A DNA stretch of 64,000 bases from Verrucomicrobiota bacterium (lineage in GTDB: Bacteria > Verrucomicrobiota > Verrucomicrobiia > Limisphaerales > JADLHS01): contig JAKQDQ010000178.1 in the NCBI GenBank assembly GCA_029573725.1, positions 467,929 through 531,928 of the forward strand. Direction: 5' to 3'. Both the position numbers and the translations under genes were made by a program. The notes under the pieces were generated by a model that saw nothing but the letters and a program-made list of their open reading frames with translations, had not been told where the DNA came from and ran no database searches. Positions 1 to 64,000 of the stretch are shown piece after piece (the first letter of the stretch is position 1; each line of letters begins with the position of its first letter).

Positions 1-153
1 ATCGGCCCGGGTTTTGATTTCCGCCGGGTTGACGGGAGGTTGCGCCTCGGGGGCGGAACGGGGATCTGGCGACTTGCCGCAGGAGATCAGCGCGAGGGCG
101 AGCCATCCCAGCGATACGCCCGCACCGATCCGGCGCAGCGTCGGGCTCGACAT
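1..153 (-). CDS. Lipoprotein, N-terminal part only (gene continues beyond the left window edge)
   Basis: Truncated by the window edge, so absent from the ORF track. Reverse-strand ATG at 153-151 opens MSSPTLRRIGAGVSLGWLALALISCGKSPDPRSAPEAQPPVNPAEIKTRAD. It has a charged n-region, a hydrophobic core and an L-I-S-C lipobox, and stays open for all 51 codons to position 1. Confidence 0.45.
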   Translation of the reverse strand, partial: MSSPTLRRIGAGVSLGWLALALISCGKSPDPRSAPEAQPPVNPAEIKTRAD

Positions 154-527
154 TAAGGTGGTGTGTGTTGATGGACGCATAAATTTCAGTCGTTCCGCCG
201 GCGCGCGGCCGCCGCCACCCTCGGTGGTGGAACCTCCCGCCATGGTCATGGCTTGCGGTGCGGGCGGTGGATGCACCAGCAAAGTTGCCGCCATTTTGTT
301 CGGTAATGCGGTTTCGTCCAGAGAAATCCGCGCCGTCGCCCGTGGAACTTGTGCGGTATGGACGACCGGAAGGTCAGGCTTCCGGACCCGGCCCGGGCGG
401 TCGGGCCGGGTGGCGGCGGGGCGCGTTCATGGTCTTTCGGAAATTCATCGCTTGACGATCGGGTGATGCGTCGTAGAATCCGGGAAAGCATACCCCAATG
501 ATGAGCCTAGTCTGAAAACATAGCGGT

Positions 528-1382
528 TTGAAAAACGGACACCCCCCCATAGCCACCATGCGTCACCACCACCCAGCCCATTCGGAAAAAGGTTTCACCT
601 TGATCGAACTCCTGGTTGTCATCGCCATTATTGCCATTTTGGCAGCCATGTTGTTGCCGGCGCTTGCCAAAGCCAAGGACAAGGCCAAGGCGGCACAATG
701 CATTAACAGCATGAAGCAACTGGTGATCGCCGGCACCTTGTACGCCGGTGACAACGGAGACAGCTTCTACTTGCGCCCCGACGGGGGACTGCCCAATGGC
801 GGGCAGTGGACCGCCTCCCCGGCGTCGGAGGTGCTCTTGGATCCGGCGGTGGATAGTCGCGCCTATTGGGGGCTTGGCTATGTAAGCTACATCGTCAAGA
901 GCAAGCGCGTGTTTCGTTGTCCTTCCGCCTATTACGTGGACGAATGGCGGGAGACCGGGTTGAGATATCCCTCGGATTGGTGGCGGGACTCCAGCTACGG
1001 GATGCACCAAGCGCTGCTGCTGCCCTACAATCTCTCCGTGGAGCCCCGGCGGAAAAAGTTGAGTTTTTACCAGGACCCCACCAAGACCATCTTTTGCCAT
1101 GACGCGGCGGAGCAATTAATGGATGGCCCGGAGGACAGCCTGAGCTCGTTCACCGATCCGCCACGGGGCAGAATCCTGTCCCAGTGGGCCATTGGCGGTG
1201 GCTTGGCCAGCTACTACGGCAATTACGACTTTTCGAAGGAATGGTTCCGGCACAGCAAACGCAGCGGCACCGTCTGGGTGGACGGGCACGTTTCAAAGAT
1301 CCGCAATACGGGTTTGACCAGCGGTGGCATTGATTACCGGTACTACACGGGACAGCGGCCCAAATATGCGCTGCCCGAGTAG
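528..1382 (+). CDS. Prepilin-type N-terminal cleavage/methylation domain protein with H-X9-DG motif (pseudopilin-like, DUF1559 type)
   Basis: [30 protein letters not shown] is the class-III signal/methylation motif. The C-terminal [12 protein letters not shown] matches H-X9-DG. The true start may be ATG 558 ([19 protein letters not shown]). Confidence 0.9.
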
Positions 1383-1409
1383 GACGGATCCGTCAGATTC
1401 TGCAGCCTT

Positions 1410-1799
1410 ATGAGCATGAATGCATGGAATTTCAAGGGAGTGGCCTGCGCCATGTTGCTGGCCGTGGTGGTGGGAGCCGGCTGTGATCGGCCCGTTCCCC
1501 CGCCCACGCCGTATTCAGATGCCGAAGTTGCCGGCGAAATCGAGAAGGCCTTTACGGCAGACAAGCCGGCCGGGACCAAGGCCCTGGCCACCGAGATTAC
1601 GACGGCCTTGCAGGCAAAGAATTTCAGCAAGGCCTTTGAGGCCGTTCAGAAGCTTTCGATCATGGAAGGCTTGAGCCAGGAGCAGGGCATGGTTGCGGCG
1701 CGGGCGACCCTGACGATCAGCGCCTTGCTGCAAAACGCGCAGGCCCAGGGTGATCCCCAGGCCGCGCAGACGCTCGAACACTACATGCGCACCAAGTAG
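1410..1799 (+). CDS. Small lipoprotein, function unknown
   Basis: MSMNAWNFKGVACAMLLAVVVGAGCDRP has a signal peptide with lipobox VGAGC. The rest is helical and A/Q-rich. It lies 27 nt downstream of the pseudopilin-like gene. Confidence 0.7.
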   Translation: MSMNAWNFKGVACAMLLAVVVGAGCDRPVPPPTPYSDAEVAGEIEKAFTADKPAGTKALATEITTALQAKNFSKAFEAVQKLSIMEGLSQEQGMVAARATLTISALLQNAQAQGDPQAAQTLEHYMRTK

Positions 1800-1969
1800 A
1801 AGGGACGGCCGGGGGGTCTCCCGGCATCGCGGGTCAATGGCCCGCTGTCGTGGCGCGGAGACCGGAGTTGAGACCGATTCCGGGCAATTGGATGACCGCC
1901 GGTTGAGCGTTCGGAAACGTCGCTTGCGTTCGCTTGGGGACTCCGCCAGCATCACGACACGAGTTGCCC

Positions 1970-4900
1970 ATGAAAACATTCACCACACTGGTCCAGGTGG
2001 GTGCGGTCCTCGGAATTCTTTTTCCCGCCAACTTTGACGCCCACGCACAGCGGCAGCTTCCCGCTGACTTGAAGGACTGGCAGGATTGGGCGACTTGGGA
2101 GGTGAAGCATCGCGACTGCCCGACGCCCTTCAATGACGCGGCGAAGCACCTTTGTTTCTGGCCCGGCCAGCTCTCCCTCCAGGCGGACCAGAAAGCCGCA
2201 ACCTGGGAGCTGGCAGTCACCGTGTTCAGCAAGACGTGGGTGCCGCTGCCAGGCGGCGGGGACCTCTGGCCCGTCAACCTCACTGACGGCGGCGTGCCGG
2301 TGGTGGCCGTGGAACGAAATCAACAACCGGCGGTCGAACTGGCGCCGGGGTTGCATCGAATCTCCGGCGCGTTTCATTGGGAGGCCGAAATGCCGCAGGC
2401 CATTCGCATTCCGCGGGAAGTGGGCGTGCTGGCCCTCGAGTTTGAAGGCAAACGGGTCGAAATCCCCAACTGGGATGAATCGGGCAATCTTTGGCTGAAA
2501 CGGGTGCGGGTGGAGGCCACGGACCGGGACATGATGACCGCGCAAGTGTGGCGGGTGTTGGAGGACGGCATTCCGTTGTGGCTGCGCACCGAGATCGAGT
2601 TAAGCGTTTCGGGCAAGAGCCGGGAAGAGGAGCTGGGCAATGTGCTGCCGGCCGGCTGGCAACTTTCCTACGTGGACGCGCCGGTTCCGGTGGCGGTGGA
2701 TGACCAGGGGCGCTTGCGCGCACAAGTCCGGGCAGGCAAATGGATCATTCACGTGGATGCGTTTCGCACGACGGATGCCGGCGACATCCAGTTCGCCCCG
2801 GGCGCGAAACCCGTGGTGGCCACCGAACTGGTGGGCTTCCAGACCAAGCCGGAATTTCGTCTGGCCGAGCTGGAAGGACTGGTGTCCGTGGATGTGTCCC
2901 AGACGACGTTCCCGCAAAAGTGGCGGACGCTGCCGGTGTATCAATGGCCCACCGGGCAGGCTTTCCGATTGGTGGAAAAGATGCGCGGCATGGGATTGCA
3001 AAAACCGGAGGGCCTGCGGATCAACCGGGTGTTGTGGCTGGATGAAAACGGACGGGGCCTGACCTTCCGCGATCAAATCAACGGTGCGATGCAGCAAATC
3101 TGGCGGCTTGACGCGGCGGAAGGCCAGGAACTGGGCGCGGCCAAAATCGGCGGGCAACCCCAGTTGATCACGGTCAATCCGGCCAACGGCGCGCCCGGAG
3201 TGGAAATTCGCGCGCGCAATCTGGACCTGCAGGCCATCGGCCGCTCGGTGCGCGCGAGCGCCATTCCGGCGACGGGCTGGCGCGCCTCCGCGGACGGATT
3301 GAACATCACCGTGAACCTGCCGCCGGGCTGGCGGTTGTTCGCGCTGTTCGGAGCGGATTGGGTGGTGGGAGATTGGTTGAGCGCCTGGACTCTGCTTGAT
3401 TTGTTTCTGCTGCTGATCTTTTCACTGGCGGTGTTCAAATTGTGGGGCTGGCGCGCGGGCCTGGTGGCGTTGCTGGCGTTTGGTCTGGCGTATCAGGAAC
3501 CGTGGGCGCCGCGGCTGGTTTGGTTTTTCCTCCTCGTGCCCCTGGCGCTGTTGCGCGTGGTGCCGGCGGGCATCATCCGCAAGTTGCTGGACGGTTGGCG
3601 CTGGCTGGCGATTCTGGCCCTGCTGCTGTGGCTGACCCCGTTTGTCGCCACCCAGTTGCGCGGCGTCATTCATCCCCAACTGGAAACCCAAGGGCAAAGT
3701 TACGGTACGCATCCGCTGTTCTGGTGGGAGGAAATGACCGGCGGCCGGGCCCGGGCGCAGCGAAAAAGCGTTGCCCTGTCCGCTCCCGCCGCCAGCACGC
3801 TTCCCGCCCTGGTTCAAGAGTCGGCTGACGAGGGGGTCGCGGTGGCGAAACGCGTCTCCGCCTACGGCTGGGGCGGACTTGCGAGCCGCGTTTCCCCGGC
3901 CCAACTCGAGGGGAATTTGCTTTACGATGCCAAGGCGAAAATCCAGACGGGACCGGCCGAACCGGAATGGAAGTGGAACGAGGTGACGTTCGGTTGGAAC
4001 GGTCCCGTGTCCGCCGACGAAAAATTCCGTCCGCTCTTCATCCCCCTGGGCCTGCACCGAATCCTCTCGGTGCTGCGCGTGGCGTTGCTCGTGTGGTTGG
4101 GCGCATTGCTGCTGCGTCGCCGTGAGCCACCGGCCGGCCCCCCGGCACCCGGTGCTTCCACGAACCTCACCGCCGCGCTGGTGGCGTTGATGCTCACACT
4201 GTTTGCGCCCGTGCCGGCGGCTGCGGAGTATCCGAACAAGGAGTTGTTGAACACGTTGCGCGATCGGCTGCTGAAACCGTCGGACGCCTATCCGCGCGCG
4301 GCCGAAATTCCCACGGTGGACCTGCAGGTGACCGAGGGCGGCATTGTGATGAACGCGGAGATTCACGCGGCCATCCCGGTCGCGGTGCCGCTGCCTGGCA
4401 AGCTCCCCGCCTGGTCGCCCGTGTCGGTGCAGTTGGATGACAAGTCCGAGGCGGTCCTGCGGCGCAGCGACGGTTACCTGTGGCTGGTGGTGCCCGCCGG
4501 GGTGCATCGGGTACACGTCACCGGGCTGCTCCCGGCGACGACCGAATGGGAGTGGGCGTTTCTCTTGAAGCCGCGCCATGTGAGCATTACCGCGCCTGGC
4601 TGGACGGTCACGGGGGTGCGCCCCAATGGCGTGCCGGAGAACCAGGTCTTTTTTGTCCGACAACGCGAGGCCACCGCCGGCGAAGTGGAATATGATCGGA
4701 AGGATTTCAACGCCATCGTGGCGGTGAATCGCCAGATCGAGGTCGGTCTGGTGTGGCAGGTGCATAACGTGGTGACGCGGCTTTCGTCGCCAGGCAAGGC
4801 AATAGCGCTGCGCATTCCGTTGCTGCCGGGCGAGAAAGTGCTCACGGGTGGAGTGGTGGTGGAAGACGGCGGGGCGGAAGTGCGGCTCGCCGCCGGACAG

Positions 4901-6088
4901 GCGGAGTTTGCCTGGGAGAGCGAACTGCCGGTCGGGGAGAAAATTGCGCTCAAGGCGGAGCCGACGGATCGCTGGGTGGAACGCTGGCGGCTGGTGACCT
5001 CCCCGGTCTGGAATGCGGCGATGTCCGGAGTGTCCCCTGTCTTTGAATCCACCGAGACGATGCTCGCGCCGGTCTGGCATCCGTGGCCGGGCGAGGAGGT
5101 CACGCTCACCTTCAGCAAACCCGAGGCCGTCAAGGGCGACACCGTCACGGTGCGCCAGGTGAATCAGGAAGTATCCCTCGGCAGCCGGCAGCGCACCGTC
5201 AAACTCACGCTCAACGTGGAGGCCAGCCTGGGAAACGATTTTGTTCTCGATCTGGATCCGCAGGCGGAGATCACTGCGCTCAAGCAGGACGAAAAGGTGA
5301 TTCCCGTCCGGCGCGACGGCGCGAGGTTGATTGTTCCGGTGCATCCGGGCAGCCAGGTGTTGCATATTGAATGGCGCGCGAACGAGCCGTTGGCGCTCCG
5401 CACCCGGGCCGACCGCGTGCAACTGTCCGTCGAGGCGGCAAACATCACCACGGTGCTGCGAGTGCCGGAAAGCCGTTGGGTGCTCTGGACCGCCGGGCCG
5501 TTGCGCGGTCCGGCAGTGCAGTTCTGGAGCGTGCTGGCCGTGGCGCTGCTGGCCGCGTGGGTGCTGGGGCGTTTGAAACTGTCGCCCATCAGCCGCTGGC
5601 AATGGTTGTTGCTGCTGCTTGGGTTGACTCAAACCTATCTGCTGGCGGGCATGGTGGTGATCGGCTGGTTCTTCCTCATCGCCTGGCGCGGTAAACACCC
5701 GCAGGCCCTGCCGTCCTGGCGCTTCAATCTGTTCCAGGTTTTTCTCGGTGGCCTCACCTTGACCATGCTGATCATTCTGGTGGCCACGGTCGCCGAAGGG
5801 CTGCTGGGCAATCCCGAGATGTTCATCCGCGGCAACGGCTCCACCCGCACCGCGCTGCAATGGTTCCAACCGCGCAGTGGTCCTGAACTGCCGCAACCGG
5901 CGGTGATTTCCGTTTCGGTTTGGTTTTACCGGTTGCTGATGCTCGCCTGGGCGCTCTGGCTCGCCCTGGCGTTGATCCGCTGGTTGAAATGGGCCTGGCA
6001 GCAGTTCAACCTGGGCGGTTGCTGGCAGCGTGTCCCGGCGCCGCCCGCGCCGCCTCCATCGGTTCCGCCTCCATTGCTGAACAAATGA
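1970..6088 (+). CDS. Very large multi-pass membrane protein, no family recognised
   Basis: ORF 1934-6088. ATG 1970 gives the signal peptide MKTFTTLVQVGAVLGILFPANFDAHAQ. Hydrophobic clusters at about nt 3340-3680, 4060-4225 and 5520-6000 separate two soluble regions of roughly 450 aa. Composition is protein-like, in contrast to the R/G/P-rich antisense frames. Confidence 0.85.
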   Translation: MKTFTTLVQVGAVLGILFPANFDAHAQRQLPADLKDWQDWATWEVKHRDCPTPFNDAAKHLCFWPGQLSLQADQKAATWELAVTVFSKTWVPLPGGGDLWPVNLTDGGVPVVAVERNQQPAVELAPGLHRISGAFHWEAEMPQAIRIPREVGVLALEFEGKRVEIPNWDESGNLWLKRVRVEATDRDMMTAQVWRVLEDGIPLWLRTEIELSVSGKSREEELGNVLPAGWQLSYVDAPVPVAVDDQGRLRAQVRAGKWIIHVDAFRTTDAGDIQFAPGAKPVVATELVGFQTKPEFRLAELEGLVSVDVSQTTFPQKWRTLPVYQWPTGQAFRLVEKMRGMGLQKPEGLRINRVLWLDENGRGLTFRDQINGAMQQIWRLDAAEGQELGAAKIGGQPQLITVNPANGAPGVEIRARNLDLQAIGRSVRASAIPATGWRASADGLNITVNLPPGWRLFALFGADWVVGDWLSAWTLLDLFLLLIFSLAVFKLWGWRAGLVALLAFGLAYQEPWAPRLVWFFLLVPLALLRVVPAGIIRKLLDGWRWLAILALLLWLTPFVATQLRGVIHPQLETQGQSYGTHPLFWWEEMTGGRARAQRKSVALSAPAASTLPALVQESADEGVAVAKRVSAYGWGGLASRVSPAQLEGNLLYDAKAKIQTGPAEPEWKWNEVTFGWNGPVSADEKFRPLFIPLGLHRILSVLRVALLVWLGALLLRRREPPAGPPAPGASTNLTAALVALMLTLFAPVPAAAEYPNKELLNTLRDRLLKPSDAYPRAAEIPTVDLQVTEGGIVMNAEIHAAIPVAVPLPGKLPAWSPVSVQLDDKSEAVLRRSDGYLWLVVPAGVHRVHVTGLLPATTEWEWAFLLKPRHVSITAPGWTVTGVRPNGVPENQVFFVRQREATAGEVEYDRKDFNAIVAVNRQIEVGLVWQVHNVVTRLSSPGKAIALRIPLLPGEKVLTGGVVVEDGGAEVRLAAGQAEFAWESELPVGEKIALKAEPTDRWVERWRLVTSPVWNAAMSGVSPVFESTETMLAPVWHPWPGEEVTLTFSKPEAVKGDTVTVRQVNQEVSLGSRQRTVKLTLNVEASLGNDFVLDLDPQAEITALKQDEKVIPVRRDGARLIVPVHPGSQVLHIEWRANEPLALRTRADRVQLSVEAANITTVLRVPESRWVLWTAGPLRGPAVQFWSVLAVALLAAWVLGRLKLSPISRWQWLLLLLGLTQTYLLAGMVVIGWFFLIAWRGKHPQALPSWRFNLFQVFLGGLTLTMLIILVATVAEGLLGNPEMFIRGNGSTRTALQWFQPRSGPELPQPAVISVSVWFYRLLMLAWALWLALALIRWLKWAWQQFNLGGCWQRVPAPPAPPPSVPPPLLNK

Positions 6089-6290
6089 TTGTTGTTCCGG
6101 CCGCCGATTTTTCTTGCTTCGGGACCCCGCGATTCTCTACGATGGCGGGCAAGCAGAAAAACACCGGAAAGCATCCTCTCATGCAAAGCACAGTTGCTGT
6201 CCTGCGGAATGTCGTGCGTTCAGCCGCGTGGAGAGATGAATTGCCTGCAGCCGGGGTGCAACCTTCCGGGCAACCAAAATCAATCATCCC

Positions 6291-9200
6291 ATGAAACGAA
6301 TCAGTCCCAAACTCAACCGGTGCCTGGGCGTATGCCTCGGTGCGTGGTCCATGGCGGCAACCCTGCAAGCCCAACCCAGTATTCATGACATCTCGCCGAA
6401 CGGAAGCCGGCTGTTCCAGGCGGCCACCGAGTTGACTTTTGGCATCACGGCCAGTGGTGCCAACGTCAATCCCGAAGGGATCACCGTACGGCTCGTTTCG
6501 ACCAATACCGCCGGGCGGATCCAGGACGTCACGCTCACCTCGACCACCGGACTGACGGTGGGCGGCACCCCGGCGGAGCGTCTCGTCACCGCGCCGCTGA
6601 GTCTCAACGTGGTCGGCTATGCGGTGACGATTACGGCCACCGACACGGCCAGCAAAACGGCCACCAGCCAGGTCAATTTTGACACCTTGGCCCCGAGCGT
6701 CGTCATCGAGGCGGAGGACTTCAATTTTGGGAATGGTCAGTGGGTGCCCGAGCCGCAAACCAATGAATATCGCCGGGCGGTGCTGCTGACCCCCGCAACG
6801 CAAGGGGTGGATGTGCGTGACAATTACTTCGACGCCGGCGGGAGTCTGGGCAACCAGGCTTATCGCGATGCCGGGTTGTTCACCGAGCCGACTGCGGACA
6901 CTCCGCGGGCGCCGTACATCGGCACGGGCAAGACGGACTACAACATTGGCTGGTTTGATCCGGGCGACTGGGGCAACTACACCCGGTCCTACCCGGCGGG
7001 CACCTACTACGTGTATTATCGGGCGGCCAGCGATATTGGCGCCCCGAGTTCGGCCACGCTTTCCCTGGTGACGAGCGACCGCACCCAGCCGGGCCAGACC
7101 ACCACCGGGTTGGGCACCATGGAGTTTCCCAGTCGCGGCTGGCAGGTCTATGCCTACAGCGCGCTGCGGCGTCCCGACGGGAATCTGGCCACCGTGACCC
7201 TGGACGGCACGGAGCAGACGCTCCGCTTGACGGGGGTGGGCGCGCACAATGGCAATTTTCTGGCGTTGTTCCCGGTGGACACCGCCGCCCCAACCATCGA
7301 AGAGGTTTATCCCGATGGCGCCCACCTGATTCAACCCACCAACACGATGAGGTTCGTGGTGCGGTCCTCGAGCGCCACGGTTGACCCCGCAGGCATCAAG
7401 GTCACCCTGACCTACAAGACCACCTCGGGTCAGTCCGGAACGCGTCTCGTCACCTCCACCAACGGATTGACGGTCGGCGGCACCGGCGCGGAACGGACCG
7501 TGTCCCTGCCGTTGCAGACCAATGTTTACAGCTACCAGACCATGATCGAGGCGACCGATGTCAACGGGAAGGTCAGCGTGGCCAACTACAACTTCGGCAC
7601 CGCCGACCCGGTCTTCTCCTTCGAGGCGGAAGATTTTGACTACGATTACGGGCAGTTCATCAACAACGGAGCGATCAACGCCTACGGCTATGCGGCGGAA
7701 CTGGCGCCGGCCGTCGAGGGGGTGGACACCCACGAAGGCGATATTCTCAACGGCGGGACCGCCTATCGTGAGCCCGGTTTGCACACCGAAATCACGGCGG
7801 ACCGGCTCCGAACCCAGTATGCCGCTGCGAGTGAGCCGGATTACAACGTGGGCTGGCTCGATAACGGGGACTGGGGCAACTACACGCGCAACCTGCCCGC
7901 GGGCACCTTCAATGTGTACGTGCGCGCCGGCACCGGAAACGCCTCGCCCGGCGGAATCACGATGGCGGAAGTGACTGGCGGCGTCGGCACCATGGAGCAA
8001 ACCACGACCAATGTGGGCACGTTTGTCATTCCCCCGACGGGAAGTTGGACGGCTTTCACGTGGGTGCCGCTGAAGACGGCAAACGGCGCACTGGCCACGA
8101 TTGAAGGAGGGCGGCAGGTCACCCTGCGCATGACCACCACCGGCGGCCATAACGCGAATTTCTACGCGTTCTTCCCGGCGGATTTGAGCGTGCCGACCAT
8201 CACGGAGCTGCACCCCGACGGGACCCTGCTGATTGAGCCGACGAACACCATGTCCTTCAAAACGGAATCGGCCGGCTCCACCATCGCGCCGGAGGATATT
8301 TCCGTCACCTTGAGCTACCGGATGAGCAACGGGTTGACGGGCACCACCAATCTGACGGCGGGCGCCGGTTTGACCGTGGGCGGCTCGCCCGCCTCGCGGA
8401 CCGTGTCGTTGCCGCTGCGCACCGACATTCTGGAGTACCAGGCCACCATCCAGGTCGTCAGCGGCAACGGCAACAGCGTGGAAAAGGCCTTCCGGTTCGG
8501 CACCCTCCCGCCGGCTTATACGTTTGAAGCGGAGGATTTCAACTATAACTTCGGCCAGTTTATCAACAACCCGCCCCTCAATGCCTATGACCGCGCGGTG
8601 CTCCTGGATCTGCCGGTCGAGGGGGTGGATACACACGAGGAGGATCCCGCCGGAGGCGCCACCGTCTATCGCGATCCCGGCCTGCATACGGAACAAACAT
8701 TTGACCAGGCCCGGTCGCAGTACGTGAGCGCGGGGCTGCCCGACTACAACGTGGGCTGGTATGCGCCGGGCGATTGGGGCAACTACACCCGCAATCTGCC
8801 GGCGGGCAACTTTTACCTCTACGCCCGGGTGGCTACCGATTACGTGCCCACGCCTTCCACCGGCCTGGCCGTCGCCGAGGTGGTCGCCGGGGCCGACACC
8901 TATGACCAGACCCTCGCGCCGTTGGGCTCCGTTCTCATTCCGGCGACGGGGGGATGGCAGAGTTACATCTGGGTGCCGGTCCGGGATGCCTTTGGCAATC
9001 TGGTGGAGATTGAAGGAGGCCGTCAGGTCACCCTCCGCATGACGGCGACGGGCTTTTTGAATGCGAACTTTTACGCCTTCTACCCGTCCGATCCCAGCAT
9101 TCCCACCATCACGGAGGTGTATCCGAACGGAGCGGAACTGCAGCAAGGCACGAACAAGTTCAGTTTCAAGGTGGCTTCTTCCGCGGGCATTGATCAAGCC

Positions 9201-10160
9201 AACGTCCAGTTGAAAATTGATGGTCAGACGGTGTCCGGTCTGGTGTTCCAGGGCTCTCCCACGGCCTGGGCGGTGAATTATCCCAATCTGACCGCCAACA
9301 CCCTCCATACCGCCTCGATCACCGTCACCGCCAACAATGGCCTGACCCATACCGTCAATACCGCCTTCGACACCTTCGATCGCGAGGCCTTTACCGTGGA
9401 AGCAGAAGCCTTCAACATTTTCGGGGCCTTTTTTGACAATCCATCCCAGGCGGATTACTACCTGCAGGAAGCGGCGGTGGACATTGACTACTCGGGCACC
9501 GTCGCCAGCGGCCTTTACGACTACCGCAATTCCGGTCTGAACACCGAACATTGCTTCGATCTGGTGCGGCCCTGGCTCAATGACCCCAACGCCAATGGCG
9601 ACTACAACGTCGGCTGGTTTGACAGCGGTTTCTGGGGCAACTACACCCGCACCTACCCGGCCGGCCGCTACAACATCTACCTCCGGGCGGCCAATTTCAC
9701 CGGCACTCCAAGTTACGTGTATGCCGCGAAGGTCACCTCGGACCCGACGCAGTCCGGCCAAACCACCGCGGCGCTGGGCAGCTTTGAGATTCCCCCCACC
9801 GGCGGGGCGCAAAAATACACCTGGGCGGGATTGAAAGACAATGACGGCAAACTGGTGGCGGTGGAGTTCAACGGAGTGGCCACGTTGCGCTTGACCGCCG
9901 GAGGCGGCAACAACGTCAACTTCTTCATCCTGACACCGGCGCCCACGACCGTCACCCTCACGATCGCGCGTGATGTTGCAGGCGTCCGGGTCTCGTTTGC
10001 GACCGAGTCGGGCCGGACCTATCAGGTGGAGCGCAAGCAGAGCCTTGCCGACGCCATCTGGCAGCCGCTGGGCGCGCCGGTCAGCGGTGACGGCACCGTC
10101 AAGTCGGTGACCGATTCCACCGCCGCCGGCAGCGGGTTCTATCGGCTCCACATCCAGTGA
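6291..10160 (+). CDS. Secreted protein with four tandem Ig-like + CBM6/CBM35-like carbohydrate-binding modules
   Basis: Signal peptide MKRISPKLNRCLGVCLGAWSMAATLQAQP. Four modules of about 300 aa each. Each has an Ig-like segment (VYPDGA.L.QPTNT..F...GLTVGG..AERTVSLPL) followed by a CBM6-type signature (EAEDF ... YNVGW ... GDWGNYTR..PAG.Y.VY.RA). The EAE(D/A)F anchors are at nt 6708, 7623, 8526 and 9399. Confidence 0.9.
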   Translation: MKRISPKLNRCLGVCLGAWSMAATLQAQPSIHDISPNGSRLFQAATELTFGITASGANVNPEGITVRLVSTNTAGRIQDVTLTSTTGLTVGGTPAERLVTAPLSLNVVGYAVTITATDTASKTATSQVNFDTLAPSVVIEAEDFNFGNGQWVPEPQTNEYRRAVLLTPATQGVDVRDNYFDAGGSLGNQAYRDAGLFTEPTADTPRAPYIGTGKTDYNIGWFDPGDWGNYTRSYPAGTYYVYYRAASDIGAPSSATLSLVTSDRTQPGQTTTGLGTMEFPSRGWQVYAYSALRRPDGNLATVTLDGTEQTLRLTGVGAHNGNFLALFPVDTAAPTIEEVYPDGAHLIQPTNTMRFVVRSSSATVDPAGIKVTLTYKTTSGQSGTRLVTSTNGLTVGGTGAERTVSLPLQTNVYSYQTMIEATDVNGKVSVANYNFGTADPVFSFEAEDFDYDYGQFINNGAINAYGYAAELAPAVEGVDTHEGDILNGGTAYREPGLHTEITADRLRTQYAAASEPDYNVGWLDNGDWGNYTRNLPAGTFNVYVRAGTGNASPGGITMAEVTGGVGTMEQTTTNVGTFVIPPTGSWTAFTWVPLKTANGALATIEGGRQVTLRMTTTGGHNANFYAFFPADLSVPTITELHPDGTLLIEPTNTMSFKTESAGSTIAPEDISVTLSYRMSNGLTGTTNLTAGAGLTVGGSPASRTVSLPLRTDILEYQATIQVVSGNGNSVEKAFRFGTLPPAYTFEAEDFNYNFGQFINNPPLNAYDRAVLLDLPVEGVDTHEEDPAGGATVYRDPGLHTEQTFDQARSQYVSAGLPDYNVGWYAPGDWGNYTRNLPAGNFYLYARVATDYVPTPSTGLAVAEVVAGADTYDQTLAPLGSVLIPATGGWQSYIWVPVRDAFGNLVEIEGGRQVTLRMTATGFLNANFYAFYPSDPSIPTITEVYPNGAELQQGTNKFSFKVASSAGIDQANVQLKIDGQTVSGLVFQGSPTAWAVNYPNLTANTLHTASITVTANNGLTHTVNTAFDTFDREAFTVEAEAFNIFGAFFDNPSQADYYLQEAAVDIDYSGTVASGLYDYRNSGLNTEHCFDLVRPWLNDPNANGDYNVGWFDSGFWGNYTRTYPAGRYNIYLRAANFTGTPSYVYAAKVTSDPTQSGQTTAALGSFEIPPTGGAQKYTWAGLKDNDGKLVAVEFNGVATLRLTAGGGNNVNFFILTPAPTTVTLTIARDVAGVRVSFATESGRTYQVERKQSLADAIWQPLGAPVSGDGTVKSVTDSTAAGSGFYRLHIQ

Positions 10161-10168
10161 TGACCGGC

Positions 10169-10202
10169 GGGGTTCGGGAATCCGGCCGGGTTCCCGAACC
10201 CC
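10169..10202 (+). terminator. Perfect 12-bp stem hairpin directly after the CBM-protein stop (terminator or attenuator candidate, no U-tract)
   Basis: GGGGTTCGGGAA (10169-10180), 10-nt loop, TTCCCGAACCCC (10191-10202). It starts 9 nt after the stop at 10160. No T-run follows it. Confidence 0.35.
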
Positions 10203-10362
10203 AACGGCTGGCCGTCATCGGCTCATCCGAAGTTTCCATGCCGGAGTTTGCGCGCGGTTTCCCCGGGAAGACCCGGAGGCCCCGGCCCGGTGCGCTCCGG
10301 GAAAGCGCCCCCGCAAGCGATCCCCGGCTGGCCACGAAACCCGACTGCGATATACTTCCCCA

Positions 10363-13300
10363 ATGATGTACAACCCGATGCGCCGCCGCCGCCAATGGCG
10401 GAACGGATTATTGGCGGTGGCGCTTGCCCTGATTTCCCCGGCCGCCCTCGGGCAGGTCATCATCTCTGAATTCATGGCCAGCAACGGGAAAACCCTGGCC
10501 GATGAAGACGGGGATTTTCCCGACTGGATCGAGCTGCAAAACACCGGCAGCAGCCCCGTGGATCTCAACGGTTGGTTTCTGACCGACAAGGCCTCGAAGC
10601 CCACCAAATGGCGCCTCCCCGCCGTTACGCTCCCCGGGCATGGGTGGTTGCTCGTTTTTGCCTCCGGCAAGGACCGCGCGGTGCCGGGGCTGCCGTTGCA
10701 CGCCAATTTCAGTCTCAGCGCCGAAGGCGAATACCTGGCGCTGATCCAGCCCGACGGGGCCACCGTCGCCAGCGCCTTCGCGCCGCAGTTTCCGCCGCAA
10801 TTCCGCGATGTTTCCTACGGCCGGGGGCAGCTCATCACCACCAATGTGTTGTTGCCTGCCGGCGCTGGCGGACGTTATCACGTGCCCGCCAATGGGGCGC
10901 TTGGCAGCACGTGGCTCCAGCGCGGCTTCAACGATTCCACCTGGTCGGCGGGGACCACGGGACTGGGGTACGAAACCGAAGTGGCCGGATTCGCGGTGCG
11001 CTGCTTCAAGGCCAACGTCATCGTGGACAGCCTGGCCACCGCCAACGGCGTGCTGCTCGATCCCGCGCAACAGGTCAGTGTGACGGGCGAAAATGTCTCG
11101 CTCATCAATTATCTCAACACCGGCGACGCCGGTCATTATGGGGATGACCTGACGTTTCCGGGCCTGGCGCCGGGCGTGGATGTGGACGATTTCGTGGTGG
11201 AGGTCACCGCCACCCTGCAGATTCCCAGTGCCGGTCAGTGGACCTTTGGCGTGAACAGCGACGACGGCTTTCACTTGAGCATCGGCGACACCTTCACCAT
11301 GACGTATCCCAACCAGCGGGCGCCGGGCGACACGCTGGCCACCTTCAATTTCCCCGCCGCCGGCGATTATCCGCTGCGCCTAGTTTTTTACGAACGCGGG
11401 GGAGGCGCGGAGCTGGAACTGTTTGCGGCGCCCGGCAGCCGGTCCGCCTGGGACAGCGCGAACTTCCGCCTGGTGGGCCACACCGCCGGGGGCGGACTGG
11501 CCGTGCGGGCGGTGCCCGTGACCGGCGGCGGCGGCGGCAGCCTGCGCCCGGCCATTGCGACCGATGTGGAAACCCAGATGAAGGGGGTGAATGGTTCGGT
11601 GTATCTTCGCCTGCCCTTCCACCTGGTGGATCCCGCCGCCCTCGAATCCCTCGTGTTGCGCGTGCAGGATAATGACGGCTTCGTCGCCTGGCTGAACGGG
11701 CAGGAGGTGGCCCGCCGCCATGCGCCGGCCACCCCGCAATGGAACTCCCTCGCCACCACCAGTCGCACCGTGGCCGCCAGCCTGGCCGCGACCGAGTTCG
11801 ACTTGTCCAGCGCGCAGGGATTCCTGGTGACCGGCGACAACGTGCTGGCCGTTCAGGGCCTGAATGTCACGGCCAACGACGTCAATTTCCTGCTGGGCCC
11901 GCAGTTGATCGAGTACCGGTCCCAGGCGCTCAGCAACCTTTATTTCACCCTGCCCACCCCGGGCGCGATGAACGGCAGCGGCGTGCGGGGATTCGTGGCC
12001 GCGCCGCAGTTCAGCGTCGAACGCGGCTTCTTTGACGCGCCATTCAATCTGACCCTGACCACCGCCACGCCGGGGGCGACCATCCGTTACACCACCAACG
12101 GCACGGCGCCCACCCTGACCCATGGGCTGGTGTACACCGCCCCGCTCCCCATCAACCGGACGACCGTGCTCCGCGCCGCGGCGTTTCTGGACGAGTCGGC
12201 GCCGTCGCCCGGGGTCACGCACACGTACCTTTTTCCGGCCGACATCATTCAGCAATCCCCGACCGGCGCCGCGCCGCCCGGCTGGCCGTCCAGCTGGGGG
12301 GCGAACGTGGTGGATTACGGCATGGACCCGAATGTAACGACCGCTCCCCCCTACGCCGCCACGCTGACCAACGATCTCAAGACCATTCCCAGTTTTTCCA
12401 TCGTGATGAACCTGGCCGACCTGTTCGATCCCACGACCGGCATTTATGCGAATCCGCAACAGGACGGGCGGGCGTGGGAGCGGCCGTGTTCCGTGGAATT
12501 GATCCACCCGGATGGCACGCCCGGTTTCCAGGTGCCCGCCGGCATCCGGATCCGCGGCGGCTACAGTCGCAGCACCGCCAATCCCAAACACGCGTTCCGG
12601 CTCTTCTTCCGTTCGGAATACGGCGCGGCCAAGCTGGAATATCCGCTGTTCGGGGAGCGCGGCGCCGACACGTTTGACAGCGTGGATTTGCGCACCTTCC
12701 AGAACTACTCCTGGAGCTTTGAACATGACAGCCGGGGCATTTTTGTCCGCGACCAGTTGAACCGGGACTGGCAGCTGGCCATGGGGCACGCCGGGGAGCG
12801 CGGGGACTATTATCACCTCTACATCAACGGCCAGTACTGGGGATTGTACAACACGTGCGAACGGCCCGAGGCCAGTTACGCCGCCACTTACTGGGGCGGG
12901 AACAAGGACGACTACGACGTGATCAAGGTCGAGGCCGGCCCCTACACGGTGAACGCCACCGACGGCAATCTGGAGGCGTGGACGCAGCTCTACCAGCTGG
13001 CCCAGGCCGGCTTCACCAATGCCGCCAATTATCAGCTGGTGCAGGGCAACAACCCCGATGGCACCCGCAACCCCGCCTTCGCCAACCTGCTCGATGTGCC
13101 GAACCTGATTGATTACATGCTGATCATCTACTACGGCGGCAATCTGGATGCGCCCATTTCCAATTTCATCGGCAACAACAAGCCCAATAATTTTTACGCC
13201 GTCCGCAACCGCCTCGGCTCCGAGGGCTTCCGGTTCTTCATCCATGACGCCGAGCACACCCTGCTGGATGTGAACCAGAACCGGTTGGGCCCGTATCCCG

Positions 13301-16300
13301 CCGGCGACTCCTCCGTTCTGTACAGCAATCCGCAGTGGCTCTTCCAACGGTTGATGGCCAACGCGGAATTCCGGCTGCGCGTCGCCGACCACGTGCAACG
13401 GCACTTTTTCAACAACGGCGTGCTCACCCCGTTGCGCGTCCAGGAGCAGTTCCTGCAGCGCACCGGCCAGATTGACCGGGCGGTGGTGGGGGAATCCGCC
13501 CGGTGGGGTGACGCCAAGGGCGAACCGCCCCTGACCCGGGCCAATTGGTTGAACGCGGTGAATGACCGGCTCAACAACTACCTGCCGCAGCGCACGGCGG
13601 TGGTCCTGAATCAACTGCGCAACGCCGGCCTGTATCCCAATGTCGCCGCGCCCGTCTTCAACCAGTTCGGCGGCCCCATCACCAATGGCTTCGGGCTGAC
13701 GCTGTCCGCGTCCGCCGGCACCATTTATTTCACCCTGGACGGTTCGGATCCCCGGCTGTCCGGCGGCGCACCCTCTCCCACCGCCCAGATTTATACCGGG
13801 CCAATCACCCTCGCCGAAAGCACCCAGGTCAAGGCCCGCGCCTTGAACGCCGCCACCTGGAGCGCCTTGAGCGACGCCACTTTTACCGTCATCCAGACCT
13901 TCACCGATCTGCTCGTCACGGAGATCATGTATCATCCGCCCGCCACGGAGGAGTTTTCCGAGGGCCAGCTCGAGTTTCTGGAGTTGAAGAACACCGGCCC
14001 CGAGGAATTGGACCTGAGCGGGGTGCAGTTCACGGCCGGGGTGCAGTTCACGTTTCCCCTGGGCACGCGGCTTTCTCCCGGCGGCTTCCTCGTGCTGGCG
14101 GGCGACGTCGCGGCGTTCACCAACCGCCATCCGGGCGTGCCGGTGGCGGGCCAGTTCACCGGACGCCTGGCGAACACCGGCGAACGCCTGACCCTGGTGC
14201 ATGCGGTGGGCACCCCGATCTTCTCGGTCCAGTATTCCGACGCCCCGCCCTGGCCGGCGGCGCCCGATGGCCAGGGCTTCTCCCTCGTGCCGCTGGACCC
14301 GAACCTGAATCCCGATCCCGATGACCCGGCCAACTGGCGCAGCAGCAGCGCCCCGGGCGGCTCGCCGGGACAGGATGATCCCCCGTTGAACACGCCTCCG
14401 GTGGTGATCAACGAAATCCTCACCCACACGGATCCGCCGCAACTGGATGCCATCGAACTGCACAACCCGACGGCGGCCGCGGTGGATGTGGGGGACTGGT
14501 ATCTGAGCGATCAGCGGCTGACCCCCCGGCAATTCCGGATTCCCGCCCCCACCCTCATTCCGCCGGGAGGCTACGTGGTGTTTGACGAAACGGATTTCAA
14601 TCCCGTGCCGGGCGTGCCTCCCAGTTTCCGCCTCAGTTCGCACGGGGAGGAAATTTATCTGTTTTCCGGCGATGCGTCCGGCCAGCTCACCGGCTACAGC
14701 CACGGCTTTGCGTTTGGCGCCGCCGCCAACGGCGTTTCCTTCGGCCGGCATCTGCTCAGCACCGGCGCGGCGGACTATCCCGCGCAACAGACTCCCACGC
14801 TCGGCGCCGCCAACGCCGGGCCGCGGGTCGGACCAGTGGTGATCAGCGAGATTCATTGCGCGCCCTTGCCCGGGCAGGCGCAGTTTGTCGAATTGTTCAA
14901 TCTCACCGCTGCCCCGGTGGCGTTGTTCAACTCCGCGCATCCGGATTTGACCTGGCGAATCAACGGCATCGGCTTCTCGTTTCCCACCAACACCGTGCTG
15001 CCGCCGCAGAGTTATCTCCTGGTGGTTTCCGGTGATCCCGCCGGATTCCGCGCCAGCTACGGTGTGCCGCCGCAGGTGCCGATCTTTGGCCCGTTCCCCG
15101 GCACCCTGCAGGCCAACGGCGAGCGCCTGCAACTGTTGCGCCCGGACGACCCCGATGTGGGCGCGGACGGCCAGCCGCTCGTGCCCGAAATCGTGGTGGA
15201 CGAGGTCCGTTACGGCGTCCAGGCGCCGTGGCCGGAGCTGCCTGCCGGCAGCGGCCGCTCGTTGGAGCGGCTGGAGGTGGCCGCCTACGGCAATGACCCC
15301 ATCAACTGGCGCAGCAGTCCGGGCGCCCCTTCCCCCGGCGTGGCGAACACCGGGAACCGGCCGCCCCTCGTCAGTGCCGGCTCCGGCCGGACGGTGAGTT
15401 ATACGAACGCGCCCGTCGCGGTGTCCCTGGCCGGCAGCGCCACCGATGATGGCGTGCCCGCCCCGGCACAACTCACCCTCGCCTGGTCGCAACTCAGCGG
15501 GCCGGCGCCGGTGCAATTTGCCGACGCCACCGCCTCCAACACCACCGTGTACTTTCCCGGGGCGGGCATCTACCAGTTGCGGCTGTCCGCCAGTGATGGC
15601 GAATTCGTCGCCAGCAGCGAGGTGGTTTTCACGCTCACCCGCGCGGTGAACCCGCTCACTTTTGTCCCCGCCGGCGCGGTCTGGAAGTATTACGACCTGG
15701 GCGGGGATTTGCCGGCCAACTGGAACACGCCCGCCTTCAATGATGCGGCCTGGGCCAGCGGCCCGGCCCGGCTGGGCTACGGCAGCGATGGCGAAGTCAC
15801 GGTGGTGGGCTATGGCAACGATCCCGGCCACCGCCACCTCACCACCTGGTTCCGCCACCGGTTCACCGTCCAGCAGGCGGCGGCCGTCACCGCCTTGAAG
15901 GTCGGCCTGTTGCGCGATGACGGAGGCATCGTCTATCTCAACGGGCAGGAGGTGTTCCGCAGCAACATGCCCGATGGCGATCCCACCGCCACCACCCTCG
16001 CCACCAGCGCCGTCGCCGGTGCGGACGAGGCCGCCTTCTTCGAACACGCCATTGATCCCGGCCTGCTGGTCGAGGGCGAAAACGTGCTGGCCGTGCGCAT
16101 CCATCAGATCAGCGGCTCCAGTTCCGATCTGGGATTCAACCTGTATCTGACCGGCAGCGGCTATCCGCCCAATGCCGGCCCCACCGCCCAGGCCGGCCCG
16201 GATCAGGCGGTCAATCTGGGCGCCGCCGCCGCGCTCGCCGGCCAGGTGGCCGACGACGGTTTGCCCGTGCCTCCCGGCCAGTTGACGTGGAACTGGTCGA

Positions 16301-16845
16301 AACTCAGCGGTCCGGGCAGCGTCACCTTTGCCGCGCCGGACGCGCTGCAGACGACGGCGACCTTTTCGCTGCCGGGCGCGTACGTGCTGCGTCTGACCGT
16401 CAGCGATGGCGGGTTGTCCGCCACGGACGACGTGGCGGTGACCGTGCAGGGGCTCACCTTTGCGGCGTGGCGCGCCCTGCATTTCACGCCGGCGGAGCTG
16501 GAGAATCCGGCCCTCAGCGGGGCAACGGCGGATCCCGATCAGGATGGCCACGATAATTACCAGGAATACCTGGCGGACACCGACCCCCGCGACCCGGCCA
16601 GTGTGTTGCGGCTGGTCGGCGTCGCCCTCATCCCGCTTCCCGCCCCGGCGGTGCAGTTGCAGTTCAACGCCGTCTCCACCCGCGCCTATGTCTTGCAGGC
16701 GCGTCCGGAGACGCCCGGGGGCGTTTGGGAGGACGTGCAGCAAATTCCCGCGCCGGCGCAAAACGGCGTGCTGACGGTGTCCGTGCCCTGGTCCGCCCAG
16801 CAAGCCACCCGGTATTTCCGCGTGGTCACCGCGCCCGCCCCGTGA
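10363..16845 (+). CDS. Giant secreted CotH-kinase-family protein with lamin-tail domains and a PA14-like domain
   Basis: Signal peptide present. Four LTD signatures: VIISEFMASN..DWIELQNTG..LNGWFLTD; LLVTEIMYHP..FLELKNTG; VVINEILTH..AIELHNPT; VVISEIHCAP..FVELFNLT. PA14-like block: DDFVVEVTATLQIPSAGQWTFGVNSDDGFHLSIGD..YPLRLVFYERGGGAELELF. CotH block: KHAFRLFFRSEYGAAKLEYPLFG..YHLYINGQYWGLYNTCERPE. Two Fn3-associated motifs: ATIRYTTNGTAPT and GTIYFTLDGSDP. Confidence 0.9.
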   Translation: MMYNPMRRRRQWRNGLLAVALALISPAALGQVIISEFMASNGKTLADEDGDFPDWIELQNTGSSPVDLNGWFLTDKASKPTKWRLPAVTLPGHGWLLVFASGKDRAVPGLPLHANFSLSAEGEYLALIQPDGATVASAFAPQFPPQFRDVSYGRGQLITTNVLLPAGAGGRYHVPANGALGSTWLQRGFNDSTWSAGTTGLGYETEVAGFAVRCFKANVIVDSLATANGVLLDPAQQVSVTGENVSLINYLNTGDAGHYGDDLTFPGLAPGVDVDDFVVEVTATLQIPSAGQWTFGVNSDDGFHLSIGDTFTMTYPNQRAPGDTLATFNFPAAGDYPLRLVFYERGGGAELELFAAPGSRSAWDSANFRLVGHTAGGGLAVRAVPVTGGGGGSLRPAIATDVETQMKGVNGSVYLRLPFHLVDPAALESLVLRVQDNDGFVAWLNGQEVARRHAPATPQWNSLATTSRTVAASLAATEFDLSSAQGFLVTGDNVLAVQGLNVTANDVNFLLGPQLIEYRSQALSNLYFTLPTPGAMNGSGVRGFVAAPQFSVERGFFDAPFNLTLTTATPGATIRYTTNGTAPTLTHGLVYTAPLPINRTTVLRAAAFLDESAPSPGVTHTYLFPADIIQQSPTGAAPPGWPSSWGANVVDYGMDPNVTTAPPYAATLTNDLKTIPSFSIVMNLADLFDPTTGIYANPQQDGRAWERPCSVELIHPDGTPGFQVPAGIRIRGGYSRSTANPKHAFRLFFRSEYGAAKLEYPLFGERGADTFDSVDLRTFQNYSWSFEHDSRGIFVRDQLNRDWQLAMGHAGERGDYYHLYINGQYWGLYNTCERPEASYAATYWGGNKDDYDVIKVEAGPYTVNATDGNLEAWTQLYQLAQAGFTNAANYQLVQGNNPDGTRNPAFANLLDVPNLIDYMLIIYYGGNLDAPISNFIGNNKPNNFYAVRNRLGSEGFRFFIHDAEHTLLDVNQNRLGPYPAGDSSVLYSNPQWLFQRLMANAEFRLRVADHVQRHFFNNGVLTPLRVQEQFLQRTGQIDRAVVGESARWGDAKGEPPLTRANWLNAVNDRLNNYLPQRTAVVLNQLRNAGLYPNVAAPVFNQFGGPITNGFGLTLSASAGTIYFTLDGSDPRLSGGAPSPTAQIYTGPITLAESTQVKARALNAATWSALSDATFTVIQTFTDLLVTEIMYHPPATEEFSEGQLEFLELKNTGPEELDLSGVQFTAGVQFTFPLGTRLSPGGFLVLAGDVAAFTNRHPGVPVAGQFTGRLANTGERLTLVHAVGTPIFSVQYSDAPPWPAAPDGQGFSLVPLDPNLNPDPDDPANWRSSSAPGGSPGQDDPPLNTPPVVINEILTHTDPPQLDAIELHNPTAAAVDVGDWYLSDQRLTPRQFRIPAPTLIPPGGYVVFDETDFNPVPGVPPSFRLSSHGEEIYLFSGDASGQLTGYSHGFAFGAAANGVSFGRHLLSTGAADYPAQQTPTLGAANAGPRVGPVVISEIHCAPLPGQAQFVELFNLTAAPVALFNSAHPDLTWRINGIGFSFPTNTVLPPQSYLLVVSGDPAGFRASYGVPPQVPIFGPFPGTLQANGERLQLLRPDDPDVGADGQPLVPEIVVDEVRYGVQAPWPELPAGSGRSLERLEVAAYGNDPINWRSSPGAPSPGVANTGNRPPLVSAGSGRTVSYTNAPVAVSLAGSATDDGVPAPAQLTLAWSQLSGPAPVQFADATASNTTVYFPGAGIYQLRLSASDGEFVASSEVVFTLTRAVNPLTFVPAGAVWKYYDLGGDLPANWNTPAFNDAAWASGPARLGYGSDGEVTVVGYGNDPGHRHLTTWFRHRFTVQQAAAVTALKVGLLRDDGGIVYLNGQEVFRSNMPDGDPTATTLATSAVAGADEAAFFEHAIDPGLLVEGENVLAVRIHQISGSSSDLGFNLYLTGSGYPPNAGPTAQAGPDQAVNLGAAAALAGQVADDGLPVPPGQLTWNWSKLSGPGSVTFAAPDALQTTATFSLPGAYVLRLTVSDGGLSATDDVAVTVQGLTFAAWRALHFTPAELENPALSGATADPDQDGHDNYQEYLADTDPRDPASVLRLVGVALIPLPAPAVQLQFNAVSTRAYVLQARPETPGGVWEDVQQIPAPAQNGVLTVSVPWSAQQATRYFRVVTAPAP

Positions 16846-16885
16846 GCGGACGGCGCTCCGCCCGCGCGGACCGGGCGGGGACCGC

Positions 16886-17611
16886 TCAAGGTTTCCAGAC
16901 GCCCAGGGTCACCAGCTGACGGGTCACCGTGGGCGCCCAGCCCCGGTTCGCCAGCGGGTTGGCCGGACTCGGGTGCAGGATCTGTCCCACCTTCAACTGC
17001 CGGGCCGCGCCGCACGCGGCCCCACGCTGGCGCGCGAAACCGCCAATGCCCACCAGCCATTCCGGTTCGAGCGCCGCCAGCACCTGGCGCAGGTGGACAT
17101 CGCAAATCGCAAACAACCGCTGCTGTTCCGTCCGCGACAGTTTGTCCGGGGTCAGGTTGGCGCCGGATGCCGTCAGAAAGGTGAGCGGACAATAGTTCAC
17201 CACCAGATGCTCCGCAAAAAAGCGTTCCGGACGGCCGAAACGCCCGGCAAACAGGCCCCATAACCGCCGGCCGCTCACCTCCGAACGGTGGCACGCAAAG
17301 CCGAGAATCGGCCGCTTGGGATGTTCCCGCGGCGGTTTGCCCACCGCCGCCTCAATGCCCAGCCAGTCCCGCACCATGCCCACCTCCCCAAACGGCACGC
17401 CCACCTGCGTCATGCCAAACGGACCGGGGTTCATGCCCAGGAACACCACCCGTTTGCGGCCGCGGGCGTAGCGCCGCAGATATTCCGCATACGGCTGCCA
17501 GGCATAGTCCAGGGGATTGTACACCTGCGCCACCGGCCGCTTGAAGCGCAGGCGATCCACGCGCGCCGCCAGTTCCTGCGCCGCCCGGATCAGGGTCGGG
17601 GCGACGTTCAT
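16886..17611 (-). CDS. Family-3 (SMUG1-type) uracil-DNA glycosylase
   Basis: The motifs GMNPGPFGMTQVGVPFGE and HPSPANP match the SMUG1 signature pair. The start codon overlaps the upstream stop (ATGA at 17608-17611). Confidence 0.85.
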   Translation of the reverse strand: MNVAPTLIRAAQELAARVDRLRFKRPVAQVYNPLDYAWQPYAEYLRRYARGRKRVVFLGMNPGPFGMTQVGVPFGEVGMVRDWLGIEAAVGKPPREHPKRPILGFACHRSEVSGRRLWGLFAGRFGRPERFFAEHLVVNYCPLTFLTASGANLTPDKLSRTEQQRLFAICDVHLRQVLAALEPEWLVGIGGFARQRGAACGAARQLKVGQILHPSPANPLANRGWAPTVTRQLVTLGVWKP

Positions 17612-18336
17612 GGTGCGTCCGCCTGCACGCGCGCCAGCGTGAAGCCGTCATACCCCTTGCTGCCCACGGTTTGCAGGGTGGTGGCGCTGACCCGGGCCTC
17701 GCCGGCCAGCAGCTCGTGCAGCCGCCGCATCGCCTGCACCCGCGGATCCGCGCTGTGCGGATCGGCCAGCGCCCCGTTGCGCACCACATTGTCCGCCACA
17801 ATCAACGTCCCGGGACGCGCCAGCCGCAGCGACCATTCCCAGTACGCCGGATAATTTTCCTTGTCGGCGTCAATGAAGATGAAATCGAACGGGCCCCGGC
17901 CGGCGGCCGCCAGTTGCGGCAAGGTTTCCAGCGCGGGCCCGACCCGCAACTCGATGCGCGCCGCCAGACCGGCCCGCTGGAAATTCGCCCGGGCCACGGC
18001 GGCATGGCGCGGTTCCGCTTCCAGGGTGACCAGCCGGCCGTCGGGCGGCAGCGCCCGCGCCAGCCAGAGCGTGCTGTAACCGGCCAGCGTCCCGATTTCC
18101 AGGATGTTCCGCGCCTGCTGCGCCTGCGCCAGCAACTGCAACAATTTGCCCTGCGGAGGCGAAACCCCGATGGCCGGCAGACCCGCCGCCTCCCGGGACG
18201 CCACCACCTCGTCCAGCACCGCATCCGGAGGGATCAGCCGGTCGGTGATGTAGCGGTCCACCGCCGTCCATTCTGCCGTTTCCATAGCCGGTTCAGAGTG
18301 GGCGCGGTCCACCGCACATGCAAGGGCGCAATTCAT
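17608..18336 (-). CDS. Class I SAM-dependent O-methyltransferase (family 3, caffeoyl-CoA OMT-like)
   Basis: ILEIGTLAGYSTLWLARALPPDGRLVTLEAEPRHAAVARANF ... FDFIFIDADKENYPAYWEWSLRLARPGTLIVADNV. The likely true start is ATG 18285 (METAEWTAVDRYI). Confidence 0.85.
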   Translation of the reverse strand: MNCALACAVDRAHSEPAMETAEWTAVDRYITDRLIPPDAVLDEVVASREAAGLPAIGVSPPQGKLLQLLAQAQQARNILEIGTLAGYSTLWLARALPPDGRLVTLEAEPRHAAVARANFQRAGLAARIELRVGPALETLPQLAAAGRGPFDFIFIDADKENYPAYWEWSLRLARPGTLIVADNVVRNGALADPHSADPRVQAMRRLHELLAGEARVSATTLQTVGSKGYDGFTLARVQADAP

Positions 18337-18375
18337 TCCCGCGGAACGGAATCGGAAAATGCGGGCCGCCCGCCC

Positions 18376-18600
18376 CCCTCAGCCCGGCGGATGGCCAGAG
18401 GCACAGTTGCGCGTGAGGAGACACAGCGGAACCCACCCTCTCCCCAGCGGATGGGGCGAGGGGCAAAGTCTCGTGACCGATTGGCGGGTGGCGTCTGGGC
18501 CGGCTTTGAGCGCCTGATGTATGGTGTTGCTACACCCCTCACCCGGCCTGGCGGCCACCCTCTCCCCAGCGGGTGGGGCGAGGGACGGAGGTGCGGGAGG
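18376..18600. repeat. Three copies of a GC-rich hairpin repeat (CCCTCTCCCC-N7-GGGG(A/C)GAGGG family)
   Basis: Degenerate copy at 18376-18402. Core hairpin at 18436-18462 (CCCTCTCCCC agcggat GGGGCGAGGG). Full copy at 18535-18600 (CCCCTCACCC ... CCCTCTCCCC agcgggt GGGGCGAGGG ACGG...). A fourth copy in the same plus-strand orientation lies inside the topoisomerase gene at 45950-46009. Confidence 0.7.
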
Positions 18601-18825
18601 GTCGGCCGGTGGCGGAAATTGCGGAAATCATGATCCACGCCGCCGTGGCAGGAAATTTTCCGTCCTGACGATGGGGACACGAAATTTTTGTCCCCCTTGA
18701 GCGGCGGCCTCGGTAAAAATACTGAAGGAAAATATCCGGGAGACATTTTGCAACCGACTGGTGGACAGCAGGTTGCGCTGGGTGGTTCGGCGGGAAATTT
18801 TGTTCAAAAATTTTTCAAAAAACTA

Positions 18826-18854
18826 TTGACGCTTTGTCCCCCTTTTGGGATAGT
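18826..18854 (+). promoter_or_regulatory. Sigma70-like promoter for the 18889 gene
   Basis: TTGACG (18826-18831), 17-nt spacer, GATAGT (18849-18854). It is preceded by an A/T-rich UP-like tract (aaatttttgttcaaaaatttttcaaaaaactat), which stands out in this GC-rich genome. Confidence 0.4.
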
Positions 18855-18888
18855 CATGCGCACACGGTAACTAAAAACCATACAAACT

Positions 18889-19530
18889 ATGAGAACAAAA
18901 ACCATACTTGCTGCCGCAGCATTCATTGCGGCCGGAGCTCTGTACTCCACAGCGCAGTCCAATGTGTATTCTCTGAATATCGTTGGCTACGTTAATGTTG
19001 ACCTGACCGCCAACCAGTACGCGCTCTTGTCAAACCCCCTGAAACCCTCCGACGGGAATTATGATGTTTCGAATATCGTGAAGCTCGCGGACGGAAGTTC
19101 GGACAGCTCGCAGTGCCTCACTTGGAGTGGGACAGCTTGGGAGAGCATTGACTGGCTGGATGGGGTTGGTTGGAGTGAACCGAAGAACATCGCTCTTGGC
19201 CAAGGCTTCTTTGTCCGTGCGACGAGCAATCAGACGATCACGTTTGTCGGTGAAGTTCAAACCGGCACATCGAGTACCACGTTGTCTCCGGGATTGAGCC
19301 TGGTGGGCAGCAAGGTTCCAGTCGCTGGAAATTATCCTGGTTCAACTGTGGGAAATGACTCGGATGCGATCTTTGTCTGGGCGGGTAGCGCTTGGGATAC
19401 GATTGACTATATCGGAGGATTGGGCTGGACCTCCGCCGATCCGAATGGTCCAGCAATCGGCGTGGCTCAAGGCTTCTTTTACAACAACACCGGGGCGGCC
19501 CTGAACTGGGAAGTCACGTTGAATCCGTAA
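18889..19530 (+). CDS. Secreted protein, function unknown
   Basis: Signal peptide MRTKTILAAAAFIAAGALYSTAQS. Repeated W..IDW/IDYIGGLGW motifs. G+C is lower than in the flanks. It is followed 37 nt later by the PEP-CTERM gene. Confidence 0.75.
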   Translation: MRTKTILAAAAFIAAGALYSTAQSNVYSLNIVGYVNVDLTANQYALLSNPLKPSDGNYDVSNIVKLADGSSDSSQCLTWSGTAWESIDWLDGVGWSEPKNIALGQGFFVRATSNQTITFVGEVQTGTSSTTLSPGLSLVGSKVPVAGNYPGSTVGNDSDAIFVWAGSAWDTIDYIGGLGWTSADPNGPAIGVAQGFFYNNTGAALNWEVTLNP

Positions 19531-19567
19531 TTTGAATTTAGTCGAAACAAGCTAAAAATACACAAAT

Positions 19568-20152
19568 ATGAAAAAAACCCTCATTACACTAATGGCTGTC
19601 GGTGCTGCCAGCACCATGGCCTTCGCTCAAGGCACGGTTAGCTTCAATAACAACGCTGCCTCCATAGTCATGGTTGACCCAGGTGACGGCAGTGCGCTGG
19701 TTCCAGCACCCGCCAACGGTGGCTTTGTCCAATTGTTGTGGGCACCGGTTGGAACGACGGACTTGAACCTCTTTCAGCCGACGTTGAATGTCGCTGGTGC
19801 GAACATCACTGAGAATGGCGCTGCGCGCTTCTTGGCTCCGGGCCGTTTCGCGGCTGGAGTTGTGACCATTCCTTCCATCTCGCCTGGCGGAGCTGCCGCT
19901 TTGGTGGTGCGTGGCTGGCTGGGAACCGCTCCGACTTGGGCGGACGCTGTGAATCAAGGTGCTCCGACGGGTTGGAGTCCTATCTTCACAATTCCTGCCA
20001 CGGGTGATCCTACGGCCTTGCCTCCAGGATTGCCGGTTGCCGTGAACACTGTGTTCCCGGCTGGGATGGTGATTGCCGTTCCCGAGCCGACCAGCATGGC
20101 CTTGGCCGGGCTGGGCGCTGCGGCACTGTTGATCTTCCGCCGCCGCAAGTAA
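19568..20152 (+). CDS. PEP-CTERM sorting-domain protein
   Basis: Signal peptide MKKTLITLMAVGAASTMAFAQG. The C-terminus VPEPTSMALAGLGAAALLIFRRRK shows PEP motif, TM helix and basic tail. Confidence 0.85.
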   Translation: MKKTLITLMAVGAASTMAFAQGTVSFNNNAASIVMVDPGDGSALVPAPANGGFVQLLWAPVGTTDLNLFQPTLNVAGANITENGAARFLAPGRFAAGVVTIPSISPGGAAALVVRGWLGTAPTWADAVNQGAPTGWSPIFTIPATGDPTALPPGLPVAVNTVFPAGMVIAVPEPTSMALAGLGAAALLIFRRRK

Positions 20153-20170
20153 TCTAATCGGTTTCTTTCA

Positions 20171-20201
20171 AGAGCCGCTCTTCGGAGCGGCTCTTTTTTT
20201 T
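20171..20201 (+). terminator. Rho-independent terminator
   Basis: AGAGCCGCTC (20171-20180), TTCG loop, GAGCGGCTCT (20185-20194), a perfect 10-bp stem. A run of T follows to 20201. It starts 19 nt after the PEP-CTERM stop. Confidence 0.85.
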
Positions 20202-21209
20202 GTGCCTTGAAGGGGCTCCGTTCCACCGCGTCGCAAACCATACGCAAACGGAAAGGCGCGGGAATCAAGGGCAAGGGAATGGGAAATGGCGGAGCATCGC
20301 CGGCGCGGACGGTGGTCGTTCGCGCCCTCGCGCGCGGCCTCGGATTCCGGGAGCTGCAACAGGTGGGACGCGTCACTCCGCGCGCGCCGTCGGCCCATGA
20401 GGGGCTGCGACGTGCCGGGGACGGCCCGCTCCATCCGTCCTCTGCGTTTCGGTTGCTCGGTGGTTCTTCCTTCGCCTGCTTCTGTGGTCTGGCCATTAAA
20501 CCGCCCGGCCACTTTGACGCTGAGGACAATTTCACGTTCCACAGAACTTTGAAGTTTCCTTGAAGACTTGCCCTGCAGTGGGATAATCGTACCGTGAAGT
20601 TGGCGGCGGATGATACGGGGCGGTTGACACGCCTGGAGTTATTTCGATCCACGGCCACGTTTGGCGTTCGCCGGCAACCGGATGGCGCGGTGCGCGGTGC
20701 TGAATTGGTGGAAAACGATATGGCTGTGGTTCAGCCGGTTCAGTCCGCCGACGGGCGGCTCGTTTCTCCAGTTGAAGTTAAGCGGGAAGTCATTCGGGCG
20801 GCATGGCGCGCAGATCGCGAGGCACGATGACGGTTTGCAGGGACAGTTCCGCAATTGTCGCTGTCTGGATTGGTCCGGAAATCCGGATGCGTCTGCATCG
20901 GGCACGCGAGGTAACGCGCACCCATGGCCTGGCCGGGGTTTTCCCGGCGGTTGCCGGAGGCCATTTAACGGTCCGGCCAGATGCCGGTGAAGCGGCGCGG
21001 CGACTGGCTCACGGCAAGGGCAGGCGCGGTGGCCGGGGGCATGATTGCCGGCACGCTGTCGCGACGGACAAGATCCAGGCGACAAAGCGGCTGGCGGTTG
21101 ATCACAGTGATTGCGATGGAATCAGCGCCATGAACATCGAGCAACTTGGTTGGTGACATTCGCCGTCGGATGTCCCTTCATTCAATCCGCAGATGAAACC
21201 TTTCGAACC

Positions 21210-23336
21210 ATGACCGTCAAGCCGGCATTCTATTCCATCTTTGACCGTTCTTTCTGGCGGTTGTCGCTGTTGTTGGTCCTCGGGGTGGCGGCGGCTTACC
21301 TGCCTGCGCTTCAGGCACATTTTGTCAACTTCGACGACACCCGCTACGTGTATGAGAACCGGATCGTCGCGAACGGCTGGACGTGGGAGGGGCTCAAATG
21401 GGCGCTTTCCACTGCGTTCATGGGCAGTTGGCATCCGCTCACGTGGTTCAGTCATTTTACCGACGTGGAATTGTACGGGCTGCGTCCGGCGGGGCATCAC
21501 GCGACCAGCCTGGGGTTGCACGTGATGAACGTGCTGCTGGGTTTTGCGCTGCTGCGGGCGTTGACCGGTGCGCTGTGGCCGAGCGCGGTGGCGGCGGCGG
21601 TGTTTGGGCTGCATCCGTTGCACGTGGAATCGGTGGCCTGGGTGTCGGAACGGAAGGATGTGTTGAGCGCCTTTTTCGGTCTGCTGACGTTGCTGGCGTA
21701 TTGGGGCTACGCGCAGGCCCGGCGGACGGCGGCGGACGGCGCGGCGCGGCGGGCGGAGTCGCCCCGGCTCTGGTATGGGGCGGCGCTGGTGTGTTTTGGG
21801 GCGGGATTGATGAGCAAGCCGATGTTGGTGACGTGGCCCGCGCTGTTGTTGCTGCTGGATTGGTGGCCGTTGCGCCGCCTGGAATGGGTGCGCGGCGCTT
21901 TTCCGTGGCGGGCGGCGGGGCGGCTGGTGGCGGAGAAAATTCCGTTCTTCCTGCTGGTGGGCGGCATGGCCTGGCTGACGTGGCGGACGCAGTTTGAGCA
22001 GCAGGCCATTCAATCCCTGGGCGACTGGCCGTGGTCGGCGCGGGCGGCCAATGCTTTGCACACGTATTTCGTTTATGTGCGCCAGTTTTTCTGGCCGGCG
22101 GGACTGGCCATGTTTTATCCGCTGCGCGTGTGGCCGGCGGGCACATTGATCGTGGCGGGCGTGGTGCTGCTGGGGCTGAGTTTTCTGGCCGTCCGGGCGC
22201 GCCGCGCGCATCCGGAGCTGACGGTGGGCTGGCTCTGGTATCTGGTGGTGCTTTTTCCCGTGTGCGGACTGGCCCAGGCGGGGTTGCAGGCGCATGCGGA
22301 TCGTTACACGTACCTGCCTTCGCTGGGCTGGAGTCTGGCGTTGATCTGGCCGCTGACGGCGGTTTTTAATCGGCGTTCCAAGGGGGCGTATTGGGGGAGG
22401 GTGTTGCTGGGCGGATGGCTGCTGGTCTTGGGCGTGCGCACCTACCAACAGAGCCGGGTCTGGCACGATTCCAAGACCTTGTTCCGTCACGCGCTCGCGG
22501 TGACGACGGGCAATTTCATGGCGCATCAGGGGCTGGGGGAGGAACTGACCCGGGAGGGGCGGGACGCCGAGGCGGAAACGGAATTCCAGACCGCCCTGGC
22601 CCTTTATCCCAAACTGCCCAGCGCCCGGAACAACCTGGCGGTGATTCGTTTGCGGGCGGGGCGGACTGCGGAGGCGCTGGCGCTGTTGCAGCAGGTGCTT
22701 GCCGAGGCGCCCGAACTGCCCATCACGCATTTCAACCTGGCGCAGACCTACGACAAGCTGCAACAACCCGGGGCCGCCGTCCGGGAATATAAATTGTTCC
22801 TGGCGGCCGTGCCGGAGGATGTGGAAGCGCAGGCGGGCCTGACCCAGGCACTCACCCGGGTGCTGGCGCAGACGAATGCGGTGCAGCAGTTGCAGGAACT
22901 GCGCCGGGATTTTCCCGCGGACCGCTCCTTCAGTCTGTTGCTGGCGGAGCAATACCAGGCGGCCGGCGACTTTGCGGCGGCCATCGCCACGTATGAATCC
23001 GTGCTGGCCACGCCGCCGCCCTCGGCGGAAGTCCACAACAACCTGGCCTGGTTGCTGACCATCTGTCCCGAGCCCGGACTGCGCAACGGGGAGCGCGCGG
23101 TGGCCCTGGCGGAACGCGCCTGCGAACTGACCCGCCATCGGCAACCGCTGTTCCTCGGCACCTTGGCCGCAGCTTATGCCGAGGCCGGCCGGTTCGAGGA
23201 CGCGGTGGCCACGGCGCAAAAGGCCATTGATCTGGCCACCGCAGGCGGCCAACCCGACCTGGCGGCGCGCAATGCCGGACTGCAGAAGTTGTATCGCGCC
23301 CATCAACCCTATCACGAACCGGCGCAGGCCCGGTGA
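21210..23336 (+). CDS. Membrane protein with TMTC/PMT-like multi-pass N-domain and C-terminal TPR repeats
   Basis: ORF 21111-23336. ATG 21210 (MTVKPAFYSIF) precedes the first TM helix. N-domain motifs: FVNFDDTRYVYENRIV, WHPLTWFSH, HHATSLGLHVMNVLL. TPR region: AETEFQTALALYPKLPSARNNLAVIRLRAGRTAEALALLQQVL and further repeats. Confidence 0.85.
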   Translation: MTVKPAFYSIFDRSFWRLSLLLVLGVAAAYLPALQAHFVNFDDTRYVYENRIVANGWTWEGLKWALSTAFMGSWHPLTWFSHFTDVELYGLRPAGHHATSLGLHVMNVLLGFALLRALTGALWPSAVAAAVFGLHPLHVESVAWVSERKDVLSAFFGLLTLLAYWGYAQARRTAADGAARRAESPRLWYGAALVCFGAGLMSKPMLVTWPALLLLLDWWPLRRLEWVRGAFPWRAAGRLVAEKIPFFLLVGGMAWLTWRTQFEQQAIQSLGDWPWSARAANALHTYFVYVRQFFWPAGLAMFYPLRVWPAGTLIVAGVVLLGLSFLAVRARRAHPELTVGWLWYLVVLFPVCGLAQAGLQAHADRYTYLPSLGWSLALIWPLTAVFNRRSKGAYWGRVLLGGWLLVLGVRTYQQSRVWHDSKTLFRHALAVTTGNFMAHQGLGEELTREGRDAEAETEFQTALALYPKLPSARNNLAVIRLRAGRTAEALALLQQVLAEAPELPITHFNLAQTYDKLQQPGAAVREYKLFLAAVPEDVEAQAGLTQALTRVLAQTNAVQQLQELRRDFPADRSFSLLLAEQYQAAGDFAAAIATYESVLATPPPSAEVHNNLAWLLTICPEPGLRNGERAVALAERACELTRHRQPLFLGTLAAAYAEAGRFEDAVATAQKAIDLATAGGQPDLAARNAGLQKLYRAHQPYHEPAQAR

Positions 23337-23489
23337 GGCGGAAATTCCCCCGGGGCCGCCCGGGGCAGGAGGCGCGGAGATCATCCGGTGGAATGGCATC
23401 TTTATGTTTGCCGATTTGCGGGAACGGGCTTGGTGACCGGCCCAAACTGGGGTAGGATGGCGGGCGTCAATCTGGAATTCGAGTTGCGT

Positions 23490-26400
23490 ATGTGTCGTCA
23501 TTTTGTGGTTGCGTGTCGTCCAGCCCGGCTGCGGGTCCGCATCGGGCTGTTGTTTTTTGCGGGTCTGCTGCTGCCGCTGGCCGGAGGCGCGAGCCAGCCG
23601 GAGTCCGGCCCGGCGGATCGCTGGGTTGAAGTGTCGGCCGAGGAGATGCTGGCGGCGCAGACGCCGGAGGTTTCCGAGGGGTACGTGCCCCCGGTGTCGG
23701 CGCCGCCTCCGGCCGAAGCCGCGTTGTTTGGCGCTTACGCTTCGTCCGTGCAACAACACCAGGGCGCCTTAAGCGGACGGATTGTTTACATGAACAGCGG
23801 GCACGGCTGGACGTACGATCCGAACTACTGGCGTTTGCAACGCGGGGTGGGCAACGACATGAACGAGGATTACGGCAACCTGGATCAGCTCAATTTTTTT
23901 GCGCAATACTGTTTCAATGCCGGGGCGACGGTGGTTTCGTTCCGACCGCTGGGCCATCAAACCAACGAGGTGATTCTGGACAACGATGATCCGGGCGTGA
24001 CCTTTGCGGGCAGCTGGTCGGACAGCTCGCAAACCGTGTTTTGGGGGTCGGCCGGGGATGTGCCCTACCGGTTCGCCTCGCTCAGCGCGACGGAAACGGC
24101 CACCGCCACCTACACGCCGAACCTGCCCGTCGCCGGTTTTTATCCGGTGTATACCTGGGTGCTGAACGGTTCGGATCGCGGCGATCAGCTCTACCGCATC
24201 CGCCATACCGGCGGGGAGGCGCAGGTGCGCATTCCGCATCACATGGTGGGGAACGGCTGGATTTATCTGGGCGAATACTATTTCAACGCGGGAGCAAATG
24301 CGGCTCTCGGCGCCGTTGTGGTCAGCAATCTGCGCGGGTCGCCGCAGGGGAACGTGGTGATTGCCGATGCCATCCGGTTCGGCAACGGCATGGGGTCGGT
24401 CAACCGCGGCAGCGGCGTCTCGGGCTATCCGCGCGAGGAGGAAAACATGCGCTACTGGGTGCAGGCCAACCTCGGCCAGGGACAGTCCAGCTCGTTGTAC
24501 GACGGGTCCGGCGCGGACGAGAGCGACAGCTGGTCGGCGCCGCCCAAGATGTCGGCGCACATGAACCGCGAGGCGGCCGGGACGGTCCTGGACCGGATTC
24601 ACATCAGCTTCCACTCGAACGCCGGCGGCGGGCGCGGGGTGGTGGGTTTGATCACCGGCACGCCCACGCCTTACCAGAGCGAGCTGGCCTACCTCTGCGG
24701 CAAGGAGGTCAACGACGATCTGGTGGCGCTGGGTTCCCCGCCGCTCGAGTATGCCTGGTACAACCGGGGCAACAGCGTGACCTACACCGGCGCCTACGGG
24801 GAAATCACCGGCAGCTATTTCAACTACGAAATGCCGGCCACCATCATCGAAGTGGCGTTTCACGACAATGCCTCGGACGCGGCGTTGATGCGCGACCCCA
24901 AGGCCCGGGCGGCGGTGGCCCGGGCGTCGTTGCATGCGGTGATCAAGTTCATGCACCAGTACGACACCAACAATCCGGCGCCCCTGGCGTTTCTGCCGGA
25001 ACCGCCCGCGAACGTGCGCGCCGTGGCGACCGGGCCGGGCCAGGCGCAATTGACCTGGGCGCCACCGACCAGCCAGGGCGGCAGCCAGAATGCCACGAAT
25101 TATGTGATCTACCGCTCCACCAACGGCTACGGCTTCGGCAACCCGGTGGCGGTGGGCAACGTCACTTCCACGGTGATTTCCAACCTTTCCGCCGGCGTGG
25201 CGTATTATTTCCGCGTGACGGCCGCCAATGCCGGCGGCGAGTCCATGCCCTCGGAGACGGTGGGATGCCGGACGGCGGTGGACTCCGGGGCGCCCCGGGT
25301 GCTGGTGGTGAACGCGTTTGACCGCCTGGACCGCACGGGCAATCTGCGGCAGGGGGTGGCGGCGCAAAACTGGGGGCGGCCGGGGAATACCGGGAGCATT
25401 GAGCGGGTGTATCCGCGCTGGAACAACGCGTTTGATTACGTGGTGGCGCATGGCCAGGCGATCAGCGCCGCCGGTTGGGCGTTTGATGCGTGCCAGAACG
25501 AAACCGTGGCCAACGGGCAGATCGCCCTGGCCAATTACGCCGTGGTGATCTGGGCGGCCGGCAACCAGGGCACGGCCGAGGAAACATTCAAGAGCATCGA
25601 ACAGAGCCGTCTGATCACCTACTTGAACGCCGGCGGCGCGTTGTTCGCGTCCGGCGCGGACATTGCCTATGACTTGGGCCGGCCCTCCGGGCCCACGGCG
25701 GCAGATCGCAATTTTCTACAAAATCAACTCCGCGCCGGCTTCGGCGCGGACAATTCCGGCAGCTATACCGCCAACGCGACCGCCACGGGGATCTTTGCCG
25801 GTCGCGCCGGCGGTGTATTCGACAACGGCAACAACGGCATTTACTGGGTGAAAGCGCCGGACGTCCTCGTGCCGGCGGCGGGCGCGGTCGCCGCCCTGAA
25901 CTATGCCAATGGATCCGGGGCGGCGGCGGTGCAATACGACGGCGCCAACGGTGGCGGGCGGGTGGTGGTGTTCGGGTTTCCGTTTGAAACCCTCACCAGC
26001 GCCACGCGCCGGAACGAATACATGCAGAACATCCTCAACTTTTTGGGAGTGCCCCCGGTGACGAACGCGCCGCCGGCAGTGGTGGTGGCCCCGACGGGCG
26101 GAAAAGTGGTCATCGGCGGCAGCGCCACGCTGACGGTGGTGGCCAGCGGCACCGCGCCGTTGAGTTATCAGTGGCGGTTGAACGGCGTGAACCTTCCGGG
26201 CGCCACCGGTTCGAGCTACACGCGCAACGGGTTTCAACCGGGACATTCCGGATTTTATGACGTGGTCATCACCAACGCCTGGGGCCAGGTGACGAGCGTG
26301 CCCGTGCTGTGGGAGGCGATGTTGCCCCCGGTGCAGACGTTGTTCAGCGACGACTTTGACATCAACACCATGGGGAATTGGATTCTGAGTAGTAGTTCGG

Positions 26401-27644
26401 CCGACACGCGCGTGACGTTCAATTACAATTACGCGGCCGATGGAATTGCTTCCGCGCCCAATTCAGTCGGCGGCACAACGCGCGGGGTGAAGTTCGAGGC
26501 CAATCTGGCCAACGGCGCGGTGGCGGCGCTGAACATTTCTCCGGTGGGACAGAGTTTTGGCGGCGATTACCGGTTGCATTTTGACATGTGGATCAATGTC
26601 AACGGCCCGTTGCCGGATGGGGGCACGGGTTCAACCGAACATCTCACCGCCGGCGTCGGGACGACGGGCGATCACGTGCAGTGGAGTCCGGGCAGCGCCG
26701 ACGGCGTGTGGTTCGCCGTGGACGGGGAGGGCGGGGCGGCCGATTCGGCGGTGACCGCGAGTGACTGGCAGGCCTACGTGGCCGGCACCGTGCAATTGGC
26801 GGGCAGCGGCGTTTATGCCGGGGGCACGGAAACGGAGGTGCGCGGCAACGGACATCCGTATTACGCCGACACGTTCCCCGGGGGCCAGACGGCGCCGGCC
26901 CTGCAGCAGGCCAATCACCCCCAGCAGACCGGCGCCCTCGCGGTCGGCACGGTGGGCCTGGCCTGGCGCGACGTGATCGTCAACAAAACCGGCAACCAGG
27001 TGGAATGGTGGATTGATGGATTGAAAATCGCCACGGTGCCCGGAGTCAATCTGACCGCCAGCAATGTCTTTATCGGTTATTGGGACGCTTACGCTTCCAT
27101 TTCGGATAATGCCAGTTTGAGCTTTGGCCTGGTGGACAACGTGCGGGTGGAGCGGCTGGTCACCAACGTGCCACCCTACATCACGGCGCCGCCGGTGCCG
27201 GTAGCGGCCGCCACCGGCGCCAACGTCGTCTTCTCTGTCGCGGCCGGCGGCACCCCGCCGTTGACCTATCAATGGCAGTGCAACGGCACCAACATTGCCG
27301 GGGCCAACGCCAGCACCTGCACGCTCCTGAACGTCCAGGCGGCGCAGGCGGGCAATTATGTGGTGGTGGTCACCAATGCGAGCGGCACGGTCAGCAGCAG
27401 TCCCGCCGCCCTGATCCTCACTCCAAGCCTGCCCCTCCACTTCACCGCGTTCCACGCGGACGCGAACGGCCTGCAGTTGCAGATATCCGGCGATCCCGGA
27501 TTTGCGGTGGAGGTGCAAACGTCCACCAACCTGACCGACTGGTCGGTGTTGACCAACCTGGTGAATCCCACGGGGACCTTCTGGTTCACCAATCAGTTTG
27601 ATCCGGCGGTGCCGGAACAATTCTTCCGGATGCGTTATCCCTGA
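23490..27644 (+). CDS. Giant secreted protein: N-acetylmuramoyl-L-alanine amidase (Amidase_3)-like domain + FN3 + Ig-like repeats
   Basis: ORF 23388-27644. ATG 23490 gives the signal peptide MCRHFVVACRPARLRVRIGLLFFAGLLLPLAGGASQ. Amidase_3-like motifs: IVYMNSGHGWTYD, IHISFHSNAGGGRGVVGL, ATIIEVAFHDNASDAALMRD. FN3: NVRAVATGPGQAQLTWAPP..YYFRVTAANAGGES. Two Ig I-set-like repeats: PLSYQWRLNGVNLPGATGSSY and PLTYQWQCNGTNIAGANAS. Confidence 0.85.
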   Translation: MCRHFVVACRPARLRVRIGLLFFAGLLLPLAGGASQPESGPADRWVEVSAEEMLAAQTPEVSEGYVPPVSAPPPAEAALFGAYASSVQQHQGALSGRIVYMNSGHGWTYDPNYWRLQRGVGNDMNEDYGNLDQLNFFAQYCFNAGATVVSFRPLGHQTNEVILDNDDPGVTFAGSWSDSSQTVFWGSAGDVPYRFASLSATETATATYTPNLPVAGFYPVYTWVLNGSDRGDQLYRIRHTGGEAQVRIPHHMVGNGWIYLGEYYFNAGANAALGAVVVSNLRGSPQGNVVIADAIRFGNGMGSVNRGSGVSGYPREEENMRYWVQANLGQGQSSSLYDGSGADESDSWSAPPKMSAHMNREAAGTVLDRIHISFHSNAGGGRGVVGLITGTPTPYQSELAYLCGKEVNDDLVALGSPPLEYAWYNRGNSVTYTGAYGEITGSYFNYEMPATIIEVAFHDNASDAALMRDPKARAAVARASLHAVIKFMHQYDTNNPAPLAFLPEPPANVRAVATGPGQAQLTWAPPTSQGGSQNATNYVIYRSTNGYGFGNPVAVGNVTSTVISNLSAGVAYYFRVTAANAGGESMPSETVGCRTAVDSGAPRVLVVNAFDRLDRTGNLRQGVAAQNWGRPGNTGSIERVYPRWNNAFDYVVAHGQAISAAGWAFDACQNETVANGQIALANYAVVIWAAGNQGTAEETFKSIEQSRLITYLNAGGALFASGADIAYDLGRPSGPTAADRNFLQNQLRAGFGADNSGSYTANATATGIFAGRAGGVFDNGNNGIYWVKAPDVLVPAAGAVAALNYANGSGAAAVQYDGANGGGRVVVFGFPFETLTSATRRNEYMQNILNFLGVPPVTNAPPAVVVAPTGGKVVIGGSATLTVVASGTAPLSYQWRLNGVNLPGATGSSYTRNGFQPGHSGFYDVVITNAWGQVTSVPVLWEAMLPPVQTLFSDDFDINTMGNWILSSSSADTRVTFNYNYAADGIASAPNSVGGTTRGVKFEANLANGAVAALNISPVGQSFGGDYRLHFDMWINVNGPLPDGGTGSTEHLTAGVGTTGDHVQWSPGSADGVWFAVDGEGGAADSAVTASDWQAYVAGTVQLAGSGVYAGGTETEVRGNGHPYYADTFPGGQTAPALQQANHPQQTGALAVGTVGLAWRDVIVNKTGNQVEWWIDGLKIATVPGVNLTASNVFIGYWDAYASISDNASLSFGLVDNVRVERLVTNVPPYITAPPVPVAAATGANVVFSVAAGGTPPLTYQWQCNGTNIAGANASTCTLLNVQAAQAGNYVVVVTNASGTVSSSPAALILTPSLPLHFTAFHADANGLQLQISGDPGFAVEVQTSTNLTDWSVLTNLVNPTGTFWFTNQFDPAVPEQFFRMRYP

Positions 27645-27669
27645 GCGGCCGGCCGCCGCGGGCCCGGCG

Positions 27670-27688
27670 CCGGGGCGTTCATCCCCGG
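27670..27688. terminator. Weak hairpin between convergent genes (possible bidirectional terminator)
   Basis: CCGGGG (27670-27675), 7-nt loop, CCCCGG (27683-27688). It sits in the 57-nt gap between stops at 27644 (+) and 27702 (-). It has only 6 bp and a poor T-tract. Confidence 0.2.
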
Positions 27689-27701
27689 TGCGGTTTCCGG
27701 A

Positions 27702-30700
27702 TCAGGCATGCAGCCGCGCGAGCGCCTGTTGCGCCTGATCCAGCCAGGCGGAATCGGGCAGGGCGTAAGGCCGGAAGGTTTCCGTCCAGCCCTCCTGGCC
27801 GTTGTAGAGCAGGGCGCGGTGCAGGCCCAGCTGGTTGGCGGCGGGTGATTCAATCAGGCTGGCCGAGTCGTTGGCGCTCATTTGGAACACCACGCGCCGT
27901 TCGCACTCACTGACGGCCTTGCGGCTCAGGAAACGCATCACGTTGTTGTAGCTGTCGCAGGTGGCGATCACGTGCAGGCCCAGACCCGCGCCTTCGATGA
28001 TGAGCTGGTTGAACTGCAACCCGGGGTCCGCCGCGGCGCCGGCGTCCAGGGAAAAACTTTTCTCCTCGTCGAACCGCAGCTTTTTCTGGTTTTGCAGCCC
28101 CTGCACGAGCACGAAGATTTCCGGCCCCGCCGCGCCGGGGGCGGCGGCGCGCGCCGCCTGCTCCGCCGCCAGCGCCGCCAGCACCGTTTCCGTTTCGCCG
28201 CCCGCCGGCATGGTGACCTCGTGCGGCAGCGAGCCGGCAATGCGCCGCAACAGGCGGGCTTCGGGGGAATCCGGCGGGCTGGAGGCGAAGATCAGAAAGC
28301 GGGCGCCGGCCTTTGGCAGCTGGGCCGCCAGCGCAATCAAGGCCAGGCCCAGCATGCCGAGCGCGGCTTCCGGGCGCTGGCCGACAATCAGCAGGTGACT
28401 GCCGCTTTGGCGCCGGAACTCGACCGTCGTCGGTCCCTTGATGGAATTGGGGGCGCCCAGCCAGATGGCGGGAACGGGGGCGGCGGGCAGCGCCGGGGCG
28501 GTGAGCAATGCCTGCAGCGCGGGATTATCGGCGACGTTGGCCGGGGCGTTGCCCTCGAAAATGATGGGTTTGGCGGTGACGCCGCGCGCGGCGGCCAGCG
28601 CGGCCACTTTGCCCAGCCATTGGTCGCGCACCGGATCGGGCAGCCAGACGACTTGAAACGGGCTGTTGCCTTGAATCGCGCCGCCCTCGTCGTTATAGAT
28701 GGCTTCGCCGGGGCGCGACAGCAGACGGGGCGCGGGGTTGTCCTCGTTCATGATGAGGCAGGCGTCGGCTTCGTTGCATTGCAGCGCGATGCGGACCACC
28801 ATTTGCCCGATCGTGGCGCGGGCCAGCGTGTAGGCGCCGCCGAGGGTCTGCGACCCGAGCAGCACGTGGATTCCAAACGCGCGGCCCTGGCGCACAATGC
28901 GGTCGAGCAGCAACGCCGCGCCCTGCGCGATGCGGTCGTCCTCCACGAACAATTCCTGGAATTCGTCAATCAACAACAGCACCCGCGGCATCGGTGCGGT
29001 GCCGCCCGCGCTTTTGTAGCCCGCGATGTTTTGCGCGTTCTGTTTGCGGAACAGGTCGCCGCGCCGTTTGAGTTCCTCGTCCACGCGCTGCAGGACGCTG
29101 AGGCCGAATTCGCGGTCGCTCTCGATGGCGATGACCCGCGCCTGCGGCAGATGATGGGTGGCATAGGTTTTGAACTCGACGCCCTTTTTGAAGTCCACCA
29201 GATAAAACTCCACCTGCTCCGGGCCGCACCAGAGCGCGAGGTTGGTGATGATGACATGGAACAGCGTGGATTTGCCGGACCCGGTCTTGCCGGCCACCAG
29301 GCCGTGCTGGCGCGTGCCCTGGCCCAAGGCCAGGTACTGCAGCTTCGTGGCGCCGGTGCGGCCGACGGGCACGCGCAATTCCTGGGTGGTGTCGAGGCTC
29401 CAATACTCGGCGGCGGCCGGCGCGACCTCGTCAAAGGGCATCTCCACCCGATAGGCATCGGTGCTGGCTTGGCCCACTTGCTGCAACAGGCGCGTGGCCA
29501 GCTCGGCATCCGGCGGCTGTTCAAGCGCGAGCTGGACGCCCGGCCAGTCCGCCGGCGCAAGGGCCGGCGGGGCCGCATCCGACGGTGCGCCGGCCAGCGC
29601 GTAACCCTCGCCGCGACTGATCATCCGGATGGCGTGGCGGCGCAGTTCATCGGGCGCCCATTCGACGGGCGCGGTTTTGCGCTGATCCCAGTGCAGCAAC
29701 AGCTGCACCCCGCAGCGCGGGCCGCTGGCGGCAATGCTTTGCAGTTGTTTGGCTGCGATTTCCGTGAAGCCGGTGGGAAAGTCTGCAATCACCAGAAAAT
29801 GGTATTTCTCGGCCAGCCGCCCGGCCTGCGCGTTGTATTCCGCCAGCGAGGGGTATTCGTTGCGGAGGTACATTTGGGTGACCTTTTCGATGTGCTCGTT
29901 CAGCTCCGCCAGCCGCGCTTCAATCTGGGCCGGCTGCGTCCAGATGCGGCTGTGAATGATCCGCGCTTCAAAGTCGGCCAGATGCATCAGGCCCGCGAAA
30001 TTCTGGCCCAGCCCGACCGGATCAATAATGGTGAAGGCCAGCCGCCCCGGGGGCGCACTGGTGAGCAGGCGAAGGATGATGTTGTTCAGCGCCCCCATGA
30101 TCGGGGCCGGGCTGGTCGCCCGGGTTTCAAACAGAAGCGAGGCCTGTTGCGGCACGACCAGTTGCAGCGGCACGCGCAGGGAGCGTGCCGGCAGGGATAT
30201 TTCCCCGGCGAGCGGGATCTCGCAGAAGGATTCGAGTTCCAGCTCGAGCGCCCCAAATGGCACCGCCGGGGGAAAATCCTCCGGCAACACCAGCCGGTGC
30301 CAGGCGTCGGCCGACCAGGGCGGGAAGGCGCTTTGCGTCGCCGCGGCGGCGTGGCACAACGAGCGCCAGATGGGCAGGACCACGGCCTGCCATTGGGTCT
30401 CGACCGCCTGCAATCCGGCGGTGCGCGTTGCCTGACTGCGCGCGAGATTTGCGGCGTATTGACTTTCGCGGGTCTGCTTCGCGCTGGAGGCCTGCGCGTT
30501 TGCGCGGGTGATGGCTTCCGATTTTGCGGCGGCCAGCTCCTGGAGCCGGCGTTGAAGGCGCGCGGCCGTGACCTGGTGCAAGCGCGCGGTCCGCTCGTAT
30601 AGTTGAGCGATGCGTTGCTCCCGGCCCTCCCGGGTCAGGGCATGCGCCTGTTTCCAGGCCTGGTTAATCTGCCGGCTCGCGTCGGCAAAGGTGGATTGGA

Positions 30701-31670
30701 TGCGCTGCGCCTCCGTCTGAAAATGGACGGTGGCTGCCTGCGCGCATGCCTGGGCCAGCCGGCGTGCCCGGGCCAGGGCCGTGGCGGTCGCCCTCGCCGG
30801 CGCGGCCAGCCGGTTGCGGGTCAGGGCGAACAGGCCCCAGAGGCCGAGAAATCCCGCCGCGCCAAGAATCCAGAGGCGCGCCGGCACGGCGGCAAAATCC
30901 AGGCGGCGCAGTTCCGGCGACCCGGCAACCAGCAGCGCGGCCAGCAGCAGCCAGCCCAGCCAGAGGCGGAAAAACCGGAAGAATTGGGGCAGCCCCAGTG
31001 CCCGGCAGCGGGCGAGGTGTGCGCGGGCCGAATCGCGTTGTTCCCGCAACTGCTGGAGCAGTTCGTCCGGAGTCGCGGTGGCGGCCGGAGGGGCGTCCCC
31101 GGCCTCGCACTCCGCCGTGCGCGCCAGGCGTCCCAGGCCCGCCAGGCGTTGGCGGAATTGTCGGGTCAACTCGTCCAGGGCGGCCTCCTCGTTGTGCAGT
31201 TCCCCGTTGAACTGGTCTTGGCGGGCCTGGTTGTGCCGGAGGGCGTCGTCGCGTTGCTGTTCGGCGGCCAGGATGCCCTGCTGGTTTTCGAGGGTGGACT
31301 GGTGTTCGGCGCGTTCGGCGGCTTGCTGGCGTTGTTGCCGGGCGTTTTCCAGCGCGCGGCGCAGTCGCTCCTGGCGCTGCCGGCAGACGGTCTCCTGTTG
31401 TTCCCGCGTCTGCGCGGCCTGGGCTTCGATGCGGGCGATTTCCGCTTGCCAGCCGTCGTCGTCGTCGGCGGCGGCCTGCGCGGCCTGCGCCTGGAGCTGG
31501 TGGGCGCGGCGCGCGGCCTCGTGTTCGAGTTCCTGGCGGCGGACAACACCGGCGCGCGTTTCCTGCCGCAGTTGTTCCAGTGCAGCGATGGTTTCCGCAA
31601 CGGTGCGGGGTTTATTCACAATCCTGGCGGAGTTTGGTGAGGATGCGTTCAAGCGCTTCAACGGTGGCAA
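27702..31670 (-). CDS. Membrane-anchored FtsK/SpoIIIE-family ATPase with three P-loop domains (EssC/EccC-like architecture)
   Basis: Canonical Walker A GKTGSGKST (nt 29265-29291) and Walker B LLLIDEFQELF (DE at 28962-28967). It is flanked by two degenerate FtsK-like domains. The first has ...LNNIILRLLTSAPPGRLAFTIIDPVGLGQNF...YHFLVIADF. The second has ...GSHLLIVGQRPEAALGML...IFVLVQGLQ...LHVIATCDSY. The N-terminus is Q/A/E/R-rich coiled coil. Two TM helices follow (FFRLWLGWLLLAALLVAG; LWILGAAGFLGLWGLFAL), then more coiled coil. Start is either ATG 31670 or GTG 31619, which overlaps the upstream stop by 8 nt. Confidence 0.9.
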   Translation of the reverse strand: MPPLKRLNASSPNSARIVNKPRTVAETIAALEQLRQETRAGVVRRQELEHEAARRAHQLQAQAAQAAADDDDGWQAEIARIEAQAAQTREQQETVCRQRQERLRRALENARQQRQQAAERAEHQSTLENQQGILAAEQQRDDALRHNQARQDQFNGELHNEEAALDELTRQFRQRLAGLGRLARTAECEAGDAPPAATATPDELLQQLREQRDSARAHLARCRALGLPQFFRFFRLWLGWLLLAALLVAGSPELRRLDFAAVPARLWILGAAGFLGLWGLFALTRNRLAAPARATATALARARRLAQACAQAATVHFQTEAQRIQSTFADASRQINQAWKQAHALTREGREQRIAQLYERTARLHQVTAARLQRRLQELAAAKSEAITRANAQASSAKQTRESQYAANLARSQATRTAGLQAVETQWQAVVLPIWRSLCHAAAATQSAFPPWSADAWHRLVLPEDFPPAVPFGALELELESFCEIPLAGEISLPARSLRVPLQLVVPQQASLLFETRATSPAPIMGALNNIILRLLTSAPPGRLAFTIIDPVGLGQNFAGLMHLADFEARIIHSRIWTQPAQIEARLAELNEHIEKVTQMYLRNEYPSLAEYNAQAGRLAEKYHFLVIADFPTGFTEIAAKQLQSIAASGPRCGVQLLLHWDQRKTAPVEWAPDELRRHAIRMISRGEGYALAGAPSDAAPPALAPADWPGVQLALEQPPDAELATRLLQQVGQASTDAYRVEMPFDEVAPAAAEYWSLDTTQELRVPVGRTGATKLQYLALGQGTRQHGLVAGKTGSGKSTLFHVIITNLALWCGPEQVEFYLVDFKKGVEFKTYATHHLPQARVIAIESDREFGLSVLQRVDEELKRRGDLFRKQNAQNIAGYKSAGGTAPMPRVLLLIDEFQELFVEDDRIAQGAALLLDRIVRQGRAFGIHVLLGSQTLGGAYTLARATIGQMVVRIALQCNEADACLIMNEDNPAPRLLSRPGEAIYNDEGGAIQGNSPFQVVWLPDPVRDQWLGKVAALAAARGVTAKPIIFEGNAPANVADNPALQALLTAPALPAAPVPAIWLGAPNSIKGPTTVEFRRQSGSHLLIVGQRPEAALGMLGLALIALAAQLPKAGARFLIFASSPPDSPEARLLRRIAGSLPHEVTMPAGGETETVLAALAAEQAARAAAPGAAGPEIFVLVQGLQNQKKLRFDEEKSFSLDAGAAADPGLQFNQLIIEGAGLGLHVIATCDSYNNVMRFLSRKAVSECERRVVFQMSANDSASLIESPAANQLGLHRALLYNGQEGWTETFRPYALPDSAWLDQAQQALARLHA

Positions 31671-31818
31671 TGGCCTGGTTGACCGCCGGGGTCAGCTCGC
31701 TCATGAAGCGCTGCTCGAATTCCCGGCTCTTGGCGTCGTTCCAGTAGTGTTTGGTTTGTTCCCACTCCACTTTCAATTCGTTGGTCAGACTGATCAGGCG
31801 GTTTTGAATGGCGCTCAT
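31612..31818 (-). CDS. Small WXG100-like helical protein (68 aa)
   Basis: Only the last 68 codons of track ORF 31612-32235 look real: MSAIQNRLISLTNELKVEWEQTKHYWNDAKSREFEQRFMSELTPAVNQAIATVEALERILTKLRQDCE. ATG 31818 forms an ATGA overlap with the stop of the upstream 182-aa gene. The central W-N-D-A...F-E-Q-R-F resembles the WXG turn region. The N-terminal 139 aa of the long ORF are P/R/G/A-rich shadow sequence. Confidence 0.55.
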   Translation of the reverse strand: MSAIQNRLISLTNELKVEWEQTKHYWNDAKSREFEQRFMSELTPAVNQAIATVEALERILTKLRQDCE

Positions 31819-32363
31819 GGGTGGGGCGATTCGGGCGGACGGGGCGGCGGCGCCGCAGGTTCCCCGGGGGCAGTGGTCCGGGGCGTGGGGGGCGCAAGCT
31901 CCGCATAGGCGGCCAGATGGCGCAGCGCTTCGTTCAGAAAGGCCAGCGCCTTGTCCAGGTCGTGATCGAGGAAGTGACGGAGCTTCTCCACCTGCCGCGC
32001 GGGCGTCTCCACGCGGGTGTCGTACTGCCGTTGCCATTGGGCCACGGCGCGCCGCTTCTCCTCCGCCGTCGCGATCGTCTGGCGCAATTTTTTCACGGCC
32101 ATTTGCTGGTGGAGCGAGGCGTCGCGCAGTCCCGAGAGCTGGGCGCTGAGCAGCTCCTGTCTGGCGCGTTCCAGTTCGCGTTCGAGGCGGCGGATGTGGT
32201 TCTGCCAGTAGGTGGGCCGGTCCGTCTCCAGCCATAACCGCGTGCGCGTCACCAGGTCGGTGGTCTCATCCAGCGCGCTCCGCGCCTTGCTGCGATAGAG
32301 GATGAGTTTGGCGCGAAAGGCTTCCAGGGCTTCCAGCGAGGTGACTTGGGCGCGCTCAGGCAT
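31815..32363 (-). CDS. All-helical protein with proline-rich C-terminal tail, function unknown (T7-like locus member)
   Basis: MPERAQVTSLEALEAFRAKLILYRSKARSALDETTDLVTRTRLWLETDRPTYWQNHIRRLERELERARQELLSAQLSGL... has heptad-like helical sequence and ends PPTPRTTAPGEPAAPPPRPPESPHP. It starts 6 nt after the upstream stop and overlaps the next gene by ATGA. Confidence 0.7.
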   Translation of the reverse strand: MPERAQVTSLEALEAFRAKLILYRSKARSALDETTDLVTRTRLWLETDRPTYWQNHIRRLERELERARQELLSAQLSGLRDASLHQQMAVKKLRQTIATAEEKRRAVAQWQRQYDTRVETPARQVEKLRHFLDHDLDKALAFLNEALRHLAAYAELAPPTPRTTAPGEPAAPPPRPPESPHP

Positions 32364-32369
32364 GAAGAC

Positions 32370-32642
32370 TCAGTGCTGGTTGAGATATTCCTCAATGCGC
32401 TGGGCCTTGCGCAGCAGGAACGGCGTGTGCCGGTTGGAGGTTTCGATGAATTTTTTCAACACCTTCATGGTGTCGCGAAATTCCTCGGAAAATTTGGCGT
32501 GCTCCTGGTCCTGCCAGGTGTCTCCCAGCGCGGCAAAGCGGGCTTGCAACAACGACATGCGGCTCTGCACTTCCAGGTTGAAGCGCTTCAGTTCCTCGGC
32601 AAACCGGCGGACCTCGCCGGGATCCATGATGGCTTGTGGCAC
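32370..32642 (-). CDS. WXG100 (ESAT-6/EsxA)-like protein, W-x-D variant (90 aa)
   Basis: MPQAIMDPGEVRRFAEELKRFNLEVQSRMSLLQARFAALGDTWQDQEHAKFSEEFRDTMKVLKKFIETSNRHTPFLLRKAQRIEEYLNQH. Length is about 100 aa, with two long helices and a turn at W43-Q44-D45. The segment WQDQEHAKFSEEF lines up with the WxGxAxxxFxxxF pattern of WXG100 proteins. It is the first gene of the operon that ends with the FtsK/SpoIIIE ATPase. Confidence 0.75.
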   Translation of the reverse strand: MPQAIMDPGEVRRFAEELKRFNLEVQSRMSLLQARFAALGDTWQDQEHAKFSEEFRDTMKVLKKFIETSNRHTPFLLRKAQRIEEYLNQH

Positions 32643-32811
32643 GGGTATCCTCTCATTCGGTTGTCTGCTGCGGCCACTTTAGCAAAAACCGGCACGGCTT
32701 CCAACGCGAATTACCACACCGGCGCGCCGCGCGGCCGCAGCCGCGCCACAACCCGGGTGACGGACGGCCTTTCCCGTCCACAATGCAACGGGATGAATGG
32801 CGGAGCGGGGT

Positions 32812-33216
32812 TTAGGAGGCGGCGACCAGGACGCGCGCGGGAACGAGGACGGGATCAACCGAAGTCGCCGTCTGGAGAACCGGGGGCGGGACGACGCGGG
32901 ATCGCTGCGCTTTGATGAGCAATTCTTCAAACAGGCACGGGAACACCAGCAGCGGACTGTCGGTCTTCCAGGCCAGTTCTGCGGCTTGATCGGCGGCGCG
33001 GCAGAAGCTTTTCAGCTTTTCGGGCTGCGGCGCGGTGGCCAGTGCGGAACGGAGCAGGCGGCGCTTCAGTTGGTAGAGGCGGGTGTGCATCCGGTCCCGG
33101 GCCGAGGTTCCCATGACAAAGACCGCTCCTGTCCGGCGGGTCACCATCAGCGGCAGGGTCCGGCGGGGATAGGCAAACAAATGCCCGGCGAAACTGACGC
33201 GTGATGTGCTTCTCAT
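32812..33216 (-). CDS. Hypothetical protein
   Basis: This frame is the most protein-like here (…RLYQLKRRLLRSALATAPQPEKLKSFCRAADQAAELAWKTDSPLLVFPCLFEELLIKAQ…). The opposite-strand ORF is G/R-rich shadow. The start is uncertain (internal M codons exist). It lies 169 nt upstream of the WXG100-like gene. Confidence 0.4.
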   Translation of the reverse strand: MRSTSRVSFAGHLFAYPRRTLPLMVTRRTGAVFVMGTSARDRMHTRLYQLKRRLLRSALATAPQPEKLKSFCRAADQAAELAWKTDSPLLVFPCLFEELLIKAQRSRVVPPPVLQTATSVDPVLVPARVLVAAS

Positions 33217-33430
33217 ACGGGTCCGGCCGCTTTGGCGGGACTATTTGCTAGACGCAGCCGGGGCGGCATTGTTTCAAAAAAATTTCGGTTCGTTGGCGCG
33301 CCGGCCGGATCTGGGCGGTCGCGGCTGCGGGGCGGCGATCTGACCGCCCGGACAAAAGTTTTCGCAATGGAGCCTCGACAAGCCGCATCAGAATTGTTTC
33401 CGTTTACCGGAATAAACAAGCCATGGACGA

Positions 33431-34486
33431 ATGAGGGTGGATGCGGTTGAACTTCAGGGCGCGGCGCGCCTCCGGTGGGGGTTGACCCGGCGACCCGCCT
33501 GCCGGTTGCCACGGGGGCGCCGGGTGCTGGGCCTCGGCGGACTGCTGGGCCTGTTGCTGGGTGCGGGTTGCGCCACCCCGCATGGGGAGGGCGTCCGCGT
33601 CACGCCGCTGGCGGATCGGGTGCGCGTCGAAATCAACGGCCACTTGTTCACGGAATACGTCTTCAAGAATGTTTCCCGTCCGTTTTGTTATCCCCTGCTG
33701 GGGCCGGGCGGGACGCCGATGACCCGCAACTGGCCGATGCAGACCGTTCCGGCGGAAAGTCACGACCACCCGCACCAGCGCTCCTTCTGGTACGCGCATG
33801 GCGACGTCAACGGTCAGGATTTTTGGAGCGAGGCGGATCGCGCCGGACACATCGAACACGTGCGCTTCACCCGCCTGCAATCCGGCCGGGAGGCCGGCGT
33901 GATTCAATCTCACAACCGCTGGGTGACCCGGGAGGGAGCGGTGTTGTGTACCGACGACCGGACGCTGCGGTTCTACAATCGTCCGGATCGCGAGCGCATT
34001 TTCGATTTTGAGATCACGCTGCACGCGGAGAAAACCGCTGTGACTTTTGGTGATACCAAGGAAGGGACCATGGCTTTGCGTCTGGCGGAAACCATGCGCG
34101 TCAAACCGAACCAGGACAACGCCGGCAAACCCGGCGGGCACATCGTGAACAGCGAAGGGGTTCGGGATGGCGCGGCCTGGGGCAAACGCGCGGCGTGGTG
34201 TGATTATTATGGTCCAGTGGACGGCAAAATCGTCGGGGTTGCGGTGTTTGATCACCCCAACAATCCGCGTTTCCCGACCTGGTGGCACGTGCGGGATTAC
34301 GGGTTGTTTGCCGCCAATCCATTCGGACGGCACGATTTTGAGAATTTGCCGGACCGGACCGCCGGCCAGCTGGTCATTCCAGCCGGGCAGAGCGTGAGGT
34401 TCCGCTACCGGTTTTATCTCCATGAGGGCGATGAGCGGCAGGCCCGGGTGGCGGAACATTTCGCCGAGTTTCTTCAATCCAAGTAA
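33431..34486 (+). CDS. PmoA-family (DUF6807) protein, probable lipoprotein
   Basis: GHLFTEYVFKNVSRPFCYPLLGPGGTPMTRNWPM...SHDHPHQRSFWYAHGDVNGQDFWSE matches the family that is typically paired with Gfo/Idh/MocA oxidoreductases. A lipobox-like LLLGAGC is present. The start may be a downstream GTG. Confidence 0.8.
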   Translation: MRVDAVELQGAARLRWGLTRRPACRLPRGRRVLGLGGLLGLLLGAGCATPHGEGVRVTPLADRVRVEINGHLFTEYVFKNVSRPFCYPLLGPGGTPMTRNWPMQTVPAESHDHPHQRSFWYAHGDVNGQDFWSEADRAGHIEHVRFTRLQSGREAGVIQSHNRWVTREGAVLCTDDRTLRFYNRPDRERIFDFEITLHAEKTAVTFGDTKEGTMALRLAETMRVKPNQDNAGKPGGHIVNSEGVRDGAAWGKRAAWCDYYGPVDGKIVGVAVFDHPNNPRFPTWWHVRDYGLFAANPFGRHDFENLPDRTAGQLVIPAGQSVRFRYRFYLHEGDERQARVAEHFAEFLQSK

Positions 34487-34497
34487 CAGTAACGTCT

Positions 34498-35967
34498 ATG
34501 AAAAAGCTGGATCGTCGCGCATTTTTGAAACATTCCATGCTGGCCACGGCGGCGACGAGTTTGTTGCCGACGTGGGGGTGTGCCACCCGGTCCGCGCCCG
34601 CCACCCTGCGGGTGCCGGGGGCCAATGGAGACATCCGGGTGGCTGTGGTGGGCCTCAATGGCCGCGGCCGCGATCATCTTTCCGGGTTCGCCAAATTGAA
34701 GGGCGTACGCGTGGTGGCGGTGTGTGATGCGGATCAGGCGGTGCTCGAGCGGGCGGCGGCCAAACTCCAGGAGTCCGGCGGGACCGTCGCCACCTACGTG
34801 GACATCCGGAAGCTCCTGGAGAACCCGGAGATTGATGCGGTTTCGCTGGCGACCCCGAATCACTGGCATTCGCTTGGCGCCATTTGGGCGGTGCAGGCGG
34901 GCAAGGACGTGTATGTGGAAAAACCCGTTTCCCACAATGTTTTTGAAGGCCGGCAGGCGGTGCGGGCGGCGCGCAAATACCAGCGGATTGTGCAGAGTGG
35001 CATGCAATGCCGTTCCAGCCAGGGGCTGATCGAAGCGGTGGCCTGGGTGCAATCCGGGCAGCTGGGAAAGATCATTCGCGCGCGCGGGCTGTGCTACAAG
35101 CGCCGGCCCAGCATCGGGAAGGTGGCGGGGCCCCAGCCCGTGCCCGCCAGTGTGGATTACAATCTCTGGTGCGGGCCGGCCCCCCAGGCGCCGTTGATGC
35201 GCAAGCATCTGCATTATGACTGGCATTGGGTCTGGCCCACCGGCAACGGAGACCTGGGCAACCAGGGCGTGCATCAGGTGGATATTGCGCGATGGGTGCT
35301 GGGGGAGGACGCCGTGGCGCCCCGCGTGTTCACCGTGGGCGGACGTCTGGGCTACGTGGACGACGGCACCACACCCAACACCCTCATCATGTATCAGGAC
35401 TACCCGCGCGCCCCGCTGATTTTTGAAGTGCGCGGTTTGCCGGCCCGGAGCGGCGAGGACAAAATGGACAATTATCACGGGGCCAGCATCGGGGTGGTGA
35501 TTGATTGTGAGGGCGGCCGTGTGGTGATCCCCAGTTACAACAAGGCCATTGTCTATGACAAGAATGACAAAGAGATCAAAAGGTTCGAAGGCGGCGGCGA
35601 TCACTACGCCAATTTCATCAACGCGATGCGCAGCCGGAAAACAGACGACCTGAACGCGGACATTGAAGTCGGGCACGTCTCGGCCGCCTTGTGTCACACG
35701 GCAAACATCTCCTATCAGTTGGGGCGGCCACTGGCGCCCGAAGCGCTGCGCGCCAAGGTGCGCGAAAACGCCGATCTGGCGGAGGCGTATGGCCGCATGG
35801 AAGAGCATTTGCGGGCGAACCAGGTGGACTTGCAGCAAACCCCGGCGACCTGGGGAGCGGTGCTGAATCTGGATGTGAAGCGCGAGCGTTTCACGTCGCA
35901 GACCGCTGCGAACGCCATGCTGACGCGCCCTTACCGCGCGCCCTTCGTGGTGCCGCAACGGGTGTGA
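34498..35967 (+). CDS. Gfo/Idh/MocA-family oxidoreductase with twin-arginine signal
   Basis: TAT signal MKKLDRRAFLKHSMLATAATSLL. Rossmann start IRVAVVGLNGRGRDH. Family motif EKPVSHNVFEGRQ. It starts 11 nt after the PmoA-family gene. Confidence 0.9.
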   Translation: MKKLDRRAFLKHSMLATAATSLLPTWGCATRSAPATLRVPGANGDIRVAVVGLNGRGRDHLSGFAKLKGVRVVAVCDADQAVLERAAAKLQESGGTVATYVDIRKLLENPEIDAVSLATPNHWHSLGAIWAVQAGKDVYVEKPVSHNVFEGRQAVRAARKYQRIVQSGMQCRSSQGLIEAVAWVQSGQLGKIIRARGLCYKRRPSIGKVAGPQPVPASVDYNLWCGPAPQAPLMRKHLHYDWHWVWPTGNGDLGNQGVHQVDIARWVLGEDAVAPRVFTVGGRLGYVDDGTTPNTLIMYQDYPRAPLIFEVRGLPARSGEDKMDNYHGASIGVVIDCEGGRVVIPSYNKAIVYDKNDKEIKRFEGGGDHYANFINAMRSRKTDDLNADIEVGHVSAALCHTANISYQLGRPLAPEALRAKVRENADLAEAYGRMEEHLRANQVDLQQTPATWGAVLNLDVKRERFTSQTAANAMLTRPYRAPFVVPQRV

Positions 35968-35989
35968 GCGCGCCGCGCCGCCACCCGCT

Positions 35990-38179
35990 TCAGCGCTGGT
36001 GTTGCGCCTCCACCGCGCGCCGCGCTGCGTCATCGCGCAGACCGATCGCTTCCACCGGGATGCGTCTGAAGCCGTGCGCGAAGGCGGGCGAGTCCGGCTG
36101 CAGCACAAAATCCCGGAGGCTGGCGGAGTCCTGAAGCGGTGTGGCCAGACTGCCGGCGGCGTTGGTCAGGTTGTTTGTTAACTCAAGCAGGGCGGTGGTG
36201 GCATGCCAGCCGACGTCGAGCCATTTCCCCACACAAACATTCTGCGCGAGGCGATTTCCCTCCGGCGGCACACCGTGAAACGCCCCGCCGGTGATGGCCG
36301 GTCCGCCGGGCGGGCCGTAATAGGCGTCGAGTGACTTGAGCGCGGGATAGCGTGTCCGATAAAGATCAAGCGGCACCTCGTGCAGCCGCCGGCGCATGGT
36401 GTCGTTCACCATGTTGCGCCAGACCGGGGTGGGATCAAGGCCGCGTCCGTCCACGCGCACCGCCGGATCGCAGTCCACAAACAGATTGTTCTCGACCCGG
36501 TGGTCCCGGCCCCCGCCGATGAACATGGCCCAGTGCACCTGGTGGAACACATTCCCGAACACCTCCGTGCCGCTCACGCAGTCATCCATGTACACGCCCA
36601 TCGAGCCCATGCCGACGCCGCCGGTATGATGAATGAAGTTGTGGCGGATCCGGTTGCCGCGAAAGGTGTAGTCGCGTCCGGTGTAGATCGCCCCCACATC
36701 GCCGGTTTCCAGCGCGATGTGGTGGATTTCGTTGAATTCCATCAGATGATCGTTGCCCCAGAAAAGGATGGCGCAGTGCGGCTGATCATGAATCAGATTA
36801 TGGGAGGCGCGCAGGCCGACGCCGGTCAGGTGGATGGGCGGCACATAGCATTTGGACCACCGCCCCTGCCGCTGAAAATGACAGTTCTCCACGTAATGCC
36901 CGCCCGGAACGAGGGTTTGCCGGTCTCCACCGTTCAAATCCACGCCACCATCCCCGGTGTCCCAAATGTCACACGCCTCCACGCCGTGGCCGTAGCCGCC
37001 GCTGACCACCACCGCACTGTTGCCGATGTTGCGCAGCAGACAGCTGACCATGCGGATATTGGCGCCACCGTTGATTTCGATGCCGTGAGCGCGGGTGGCT
37101 TCGAACGTCAGTCCGCGGAAGACGACGTTGGAGACCGCGTTGAGTTTGAGCAACGGCTGGTCGAGCAGCGAAAGCAGGATTTCCGGAGCCGGGTTGGGCG
37201 TGGGCGGCGGCCAGAAATAAATCCTCCCCGTCCGGCGTTCCAGAAACCACTCGCCCGGTGCGTCCAGTTCCTCGAGAATATTCAGGAAATAAAAGCGCTG
37301 ATCCTTGCGGAAGCCGTAGTGTCCGTAGGGCGGCGCGGTTCGCACCAGGCGCCGTTCCCGGTCAAGGGAGGCGATTCTTTCATACGAGTTCGCCCAGTCA
37401 TAGGCCCAGTAACCGTGCGCCCAGAGGTCGCCGACCTCCCGCCAGCGGCGCGGCCGGTCGCCGGAATAGAAGAAGCCGTTGGTCAGCGCCCCCAATTGTC
37501 CGCCGTGTGCATCCGTTTCACCGGCCGGATAGCCGGCGATTTTGATGAACTCCCCCTCATTGGGCCACCGCGCCAGCGTCATCGGCCGATGGTCGAAAAA
37601 CAATTCCCAATGCGCCACGGCGGTGGGCCGGTCAAAACCCCGGGACTTCATTTCGCCAAAGCCGGTGATGCCCATGGCGCGGAGGTCGAATTGGCGTATG
37701 TGGGGTCGCGCCGTTTCGTCAAAACGCGCCCGGACGGCGGAGTCGGTGACGGGTTGAAAGGGTCCCAGCGCGCGGCCGCCCAGCAGACGCGCGCGGTCCT
37801 GTTTCCAGGCGCGCCAGACGGTGGGGGCATTGGGGGTGCCGGAATCGGCCGGACCCAGTTCCAGGGCATTGGTGCGAAGATAATCACCGCCATGCAACCA
37901 GACCGTGACGGTTTCGCCGGCGGTGGCGGCGCGCGCCTCCTGCACGGCGGCGCGCGCGCGTTCCAGCGACGCGAACGGCCTGGATTCGCTGCCGGGGTTC
38001 GCGTCGTGGCCACCCGGAGCGACATGGTATTCGGCGGCACCGGCCCACGAGAGGCCGAGCAGCAGGATGAGCAGCCCCCACCAGCGGGTGGCGGCGGACG
38101 CACCCGGAGCGATGCCCGGGGCCTTGCAGGGCGGATGGCGCATGGGCTTCAGCCGGCTCCGGGACGTGGACGTGCTCAT
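35990..38179 (-). CDS. Right-handed parallel beta-helix repeat protein (pectate-lyase fold), secreted
   Basis: Signal anchor WWGLLILLLGLSWAGA, then AEYHVAPGGHDANPGSESRPFASLERARAAV, the usual opening of this family. Beta-helix coil repeats are present (NVVFRGLTFE, IEINGGANIRMVSCLLRNIGNSAVVVSGG, ...). It has a 4-nt overlap with the upstream gene. Confidence 0.8.
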   Translation of the reverse strand: MSTSTSRSRLKPMRHPPCKAPGIAPGASAATRWWGLLILLLGLSWAGAAEYHVAPGGHDANPGSESRPFASLERARAAVQEARAATAGETVTVWLHGGDYLRTNALELGPADSGTPNAPTVWRAWKQDRARLLGGRALGPFQPVTDSAVRARFDETARPHIRQFDLRAMGITGFGEMKSRGFDRPTAVAHWELFFDHRPMTLARWPNEGEFIKIAGYPAGETDAHGGQLGALTNGFFYSGDRPRRWREVGDLWAHGYWAYDWANSYERIASLDRERRLVRTAPPYGHYGFRKDQRFYFLNILEELDAPGEWFLERRTGRIYFWPPPTPNPAPEILLSLLDQPLLKLNAVSNVVFRGLTFEATRAHGIEINGGANIRMVSCLLRNIGNSAVVVSGGYGHGVEACDIWDTGDGGVDLNGGDRQTLVPGGHYVENCHFQRQGRWSKCYVPPIHLTGVGLRASHNLIHDQPHCAILFWGNDHLMEFNEIHHIALETGDVGAIYTGRDYTFRGNRIRHNFIHHTGGVGMGSMGVYMDDCVSGTEVFGNVFHQVHWAMFIGGGRDHRVENNLFVDCDPAVRVDGRGLDPTPVWRNMVNDTMRRRLHEVPLDLYRTRYPALKSLDAYYGPPGGPAITGGAFHGVPPEGNRLAQNVCVGKWLDVGWHATTALLELTNNLTNAAGSLATPLQDSASLRDFVLQPDSPAFAHGFRRIPVEAIGLRDDAARRAVEAQHQR

Positions 38180-39753
38180 GGGCGCAGGAACGCTTCAATG
38201 TCGCGCTGCATTTTCTGCAGGTCCGGTGGGTTGACGTACATCATGTGCCCCGCCGCGTATTCTGCATGGAAGATGTTGGTATGATACGGTCCAGCCAGCG
38301 GCATGTGGTTCAAGCTGTAACGCATGCCGTCAATCGGGCAGGCGAGGTCGCGCAACCCGCCCAGCACCAGCAGGCGCAGGTGGGGATTTTGATTCATGAC
38401 GCCGGCGAGGCGTCCCGAGACCGTTGGCGCGCTGTTGCGGGCGTCGAAATTCCAGGGATGCACGCCGGCCAGGATCTCGTAAGGCAGATCATTTTCAAAT
38501 TTCAATTCCTCACGCACGTAGGCGTTCATGGCGGCGGAGAAGGGGCCATAGGTGGCGGCGTAGGACGGATCGAAACCGGGGCTGGCCGCGCCGGCATCCC
38601 CATCCCGTCCCGTGATGCGGGCATCGTACCGGCCCAGAATCAAGCCCTGCTCCGCGAGCAGTTTTTTGCGGAAGGCGGCGGGTGAAATCCGCAGATTTTG
38701 GGCGATGATCCAATCGGCGGGCAAACCGGTCAGGCGCGCCAGCCTGGCGCCGACTCGGGTGCGGTCTGCCGCGGGGAGCGCATGTCCGGCCAGCAACGCC
38801 GCCGGGTAATCGGCGCGCGTGAATTCGCGCGCCTCCGCCAGCGCCTGGGCCAGATCGTTCTGCAAATCCGGCGGCAGTTTGTGATGGTAGTGGGCGGTGG
38901 CGGTGTAGGTCGGCAGAAAGAGCAGATACGTCAGGTCGCCGGCCGCGCCGCCCTGGAGCGTGGCAAAATCCAGGACGCCGGACACCAGGATGAGTCCGTT
39001 CAAATACATGCCGTACCGCGAGTGCAGGTGGTCCGCCAGGCCGGCCGCGCGAAACACTCCGTAACTTTCGCCACACAAATACTTGGGCGCCAGCCAGCGA
39101 TGGTGCCGCGTCGTCCACAACCGGATGAACTCGCCGATCGCCTCGATGTCCTCCGATTGTCCGAAGAACTGCTCGACCTTTTCGTCCTTCGCCGGCCGGC
39201 TGTAACCGGTGGCCACCGGATCAATGAACACAAGGTCGGTTGCGTGGAGAATGGAAAACTCATTGTCCGTCAGCCCGAATGGCGGTGGGGGCAGGGTGCC
39301 GTCCGGATTTAACCGTACCCGTCGCGGTCCGAGCGCGCCCAGGTGCAGCCAGACGGAAGAGGAGCCGGGTCCGCCGTTGAAGGAAAACGTGATGGGCCGC
39401 GGGCGGGCGTTGGGGGCGTCGGACACCGAATAGGCAATGTAGAAAACTGAAGCGCGCGCGCGCCCGTCGGACTTCAGCAGCGGCAGCATTCCGGTTTCCG
39501 CAACGTACGTGACATGACGGCCCGCGATGGTGACGGTGTTGGTGGTCAGGACCGGCCGGGTGGTGGCGTCGGGCACCGTGGCGAGGATGGCGTTGGTTTC
39601 CGTCCCGGGCAGTTTGGCGCCGGGCCCGGGTGGGGGCGGTTCCGCGGCCCCGGCCGGGCCGGGGCCGAGCAGCAATGCCGCCGCAAGGGGCAGGAGGGCT
39701 GGAGTTGTCTTCATGTGAGGGCAGACTGGCGTGTCCGCATCGTGGGGGGTCAA
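38176..39753 (-). CDS. Peptidase S10 family serine carboxypeptidase
   Basis: FSFNGGPGSSSVWLHLGALGP and the catalytic-serine motif LCGESYGVF are present, along with a signal peptide. It has 4-nt overlaps with both neighbours. Confidence 0.85.
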   Translation of the reverse strand: MTPHDADTPVCPHMKTTPALLPLAAALLLGPGPAGAAEPPPPGPGAKLPGTETNAILATVPDATTRPVLTTNTVTIAGRHVTYVAETGMLPLLKSDGRARASVFYIAYSVSDAPNARPRPITFSFNGGPGSSSVWLHLGALGPRRVRLNPDGTLPPPPFGLTDNEFSILHATDLVFIDPVATGYSRPAKDEKVEQFFGQSEDIEAIGEFIRLWTTRHHRWLAPKYLCGESYGVFRAAGLADHLHSRYGMYLNGLILVSGVLDFATLQGGAAGDLTYLLFLPTYTATAHYHHKLPPDLQNDLAQALAEAREFTRADYPAALLAGHALPAADRTRVGARLARLTGLPADWIIAQNLRISPAAFRKKLLAEQGLILGRYDARITGRDGDAGAASPGFDPSYAATYGPFSAAMNAYVREELKFENDLPYEILAGVHPWNFDARNSAPTVSGRLAGVMNQNPHLRLLVLGGLRDLACPIDGMRYSLNHMPLAGPYHTNIFHAEYAAGHMMYVNPPDLQKMQRDIEAFLRP

Positions 39754-41039
39754 AAGCCTTCGCCAAACAGATTGGCCAGGCGGGCGGTGAGCTTGCGCCG
39801 GGCGACGGCATAGGAAAAGTACTTCAAGGCGAGTTGATAATTCTTGAGGGCCCAGTTGGCGCGCAACGCCGTGTTGGTCAGGAGTTCGCGCGTTTCCGCC
39901 ACCACTTCGCGGGTGATGAACTGGGACATGGCAATGATCTGGAATCCCAACGGTCCGATGTCCCGCGCGTACACGGCATACGTGTTCACGACCACGGGCT
40001 TGCCGAAATAAATTGCCTCCAGGAAGGCGTTGCCGAAGCCTTCGTAATGGCTGGGATACGTGACCAGATCCGCGTGGGGATAAACGTCGAAGAGCGTGTA
40101 GATTTTCCGGCCTTCCGGTGTGCGCCCGCGTGTTTCCCCCACGCGATCGGCAATGAAACGCACATCAATTTTCGCCTCCTCGATCCGGTCGCGCATCAGT
40201 TGCATGTACGCGTTGCCTTCGTCGCCTGCGGGATGGGAGATGACCAGTTTGGCGCGCGGATCTTTCAACTGGCGCACCAGCTCGATGGCGTGTTCGATGC
40301 CCTTGCGGGCCACGACCCGCGTGGGCTGCAGGATGAACCAGTCGGAATCCGCCAGGCCGATTTCCTGCCGGACGTCCCGGTTGTAGTCATCCAATCCGGG
40401 CGCGGGCGTTTCATAATCCAGCACGTTGGGAATGATGGCGGAGGGCAGACTGCAGCGGCGCGCCAGCTCCTTCTGGGCCATGGAATTGATGACGACGTGT
40501 TCCACGCCCGGGAGGGAGGCCGGAAAGGCGGCGCGCAGGTAATCATTGACGGCGGTAAGGGTGAACCGCTCGCGTTCCCAGGCGAAGTCGTGGTGATGCG
40601 CAATCGTGGGCAGACCGGTTTCCGCAATCACTTCGGTCATGGCCAGGCCGAGCGCCACATGCATGGGGATGGCCATGATGTTTTGCGGGATCAGCACCTC
40701 CAGTTTGAACTGCTCAATGAAGCGGTATATTTCGTCCTTCAACAGGTCCTTGAGGGTCTGGATTTCCCGGGTGATCTCCCGATTCCGCTTGGTGACGCTG
40801 AACAGCCGGCCCTGTAACGCCGCCACGCGCGGGTGGTTGAAAAACGCCAGCGGCGCCGTGTAACCGCTGCCGGCGGGCGCATCCAGCAGCCCCGCCATCC
40901 AGAAGCAGTCGTGCCCCATCTTCTTCAAAATGTCCGCCCACTTGCGCGCTTCGAGCGTGACCCCGTCCGTGCCGTGGAACCGGGTGGAAATGAATCCGAT
41001 GCGTTTGGGCGGGCAGCGGGTGAAGACGGTGTCGCTCAT
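39750..41039 (-). CDS. Glycosyltransferase family 4 (GT-B) protein
   Basis: N-terminus IGFISTRFHGTDGVTLEARKWADIL. C-terminal GT-B motif VTYPSHYEGFGNAFLEAIYFGKPVVV. Confidence 0.85.
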   Translation of the reverse strand: MSDTVFTRCPPKRIGFISTRFHGTDGVTLEARKWADILKKMGHDCFWMAGLLDAPAGSGYTAPLAFFNHPRVAALQGRLFSVTKRNREITREIQTLKDLLKDEIYRFIEQFKLEVLIPQNIMAIPMHVALGLAMTEVIAETGLPTIAHHHDFAWERERFTLTAVNDYLRAAFPASLPGVEHVVINSMAQKELARRCSLPSAIIPNVLDYETPAPGLDDYNRDVRQEIGLADSDWFILQPTRVVARKGIEHAIELVRQLKDPRAKLVISHPAGDEGNAYMQLMRDRIEEAKIDVRFIADRVGETRGRTPEGRKIYTLFDVYPHADLVTYPSHYEGFGNAFLEAIYFGKPVVVNTYAVYARDIGPLGFQIIAMSQFITREVVAETRELLTNTALRANWALKNYQLALKYFSYAVARRKLTARLANLFGEGF

Positions 41040-41049
41040 AAATGCGCCA

Positions 41050-42480
41050 TTAACAAGACTCCCGACACTGCCCCACGGGCTGGTTCAGGTGCGCGACCGT
41101 CCCCAGCTCCGGCAGTTCGGCAATGACACCGTGGCGTTGCTGAATCAGCCGCGCCAGCGGTTCGCGTCCGCGCGCCTCGCCATGGGTCAGGAACAGTCGC
41201 GGGCGGCAGTGCGCCATCTGACCAAACCAGCGCAGCAGTTCGGTTTGCCCCGCGTGCGCGCTGAAACCGTTCAACGTGTGGATGGTGGCCCGCACGGCGA
41301 TTTTTTCCCCGAAGATGGACACCTGCTCCGCGCCCTCCACCAGACGCCGGCCCAGCGAACCCTCGCCCTGATAACCGACGATCAACACCCGGGTGTTGTC
41401 GCGCCAGAGATTTTGCTTCAGATGATGCAGAATCCGCCCGCCCGTGCACATTCCGGCGCCGGCCAGAATCATCAGCGGCCCGGGCAGGGGATTCAACGCC
41501 ATGGAGTCCTGGGCCGTCGGCGTGGCTTTCAGCGTGTCCAAATCCGCGAGCACCGGACGCCGGGCGTTCAACGCCTGAAATTCCGCATCAAACAAGTCCA
41601 GGTGTTCCCAGTAAATTTTGGTGGCCTCCACGGCCATGGGGCTGTCGAGATAGATGGGGAATTTGGGCACCACCCGGCGCCGGAACATCAGGGCCAGTAA
41701 ATACAGCAGCAATTGCGTGCGCCCGACCGCAAAGACCGGGACCAGGATCTTGCTGCGCTGCGCCACCGCATTTTTGACGAGCGCCTCAAATTCCCGCACC
41801 GTTTCCGGGAGCGGTTTGTTGTCCCGATCTCCGTAAGTGGATTCCATGACCACGATGTCGGCTTTGTCGAAGCCCACGGCGTCGTGCAGAATCGGCGCGC
41901 CTTTGGGCCCTAGATCCCCGGAGAAGACAATCCGCTGCGTGATACCCTGGTCCTGCACGCACAACTGCAGACTGGCGGACCCCAGCATGTGCCCCGCCTC
42001 GACCCAGCGCGCCAGAATGCCGGGCGCCACCTCCACCGGTTTCCCATAGGGCACCGCCTGAAACTGCCGCATGAGGGCCGCCACCTCCGCCGCCGTGTAG
42101 AGCGGCGCCTGCAGCGGCTCGCCCGCCCGTTGGCGCTTGCGATTCGCGCGCTCCGTGTCCATCGCCTGCAAATGGGCGGAGTCGCGCAGGATCAGATCGG
42201 TCAACGGAATCGTCGCTTCGGTGGCGTAGATCGGCCGGCGAAAATCGCGCCGCACCAGCAACGGCAGCCGTCCCGTATGATCCAGGTGGGCATGCGTGAC
42301 GAGCACCGCGTCCAGCTTGGCGACGTCCAGGGTGGCCGGGATGTGGTTGTGATCTTCGTGATTGTTGAAACCCTGGAACAGGCCGAAGTCAATCAGCACC
42401 GCCGCCCGGCTGGTTTGGATGAGGTAGGCCGAACCCGTAACGGTCCCCGCCGCGCCATGAAAAGTCAGTTTGATGCCCAT
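41050..42480 (-). CDS. MBL-fold metallo-hydrolase, beta-CASP ribonuclease family
   Basis: HxHxDH motif (VTHAHLDHTGRLPLL). Beta-CASP region (VMESTYGDRDN ... PVFAVGRTQLLLY). C-terminal HGE motif (LTHGEARG). Confidence 0.85.
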   Translation of the reverse strand: MGIKLTFHGAAGTVTGSAYLIQTSRAAVLIDFGLFQGFNNHEDHNHIPATLDVAKLDAVLVTHAHLDHTGRLPLLVRRDFRRPIYATEATIPLTDLILRDSAHLQAMDTERANRKRQRAGEPLQAPLYTAAEVAALMRQFQAVPYGKPVEVAPGILARWVEAGHMLGSASLQLCVQDQGITQRIVFSGDLGPKGAPILHDAVGFDKADIVVMESTYGDRDNKPLPETVREFEALVKNAVAQRSKILVPVFAVGRTQLLLYLLALMFRRRVVPKFPIYLDSPMAVEATKIYWEHLDLFDAEFQALNARRPVLADLDTLKATPTAQDSMALNPLPGPLMILAGAGMCTGGRILHHLKQNLWRDNTRVLIVGYQGEGSLGRRLVEGAEQVSIFGEKIAVRATIHTLNGFSAHAGQTELLRWFGQMAHCRPRLFLTHGEARGREPLARLIQQRHGVIAELPELGTVAHLNQPVGQCRESC

Positions 42481-42523
42481 GCAGCGTTCGTTAGAAAATC
42501 CGCACCACGTCCGGCCGCCCGCT

Positions 42524-42805
42524 TCAACGCCGGGTCATGGACCGGACCCAACGCCAGGCCGACAGGGCGGCCGGCGCCCATCGTTTCAGGTTGCGCCAAT
42601 ACCGCCAGGTGACCAGTCCGGCCACGGCCCCGCCCGCCAGCATCCACGGGCTGTGCGTGACGCGGGTGCGGGTGGCGGATAATTCGGAGAGGGCGGTGCG
42701 CCACTTTTCCGCTTCCAGCGTGATCAGGTTGCGATGCAACTCTGCTTCGAGGAGGAGCAGTTGACGCTGTTCCGCCAGGCGGGTTAATCGCGATTTTTCA
42801 GGCAT
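42524..42805 (-). CDS. YqjK-like small membrane protein
   Basis: ATG 42805 within track ORF 42524-43066: MPEKSRLTRLAEQRQLLLLEAELHRNLITLEAEKW...SPWMLAGGAVAGLVTW. It occupies third position after YqjD-like and YqjE-like genes, as in E. coli yqjD-yqjE-yqjK. Confidence 0.5.
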   Translation of the reverse strand: MPEKSRLTRLAEQRQLLLLEAELHRNLITLEAEKWRTALSELSATRTRVTHSPWMLAGGAVAGLVTWRYWRNLKRWAPAALSAWRWVRSMTRR

Positions 42806-43173
42806 GCGTTGTCCTTGCGAAACTCTTCCACGGTGTGGGCGAACGGCGGGGCCTCCGTGCGCAGGCGCTGCACCAGTTTCCAGACGATGAACGCGGCGGC
42901 GACCAGACAGGCCACCACCAGGCCGATGACGCCCGGATAACCGGCCCGACCCCACAACCAGCAGGCCAGCGCGCCCAGGGCGATCAGCATTCCCGCGCTG
43001 CCGAGGACTCCGGCCAGCGCCAGCCAGCCGAGCAGGCGGATCAAGCGCAGCTTTTCCTCCTGCCACTCGACGGCGAACAACTCGAGCCGGTTGCGCACCA
43101 GCGCCTGCAGCGAATCCGTCATTCGCCGGAGGGACTCACGCCATGCAAACAGATGGGGCGCTTCGTCGGCCAT
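42784..43173 (-). CDS. YqjE-like (DUF1469 / holin-X family) membrane protein
   Basis: LVRNRLELFAVEWQEEKLRLIRLLGWLALAGVLGSAGMLIALGALACWLW... shows an amphipathic N-helix followed by two TM helices. Confidence 0.65.
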   Translation of the reverse strand: MADEAPHLFAWRESLRRMTDSLQALVRNRLELFAVEWQEEKLRLIRLLGWLALAGVLGSAGMLIALGALACWLWGRAGYPGVIGLVVACLVAAAFIVWKLVQRLRTEAPPFAHTVEEFRKDNACLKNRD

Positions 43174-43179
43174 GGACGG

Positions 43180-43515
43180 TCATTTGCGCGCCAGCAGTGC
43201 GCCGAGCAGCAACCCCACGCCAAACGCAACGCCCAGGGATTCGTAAGGATGCTCGCGGATCAGGTTGTCCGCCTTCCGGGCGGCGGCCCGCGCCGTGGCG
43301 CCCGTCTGTTCCTGAAGCTGCGCACAGGTGATTTTGGCGCGCTCAAGAGCTGCCGTCATCCGCACACGGGCTTCCTTGGCCTTTTCGCTGACGTCCCCAA
43401 CAGTGGCCCTTAATAAGTCCTCCGCATCACGCGTCAGAATTTTCAAGTCCGCCATGACCCGCGCCCGCGGGGAAACTTCCATGCCCTGCTCAAGGGACTC
43501 TGTATCGGTTGCCAT
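43180..43515 (-). CDS. ElaB/YqjD/DUF883-family membrane-anchored protein
   Basis: ATG 43515 within track ORF 43180-43632. The sequence DLKILTRDAEDLLRATVGDVSEKAKEARVRMTAALERAKITCAQLQEQ...IREHPYESLGVAFGVGLLLGALLARK has the typical C-terminal anchor. Confidence 0.75.
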   Translation of the reverse strand: MATDTESLEQGMEVSPRARVMADLKILTRDAEDLLRATVGDVSEKAKEARVRMTAALERAKITCAQLQEQTGATARAAARKADNLIREHPYESLGVAFGVGLLLGALLARK

Positions 43516-43904
43516 AATTTTCCTTGGTCTTGGCCTTTGTACCGGCCGGTTCAGTTCGTCGAATCGTTCGCTTGCTGCCAGTCCACCCGGACCACGGCAA
43601 CTGTACGCCAGAATTTCGTCGCTGCCAAGCAAACTAGGTCATTTATCCAGGCCGGCCGTTCCACGCAAAGCTGACCGGACCACGCCACGCTGCCTCCCGG
43701 GACTTGCGATGTCTTTTCCAGTGGCCGCAGGAGGCGGGTTTCCTTCCACCCATTTTGCCGCCCGGCACTGCGCCGGATCCGGAACGGTTCAATCCACCTT
43801 CCTGTCATCGCGCGCCCCAAGTCCGGCGGGCGGTTGGAATTTGCCGCGGACTTTCGTGCGCCGCGGGGAAGGGCCCGCAGGATTCCGCCTGCGGGCCTTG
43901 CGCG

Positions 43905-44141
43905 CTACTTCAAGGCTTCCAGGCCGGCCCCGAAGTTGATGTGATAGGCCTGTCCGTTCATCACCAGGGCGGGCACGGATTTGACGCCGGCCTTTTCCGC
44001 CTCGGCCACGCGCGGCTTGCTTTGGCCGAGATGGACGATCTCCACGTCGAACCGCAAGCGGTCCAATGCGGCGACGATGTTTTGTTCAGCGGCGAGGCAG
44101 ACCGGGCAGCCCGCGTGATAGAATACGACTTTGGTCTTCAT
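43905..44141 (-). CDS. Small thioredoxin-fold (glutaredoxin-like) protein
   Basis: MKTKVVFYHAGCPVCLAAEQ has a CPVC redox motif in a 78-aa thioredoxin_3-like layout. It is divergent from the HxlR regulator gene. Confidence 0.75.
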   Translation of the reverse strand: MKTKVVFYHAGCPVCLAAEQNIVAALDRLRFDVEIVHLGQSKPRVAEAEKAGVKSVPALVMNGQAYHINFGAGLEALK

Positions 44142-44286
44142 GTGATTCCTTTCGTTGTGTGCTCGTCAGTGAGCAGGTTTCAGTATCCTCCAAAAGCAAT
44201 TCCGCGCCAGAGGGCACAAATCAGCGGGGAGGTTACCAAAAAGTTCCCCCGCGACTTTTGGCCGTAGTGCGCTAAACTGGCGGCGC

Positions 44287-44625
44287 ATGAAACGCCAACC
44301 GCTGTCGGCGCGCGCGCGCGCGGAGTATCATCGGCTCGAAGACGTGATCGGGTGCAAGTGGAGCGCGGGCATCGTCGCCGCCATTGCCGCCGGCGTGCGC
44401 CGCCCTGGTGCATTGGAGCGGTACATCCCCGGCATCTCCACCAAGGTGCTGAATGAACGGCTGCGCAAATTGCGGGCGTTTGGCCTCATCACCCGGACGG
44501 AATTTCCGGGCCTGCCCGCGCGCGTGGATTATGTCCTGACGCCCACCGGCAAAAAGCTGGCGAGGATTCTCGGTCAACTCCAGGACTTGAACCACCGGCA
44601 CACCACCGATCCCACCGCTTCATGA
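44287..44625 (+). CDS. HxlR-family winged-helix transcriptional regulator
   Basis: CKWSAGIVAAIAAGVRRPGALERYIPGISTKVLNERLRKLRAFGLITRTEFPGLPARVDYVLTPTGKKL. Confidence 0.85.
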   Translation: MKRQPLSARARAEYHRLEDVIGCKWSAGIVAAIAAGVRRPGALERYIPGISTKVLNERLRKLRAFGLITRTEFPGLPARVDYVLTPTGKKLARILGQLQDLNHRHTTDPTAS

Positions 44626-45323
44626 AGCCCGCGCTGCTCCTGTCCCTCCAAATCGCACCCGTCAACACCATCGCCGCCACGGGCAGCGGCGCCTGGTGGG
44701 ATCAGCCGTGGACGAGCGGCTTTCACAAGCAGACCGTCGCAGGGCGGGTCTGGCTTGGCTACGAGGGTTTGCGCGGCGACCAACAGGCGGATCGCCGGCA
44801 TCATGGTGGCGTGGAAAAAGCCGTTTGCGTCTATCCGATCGAACATTATCCCGCCTGGCGCGAATCGCTACACCTTCCCGAGCTGGCGCCGGGTGCGTTT
44901 GGCGAAAATTTCACCGTGCAAGGCCTGCCGGAGCCGGACGTGTGCATCGGGGACGTGTTTCAAATCGGCGGCGCGCGGGTGCAGGTTTCCCAACCGCGTC
45001 AACCCTGCTGGAAACTTGCCCGGCGCTGGCGGATCAAGGATCTGACCGCGCAGGCGGAGCAGAGCGGACGTACCGGATTTTATCTTCGCGTGCTTGAGCA
45101 CGGCTGGGTGGCGGCGGGTGGGCCGATTGAATTGCGGCAGCGGTCGTTTCCGCGTTTCACCATTGCCTACGCCAACGAAGTGATGCACCAGCGGAAGACG
45201 GATTTTGCCGCCGCCGCCGAACTCGCCGGCTGCCCGCTGCTGTCCGCGAGTTGGAAGGACTCCCTCTGGTTGCGCGCCGAGCAGAAACAGGCCGCCGACC
45301 CCTCCGAACGCACGGAACAATAG
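44622..45323 (+). CDS. MOSC domain protein (YiiM-like)
   Basis: GLRGDQQADRRHHGGVEKAVCVYPIEHY...GAFGENFTVQGL...IGDVFQIGGARVQVSQPRQPCWKLARRW. It has a 4-nt overlap with hxlR-like. Confidence 0.85.
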   Translation: MKPALLLSLQIAPVNTIAATGSGAWWDQPWTSGFHKQTVAGRVWLGYEGLRGDQQADRRHHGGVEKAVCVYPIEHYPAWRESLHLPELAPGAFGENFTVQGLPEPDVCIGDVFQIGGARVQVSQPRQPCWKLARRWRIKDLTAQAEQSGRTGFYLRVLEHGWVAAGGPIELRQRSFPRFTIAYANEVMHQRKTDFAAAAELAGCPLLSASWKDSLWLRAEQKQAADPSERTEQ

Positions 45324-45439
45324 GGTTCCAGTCGCGTGTCGAACCGGCATTGCTTCGGTTGCAAATTGATGAGCATCTCTCCGGTACACTGTTCGGAAGT
45401 GGACCGGGAGCGAACGGAAGCGCAGCCCGGCACAGCCGT

Positions 45440-45514
45440 CTCCTCTACCGGCACGACGAGCTCGCCCGTGATGTAATCCTTCCGCTCGGGAATGTTCTTG
45501 TCCGGGTGAGAGCC
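45440..45514 (-). pseudogene. Relic of a GyrB/ParE-type 3' end (about 25 codons)
   Basis: The reverse strand reads GSHPDKNIPERKDYITGELVVPVEE, versus the intact C-terminus FYMGKNTPERKDYIMDRLVVPVEE at 45734-45808. I count about 56 of 75 nt identical by hand alignment. The stop codon is lost and no upstream coding context remains. Confidence 0.45.
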
Positions 45515-45574
45515 TGATTCACAACTCCGAGTGGAGCTGTTGTCGGGCGAATGGTTGGATGGCGATCAACAATG

Positions 45575-45728
45575 TTTCCGCCACCCCTTCAGGGTGGAAA
45601 TGATTTCTTGGAACGCTCCCCGGGGTGGTCGCTGCGCTCCAACCCCGGGCTAATTTCCGCTGCCCCATTGGGGCAGATCAGTTCGGCTTCGCGGAACATC
45701 GTGGACGCACGGCAGGGCGTCCCTGCCG
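45575..45728. repeat. Cluster of four short GC hairpins downstream of the topoisomerase gene
   Basis: Four hairpins. 45575-45600: TTTCCgcCACCC cttca GGGTGGAAA. 45619-45649: CCCGGGG, 17 nt, CCCCGGG. 45660-45676: CTGCCCC att GGGGCAG. 45710-45728: CGGCAGGG cgt CCCTGCCG. The last ends 2 nt from the stop codon at 45731-45733. Confidence 0.55.
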
Positions 45729-45730
45729 GA

Positions 45731-47698
45731 TCACTCCTCCACCGGCACGACCAGCCTATCCATGATGTAATCTTTGCGCTCGGGCGTGTTCTTGCCCATG
45801 TAGAAGGTCAGGATCGGCGTGGACTCGGCGCGCGGGGCATATTCCACTTTGCTCAAGCGCATCTCCTTGCCGATGAATTGCGCAAACTCCTTCGGGCTGA
45901 TTTCGCCGAGGCCTTTGAAACGCGTGATTTCGATCTTGCGTTTGAGTTGCCCCTCTCCCGGCTGCGCCACCCTCTCCCCATCCGATGGGGAGAGGGACGG
46001 GGTGAGGGGTTTCCCACCGAGTTCGGTCACCGCTTTGTCGCGTTCGGCTTCGCTGTAGCAGTAAATCGTTTTCTCTTTGTTACGCACGCGGAACAGCGGC
46101 GTCTCCAGCACATACACGTGCCCGTCGTGGACCAGTTGCTCGAAGAAGCGGAAGAAGTACGTGATCATCAGGTTGCGGATGTGCATGCCGTCCACGTCCG
46201 CGTCGGTGGCAAGGATGACCTTCTCGTACCGCAAGCCCTCGGTGTTGTCCTCGACATTGAGCGCCTGCATGAGGTTGTACATCTCGTCGTTCTTGTACAT
46301 CACGTCGCGCTTGAGATCCCAGACATTGAGCGGCTTGCCCTTGAGCACGAACACGGCCTGATTGTTCACGTCGCGGCAGCTCGTGATCGAGCCGGCGGCG
46401 GACTGGCCTTCGCAGATGAAGACCATCGTGCCTTTGCCCTTTTCCTTCTTTTTGTCGAAATGATTCTTGCAGTCCTTCAACTGCGGGATGCGCAACGTGA
46501 TCGCCTTGGCGCGTTCGCGCGCGAGCTTCTTCACGTTCTGCAATTCCTTCCGCAACTCCTGCGTGTCCTTCACCTTCGCGACGATCGTCTCGGCGATCTG
46601 CTTGTTGCGCTGGAAGAAATGCAACAACTCCTCGCGCACGTTGTTGACGAGTTCGGTGCGGATTTCCGTGTTGCCCAATTTGTTCTTCGTCTGCGACTCA
46701 AACATCGGGTCTTTGAGACGAATCGCCACCGCGCCAACCATCGCCTCGCGCACGTCGTCGCCCTCGAACTTGCCGCCGCAATACTCATTTACTGCCTTGA
46801 GCAAACCTTCGCGAAACGCGCTCAAATGCGTGCCGCCGTCGCTGGTGTATTGGCCGTTGACGAAGGAATAGAACGTCTCGCCGTAGCGTGAATTGCTGTG
46901 CGTGAAGCAGAACTCCAGCGTCTTGCTCGCGTAATGGAGCGGAGAATACAACGGCTCGCTGCCGTCCCCCGACAAATCTTCCATCACCAGGTCCATCAGG
47001 CCGTGGCGGGATTGGAAAATCTTTGGACTATCCTCGGTAGGGACATCGCGCTGCGATGTCCGGTCGGCGCAGCGCGCCGACCCTACCATATTCAGAATCA
47101 GCTTCAGCCCCGTGTTCAGGTAACTGTAATGCCGCAGCCGCTTTTCGACGTGCTCGGGCTTGAACTCCGTTTCCTTGAAGATCTCCGGATCCGGCTCGAA
47201 TTCGATGTAGGTTCCGTTCGGTTCCTTCGTTTTGCCCGAGTCCTCCTTCTTCAGTTTGCCGGTCTTGAATTGCGCCTCGGCATATTCACCATCGCGATGG
47301 CTGCGCACGATGAAGTTCTTGGACAGCGCATTCACCGCCTTGGTGCCGACGCCATTCAAGCCGACGCTGAACTGGAACACGTCGTCATTGTACTTCGCGC
47401 CGGTGTTGATTTTGGAAACGCAGTCCACGACCTTGCCGAGCGGGATGCCGCGGCCGTAATCGCGCACGCAGACGTGCGTGCCGTCAATGGTGATCTCCAC
47501 CTCCTTGCCGTGGCCCATGATGTATTCGTCAATGGCGTTGTCCACGACCTCCTTGAGCAGGATGTAGCAGCCGTCGTCGTAATGGTTGCCATTGCCGATG
47601 CGCCCGATGTACATGCCGGTGCGCAGCCGGATGTGCTCCAGCGAACTCAGCGTCTTGATCTTGCTCTCGTCGTAGTTGTGCTTTGGTTTTTCAGCCAT
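45731..47698 (-). CDS. Type IIA DNA topoisomerase ATPase subunit B (GyrB/ParE family) carrying two in-frame repeat insertions
   Basis: ATG 47698 (MAEKPKHNYDESKIKTLSSLEHIRLRTGMYIG) within track ORF 45731-47938. GHKL motifs: EVVDNAIDE, DYGRGIP. Toprim motifs: ICEGQSAAGS, ILATDADVDGMHIRNL. Tail motif: RFKGLGE. The 80-codon N-terminal extension in the track is translated REP sequence. Confidence 0.9.
   Translation of the reverse strand: MAEKPKHNYDESKIKTLSSLEHIRLRTGMYIGRIGNGNHYDDGCYILLKEVVDNAIDEYIMGHGKEVEITIDGTHVCVRDYGRGIPLGKVVDCVSKINTGAKYNDDVFQFSVGLNGVGTKAVNALSKNFIVRSHRDGEYAEAQFKTGKLKKEDSGKTKEPNGTYIEFEPDPEIFKETEFKPEHVEKRLRHYSYLNTGLKLILNMVGSARCADRTSQRDVPTEDSPKIFQSRHGLMDLVMEDLSGDGSEPLYSPLHYASKTLEFCFTHSNSRYGETFYSFVNGQYTSDGGTHLSAFREGLLKAVNEYCGGKFEGDDVREAMVGAVAIRLKDPMFESQTKNKLGNTEIRTELVNNVREELLHFFQRNKQIAETIVAKVKDTQELRKELQNVKKLARERAKAITLRIPQLKDCKNHFDKKKEKGKGTMVFICEGQSAAGSITSCRDVNNQAVFVLKGKPLNVWDLKRDVMYKNDEMYNLMQALNVEDNTEGLRYEKVILATDADVDGMHIRNLMITYFFRFFEQLVHDGHVYVLETPLFRVRNKEKTIYCYSEAERDKAVTELGGKPLTPSLSPSDGERVAQPGEGQLKRKIEITRFKGLGEISPKEFAQFIGKEMRLSKVEYAPRAESTPILTFYMGKNTPERKDYIMDRLVVPVEE
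45950..46009. repeat. 60-bp nested palindrome (GC-hairpin family) inside the topoisomerase CDS
   Basis: CCCCTCTCCC ggctgcgcca CCCTCTCCCC atccgat GGGGAGAGGG acg GGGTGAGGGG. It is exactly 20 codons, translated on the minus strand as PLTPSLSPSDGERVAQPGEG. It has the same family and orientation as 18535-18600. Confidence 0.75.
47036..47087. repeat. 52-bp cloverleaf-like palindromic element inside the topoisomerase CDS
   Basis: Outer stem GGTAGGG/CCCTACC encloses two perfect 9-bp hairpins: GGACATCGC gct GCGATGTCC (47041-47061) and GGTCGGCGC agc GCGCCGACC (47062-47082). Positions 47036-47086 are 17 in-frame codons reading VGSARCADRTSQRDVPT. Confidence 0.75.
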
Positions 47699-47783
47699 AG
47701 AAAGTTGCTGAAGTAGAAGATGGGAAAAATCACACCGGGAGGAAATGCGAAAGTGAGGTGTAAGATTGGATTGCGTCCATCCG

Positions 47784-47884
47784 AAAGCGGCGGTAAACAC
47801 GCCGCAGTCCAGACGCTTCGCGCGGTTTGGAGACGCCCGGTGGTCGCGCCAGCGTCTGGACTGCGGTGGCTTTAGCACCGCTTT
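47784..47884. repeat. REPIN-like doublet (two inverted REP units)
   Basis: Arm 47784-47816 is AAAGCGGCGgtaaacaCGCCGCAGTCCAGACGC. Arm 47852-47884 is GCGTCTGGACTGCGGTGgctttagCACCGCTTT. The spacer contains CGGTTTGGAGACGCCCG. Confidence 0.8.
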
Positions 47885-47947
47885 TACTACGAACCGCCAA
47901 GACGCTTTCACCTTTTCCAAACCTCCCGCCTCCGGCATTTTCCCGCC

Positions 47948-48577
47948 ATGACCGCCGACCCGCAGCCACCTAATTCTGAGCCTGCGGCGCCAAGCACGTT
48001 CAAACTTCCATCAGTTCACTTGGTTGATCTCAAGTCTCAACTACCGCCTAAGGATTGGCCACATGCGCCGATTCATCGGCTGGCCGAGAATGCCGTATAT
48101 TTCGTCACCGCCAGCACGTTGCACAAACAACACCTGTTTGATACGCACGCAAAGCGTGATTTGTTGGAACGACTGCTCCTCTCGTTCGCCAAGTGTGACG
48201 GTTGGCAACTGGAAGCGTGGGCGGTGTTTGCCAATCATTATCACATCGTCGCGCGGGGCCGGCACGATTCGCGGAATCTCGGAGATATGCTCCACGATGT
48301 GCATGGAGTCTCCGCCCGTGAACTGAACAAGCTGGACGGTGTTTCCGGCAGAAACGTGTGGTTCAATTTTTGGGATGCCAAACTGACCATCCAACATAGC
48401 TATCTGGCGCGGCTCAACTACGTCCATCAAAACGCGGTGAAGCACAAACTTGTCCCGGTGGCGAACCAATATCCGTGGTGTTCGGCGGCGTGGTTTGAGC
48501 AGACGGCTTCGCCGGCACAGGTGAAGACGATTTACGGTTTCAAGATTGATCGGGTGAAGGTGGAGGATGACTTCTGA
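47948..48577 (+). CDS. IS200/IS605-like Y1 transposase of the RAYT type
   Basis: HUH motif in FANHYHIVARG. Catalytic-Tyr region LARLNYVHQNAVKHKLVPVANQYPWCSAAWF, matching the Y-x-H-x-N-P/A-V-K pattern of REP-associated tyrosine transposases. Confidence 0.85.
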   Translation: MTADPQPPNSEPAAPSTFKLPSVHLVDLKSQLPPKDWPHAPIHRLAENAVYFVTASTLHKQHLFDTHAKRDLLERLLLSFAKCDGWQLEAWAVFANHYHIVARGRHDSRNLGDMLHDVHGVSARELNKLDGVSGRNVWFNFWDAKLTIQHSYLARLNYVHQNAVKHKLVPVANQYPWCSAAWFEQTASPAQVKTIYGFKIDRVKVEDDF

Positions 48578-48587
48578 AGCGTGGGAG

Positions 48588-48685
48588 AGCGGTGCTAAAG
48601 CCACCGCACTCCAGACGCTCCGGCGGTTTGGAGATGCCCGACATTCGCGTCAGCGTTTGGACTGCGGTGGCTTTAGCACCGCTTT
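48588..48685. repeat. REPIN-like doublet (two inverted REP units)
   Basis: Arm 48588-48619 is AGCGGTGctaaagcCACCGCACTCCAGACGCT. Arm 48652-48684 is AGCGTTTGGACTGCGGTGgctttagCACCGCTT. The spacer contains CGGTTTGGAGATGCCCG. Confidence 0.8.
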
Positions 48686-48736
48686 TGTTTGCCAACCTGA
48701 CTCCCGCCAAAAAACTTCGATCTTCCTACTTCAACC

Positions 48737-49177
48737 CTATTTCAAGACGCTCTGATGAAACTCGTACCAGTCGTCGAGGTTGTTCAGGTTGATGGCGTCC
48801 GGGCACACGGAGCTGGCGTCGGTGATGCCATTGGCCTTCAAGATGCCCGTGCGGACGTCGTCTTTGTGGATGTAACCCTGGATCGCCAGGTTGAGCTTGT
48901 GGATGGTGGCTTTGTCGAGGTGTTTGGCGTTCTGTTTCACCCACGCCTCGAATTGCGGGTAGGTGGGCTTTGTGGTGGCAATGAACTTCTTCACCGCCTC
49001 GGCATCCAGTCCCAGGGCCGCGCACACCATGGAGTCGTAACCCTGGCCGATGCCGGGGTAGCCGTCGGCCAGTTTGCCGCAGGCTTCGAGCGAGACCTTG
49101 AGCCACATGCGCGGCAAGTGGAGAACTCCCAACGGGCCAGCCGTGCCGGAACTGATCATCGGAACTATTTTTGCCAT
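48737..49177 (-). CDS. DUF5069-like protein
   Basis: ISSGTAGPLGVLHLPRMWLKVSLEACGKLADGYPGIGQGYDSMVCAALGLDAEAVKKFI resembles the DUF5069 pattern. This family call is from memory only. Confidence 0.6.
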   Translation of the reverse strand: MAKIVPMISSGTAGPLGVLHLPRMWLKVSLEACGKLADGYPGIGQGYDSMVCAALGLDAEAVKKFIATTKPTYPQFEAWVKQNAKHLDKATIHKLNLAIQGYIHKDDVRTGILKANGITDASSVCPDAINLNNLDDWYEFHQSVLK

Positions 49178-49353
49178 AGCTTTGTTTGGTGGATTGTTTG
49201 AGATGTGAAACTGCCCTCAGCTTGCACGGGAGTCGCAATGGCTTCAATCGGAATTTCTCGGCGAAGATTTTCTGAATGGAGAACGGCCGAACTCCTCCCT
49301 TGGCTTTCCTTCCGTTTCCGTTCGTTCCGTCATCAGGAGCAGTCCTGCCGGGA

Positions 49354-51525
49354 TCAGGGGGCAGGCTGGTGGGCGCGATAGTTGAAGCGGTCGTTCGGCG
49401 CGGTGTCGCCATTGAGGGTGAAGTCGGTCCAATCGTCTGCCGCGAGGCAGTTGTCCGCCCACTTGAAATCGAGCCTCGCCGCCGGCGACTGCAAACCCAG
49501 CAGTTTCCAGGGGATGGCCAGTTCCAGTTCGTTGCCGGCGACGCGACAGGACACCGAGCCTGCCGAGGACCACGCGAAACGATTGGCGACGTTGGTTTCG
49601 AGCGACCCGGCGGCCGTGCGGTTGACCACAACATCGTAACCCAGCCAGCCGGTTTTTGGATTCGCATCCGCGTCCAGGAACAACAGCATCCAGTTTGTGC
49701 CCTGCGGCGCGGTGATTGGATCGCGCGTACGGACATAGAACCACGCGGTCTCCCGATCCGAACTGAACTTCGCGGCGACGATGTCGTTGCGTCCGGTTTC
49801 GTTGCGATAGGTGACCTTCGCGTCCCAGCCGCGATGCCCGCGATGCACCGGGTCGCCGACGGTGTCGCGAAACTCGGGTTGCACCGCGCGCCAGTCGTCG
49901 AACCTGCCGTCCACCGTGATTGGCCGCGATTGAACCGGCGGCAGCGGTCGCGCGCCCTTGAATTTTCGCACGTAGCTGACGAACTGATAATAATAATCGT
50001 CGCCGTGCCCGCCGCGCATCGGTTCGATGTCCCGGCTGTGCTCCTGGTCAAACTGATCCACGAACATCACCGGCAGCTTGATGCCGTTGAACTCGGCAAA
50101 GCGGCCCATGATCCATTCGTTCCAGCCGGTGACGAAGATGAAGCGCGGGTCTTCCTGCAAGGCGCGAGCCCATTGCTCGGTGACGTTCAAGCCGAGTCGC
50201 ACCGCATCGGGGCGGGTATCGGTCGCGCCAGCATGGAAGCTGCGGCCATGCGCGCCCGGTTCACTCATCGAACCCAGCCGGCCGTTAACCGCGTTCTGCG
50301 CGATGCCAACCGACATCTGTTCCTTCTGCCCGGCGGCATTGGTGAACACATGCTGCGGATAAACCTCGAGCCAGCTCCACATGTTTGATTTGGTCGGCCC
50401 CTTGAAATAGTCCGGCTGCGGCGCGCGAAAAGTGAAGAACCGGAGGAGCGCCTCTGTTTCGGCGTCGGTGAACGCAAGCCGCAGCGTCCGATCGCCAGCC
50501 ACCGCCGCGCCGTCGGCAAAGGCGCTTCCGCGTGAAAATTTGTCCTCCGGGTGGCTCCACCAGCCGATGTGACCTTGCGGCTCTGAAGCCTCGAGGAAAT
50601 AAGTTCCCGCGGGAGCAGGCGGTTGGAGTTTCAGCCGCAGCCAGGAGTTGTCGCGCACGTTTTGAAATCGCTCGGTGGCAACGACCGGGCCGGCGGGGCC
50701 ATTGCTGCGCAACGTCAGAGTCACGGCGCCGGTCGAGGTGTGCCAGGTGGCGAATCGGGCGCTGACGGTTTGCAGCGCGCGGTCGGTGGTGAAGGATTGT
50801 CCGAGCGGATGGCCGGATTGAATTTCGGCGGGAGCATCCTGGTGCGCGTTTTCTTCACTCACGAAAACGAGTTCGGGGTCGGCGAGAATCAGCGGTTTGC
50901 CCTCCCAACGAAACCACAATTCGGGGTGCAACTCGGGCTGGTAAAGATCGCGCCAGAGTTCATGCACGACTTTCGAGGGACTCCAGAATGGCGTGAGGAA
51001 AGCGACCTGCGGGGTGCGATTGCCCTGGCGGCGCATGTCCGCCCAGACGCGCAACAGGGCGCGATACCAATCGCGGTAGGTGATTTGATTGGTGACATCG
51101 AAGATGACCACGTCCACGCCGGCGTCAGAGAGCATCTGGGCGTGCTTGCGCAGGACGCCCTCGTCGTTCGTCAGATAGTATCCGAAGAGCGACTCGCCCC
51201 AATGATGCGGCGCGTGCAACGGTCCCCACAGCGGGCTGTCCGGCTTCTGCATGGCCTGCGGATCCGCGGCGAGAATCTTCCTCACATCGAACGGCCCGCC
51301 CTGAATGTGCTCGCCGAGCCAGAGGAAATAGAAGATGCCGACCGTGCGATCGGCCCGTGGCGCGGGAACGGCGGGATACGTGGGAACAGTTCGGCCCAGC
51401 GCGTCGGTGGCCACCCAGGTGTCGGAGTAATTGTCCCAGTCAGGTTGCGCGGCCACCGGGGCCGCCAGGAATAATCCGGCGGCCAGTGACGTGAAACTTT
51501 TACGGCTCCGATCAAAAAATTGCAC
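49354..51525 (-). CDS. Secreted putative glycoside-hydrolase-like protein (TIM-barrel-like N-domain + beta-sandwich C-domains)
   Basis: Signal peptide MQFFDRSRKSFTSLAAGLFLAAPVAAQ. The sequence VGIFYFLWLGEH...HHWGESLFGYYLTNDEGVLRKHAQMLSDAGVDVVIFDVTNQ is typical of uncharacterised GH-like families. I cannot assign the exact family. Confidence 0.7.
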   Translation of the reverse strand: MQFFDRSRKSFTSLAAGLFLAAPVAAQPDWDNYSDTWVATDALGRTVPTYPAVPAPRADRTVGIFYFLWLGEHIQGGPFDVRKILAADPQAMQKPDSPLWGPLHAPHHWGESLFGYYLTNDEGVLRKHAQMLSDAGVDVVIFDVTNQITYRDWYRALLRVWADMRRQGNRTPQVAFLTPFWSPSKVVHELWRDLYQPELHPELWFRWEGKPLILADPELVFVSEENAHQDAPAEIQSGHPLGQSFTTDRALQTVSARFATWHTSTGAVTLTLRSNGPAGPVVATERFQNVRDNSWLRLKLQPPAPAGTYFLEASEPQGHIGWWSHPEDKFSRGSAFADGAAVAGDRTLRLAFTDAETEALLRFFTFRAPQPDYFKGPTKSNMWSWLEVYPQHVFTNAAGQKEQMSVGIAQNAVNGRLGSMSEPGAHGRSFHAGATDTRPDAVRLGLNVTEQWARALQEDPRFIFVTGWNEWIMGRFAEFNGIKLPVMFVDQFDQEHSRDIEPMRGGHGDDYYYQFVSYVRKFKGARPLPPVQSRPITVDGRFDDWRAVQPEFRDTVGDPVHRGHRGWDAKVTYRNETGRNDIVAAKFSSDRETAWFYVRTRDPITAPQGTNWMLLFLDADANPKTGWLGYDVVVNRTAAGSLETNVANRFAWSSAGSVSCRVAGNELELAIPWKLLGLQSPAARLDFKWADNCLAADDWTDFTLNGDTAPNDRFNYRAHQPAP

Positions 51526-51555
51526 AGGCGTTTAATAACTCATCCGTCCTGCAGG

Positions 51556-53217
51556 TCAACCGTCCAACGGTTCCCAAAGCCCTGCGTAGGGTTGCAGACG
51601 GTAACATTTCCTCGTACGCCCGGGCGGGGATAGCGTCACGGCCTCCGCACTGACGTTCTGCAGGCACAACACCGCCGACGCGTCCGTCACGGCGGTGCGT
51701 TGCGTCGCAAACACCCGGGGGTCCCAGCGCAGAATTTCCTGCTTCGCAGCCGGGGCGAAGGCCGGATGGCGGCGCCGCTGGCGCAGCAGATCGCGCAGGC
51801 CGTGAAACACCTGTGCCCGCAGGGTCGCCGGCTGCTGCAGCTCCGCCTCCAGTCCGGCGAGCGCCAGTTTCTGGCGGTTGATCCGGCGTGGGAGGCCACT
51901 GCTTTCTGCTCCCGCCCGGTCATTGCGGGATCCGAACATGGAGTGGAAATAAATGCCCGGCACCCCCGCGAGTGCGAACATGATGGCGTGAGCTCCCAGG
52001 AAGCGTCGGACCTGGACTTCCTGCGATTCTGCGGCGGCGGGATCGGAAAGCGCGTCAAAATAGTTAATGTTCAATTCGTAGGGGCTTTGGGAATCATCGG
52101 CATTTTTTTTGTATGACACATACCCATTGTGCGCTTTAGCGCGGGTGACGAGGGCCTCGAGTTCGTCCGGACTCAAAATGCCGCGCACCGGATTGAGGCC
52201 AATGCCGTCGTGCGAAGCGAGAAAATTGAAGAACGTGGTCTGCGCGGAGGGGGTATTCAATGTGTCCGCCCAGGCGGACAGTTTTTCGGCGTTGCCCGTG
52301 GCCAGGGCATGCAGCACCAAGGGCGGCAGCGCGAAATTGTACACCAGTTGGGCTTCGTCCGTGCCATTGCCGAAATAGGAGAGGTTGTCGGCGTGCGGCA
52401 CATTGGTTTCGGTGATCAAGCGCACTCCGGGCGCGACCTCGTCCAGAACCGCGCGCATGAGCTGGATGATTTTATGCGTCTGCGGCCGGTGCAGGCAGGT
52501 CGTGCCGATTTCCTTCCAGAGAAACGCGACCGCGTCCAGGCGGATGAATCGGGCGCCCTGCTGCACGTAGGTCAGCAGCGCGCGCAGCACCGCCAGCAGG
52601 AGCTGTGGATTATGGAAATTCAAATCCGCCTGATCCGGGCCAAAGGTGGTCCAGATCCGCTCCGGGCCGCGCGCCGTTTGAAATTCTGTCAGGAGCGGTG
52701 AAACCCGGGGGCGGACGACCCCGGACAAATCCGGATGACCATGCACGGCAATGAAGAACTCGCGAAATTCCGGCACGTCGGCGGCGAACTTCGCAAACCA
52801 ATCACCCTGGACCGACAGGTGGTTAAACACGGCGTCAAACATCAGCGTGAATTCAGGTGCAAACCGGCGCAGGTCATCCCAGGTTCCGTACTCGGGCGCC
52901 ACGGCAAAAAAATCCCGCACGGAAAAACCGTCGTCCGAAGACCAGGGATAGAACGGCAGCAAATGCACGCCACTGACGACACCGGTCAGCCGGTCCCGCA
53001 AAAAGTCCGCCAGGGTGGCGAGCGGTTTGCGCGACGGCTCCCGCACCTGGTCGGCGTACGTGATGAGAATGGCGTCGCGCTCCGTCAGTTCGGCGGTGCG
53101 GGGTTCCTGCGGCGTGCGGGGGACCGTCGCTAATAATTGTGCCAATGGGCGGTGAAGCCGGGCGGCCACCGCAGTGGGGTAAATGCCTTCCAAGAGGCGA
53201 ATGATGCGTGCATCCAT
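51556..53217 (-). CDS. GH13 sugar phosphorylase (sucrose phosphorylase / glucosylglycerate phosphorylase family)
   Basis: ERDAILITYADQV, LLPFYPWSSDDGFSVRDFFAVAPEYGTWDDL, LMFDAVFNHLS, FIRLDAVAFLWKE, ITETNVPH, FLASHDGIGL are the GH13_18-type conserved regions. Confidence 0.85.
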   Translation of the reverse strand: MDARIIRLLEGIYPTAVAARLHRPLAQLLATVPRTPQEPRTAELTERDAILITYADQVREPSRKPLATLADFLRDRLTGVVSGVHLLPFYPWSSDDGFSVRDFFAVAPEYGTWDDLRRFAPEFTLMFDAVFNHLSVQGDWFAKFAADVPEFREFFIAVHGHPDLSGVVRPRVSPLLTEFQTARGPERIWTTFGPDQADLNFHNPQLLLAVLRALLTYVQQGARFIRLDAVAFLWKEIGTTCLHRPQTHKIIQLMRAVLDEVAPGVRLITETNVPHADNLSYFGNGTDEAQLVYNFALPPLVLHALATGNAEKLSAWADTLNTPSAQTTFFNFLASHDGIGLNPVRGILSPDELEALVTRAKAHNGYVSYKKNADDSQSPYELNINYFDALSDPAAAESQEVQVRRFLGAHAIMFALAGVPGIYFHSMFGSRNDRAGAESSGLPRRINRQKLALAGLEAELQQPATLRAQVFHGLRDLLRQRRRHPAFAPAAKQEILRWDPRVFATQRTAVTDASAVLCLQNVSAEAVTLSPPGRTRKCYRLQPYAGLWEPLDG

Positions 53218-53391
53218 GATTGTGCGGCGTCAAGGGAAGCACGATTTTTCCCGGGTGAAAAGCCGGACGTACCGCGCCCGGTAGATTTTTTCAAGGCCCG
53301 CCGCGTGGCCAGGTCTGGCCGCGGGCGAAACTCGGGGGATGGTTGTGCCGGCGGACTGGTCAGGCATGGGGCCTTGGGTTAACCTGAACGC

Positions 53392-54309
53392 ATGACGATT
53401 CGTCGATTTTTGCGCTGGTCGCTTTTGGCGGCCCTTGGCCTTCTGATGTTGTTCAGTTTGGCCGCCGGGGCCGCCTGGTGGTACTTCCATCCCCCGGTCA
53501 AGCGCACGGATGGGATCATCTATGGTGATCGCGGCGGGCAGGCGCTGGCGCTGGATGTGATCCGGCCGGCCAAGGCCAACGGGCTGGGCGTTCTGGTGAT
53601 GGTGAGTGGTGGTTGGAAATCGAAGCGGCCCGGCGAGTTGAGCACCTGGATGGCGGCTTCACTGTTGCGCCGGGGGTACACGGTGATTCCGGTTTACCAC
53701 GTTTCACAACCGCAGGCGAGCATCATGGAGATCATTGCGGACGTGAATCGCGCGGTCCGGTTCGTCCGCCACCACGCCCGCGAGTACGGGGTGGACCCGC
53801 AGCGGCTCGGCGTGACGGGTGGCAGCGCAGGGGGACATCTCAGTTTGATGCTGGCGACGTGTGGCGGGCCGGGGCCGGCGGATGCGCGTGATCCAGTGGA
53901 CCGCGAAAGCAGCGCGGTGCAATCCGTGGCCATCTTTTTTCCCGTGACGGATTTGTTGAACCTCGGCAAGTCCACGGAAAACCTGGGCGACGGCGGTCCC
54001 CCAAAAAGCTTCCGGCGCGCGTTCGGACCGGAGGGAACGAATTTGCCGGTCTGGCGGGTGATCGGTCGCGATTGCTCGCCGATTTATCATGTCACTTCGA
54101 ATCTGCCGCCGATTCTCATTTATCATGGCGATGCCGACACGCTGACGCCGCTGGAACAATCCGAGTGGTTTGTCGCCAAGACGGAAGCCGTGGGGCGTCC
54201 GGCCCGGCTGGTCGTGCATCCCGGTGGCCAACACGGCTGGCCCGGGATGATCACGGATCTGCGGCGTTTTGCGGACTGGTTCGATCAGACGCTGCGGCAG
54301 CGGAAGTAA
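53392..54309 (+). CDS. Alpha/beta hydrolase (esterase/lipase-like)
   Basis: N-terminal anchor. Oxyanion region VLVMVSGGWKS. Nucleophile elbow GVTGGSAGGHL. C-terminal IYHGDADTLTP...HGW. Confidence 0.85.
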   Translation: MTIRRFLRWSLLAALGLLMLFSLAAGAAWWYFHPPVKRTDGIIYGDRGGQALALDVIRPAKANGLGVLVMVSGGWKSKRPGELSTWMAASLLRRGYTVIPVYHVSQPQASIMEIIADVNRAVRFVRHHAREYGVDPQRLGVTGGSAGGHLSLMLATCGGPGPADARDPVDRESSAVQSVAIFFPVTDLLNLGKSTENLGDGGPPKSFRRAFGPEGTNLPVWRVIGRDCSPIYHVTSNLPPILIYHGDADTLTPLEQSEWFVAKTEAVGRPARLVVHPGGQHGWPGMITDLRRFADWFDQTLRQRK

Positions 54310-54334
54310 GGCACTCCGTCCTGCGGGCGGCCGG

Positions 54335-54724
54335 TTATTGTCCCGACTTGAGCAGCCCGACCACTGCGGCATGCGCGAGGATGACATCGGGGTCCCGCTG
54401 CAGGGCATCGAAATAATGGCCGGCGAATCCGTGGCCGTGTTCCGCGGCCACGAGCAGGCGTTCCGTTTGTTGCCGGACGGCTTCGACCTCCGCGGGGTGA
54501 AGCGGGCGGCGTCGGGCTTCGAGCACCTGATCGAGGCTGACAATCAGGAGCGAGAGGGGATGCAGCCAGGCGAACCAGGGATCGGTGGTCAGGAGATGCA
54601 GAAAATGATTGGGCGTGGAAATCCTGCCCATGGTTTGTTCGTAGCTGACGCGTTCGGATTCCACCAGGGTTTTATGCAAACGCAGCAGCGCTTCACGAAG
54701 CCGGGGCAGGTGCGCGTCGGTCAT
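54335..54724 (-). CDS. Hypothetical protein
   Basis: Protein-like helical sequence (LREALLRLHKTLVESERVSYEQTMGRISTPNHFLHLLTTDPWFAWLHPLS...). No family recognised. Confidence 0.6.
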   Translation of the reverse strand: MTDAHLPRLREALLRLHKTLVESERVSYEQTMGRISTPNHFLHLLTTDPWFAWLHPLSLLIVSLDQVLEARRRPLHPAEVEAVRQQTERLLVAAEHGHGFAGHYFDALQRDPDVILAHAAVVGLLKSGQ

Positions 54725-54773
54725 CCCGCTTCGGATTCCTTTCCATGGCGGTGCCGCATCGCAGGGGGACGGG

Positions 54774-55808
54774 TCACAAGCTGTTCAGGACGTCCACCAT
54801 CTGGCGGAGCCGGCCGTAATCGCGGCGGTTGAAACCAAACGCGATGCGTTGCTGGTCGAGGCAGTCGTGGTCCTCGCGCTCCTCGGGCGTGGGGTCGGTG
54901 CGTTGGATGGGGGCACCCGAGATGATGTCGGCAAAATCTTCATTCAGCGCCTCGAGGGCGGTGTCGGTGGGGGCATGGCGCAGGCGGATGACCAGCAGGT
55001 CCTTGACAAAGCGGGTGGAGTGGAAGTTGCGATAAAACCGGGACACGATCTTCACCGCCTCGTCGGCGTGGTCGGTGATGCGATAGAGGTGCAGGTCATC
55101 GGGCGAAATCAGGCCGTCGCGCAGCAGGTGTTCGCGGATGTTCTTGTCCCAGGTCTTCCAATAGGTGCCGCCGGGCTTGTCCACCAGGACCAGGGGCATG
55201 AGCTGGCTCTTGCCGGTTTGCATGAGGGTGATCGCCTCGTAACCCTCGTCCATCGTGCCGAACCCGCCGGGGAACAGGACGATCGCGTCCGAGTGCCGGA
55301 TGAAGGTGAGTTTGCGCGTGAAGAAGTATTTGAACGTGACCAGTTTCTTGTCCTGGGCGATGACCGGATTGGCATTTTGTTCCCAGGGCAGGCGGATGTT
55401 GGCGCCGAAACTGTTCTCGGATCCGGCCCCCTCGTGCCCCGCCTGCATGATGCCCGAACCGGCGCCGGTGATGACCATGAAGCCGGCCTGGACGATCTGG
55501 CGTCCGAACTCCACTGCGGTTTGGTATTCGAGTTTGTTTGCGGCGGTGCGGGCCGAGCCGAAGATGGTAACTTTGCGGCGGCTGGCATAGGGCGCGAACA
55601 GGCGGTAGGCGTAGCGCAACTCGCGCACGGCGGTTTGAATCACCCGCACGTCGCCGGTGTCCTTCACATCCTGCAGCAGCTTCAGCGCGTTTTCGATGAT
55701 GTCGGCCACGGCGTCTTCATTGTAGCCGCCGCCCTTGAACCGGATGAGTTCCCGGACCCGGCGATGCAATTCCGGGTCCACCGGAGGTTTTTCGAATTTC
55801 GCACTCAC
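54774..55808 (-). CDS. LOG/TIGR00730-family Rossmann-fold nucleotide-binding protein (PpnN-like)
   Basis: VTIFGSART...ITGAGSGIMQAGHEGA...LFPGGFGTMDEGYEAITLMQTGK contains the PGGxGTxxE signature. Confidence 0.85.
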   Translation of the reverse strand: MSAKFEKPPVDPELHRRVRELIRFKGGGYNEDAVADIIENALKLLQDVKDTGDVRVIQTAVRELRYAYRLFAPYASRRKVTIFGSARTAANKLEYQTAVEFGRQIVQAGFMVITGAGSGIMQAGHEGAGSENSFGANIRLPWEQNANPVIAQDKKLVTFKYFFTRKLTFIRHSDAIVLFPGGFGTMDEGYEAITLMQTGKSQLMPLVLVDKPGGTYWKTWDKNIREHLLRDGLISPDDLHLYRITDHADEAVKIVSRFYRNFHSTRFVKDLLVIRLRHAPTDTALEALNEDFADIISGAPIQRTDPTPEEREDHDCLDQQRIAFGFNRRDYGRLRQMVDVLNSL

Positions 55809-55870
55809 CCCGCGAAAATAATGATGGGGGCCGGGTTTGCAATCTCGCAGCGCATTTCGCAGTGCTCCCG

Positions 55871-57829
55871 CTACCGGGCGGAAGCCCCGGCAGCGGGAGC
55901 ATTGGTCCGGCCGGCTTCCGCAGGCGGATCTTTGGGTTCCAATTGTGGCGGCACGGCAATGGGCGCGGCGTCGTCCGACCAGCGCTTGTAGTCCCAGAGG
56001 ATCAATTGCTCGGGGAAATAGCCCGGTTGCGCGAAGCGCAGGGGAAACTTCTCCGGGGCGCGATTGCGCAACAACGATTCGAGGATGAAGGTGGGCCAGC
56101 TGCGATCACCCGCGCGCACCCAGTCGGTGAGAATCCGGCTGTCGGTCGTGACCGGGGTGAGGTACAGGCAGCGGATCGGTTTGATGTAATCATGCACCTG
56201 ATAGAACTGATCATCGGGATTGCGCGTCAGCCACAAACACTGCCGCTGACCGTACCAGGCCACCGCCCAGGGGATGTCGCTGATCATCATCTCGTTGGGC
56301 CGCAGATACTGGGCGACATCCTGGATGGCCGGCGGATAATAGGGCGGATAATCGACGGGGCGCACCTTGGGCGACACCAGGGTCAGGATCAACGGCAGGT
56401 TGACGATGACGGCAAACAGGCCGATCACGATGTACCGGAGCTCGCGGATCTTCAGGTTCATCTGTTCGAGCAGCTGGAAGAACAGGCCGGCGCCGTAAAC
56501 GAAAATCAGCGGCACCAGCAGCACGAGCAGATTTTCCGAGTTGAACCCGGGGTGCTCCACCGACAACTGGGTTTTGCCCAGCGCCTGCACCAGGAACAGC
56601 GTGCCCAGGGCGGCCAGCAGGAAGTAGCGCAGCCGCCGGATCGCGAGGCTGCGATAGGACAGCAGCAAACCGGTCAGAAACAGCGCTCCGACCCAGCTGC
56701 CACCCAGGCGCGGCAACGCATCCGTGATCAGCTCGCGGGCGTTATACAGGAACTTGTAGAGGAAGAGCGGCAGGGCGATGCCGCGAAAATCCGGATCCAG
56801 CGAGCGTTGCAGGCGGAATTCCGGCAGGGCAAAGGTGCCTTCCAGCAGTGCATACCCGGCGGTGCCGAAGGGCGTGCCGCTGACCTGGAAGTTGCGCCAG
56901 AGCCACGGCGCAATCACAACCAGAAACGCGCCGGTCAGCAGAGTGAGAATGCGCCACCGGCGCAGCGCGCAAATCAGGCCCACATAGACCAGCACCGGCA
57001 CGACCAGCCACCCGAAGGAGTAAGTCGTCAGCGTGCCCGCGCCGAGCAGCGCGCCGATCAGCAGCGCGAGCCAGGCCTGGGCGCGCGGACTCCACACCGG
57101 GCTGCGCTCTTCCCTCTCGATCCAGACCAGGCCCCAAATCAACCCCTGAAAAATCAACATGAGCAGCAGCGTGGGCAGACCGGTCACGCTGAAATGCCAG
57201 AGCACCTCGCAACAAATCACCAGCGCGAATGACAACCAGGCGACGGAGCGGTCGAAGAGCGCGCGCGCCAGGAAAAACACGCTCACCGCGTTGAGGATCA
57301 GCAGGGATTGATTCAACAGGGCGATCAGAAAATCCGGTTCATAGCGCCAGAATTGCCGGGCGGGCGTGTGTTTCAACTGCTCCGGCGTGAGCGAGGCCAG
57401 ACGCGGATTCGGGATGCTCCAGAAGGGGTTGACGACGTTGACCGGATAGCGGAACGGCAGCACTTTCATCGCGCCGGCCAGGAACAGCGGGTACACGGGC
57501 GGGTTGGCCAGGTCCGGATGTCGGGCCTCTTTCACTTCCGCCAGGTCGGGGCGCGGGTCGGTTGCCGTGCCGGCCGTGCGCTTTTGATTGTGGGTCTGGA
57601 CGAGGTGCAGGCTGAACGGCCGGATGAACTGCGTGGTGAAGCCGTTGCCCTCGGCGAGGTTGCGCGCCACCTGCGCGGCATCCATGGCCTCCTGATTGCT
57701 CAGATTGCGAAACCCGCGCCAGTTGTACACCACGAGCAGAAAGCCAACCAGCAGCACCACGAACACGATCCGGAGCCCGCCCGCGCCGCGTTCTTCCAGC
57801 TTATGAATCCAATCCTGAATTGACGGCAT
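55871..57829 (-). CDS. Multi-pass membrane protein, GT-C (ArnT/PMT-type) glycosyltransferase-like
   Basis: N-terminal TM helix, then SNQEAMDAAQVARNLAEGNGFTTQFIRP, a typical GT-C first-loop pattern. More than 10 predicted TM helices. The assignment is tentative. Confidence 0.7.
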   Translation of the reverse strand: MPSIQDWIHKLEERGAGGLRIVFVVLLVGFLLVVYNWRGFRNLSNQEAMDAAQVARNLAEGNGFTTQFIRPFSLHLVQTHNQKRTAGTATDPRPDLAEVKEARHPDLANPPVYPLFLAGAMKVLPFRYPVNVVNPFWSIPNPRLASLTPEQLKHTPARQFWRYEPDFLIALLNQSLLILNAVSVFFLARALFDRSVAWLSFALVICCEVLWHFSVTGLPTLLLMLIFQGLIWGLVWIEREERSPVWSPRAQAWLALLIGALLGAGTLTTYSFGWLVVPVLVYVGLICALRRWRILTLLTGAFLVVIAPWLWRNFQVSGTPFGTAGYALLEGTFALPEFRLQRSLDPDFRGIALPLFLYKFLYNARELITDALPRLGGSWVGALFLTGLLLSYRSLAIRRLRYFLLAALGTLFLVQALGKTQLSVEHPGFNSENLLVLLVPLIFVYGAGLFFQLLEQMNLKIRELRYIVIGLFAVIVNLPLILTLVSPKVRPVDYPPYYPPAIQDVAQYLRPNEMMISDIPWAVAWYGQRQCLWLTRNPDDQFYQVHDYIKPIRCLYLTPVTTDSRILTDWVRAGDRSWPTFILESLLRNRAPEKFPLRFAQPGYFPEQLILWDYKRWSDDAAPIAVPPQLEPKDPPAEAGRTNAPAAGASAR

Positions 57830-57832
57830 AAA

Positions 57833-59197
57833 TCAAAATCCTTCCAGATGGTAGGTGTGCAGCTTCCGGTGGAACGTCCGGCGCGGCATCCCGATCTTCT
57901 GTGCGGCGAGTGTCCGGTTTCCCTTGGTCTCTTTCAAGGCGCGTATGATCAATTGTTTCTCGGCTTCCTTCACGGTCAAGTTATTCTTCGCCAGCAACCG
58001 GACCGGATCGCTCGTGGCGGCGGCTTCCGAGCGAACCGTGCGCGGCAGGTCACGCGCCTGGATCCGTTCCCCGCGGCACATCACCACCGCGCTTTCAATG
58101 GTGGCGCGCAGCTCGCGCACGTTGCCCGGCCAGCGATGGTTCAACAGCAGCTCCATGGCTTCCGAGGTGAAGTCGGTGATGGCCTTGTCGTTTTCTTTGG
58201 CGTATTCGTGCAGAAAGGTCGTGGCCAGCAGGGGCACATCCTCCAGGCGTTCGCGCAGCGGGGGCAGATACAGTTCCACAATTTTTAACCTGAAGTACAA
58301 GTCTTCGCGGAACGTGTTCGCCTTGACCATTGCCTCCAAATCCTTGTGGGTGGCCGCCATCAGCCGCACATCCGCGGTCTGGGTCTTGTTGGAGCCCACC
58401 CGCTCAAAGGTGCGCTCGCCCAGGAAGCGCAACAACTTGATCTGCAGTGTGGGGTCGATTTCGCCGATCTCGTCCAGGAACAACGTGCCTCCCTGGGCCT
58501 GCTCGAAGCGCCCGATCCGCCGCTCGTGTGCGCCGGTGAACGCGCCGCGTTCGTGGCCGAACAGTTCGCTCTCCAACAGGGTGGGCGACAGCGCCGCGCA
58601 ATGCACCGCGACCAGCGGCTGGCGGGCGCGGGGGCTGAGCTGGTGGATGGCCTTGGCAATCATCTCCTTGCCCGTGCCGCTTTCGCCGAGGATCAACACC
58701 GTGGCGCGCGTGGGGGCCACCTGTTTCACGGTTTCAAACACCTCCAGCATCGCGGCGGATTTGCCAATGATGTGCTCCAGGCCGAACTTGTCCTCCAGCT
58801 GCTGCCGGAGCGTGACGTTCTCTGTCTCCAGTTTCTGCGTGCGCACCGCCCGGGCAATGCGCATTTCCAGCTCGTCAATCTGCATCCGCCCCTTGGCGAG
58901 GTAATCGTCCGCGCCGCGCTTCATCGCTTCCACCGCCAGTTCCTCCGAGCCATAAGCGGTCATTAAAATGCAGACCGGCGGTTTGGCCAGAGACTTGGCC
59001 CGCGCAATCAATTTCATGCCATCCTCGTTCGGCATTTTGAAGTCGGTCAGCAGCACGTCGAAGTTTTCCGTCTCAAGCAAATCAAACGCGCTCTTGGCAT
59101 CCTCCGCCAGATAGACATCGAATCGTTCCTCCAGGGCCGCGCGCAGTCCTTCACGCGTCGGTTTTTCATCGTCCACAATCAACAAGGTCGGTTTCAT
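57833..59197 (-). CDS. Sigma54-dependent response regulator (NtrC family)
   Basis: ATG 59197 (MKPTLLIVDDEKPTREGL) within track ORF 57833-59416. Receiver domain (DVLLTDFKMP). AAA+ Walker A GESGTGKE. GAFTGA motif (ELFGHERGAFTGA). C-terminal Fis-type HTH (NRTLAAQKIGMPRRTFHRKL). Confidence 0.9.
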   Translation of the reverse strand: MKPTLLIVDDEKPTREGLRAALEERFDVYLAEDAKSAFDLLETENFDVLLTDFKMPNEDGMKLIARAKSLAKPPVCILMTAYGSEELAVEAMKRGADDYLAKGRMQIDELEMRIARAVRTQKLETENVTLRQQLEDKFGLEHIIGKSAAMLEVFETVKQVAPTRATVLILGESGTGKEMIAKAIHQLSPRARQPLVAVHCAALSPTLLESELFGHERGAFTGAHERRIGRFEQAQGGTLFLDEIGEIDPTLQIKLLRFLGERTFERVGSNKTQTADVRLMAATHKDLEAMVKANTFREDLYFRLKIVELYLPPLRERLEDVPLLATTFLHEYAKENDKAITDFTSEAMELLLNHRWPGNVRELRATIESAVVMCRGERIQARDLPRTVRSEAAATSDPVRLLAKNNLTVKEAEKQLIIRALKETKGNRTLAAQKIGMPRRTFHRKLHTYHLEGF

Positions 59198-59291
59198 TTC
59201 CAGGTGTCGGTTTGGCCCGGCCGCCGTGTTCCCGGCCGGCCCGACCCGTGTTTCCCGGCGGCGATCCGGGGCGGTTTTCCCGGGCAGCGCT

Positions 59292-60527
59292 TCATGCTTC
59301 CAATGCGGCCGCCAGCAACCGCGGCTTCTTCTCGTGGCGCGGGAACCCGAGACGAAAGGTCGTCCCGTGGTCCACGCGGCTGTCCAGTTCGAGGCGTCCG
59401 CCATGTGCACGGACAATGCGCTGCACGATCATCAGGCCCAGGCCGGTGCCCTTTTTCTTCGTGGTGTAAAACGGTTCAAAAATCCGGGCCAGTTGCGCGG
59501 CGGGAATGCCGGCACCGGTGTCGCGGATGCTGACCCAGACCGTGTCGTGGCTTTCCCCCGTCTGCACGGTCAGCGTGCCGCCCCGGGTCATGGCCTGCAT
59601 GGCGTTCTTGATCAGGTTGACCAGCGCCTGTTGCACTTGCGTTGGATCAATGGGGGTGGCTGGAATTTGTTTGGCCGGCTTGATTTGGACGTGGATGCCG
59701 CGATTGTCCAGTTCGGGCCGCAACAGCCCAAGGGTGCGCTCCACCACCTCGTTGAGCGAAACGAGTTTGAGTTGCAGGGGGGCGGGGCGAATGGCCTGGA
59801 GAAACTGGGTGACGATGTAGTCCAGCCGGTTGATTTCGCCTTTGCAAACTTCCAGGTATTGCTCGAGGCGGCGCACGTCCGGCGTGGGGTGGCGCGCCGC
59901 CGCCTTGCGCGGGAAGCGCAGGCCGCCTCCTTCGGGTTTCGCTTCGCGGCCGCGTTTCAATTCCCGCTCCATCAATTGCAGATGAATGTGCAGCGCGTTG
60001 AGCGGATTGCCGATCTCATGCGCCACGCTCGCGGCCAGCAGCGTCAGCGCCTGCACCCGCTCACTTTCAATCGCGTCAAAGGTTTTTTGCCGCGCCTCGG
60101 TGGCATCGTGCAGAATCAACGCCACGCCCGAACTGCCCGCGCGCTCGCCATCCAGGGGCGCGGCGTAGAGCCGCAAAAAGCGCGGACGTGGATATTCCAC
60201 CTCGAACTCGTGCCGCACGATGGGGGAGCCGCCGGCCTGATCCAGGCCCGAGATTTTTTCCCAGTCCACCTCGGGCAGCACCTTGTTGAGCGACTGGCCT
60301 TCGGCGCTGGGTTGCAGGCCGATCAAGCGCGTCACCGCCTGGTTGAAATACACAATGCTGCCGTTTTCATCCACGACCAGGACACCGTCCTCGATGGTGT
60401 TGAACAAGGTTTCGAGCAGCGCGCGTTCCCGGGCCAGCCGTTGCACGACGGTTTGCAGGCCGCCGGTGTCGAGTTGTCCGATGCGGCCCAGGACCTTGTC
60501 GAGGAAGCTGGATTTGATCGCGGCCAT
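59292..60527 (-). CDS. Sensor histidine kinase (PAS + HisKA + HATPase_c)
   Basis: H-box SVAHEIGNPLNAL. N-box NLIKNAMQAM. G1 DTGAGI. G2 GTGLGL. PAS-like N-terminus. No TM segment seen. Confidence 0.9.
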   Translation of the reverse strand: MAAIKSSFLDKVLGRIGQLDTGGLQTVVQRLARERALLETLFNTIEDGVLVVDENGSIVYFNQAVTRLIGLQPSAEGQSLNKVLPEVDWEKISGLDQAGGSPIVRHEFEVEYPRPRFLRLYAAPLDGERAGSSGVALILHDATEARQKTFDAIESERVQALTLLAASVAHEIGNPLNALHIHLQLMERELKRGREAKPEGGGLRFPRKAAARHPTPDVRRLEQYLEVCKGEINRLDYIVTQFLQAIRPAPLQLKLVSLNEVVERTLGLLRPELDNRGIHVQIKPAKQIPATPIDPTQVQQALVNLIKNAMQAMTRGGTLTVQTGESHDTVWVSIRDTGAGIPAAQLARIFEPFYTTKKKGTGLGLMIVQRIVRAHGGRLELDSRVDHGTTFRLGFPRHEKKPRLLAAALEA

Positions 60528-60529
60528 GA

Positions 60530-61531
60530 TCAGAACCAGTTGCGGCGCTTCAAATACCAGTAGGTTATCAGCGTGGTCGCCGCGGCCAGGACGCAGGCGA
60601 ACAGGTACCCGTGCGTCCAGTGGATTTCGTGCATGTCCTTCTGGAAATTCATGCCGTACCAGCTGGCGATGAGGGTGGCCGGGGTGGAGAGGATCGTGAT
60701 GAGCGTCAGGGCCTTGACCACTTCGCCGGTGCGGTTGGAGGACATGTTCAGATAAACCTGCAAGATGCCGGTCAGCGAGTCGGTGTAGTTCTGGGCCAGT
60801 TCGGAAATCTGGAACAGCCCGTCATAAACGTTGCGGTAGTACGGCACCAGATGCGGACGGATCAGCTTGAATTCGCCGCGCGCGAAGCGCGCCAGCACCT
60901 CCCGCTGCGGGCCGATGATCTGGCGCAGGTGCATCACTTCCTTCTTGATCTGGAGAATTTTGTTCAGCGTTTCCACCGAGGGCGATTGCAACGCCTGGTC
61001 CTCGAGTTCCGCGATTTCCAGCGAGAGTTCGTCCAGTGCCGGCTTGTAGTTTTCCACAATCGAATCCAGCAAGGTATGGGCCACGCGATCCGGGGCGCGC
61101 GCGATGTGCATGGTGGCCTTGACCGCCTGTTCCTCGGTTTGCGTGACGCTGCGCGACGGTCCGTCGTGATAGGTGACGAGGAAATTTTTCCCCAGGAAGA
61201 AGTTCAGCTCGCTCGTGGCAAACACCCCGTCCTTGCGGCTGTAATCCACCGCGTGGATCAGCATGAACAGATACGGCGCAAATACCGCATCCTCCTTGGG
61301 CGAGAATTCCTCCACCTTGGGCGACGGGCTGGCCTGCACGCAGTCCTGGATGGACAGCGGATGGAAATGAAATAAATCTTCCAGCACGAATTTCTGCTCC
61401 TCCTCGGTCGGGCTCTCCAGGTCCACCCAGAGGAACAAATTGGTGTCGTTGAGCAGCGTCGGCATGAGAAACATCTCGACATTGCGGGTGTGCAAACGCC
61501 CCTGAGTGGTGAAGGCAAGCGAGCGGATCAT
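60530..61531 (-). CDS. corA: CorA-family magnesium/cobalt transporter
   Basis: C-terminal LTLITILSTPATLIASWYGMNF carries the GMN motif and is followed by a second TM helix. The stop is 2 nt from the kinase start. Confidence 0.9.
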   Translation of the reverse strand: MIRSLAFTTQGRLHTRNVEMFLMPTLLNDTNLFLWVDLESPTEEEQKFVLEDLFHFHPLSIQDCVQASPSPKVEEFSPKEDAVFAPYLFMLIHAVDYSRKDGVFATSELNFFLGKNFLVTYHDGPSRSVTQTEEQAVKATMHIARAPDRVAHTLLDSIVENYKPALDELSLEIAELEDQALQSPSVETLNKILQIKKEVMHLRQIIGPQREVLARFARGEFKLIRPHLVPYYRNVYDGLFQISELAQNYTDSLTGILQVYLNMSSNRTGEVVKALTLITILSTPATLIASWYGMNFQKDMHEIHWTHGYLFACVLAAATTLITYWYLKRRNWF

Positions 61532-61811
61532 GGCATCATCTCATTGGGTTGGCCGGACGTGACAGCTTGGCACGAAGCTTAGTCCCCCCATGCCGGGATG
61601 CAAGACTCCGTTTGCGCTGAATCGGCACAGCATGGCCGGTGTGCCAGTCCGGTCCGGAGGCGCTCTCCCGGATTGCACCCGACCCCCGGAACACGCACGA
61701 CGGACCGCCTTCTGGTCCGGCCGGTATTACTCGTGCCATCGGGCGGGCAGCTGGCTGTATTGACATCATGCAGCACGCGCCAGATCGAAAGGCGGACCGC
61801 CAGCGGCCGGA

Positions 61812-62423
61812 GTGGTCACCATGGCTGCCGGGAAGCAGTCCGCTGCTCTGGAGACGGCGCTCGTACTCGACCCGCAGGTTTATTCCAACACCGGCGGGCA
61901 ATCGTCCACCGCCACGTTCATGGGGCGGAACACCAAGTTCAGCGTTCATGGCAAGGTCATTCCCGAGAAGATTGAGCGGCGCAAGGAACTCGCGCAGATC
62001 TGCATGATGCACCCGAACACGTTCGTTTGATCCAGGTAGCAGCCGACGTGAGTCGGCTCAAACTTTTTCGGGTCACTTGAATGGGTGTCTGTCTCGGTGT
62101 GAAGATTTGAGCGGGCTGACGTCCGCGGCTACGAGTGAGAACGGGTGGACACGCGCACGTTCCCGGTGCTCATCTGCGACCCGCGCAAAGGCGACAAGAT
62201 CGCCCAACGCCTGAGCCTCCAGGGCAATCCCGCCGAGAAACAGGATTTCTTCAGCGAGCCGAAGACGAACGAAGTCTATGACTTCATCCGCTTCGCGCGC
62301 ACGGAAGGTCGCTTTGCCAAACACTTCGACAAAGACGGCAACCCGAGCGAGACACTCCAGAAGGCCAAGCAAGAACGTCTCGAAAACTGGCGCACCTTGC
62401 AAGAGTTGGCGGGGATTATTTGA
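61812..62423 (+). pseudogene. Remnants of a pyruvate:ferredoxin oxidoreductase (PFOR/NifJ-type) 3' region, split by an inserted inverted-repeat element
   Basis: Fragment 61812-62030 reads LVLDPQVYSNTGGQSSTATFMGRNTKFSVHGK..RKELAQICMMHPNTFV, the TPP-domain VxDTEVYSNTGGQSSKATP..AKFA..GK..KKDL pattern. Fragment 62145-62423 reads FPVLICDPRKG...LSLQG...EGRFAKHF, the C-terminal WPLFRYDPR...LQLDS...RF pattern. More than 1000 upstream codons are absent and about 60 codons are missing between the fragments. Confidence 0.55.
62036..62132. repeat. MITE-like 97-bp element with terminal inverted repeats
   Basis: Left end is GTAGCAGCCGACGTGAGTCGGCTCAAA (62036-62062), which contains the hairpin AGCCGAC gtga GTCGGCT. 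Right end is TTTGAGCGGGCTGACGTCCGCGGCTAC (62106-62132), its imperfect inverse. It lies exactly between the two PFOR fragments. Confidence 0.55.
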
Positions 62424-62491
62424 GCTAAGTTGAAATCAACCATTGACAGCTAACTGCGCTCGCATAGAATCGCGTATATCTACCAAAAACC

Positions 62492-63622
62492 ATGCCTTTG
62501 AAGATTCAAGAAGGTTCTTTCATGCGTTCGATAAAACGCAAGAGTGGACTATTCCTTCTTCTGGCAGCAGGTTCGACGGGCTTGTTTTTCTGGATCGTCC
62601 ACCGTTCAGGCAATATCGAACTGCCGGGCACAAGGGGCGGCATTTCGGAGAATGCTCATGTACCAGTTTCTTTTTAACCAAGACGGTTAGACCTTGGAAC
62701 TGCATATCAATATCAAACCTTGGTACGTTCGGTACAGCTTACAAACGCGAGTACGAATGATCTTACAATAACAGCCGCGCATTCAACGTGTGGGTGTACC
62801 GTGCTGAGCTCCAATCTTGTCGGCAGTGAAGTTCGGGCGGGGCAGAGCATACCGATAACATTGTCGTTTGATTCAGGTGGGCGTGATGGTGCATGGAGTT
62901 CCGCCGTTACGGTGCGGCTTGACGATGCAAAGGGCCGCACTTCGTATATGACCCAAGTCGAATTGTTCGGAGATGTTTTTGCTGATTTCTCGATTGAGCC
63001 AACAGTTTTACGTTTTGGAGAGGTGGATCCAGGAGAAACGAAAGTCAAAAATGTCGCCATCATTCCGAAGCTTGCAAATACTTTTCAGATCACCTCGATA
63101 GAATCTTCCCGGCCTGAGCTTAATGCGACCATACGCACCGCAGGTACAAACACAGTTCCGGCTGGTCTTGACATTCAGTTCAATGTGCCAAAAGCAGCGA
63201 GACGTGAAACATTGTCGGGATTGATAAAGGTTTCGACCACAGCACCCCGCTTGCGGGAATTTCACATTCGCGTTGAGGGAATCATAGTGCCGGACGTAAA
63301 GGCCATTCCTCAAACGCTGGTCTTTGCTGGAGACGTGACGAACCAAAGCAGCCGGTTGCTTGTTCGAACTAGAGAAGCGTCCGTTGTGAAACAAATGACT
63401 GTTCACTTGGTTAATGGCACGGAGAAGGCACTGAACGTGGCAGAGGCAAGCGGGCTGCAGAAAGAACACCTCATTTTGATACCCGCTGAAAGCATCCAAG
63501 AAGCAAAGACAATTTCCGTCACTGTCGTGATGGGAAAAACCCCTGACCGTAACGAGGCCCGGCAGATTGCAATAAACGTAATTGGCCTCAACAACAAACA
63601 AAAGGAACAGCATAAAAACTAA
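62492..63622 (+). pseudogene. DUF1573-domain protein gene interrupted by a single in-frame TAA (62675-62677)
   Basis: Track ORFs 62492-62677 and 62720-63622 are in the same frame. Reading through gives ...ENAHVPVSF*PRRLDLGTAYQYQTLVRSVQLTNASTNDLTITAAHSTCGCTVL. That is an N-terminal TM anchor (GLFLLLAAGSTGLFFWIV) followed by the DUF1573 pattern (LDLG ... N.S...L.I ... CGCT). Confidence 0.6.
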
Positions 63623-63986
63623 AAGTAAGACAATCGGCTGGCTTGCCCTCGCGGCCGTCTTTGTTGCGGCAGGTATTGCTTACGCCTGCGACAAGAAAGA
63701 GGCGTCAAGTGGTCTATCCGCTTGTGCGGAGAAGAACTCGTGTTCGGCATCAACGCCGATTAAAAGCGGCGACAACTACTATTGTGATCCGCAAAATGAA
63801 GTGAACATGTTTCCATCCTCGTGCATCGTGGCTACAAACCTAACTAATTGCGACGAGCCGTTGGCCAACTGTCACAGGCCCGTAAACTGTTACTACAGCC
63901 TAGGAGATTGCGTACCGCAGACCAGTTTTGCCAACTGGACACAGACAAAAAACAGAGTGACCACAAATTGCCGGTCAGGGGGTTGA
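63582..63986 (+). CDS. Small Cys-rich secreted or membrane-anchored protein
   Basis: Hydrophobic N-segment IGWLALAAVFVAAGIAYAC, then a low-complexity region with 10 further Cys (…CDPQNEVNMFPSSCIVATNLTNCDEPLANCHRPVNCYYSLGDCVPQ…). There is no ATG. The start would be TTG 63582 or later, overlapping the previous gene. Confidence 0.45.
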   Translation: MASTTNKRNSIKTKSKTIGWLALAAVFVAAGIAYACDKKEASSGLSACAEKNSCSASTPIKSGDNYYCDPQNEVNMFPSSCIVATNLTNCDEPLANCHRPVNCYYSLGDCVPQTSFANWTQTKNRVTTNCRSGG

Positions 63987-64000
63987 ATCCAAGTATTTGG

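Follow-up and report, generated by a model that had tools for sequence, protein, structure and literature searches.

How does the gene of a conserved DNA topoisomerase come to hold two strong palindromes, both of them read in frame as part of the protein? The question arises in a 64-kb stretch of DNA from a Verrucomicrobiota bacterium (the window, by which we mean the whole 64,000-nucleotide stretch that was analyzed). Eight perfect hairpins of at least 9 bp were found in this window, three of the eight inside a single 2-kb topoisomerase gene, and the number expected by chance for each palindrome pattern was close to zero. The original prediction was that the gene is intact and carries two dispersed elements, either tolerated as insertions in loops or serving a role at the mRNA level. 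The gene and its neighbor are as follows.

45731-47698, minus strand: type IIA topoisomerase B-subunit gene, identified by its intact 655-codon ORF, its Pfam domains, and its dN/dS
47948-48577: RAYT-like ORF, identified by NCBIfam REP_Tyr_transpos (73.8 bits, E = 1.3e-20)

The topoisomerase ORF starts with MAEKPKHNY and has no internal stops, and its 655-aa product matches the Pfam domains HATPase_c (PF02518), DNA_gyraseB (PF00204), Toprim (PF01751), and DNA_gyraseB_C (PF00986), so that the GHKL ATPase, transducer, Toprim, and C-terminal tail follow each other in the order expected of GyrB/ParE. The predicted intact ORF with all of its landmarks therefore holds. The protein scored below the equivalog cut-offs of both NCBIfam TIGR01059 gyrB (399.8 versus 882) and TIGR01055 parE (309.8 versus 723), its best relatives among solved structures were GyrB and ParE chains, and its assignment to topoisomerase IV rests on the names given by the sources (topo IV subunit B or toprim protein). 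Comparison with four orthologues gave dN/dS values of 0.04 to 0.08, which indicate that the gene is under strong purifying selection. With an intact ORF and these ratios we rejected a pseudogene, and we rejected an assembly artifact because the same protein, 100% identical (P0001), is recorded on seven contigs from NCBI, JGI, Logan, and ENA. An intein or mini-intein, which would have splicing blocks with Cys, Ser, or Thr at the junctions and a length of at least ~130 aa, was also rejected, the inserts being only 15 to 25 aa long and an intein domain being absent from the Pfam results.

The first element, at what we call site 1, is composed as follows.

47036-47087, minus strand: element i, two GTAG-tagged REP hairpins that abut in inverted orientation as a heterodimer and encode (M)VGSARCADRTSQRDVPT at site 1
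47062-47086, minus strand: REP unit a, GTAGGG-TCGG-CGCGCTGCG-CCGA-CC, read on the coding strand
47037-47061, plus strand: REP unit b, GTAGGG-ACAT-CGCGCTGCG-ATGT-CC, read on the plus strand

The coordinates and dyad symmetry that had been predicted for element i were confirmed: outer arms GGTAGGG/CCCTACC enclose two perfect 9-bp hairpins (47041-47061 and 47062-47082). Its RNA fold has an energy of -39.3 kcal/mol (z = -5.7), and none of 200 shuffled sequences folded as well. Each unit is 25 nt long, with a perfect 9-bp stem and a 3-nt loop, and the GTAG tags point outward, GTAGGG beginning at 47037 on the plus strand and at 47086 on the minus strand. Pattern searches of the 64-kb window found no second copy of element i, and a scan of the window for GTAG-tagged hairpins found no further members of its family; its status as a repeat was established in other genomes. 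There, the pattern GTAGGGN4CGCGCTGCGN4CC occurs in at least 120 stretches of genome contigs, nearly all of them from Verrucomicrobiota MAGs. Among the matches listed, the copies in these MAGs are mostly intergenic, and the four variable stem positions are complementary in 142 of 178 family units, which fall into at least 10 stem variants, including TCGG/CCGA as in unit a (12 of the 178) and ACAT/ATGT as in unit b (20 of the 178). Other Verrucomicrobiota MAGs also contain, again among the matches listed, dimers built like element i, 15 with no spacer and 5 with a 2-nt spacer, and at two loci (L075 and L076) identical intergenic copies of unit b lie 190 nt upstream of the orthologous topoisomerase gene.

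GTAG-tagged REPs are recognized by an unpaired GTAG (GTRG) at one end and a G+C-rich stem-loop of 20 to 40 bp with a stem of 5 to 13 bp. Element i has the tag, the stem-loop, dispersed copies with complementary stems, and inverted pairing, and it departs from the usual extragenic location of REPs in that this copy lies inside a coding sequence. From these sequence features we classified element i as a GTAG-tagged REP dimer, a point that the earlier reading had missed. The family enters genes elsewhere as well: 17 of 131 of its clusters in other MAGs (among the matches listed) lie within long open frames, and the coding sequences of LeuRS, IlvD, HemA, RibD, and a CofH/MqnC radical-SAM protein contain the dimer of element i, read in the frame that is used here (VGSSRCDDRTAQRAVPT). 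The claim that element i adds exactly 17 codons directly after LILN was right about the 17 REP-encoded residues and wrong about the junction, since a Met codon intervenes (LILNMVGSAR...); compared with the usual loop of 8 residues, the protein gains a net 15 aa.

The second element, at site 2, and its relatives in the window are as follows.

45950-46009, minus strand: element ii, an inner hairpin enclosed by outer arms CCCCTCACCCC/GGGAGAGGGG to form a nested palindrome, found by palindrome search and fold
45970-45996, no strand assigned: perfect palindrome at the core of element ii, CCCTCTCCCCATC-N-GATGGGGAGAGGG, with 13-nt arms, found by palindrome search
45932-46006, minus strand: site-2 insertion, 75 nt or 25 codons (LTPSLSPSDGERVAQPGEGQLKRKI), from DNA alignment, its placement ambiguous by a few nucleotides
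18533-18600, plus strand: intergenic member of the element ii family, outer and inner arms both present, an 89% match in the orientation of the gene copy
18432-18466, plus strand: second intergenic copy, of the inner hairpin, an 86% match
18372-18406, plus strand: third, degenerate copy of the hairpin, a weaker match of 71%

The predicted hairpin with outer arms is thus present, its inner arms being perfect over 13 nt, and its RNA fold gave z values of -2.2 to -3.1. Element ii has no GTAG tag. It belongs to a family that is characterized by CCCCTCACCC/GGGTGAGGGG arms enclosing a CCCTCTCCCC-loop-GGGGAGAGGG hairpin and of which several copies were found: the gene copy, two or three at 18.4 to 18.6 kb, and at least five in other Verrucomicrobiota loci (L157, L200, L034, L056, and L027 among the matches listed). 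The kinship that had been proposed with the copies at 18.4 to 18.6 kb was borne out, and in the 18.55-kb copy the inner-hairpin match (18554-18588) has the orientation seen in the gene. We found no published name for this family. The claim of exactly 20 added codons had to be abandoned, because DNA alignment with L201/P0002, L203/P0004, L202, L052, and L001 defines the insertion of 25 codons given above (the stretch spanning it reads ...GEGQLKRKIEITR); its final 15 to 18 nt, encoding QLKRKI, lie outside the repeat consensus. As to copy numbers, element ii is repeated both in the window and at other loci, whereas element i is repeated in other genomes and not within the window. The RAYT-like gene, whose REP_Tyr_transpos score is under the cut-off of 80 and which gave no Pfam match at the default threshold, sits upstream of the topoisomerase gene at a distance of 250 nt and is flanked by long palindromes of ~100 nt unrelated to elements i and ii.

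We compared the gene with 120 orthologues of 82 to 100% identity. The baseline length among them is 614 or 615 aa, most having neither insert, and the two inserts (15 + 25 = 40 aa) account for the extra length of the 655-aa protein over the 615-aa orthologues. Site 1 is empty in 83 of the 120 and site 2 in 104, and the closest relative, P0002 (91.8% nucleotide identity), has element i and an empty site 2. All internal insertions of at least 10 aa in the 120 orthologues fall at these two sites. Among the alleles whose DNA was compared, 13 of 16 inserts fold with z values of -2.2 or lower and at least 10 have GGTAG...CTAC ends. A search of representatives at 50% identity returned mostly fragments and distant homologues; in those with 44 to 54% identity the loops are short at both sites, and one distant homologue, P0122, has a REP-like segment at a third site. 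The orthologue alignment that had been suggested as a check thus supports the view of the inserts as lineage specific, and the short loops of the wider family, together with the intergenic copies of the repeat families, speak for mobile or dispersed repeats, as had been predicted for element ii, and against ancestral parts of the protein. On the evidence of these alignments, both elements are lineage specific, come from repeat families found elsewhere, and occupy two positions that have been hit recurrently.

Site 1 is the junction between the GHKL and transducer domains, and site 2 is the loop that precedes the (E/Q)I(T/Q)R(F/Y)KGLGE strand, at the junction between Toprim and the C-terminal tail. 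In a search against solved GyrB structures, site 1 aligned inside a long segment specific to Mycobacterium tuberculosis GyrB, and the Escherichia coli GyrB alignments broke off at query residue 554, immediately ahead of site 2. E. coli GyrB reportedly contains an inserted domain of 170 aa, an observation attributed to Schoeffler et al. in 2010. Mapping onto GyrB/ParE structures, another of the checks suggested earlier, therefore points to a coincidence of both sites with the positions of lineage-specific GyrB inserts in M. tuberculosis and E. coli. An AlphaFold2 model built from a 35-sequence alignment (mean pLDDT of 52.9, pTM of 0.39) shows both inserts as low-confidence coil between conserved secondary-structure elements; its quality is too low to place the loops or to support a fold search.

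The explanation that we favor, and that we consider very probably correct as a whole, is that elements i and ii are two unrelated, non-autonomous palindromic repeats, selfish insertions of the REP type that selection has filtered to in-frame, stop-free events in permissive loops. Two such repeats would have entered the functional coding sequence of a topoisomerase IV-type B subunit and would both have come to be read into the protein. REP-associated tyrosine (HUH/Y1) transposases would mobilize the class to which element i belongs in the form of single-stranded hairpins, and element ii is a nested G/C-tract palindrome from a second dispersed family. Insertion would be essentially selfish, with many target places, and purifying selection on an important enzyme would retain only those in-frame insertions without stops that fall in permissive loops, here those of sites 1 and 2. 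The inserts would persist as hydrophilic, probably disordered loop extensions, and as they age their palindromy would fade until they are ordinary loop sequence, or they would undergo partial deletion. The earlier idea of insertions tolerated in the loops of a conserved enzyme is accordingly supported, to the extent that patchy occupancy, membership in repeat families, and the positions of lineage-specific inserts can support it. Against the selfish-insertion account, element i is single in the window, the adjoining RAYT-like gene is flanked by different palindromes and no transposase is linked to either element, the QLKRKI codons lie outside the consensus, and the residues that flank the inserts change with occupancy. 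Against selection acting alone, at least 16 independent families occur on exactly two sites, which is compatible with targeting at the DNA level.

Such targeting, in which an occupied site or exposed single-stranded DNA also draws or replaces REPs and so helps to make the hot spots, is the first alternative to be weighed, and we consider it unlikely; its outcome would be the intragenic equivalent of a BIME cluster. Within a clade of 82 to 100% identity there are at least 12 types of insert (peptide families) at site 1 and at least 4 at site 2, and Fitch parsimony on a neighbor-joining tree required 22 to 28 changes at site 1 and 10 at site 2. One family (GTAGTGGCACAGGCGTC...) is shared by the two sites, filling site 1 of L009 and site 2 of both L020 and L025, and the outer GGTAGGG...CCCTACC-GAGGAT junction is common to different families (the window allele and L018). 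Some empty alleles read M-x-G-x-x (MNGEA or MAGQP) and P0113 resembles a shortened SSGPRG insert; these may be footprints of earlier occupancy. These observations favor targeting. However, the insertion junctions vary by 3 to 7 nt among families at both sites, a comparison of the flanks of intergenic REP copies revealed no conserved 5' target beyond a single G, and selection as a filter suffices because both sites coincide with positions at which the structure search points to lineage-specific GyrB inserts. A stronger form of the idea, that the loops are true REP traps in which a first REP entry leads to preferential retargeting or overwriting by other GTAG-ended families while the protein adapts around the insert, is in our view quite unlikely. 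If it were true, REP turnover would recurrently generate variation in loop length in an essential enzyme, possibly in connection with the affinity that type II topoisomerases have for REP DNA.

The changes in flanking residues also bear on whether the loops have been co-opted adaptively at the protein level, for communication between the ATPase and transducer domains or for contacts with partners, in the manner of lineage-specific GyrB inserts. The first loop residue is W, M, or Y in all 37 filled site-1 alleles versus 7 of 83 empty ones, and the Pro before EITRF is replaced by I, L, or V in 9 of 16 filled site-2 alleles versus 2 of 104 empty ones. These convergent substitutions hint that the inserts are not simply neutral. 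In addition, the hydrophilic frame VGS.RC.DRT.QR.VPT is the one used wherever the element i family is read in frame, although a second frame is also open, and decayed inserts are kept as peptide, as in L048 and L207, where palindromy has been lost (z = +0.2, +1.3, and -1.5). On the other hand, the peptide sequences are unrelated among families, occupancy is patchy in near-identical orthologues, the flanking changes could equally be compensation for a tolerated burden, and the AlphaFold2 model is of low confidence. We therefore regard adaptive co-option as very unlikely.

The hairpins might instead be retained for a role as nucleic acid, in ribosome or RNA polymerase pausing at domain boundaries, in mRNA stability, or as sites that type II topoisomerases bind or cleave, for supercoiling-dependent autoregulation of the gene, and E. 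coli REPs are indeed reported as gyrase targets (discussion of PMC3733652). The inserts lie at domain junctions, and their stems show what look like compensatory changes, GGTCGGCGC/GCGCCGACC in the window allele versus GGTCGTCGC/GCGACGACC in L052, with an A-to-G change paired with T to C and a G.T wobble in the stem of P0007; independent insertion of family variants would give such differences equally well. Element i is identical at 52 of 52 positions between the window allele and P0002 despite a dS of 0.42, but 6% of all 52-nt windows in the same alignment are likewise 100% identical, so that extra conservation of element i is suggestive at best. Most orthologues are hairpin free at either site, the L048 and L207 inserts retain their peptide without palindromy, unrelated enzymes carry the same REP dimer, and a terminator and promoter scan flagged neither element, both being unlike terminators. 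The mRNA-level role that was proposed earlier is thus unsupported, and we judge a nucleic acid role of any kind to be highly improbable. That the inserts are ancestral segments lost elsewhere, or artifacts of assembly, has a negligible probability, given the short loops of the wider family, the intergenic copies of the palindromes, and the same 655-aa protein on seven contigs.

This locus provides a clear case of translated selfish palindromic repeats in an essential-type DNA topoisomerase, and the phenomenon, described in one cultured verrucomicrobium, is now seen in many uncultured ones as well. In-frame REPs were already known in the phylum, which the earlier reading did not note, so the topoisomerase adds an example, and the two-site hot spot is modestly new. 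Dozens of natural alleles that differ only in the repeat at two loops map positions in the GyrB/ParE fold that tolerate insertion, and the series from fresh palindrome to decayed loop could be used to study how repeats turn into protein sequence. The same allele set is a test bed for distinguishing targeted REP insertion from insertion that is merely filtered by selection. For annotation, the case is a warning that length variation of 15 to 60 aa in core genes of Verrucomicrobiota is often REP derived.

Among known systems, MITEs inserted in frame in bacterial genes (review, PMC10969869) are small non-autonomous elements able to add peptide segments to proteins. They have terminal inverted repeats derived from insertion sequences and produce target-site duplications, whereas the alignment of filled and empty sites here shows no clear duplication and no evident insertion sequence-like ends; GGAAACCC versus GCAAGATC and ELGGKP versus QLKRKI are only ~50% alike, which is not convincing as a duplication at site 2. 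Rickettsia palindromic elements (RPEs), which Ogata et al. are said to have reported in Science in 2000, are selfish palindromic repeats that lie in frame in protein-coding genes, some of them essential, and that are tolerated, as here. RPEs persist as surface-exposed segments and their hosts stay functional; RPE-1 is ~100 to 150 bp long, RPE-4 and RPE-6 are CGTC tagged, and all are alphaproteobacterial and have no sequence relationship to our elements. They are not known to have a dedicated transposase. Membership of our elements in the RPEs was rejected, as the tag (GTAG), the length (50 to 60 nt), and the host phylum all differ, so that the two only work alike. REPIN/RAYT systems are reportedly the subject of work by Bertels and Rainey in 2011. 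Element i is an inverted, GTAG-tagged REP doublet, the form that an HUH/Y1 transposase (TnpA-REP) would mobilize as a single-stranded hairpin (Nunvar 2010, PMC2817692; Corneloup 2021, PMC8266576); REPINs are overwhelmingly extragenic by definition and in practice, whereas element i is intragenic. The GyrB inserts of M. tuberculosis (a lineage-specific segment of ~35 aa, within which site 1 aligns) and of E. coli (where alignments break at site 2, before the KGLGE strand) occupy comparable positions, but they are fixed, folded or functional protein segments, whereas the inserts described here are recent, polymorphic, palindromic DNA repeats.

The closest parallel comes from the survey of Di Nocera, De Gregorio, and Rocco (2013, BMC Genomics 14:522, PMC3733652), in which intragenic GTAG REPs are a documented minority of the type, different REPs occupy about the same site in Xanthomonas recB, and in-frame GTAG REPs are most abundant in the verrucomicrobium Opitutus terrae, with 70 intragenic copies. 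The survey has no gyrase or topoisomerase gene in its list, no VGS.RC.DRT-type peptide in its Additional file 3, and no many-family, two-site hot spot across a clade such as the one seen here, and we matched the element i stem-loop (GTAGGG-N4-CGCGCTGCG-N4-CC) to none of its families. The GTAG-19 peptides GTGVPPV and HGRDARAT of the intragenic O. terrae REPs recur in inserts of the topoisomerase orthologues, and the O. terrae REPs and element i share the phylum, the GTAG tag, stems of 6 to 9 bp, and inverted dimers 0 to 2 bp apart. Because in-frame GTAG REPs had already been described there, the topoisomerase is a further instance of a known phenomenon: in O. terrae they form in-frame segments of 15 to 30 residues in known enzymes, often of DNA metabolism, and here they are likewise read in frame.

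The topoisomerase gene proved as intact as originally predicted: the minus-strand ORF at 45731-47698 encodes 655 residues from the start MAEKPKHNY, has no internal stops, and carries HATPase_c, DNA_gyraseB, Toprim and DNA_gyraseB_C domains (Pfam) in canonical order. A longer ORF reaching 47938 is a mere upstream extension, since the MAEK start is common to all orthologues. The NCBIfam gyrB and parE models both gave full-length matches, far under their equivalog cut-offs, and the identical protein, which public sources assign to a Verrucomicrobiota MAG and name either toprim-domain protein or topo IV subunit B, was found on seven contigs from four sources. Purifying selection on the gene is strong in lineages with and without inserts (dN/dS 0.04-0.08, dS 0.42-0.65 against orthologues). 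Its two dyad symmetries lie exactly where they had been placed:

47036-47087, minus strand: element i, GGTAGGG, two perfect 9-bp hairpins with 3-nt loops, CCCTACC
45970-45996: inner palindrome of element ii (45950-46009), perfect 13-nt arms nested in CCCCTCACCCC/GGGAGAGGGG arms

About 0 occurrences of either pattern were expected by chance in the window, and of the eight perfect hairpins of at least 9 bp in all 64 kb, three fall in this 2-kb gene.

Element i (predicted fold -39.3 kcal/mol, z = -5.7 against shuffled sequence) consists of two 25-nt units, GTAGGG-N4-CGCGCTGCG-N4'-CC, one read from each end, with N4 stems TCGG/CCGA in unit a and ACAT/ATGT in unit b; the units are inverted, with a spacer of 0 and their GTAG tags pointing outward. 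Its anatomy is that of a GTAG-tagged dimer of REPs (short palindromic repeats). Pattern searches and a GTAG-hairpin scan found no second copy in the 64-kb window, and we therefore scanned the pattern GTAGGGNNNNCGCGCTGCGNNNNCC against one genome per GTDB species. At least 120 stretches matched, almost all in Verrucomicrobiota MAGs (Verrucomicrobiae, Chthoniobacterales, Udaeobacter, "Spartobacteria"), so that element i is indeed a repeat, with its further copies in other genomes. Among the matches listed, the four variable stem positions were complementary in 142 of 178 units, with at least 10 stem variants, a covariation showing that the hairpin is demanded; the same matches included 15 dimers with a spacer of 0 and 5 with a 2-nt spacer, all 20 of them heterodimers with G...C flanks, exactly like element i. 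At two metagenome loci the orthologous gene is preceded, 190 nt upstream, by an exact copy of unit b, and at a third a compensated variant lies just 3' of the gene's stop codon. The stems also differ in a compensatory manner between the window allele and those of locus L052 and orthologue P0007, which may reflect independent insertion of different variants and not selection in place. That element i is perfectly identical in the window and in orthologue P0002 carries no significance, given that 6% of the 52-nt windows of their alignment match perfectly too.

Element ii lacks the GTAG tag and is a different family, for which we found no published name. The predicted kinship with intergenic repeats at 18.4-18.6 kb was borne out by alignment: the gene copy and the 18.55-kb copy share their orientation and match through both pairs of arms, outer and inner, the 18.43-kb copy aligns with the inner hairpin, and a third copy, at 18.37 kb, is degenerate. 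Other Verrucomicrobiota loci, ~1.9 Mb in all, contain five further relatives; the one in L027 immediately follows the orthologous gene's stop codon.

We aligned 120 orthologues (82-100% identity, from a search of a 5.8-billion-protein collection) with MAFFT. Most often the orthologues are 615 or 614 aa long. At site 1, after LNTGLKLIL(N/K), the loop is just 2-8 residues in 83 of the 120, and at site 2 just KP separates ELGG from EITRFKGLGE in 104 of the 120; both loops are short in more distant homologues (44-54% identity) as well. The closest relative, P0002 (locus L201, 91.8% nucleotide identity), has the identical element i and an empty site 2, and in P0004 (L203, 91.3%) both sites are empty. 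Thus, the segments are lineage-specific, as predicted, with corrected sizes: the DNA comparison makes the site 2 insertion 75 nt, or 25 codons (45932-46006) and not the 20 first given, and the net gain at site 1 is 15 residues, which together account for 655 - 615 = 40. The last 15-18 nt of the site 2 insertion (QLKRKI) lie outside the repeat consensus, and the codon before EITRF, Pro in relatives, is now ATC.

Every internal insertion of at least 10 aa in the 120 orthologues is at site 1 or site 2. The inserts fall into at least 12 unrelated peptide families at site 1 and 4 families at site 2:

Site 1, example: MVGSARCADRTSQRDVPT
Site 1, example: WEGRVPPRPKSDGDGVEAVPPSN
Site 1, example: W.GGARHSVRA..GAQGTARPT
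Site 1, example: WKGRTGVAPVS..DRRDACPT
Site 1, example: WGSGTGVPPV..HGQDARAT
Site 1, example: MVGTSCGSSGPRGSAALP
Site 1, example: WKNVGVQASACSGEAGDTLKREL
Site 2: element ii (the window's own)
Site 2: KPACVAEA..TSARRRP
Site 2: QRAAGVPP..PEARLRKI
Site 2: GSGTGVSPVSS..HRQDARATRKI

Fitch parsimony on an NJ tree required 22-28 changes for site 1 and 10 for site 2, but this tree is shallow and noisy, so independent events are more safely bounded from below by the family count. Among the 16 filled sites analysed as DNA, the fold z was at or below -2.2 in 13 (-4.3 to -7.4 in eleven) and GGTAG...CTAC ends were present on at least 10; the L205 insert is another spacer-less dimer, and the family GTAGTGGCACAGGCGTC... 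is found in L009 at site 1 and in both L020 and L025 at site 2. Palindromy is largely lost in three (L048 site 2 and both L207 sites; z = +0.2, +1.3 and -1.5) and the P0113 insert resembles a shortened copy, indicating that inserts decay to ordinary loop sequence or are partly deleted. A more distant homologue, P0122 (711 aa, 54% identical), has a ~75-aa segment inside its GHKL domain that includes FSPVSPGAAQQGAEQHRDGARPT; this segment looks REP-derived and would give the family a third insertion site. In the window, a terminator-like hairpin at 20170-20195 is followed, within 20170-20390, by degenerate copies of two REP families found at site 1 in orthologues:

20213: RVPPRPKS type, GGGCTCCGTTCCACCGCGTCGC
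20363: GARHSVRA type, GTGGGACGCGTCACTCCGCGCGCGCC

The proposal that the inserts occupy tolerated loops was checked by alignment to solved GyrB structures. Site 1 aligns inside the long lineage-specific segment of M. tuberculosis GyrB (8s7k, 6gau) between the last GHKL strand and the transducer. Full-length E. coli GyrB alignments break off at query residue 554, eight residues short of site 2, and the 170-residue inserted domain of E. coli GyrB sits just before the QRYKGLGE strand. From these aligned positions, both sites appear to be places where the GyrB/ParE fold takes insertions. An AlphaFold2 model was poor (pLDDT 53) and showed only both inserts as low-confidence coil between conserved elements.

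The inserts are very probably selfish REP-type insertions filtered by selection: repeats would insert at random, and selection would keep those that are in frame in permissive loops, which explains the two-site pattern. Targeting, or overwriting of already occupied sites, is a minority possibility; the selection filter suffices without targeting, and the junctions vary by 3-7 nt from family to family, which is evidence against a single precise integration point. Co-option of the inserted loops is likewise a minority possibility. The suggested mRNA-level role of the hairpins was not supported and is left as an unlikely possibility, neither element resembling an intrinsic terminator in a terminator scan.

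That filtered insertions are not perfectly neutral is hinted at by the flanking residues (raw allele counts, without phylogenetic correction). The first loop residue of site 1 is W, M or Y in 37/37 filled alleles, whereas in empty ones it is M in 7/83 and W or Y in 0/83; EITRF is preceded by I, L or V in 9/16 filled site 2 alleles and by L in 2/104 empty ones. These residues are host-encoded, since intergenic copies of the same REP families share only a G 5' of the tag, and we interpret the changes either as compensatory for a burden that is tolerated or as pre-adaptive.

Among the matches listed, 17 of 131 element i family clusters in other MAGs lie in long open frames, with Pfam-confirmed hosts including leucyl-tRNA synthetase (two MAGs, same position), dihydroxy-acid dehydratase, glutamyl-tRNA reductase, RibD and a CofH/MqnC radical-SAM enzyme. 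Each of these hosts translates the dimer in the frame used by the topoisomerase (VGS.RC.DRT.QR.VPT); a second frame is also stop-free, and the shared usage is consistent with preference for a hydrophilic reading. In the L162 leucyl-tRNA synthetase, two distinct REP-like inserts are read in frame, NVGQASRLSQ..DGDRRDACPA and AGSSRCDDRTPQRGVPT, the latter at a position shared with an insert in the L098 enzyme.

Several other features lie in the window:

47948-48577, plus strand: RAYT-like (REP-associated tyrosine transposase) ORF, 209 aa, 250 nt upstream of the gene
47784-47885 and 48588-48686: palindromes flanking that ORF, ~100 nt each, 32-nt arms AGCGTCTGGACTGCGGTGGCTTTAGCACCGCT, 32-nt loop
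45440-45503: repeat of the gene's 3' end (45734-45797), 81% identical, 294 nt downstream
45504-45730: 230 nt from stop codon to relic 3' end, no ORF, four separate hairpins (ccggcaggg/ccctgccg; ctgcccc/ggggcag; ccccgggg...ccccgggg; ccaccc/gggtgg)
6861-9714: one region with 3-4 repeats of ~903-nt period (66-75% identity), presumably a gene for a repetitive protein

The RAYT-like ORF scored 73.8 bits (E = 1.3e-20) against the NCBIfam REP-associated tyrosine transposase model, just under the cut-off of 80, and only E = 0.018 against Pfam Y1_Tnp. Its flanking palindromes are unrelated to elements i and ii, which makes this a TIR-flanked RAYT arrangement. Single-stranded REPs are in vitro substrates of RAYT/TnpA-REP enzymes (PMC8266576).

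At 12 of 89 loci (the window, L003, L004, L008, L009, L010, L016, L020, L023, L042, L201 and L203), one or two direct repeats of the final 20-45 codons of the topoisomerase gene lie 0.3-5.4 kb downstream of it. Cargo between the copies, where present, is defence or toxin-like (Peptidase_M78, DUF4411 and Mrr in L201; a single ORF in L009). The pattern is suggestive of an integration hot spot at the 3' end, where each incoming islet supplies a new 3' end; we saw no integrase at these loci. Displaced relic copies (L201 13442-13924; L020 near 16980) carry a GTAGTGG...-type REP at site 2, whereas site 2 of the live L201 gene is empty, so islet integration can swap site 2 occupancy. The 45504-45730 hairpins may be an islet remnant or another repeat cluster.

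The general principle dates back to the Rickettsia palindromic elements, and intragenic, translated REPs are an already known phenomenon, including in verrucomicrobia. Di Nocera et al. (2013) defined the GTAG- and CGTC-tagged superfamilies, reported GTAG repeats in the PVC superphylum, and counted the most intragenic REPs in Opitutus terrae, a verrucomicrobium; dimers, encoding 20-30 residues, made up over half of the intragenic inserts, some of these dimers with only 1-2 bp between partners (PMC3733652). The O. terrae peptides GTGVPPV and HGRDARAT recur in our orthologue inserts, and the 70 O. terrae cases of Additional file 3 include no gyrase or topoisomerase (PMC3733652). What is new here is the host gene, the particular REP family and the presence of two unrelated repeat types in one gene. 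The chief novelty is the clade-wide two-site hot spot, and the comparative pattern across orthologues is of somewhat more interest than the window itself.
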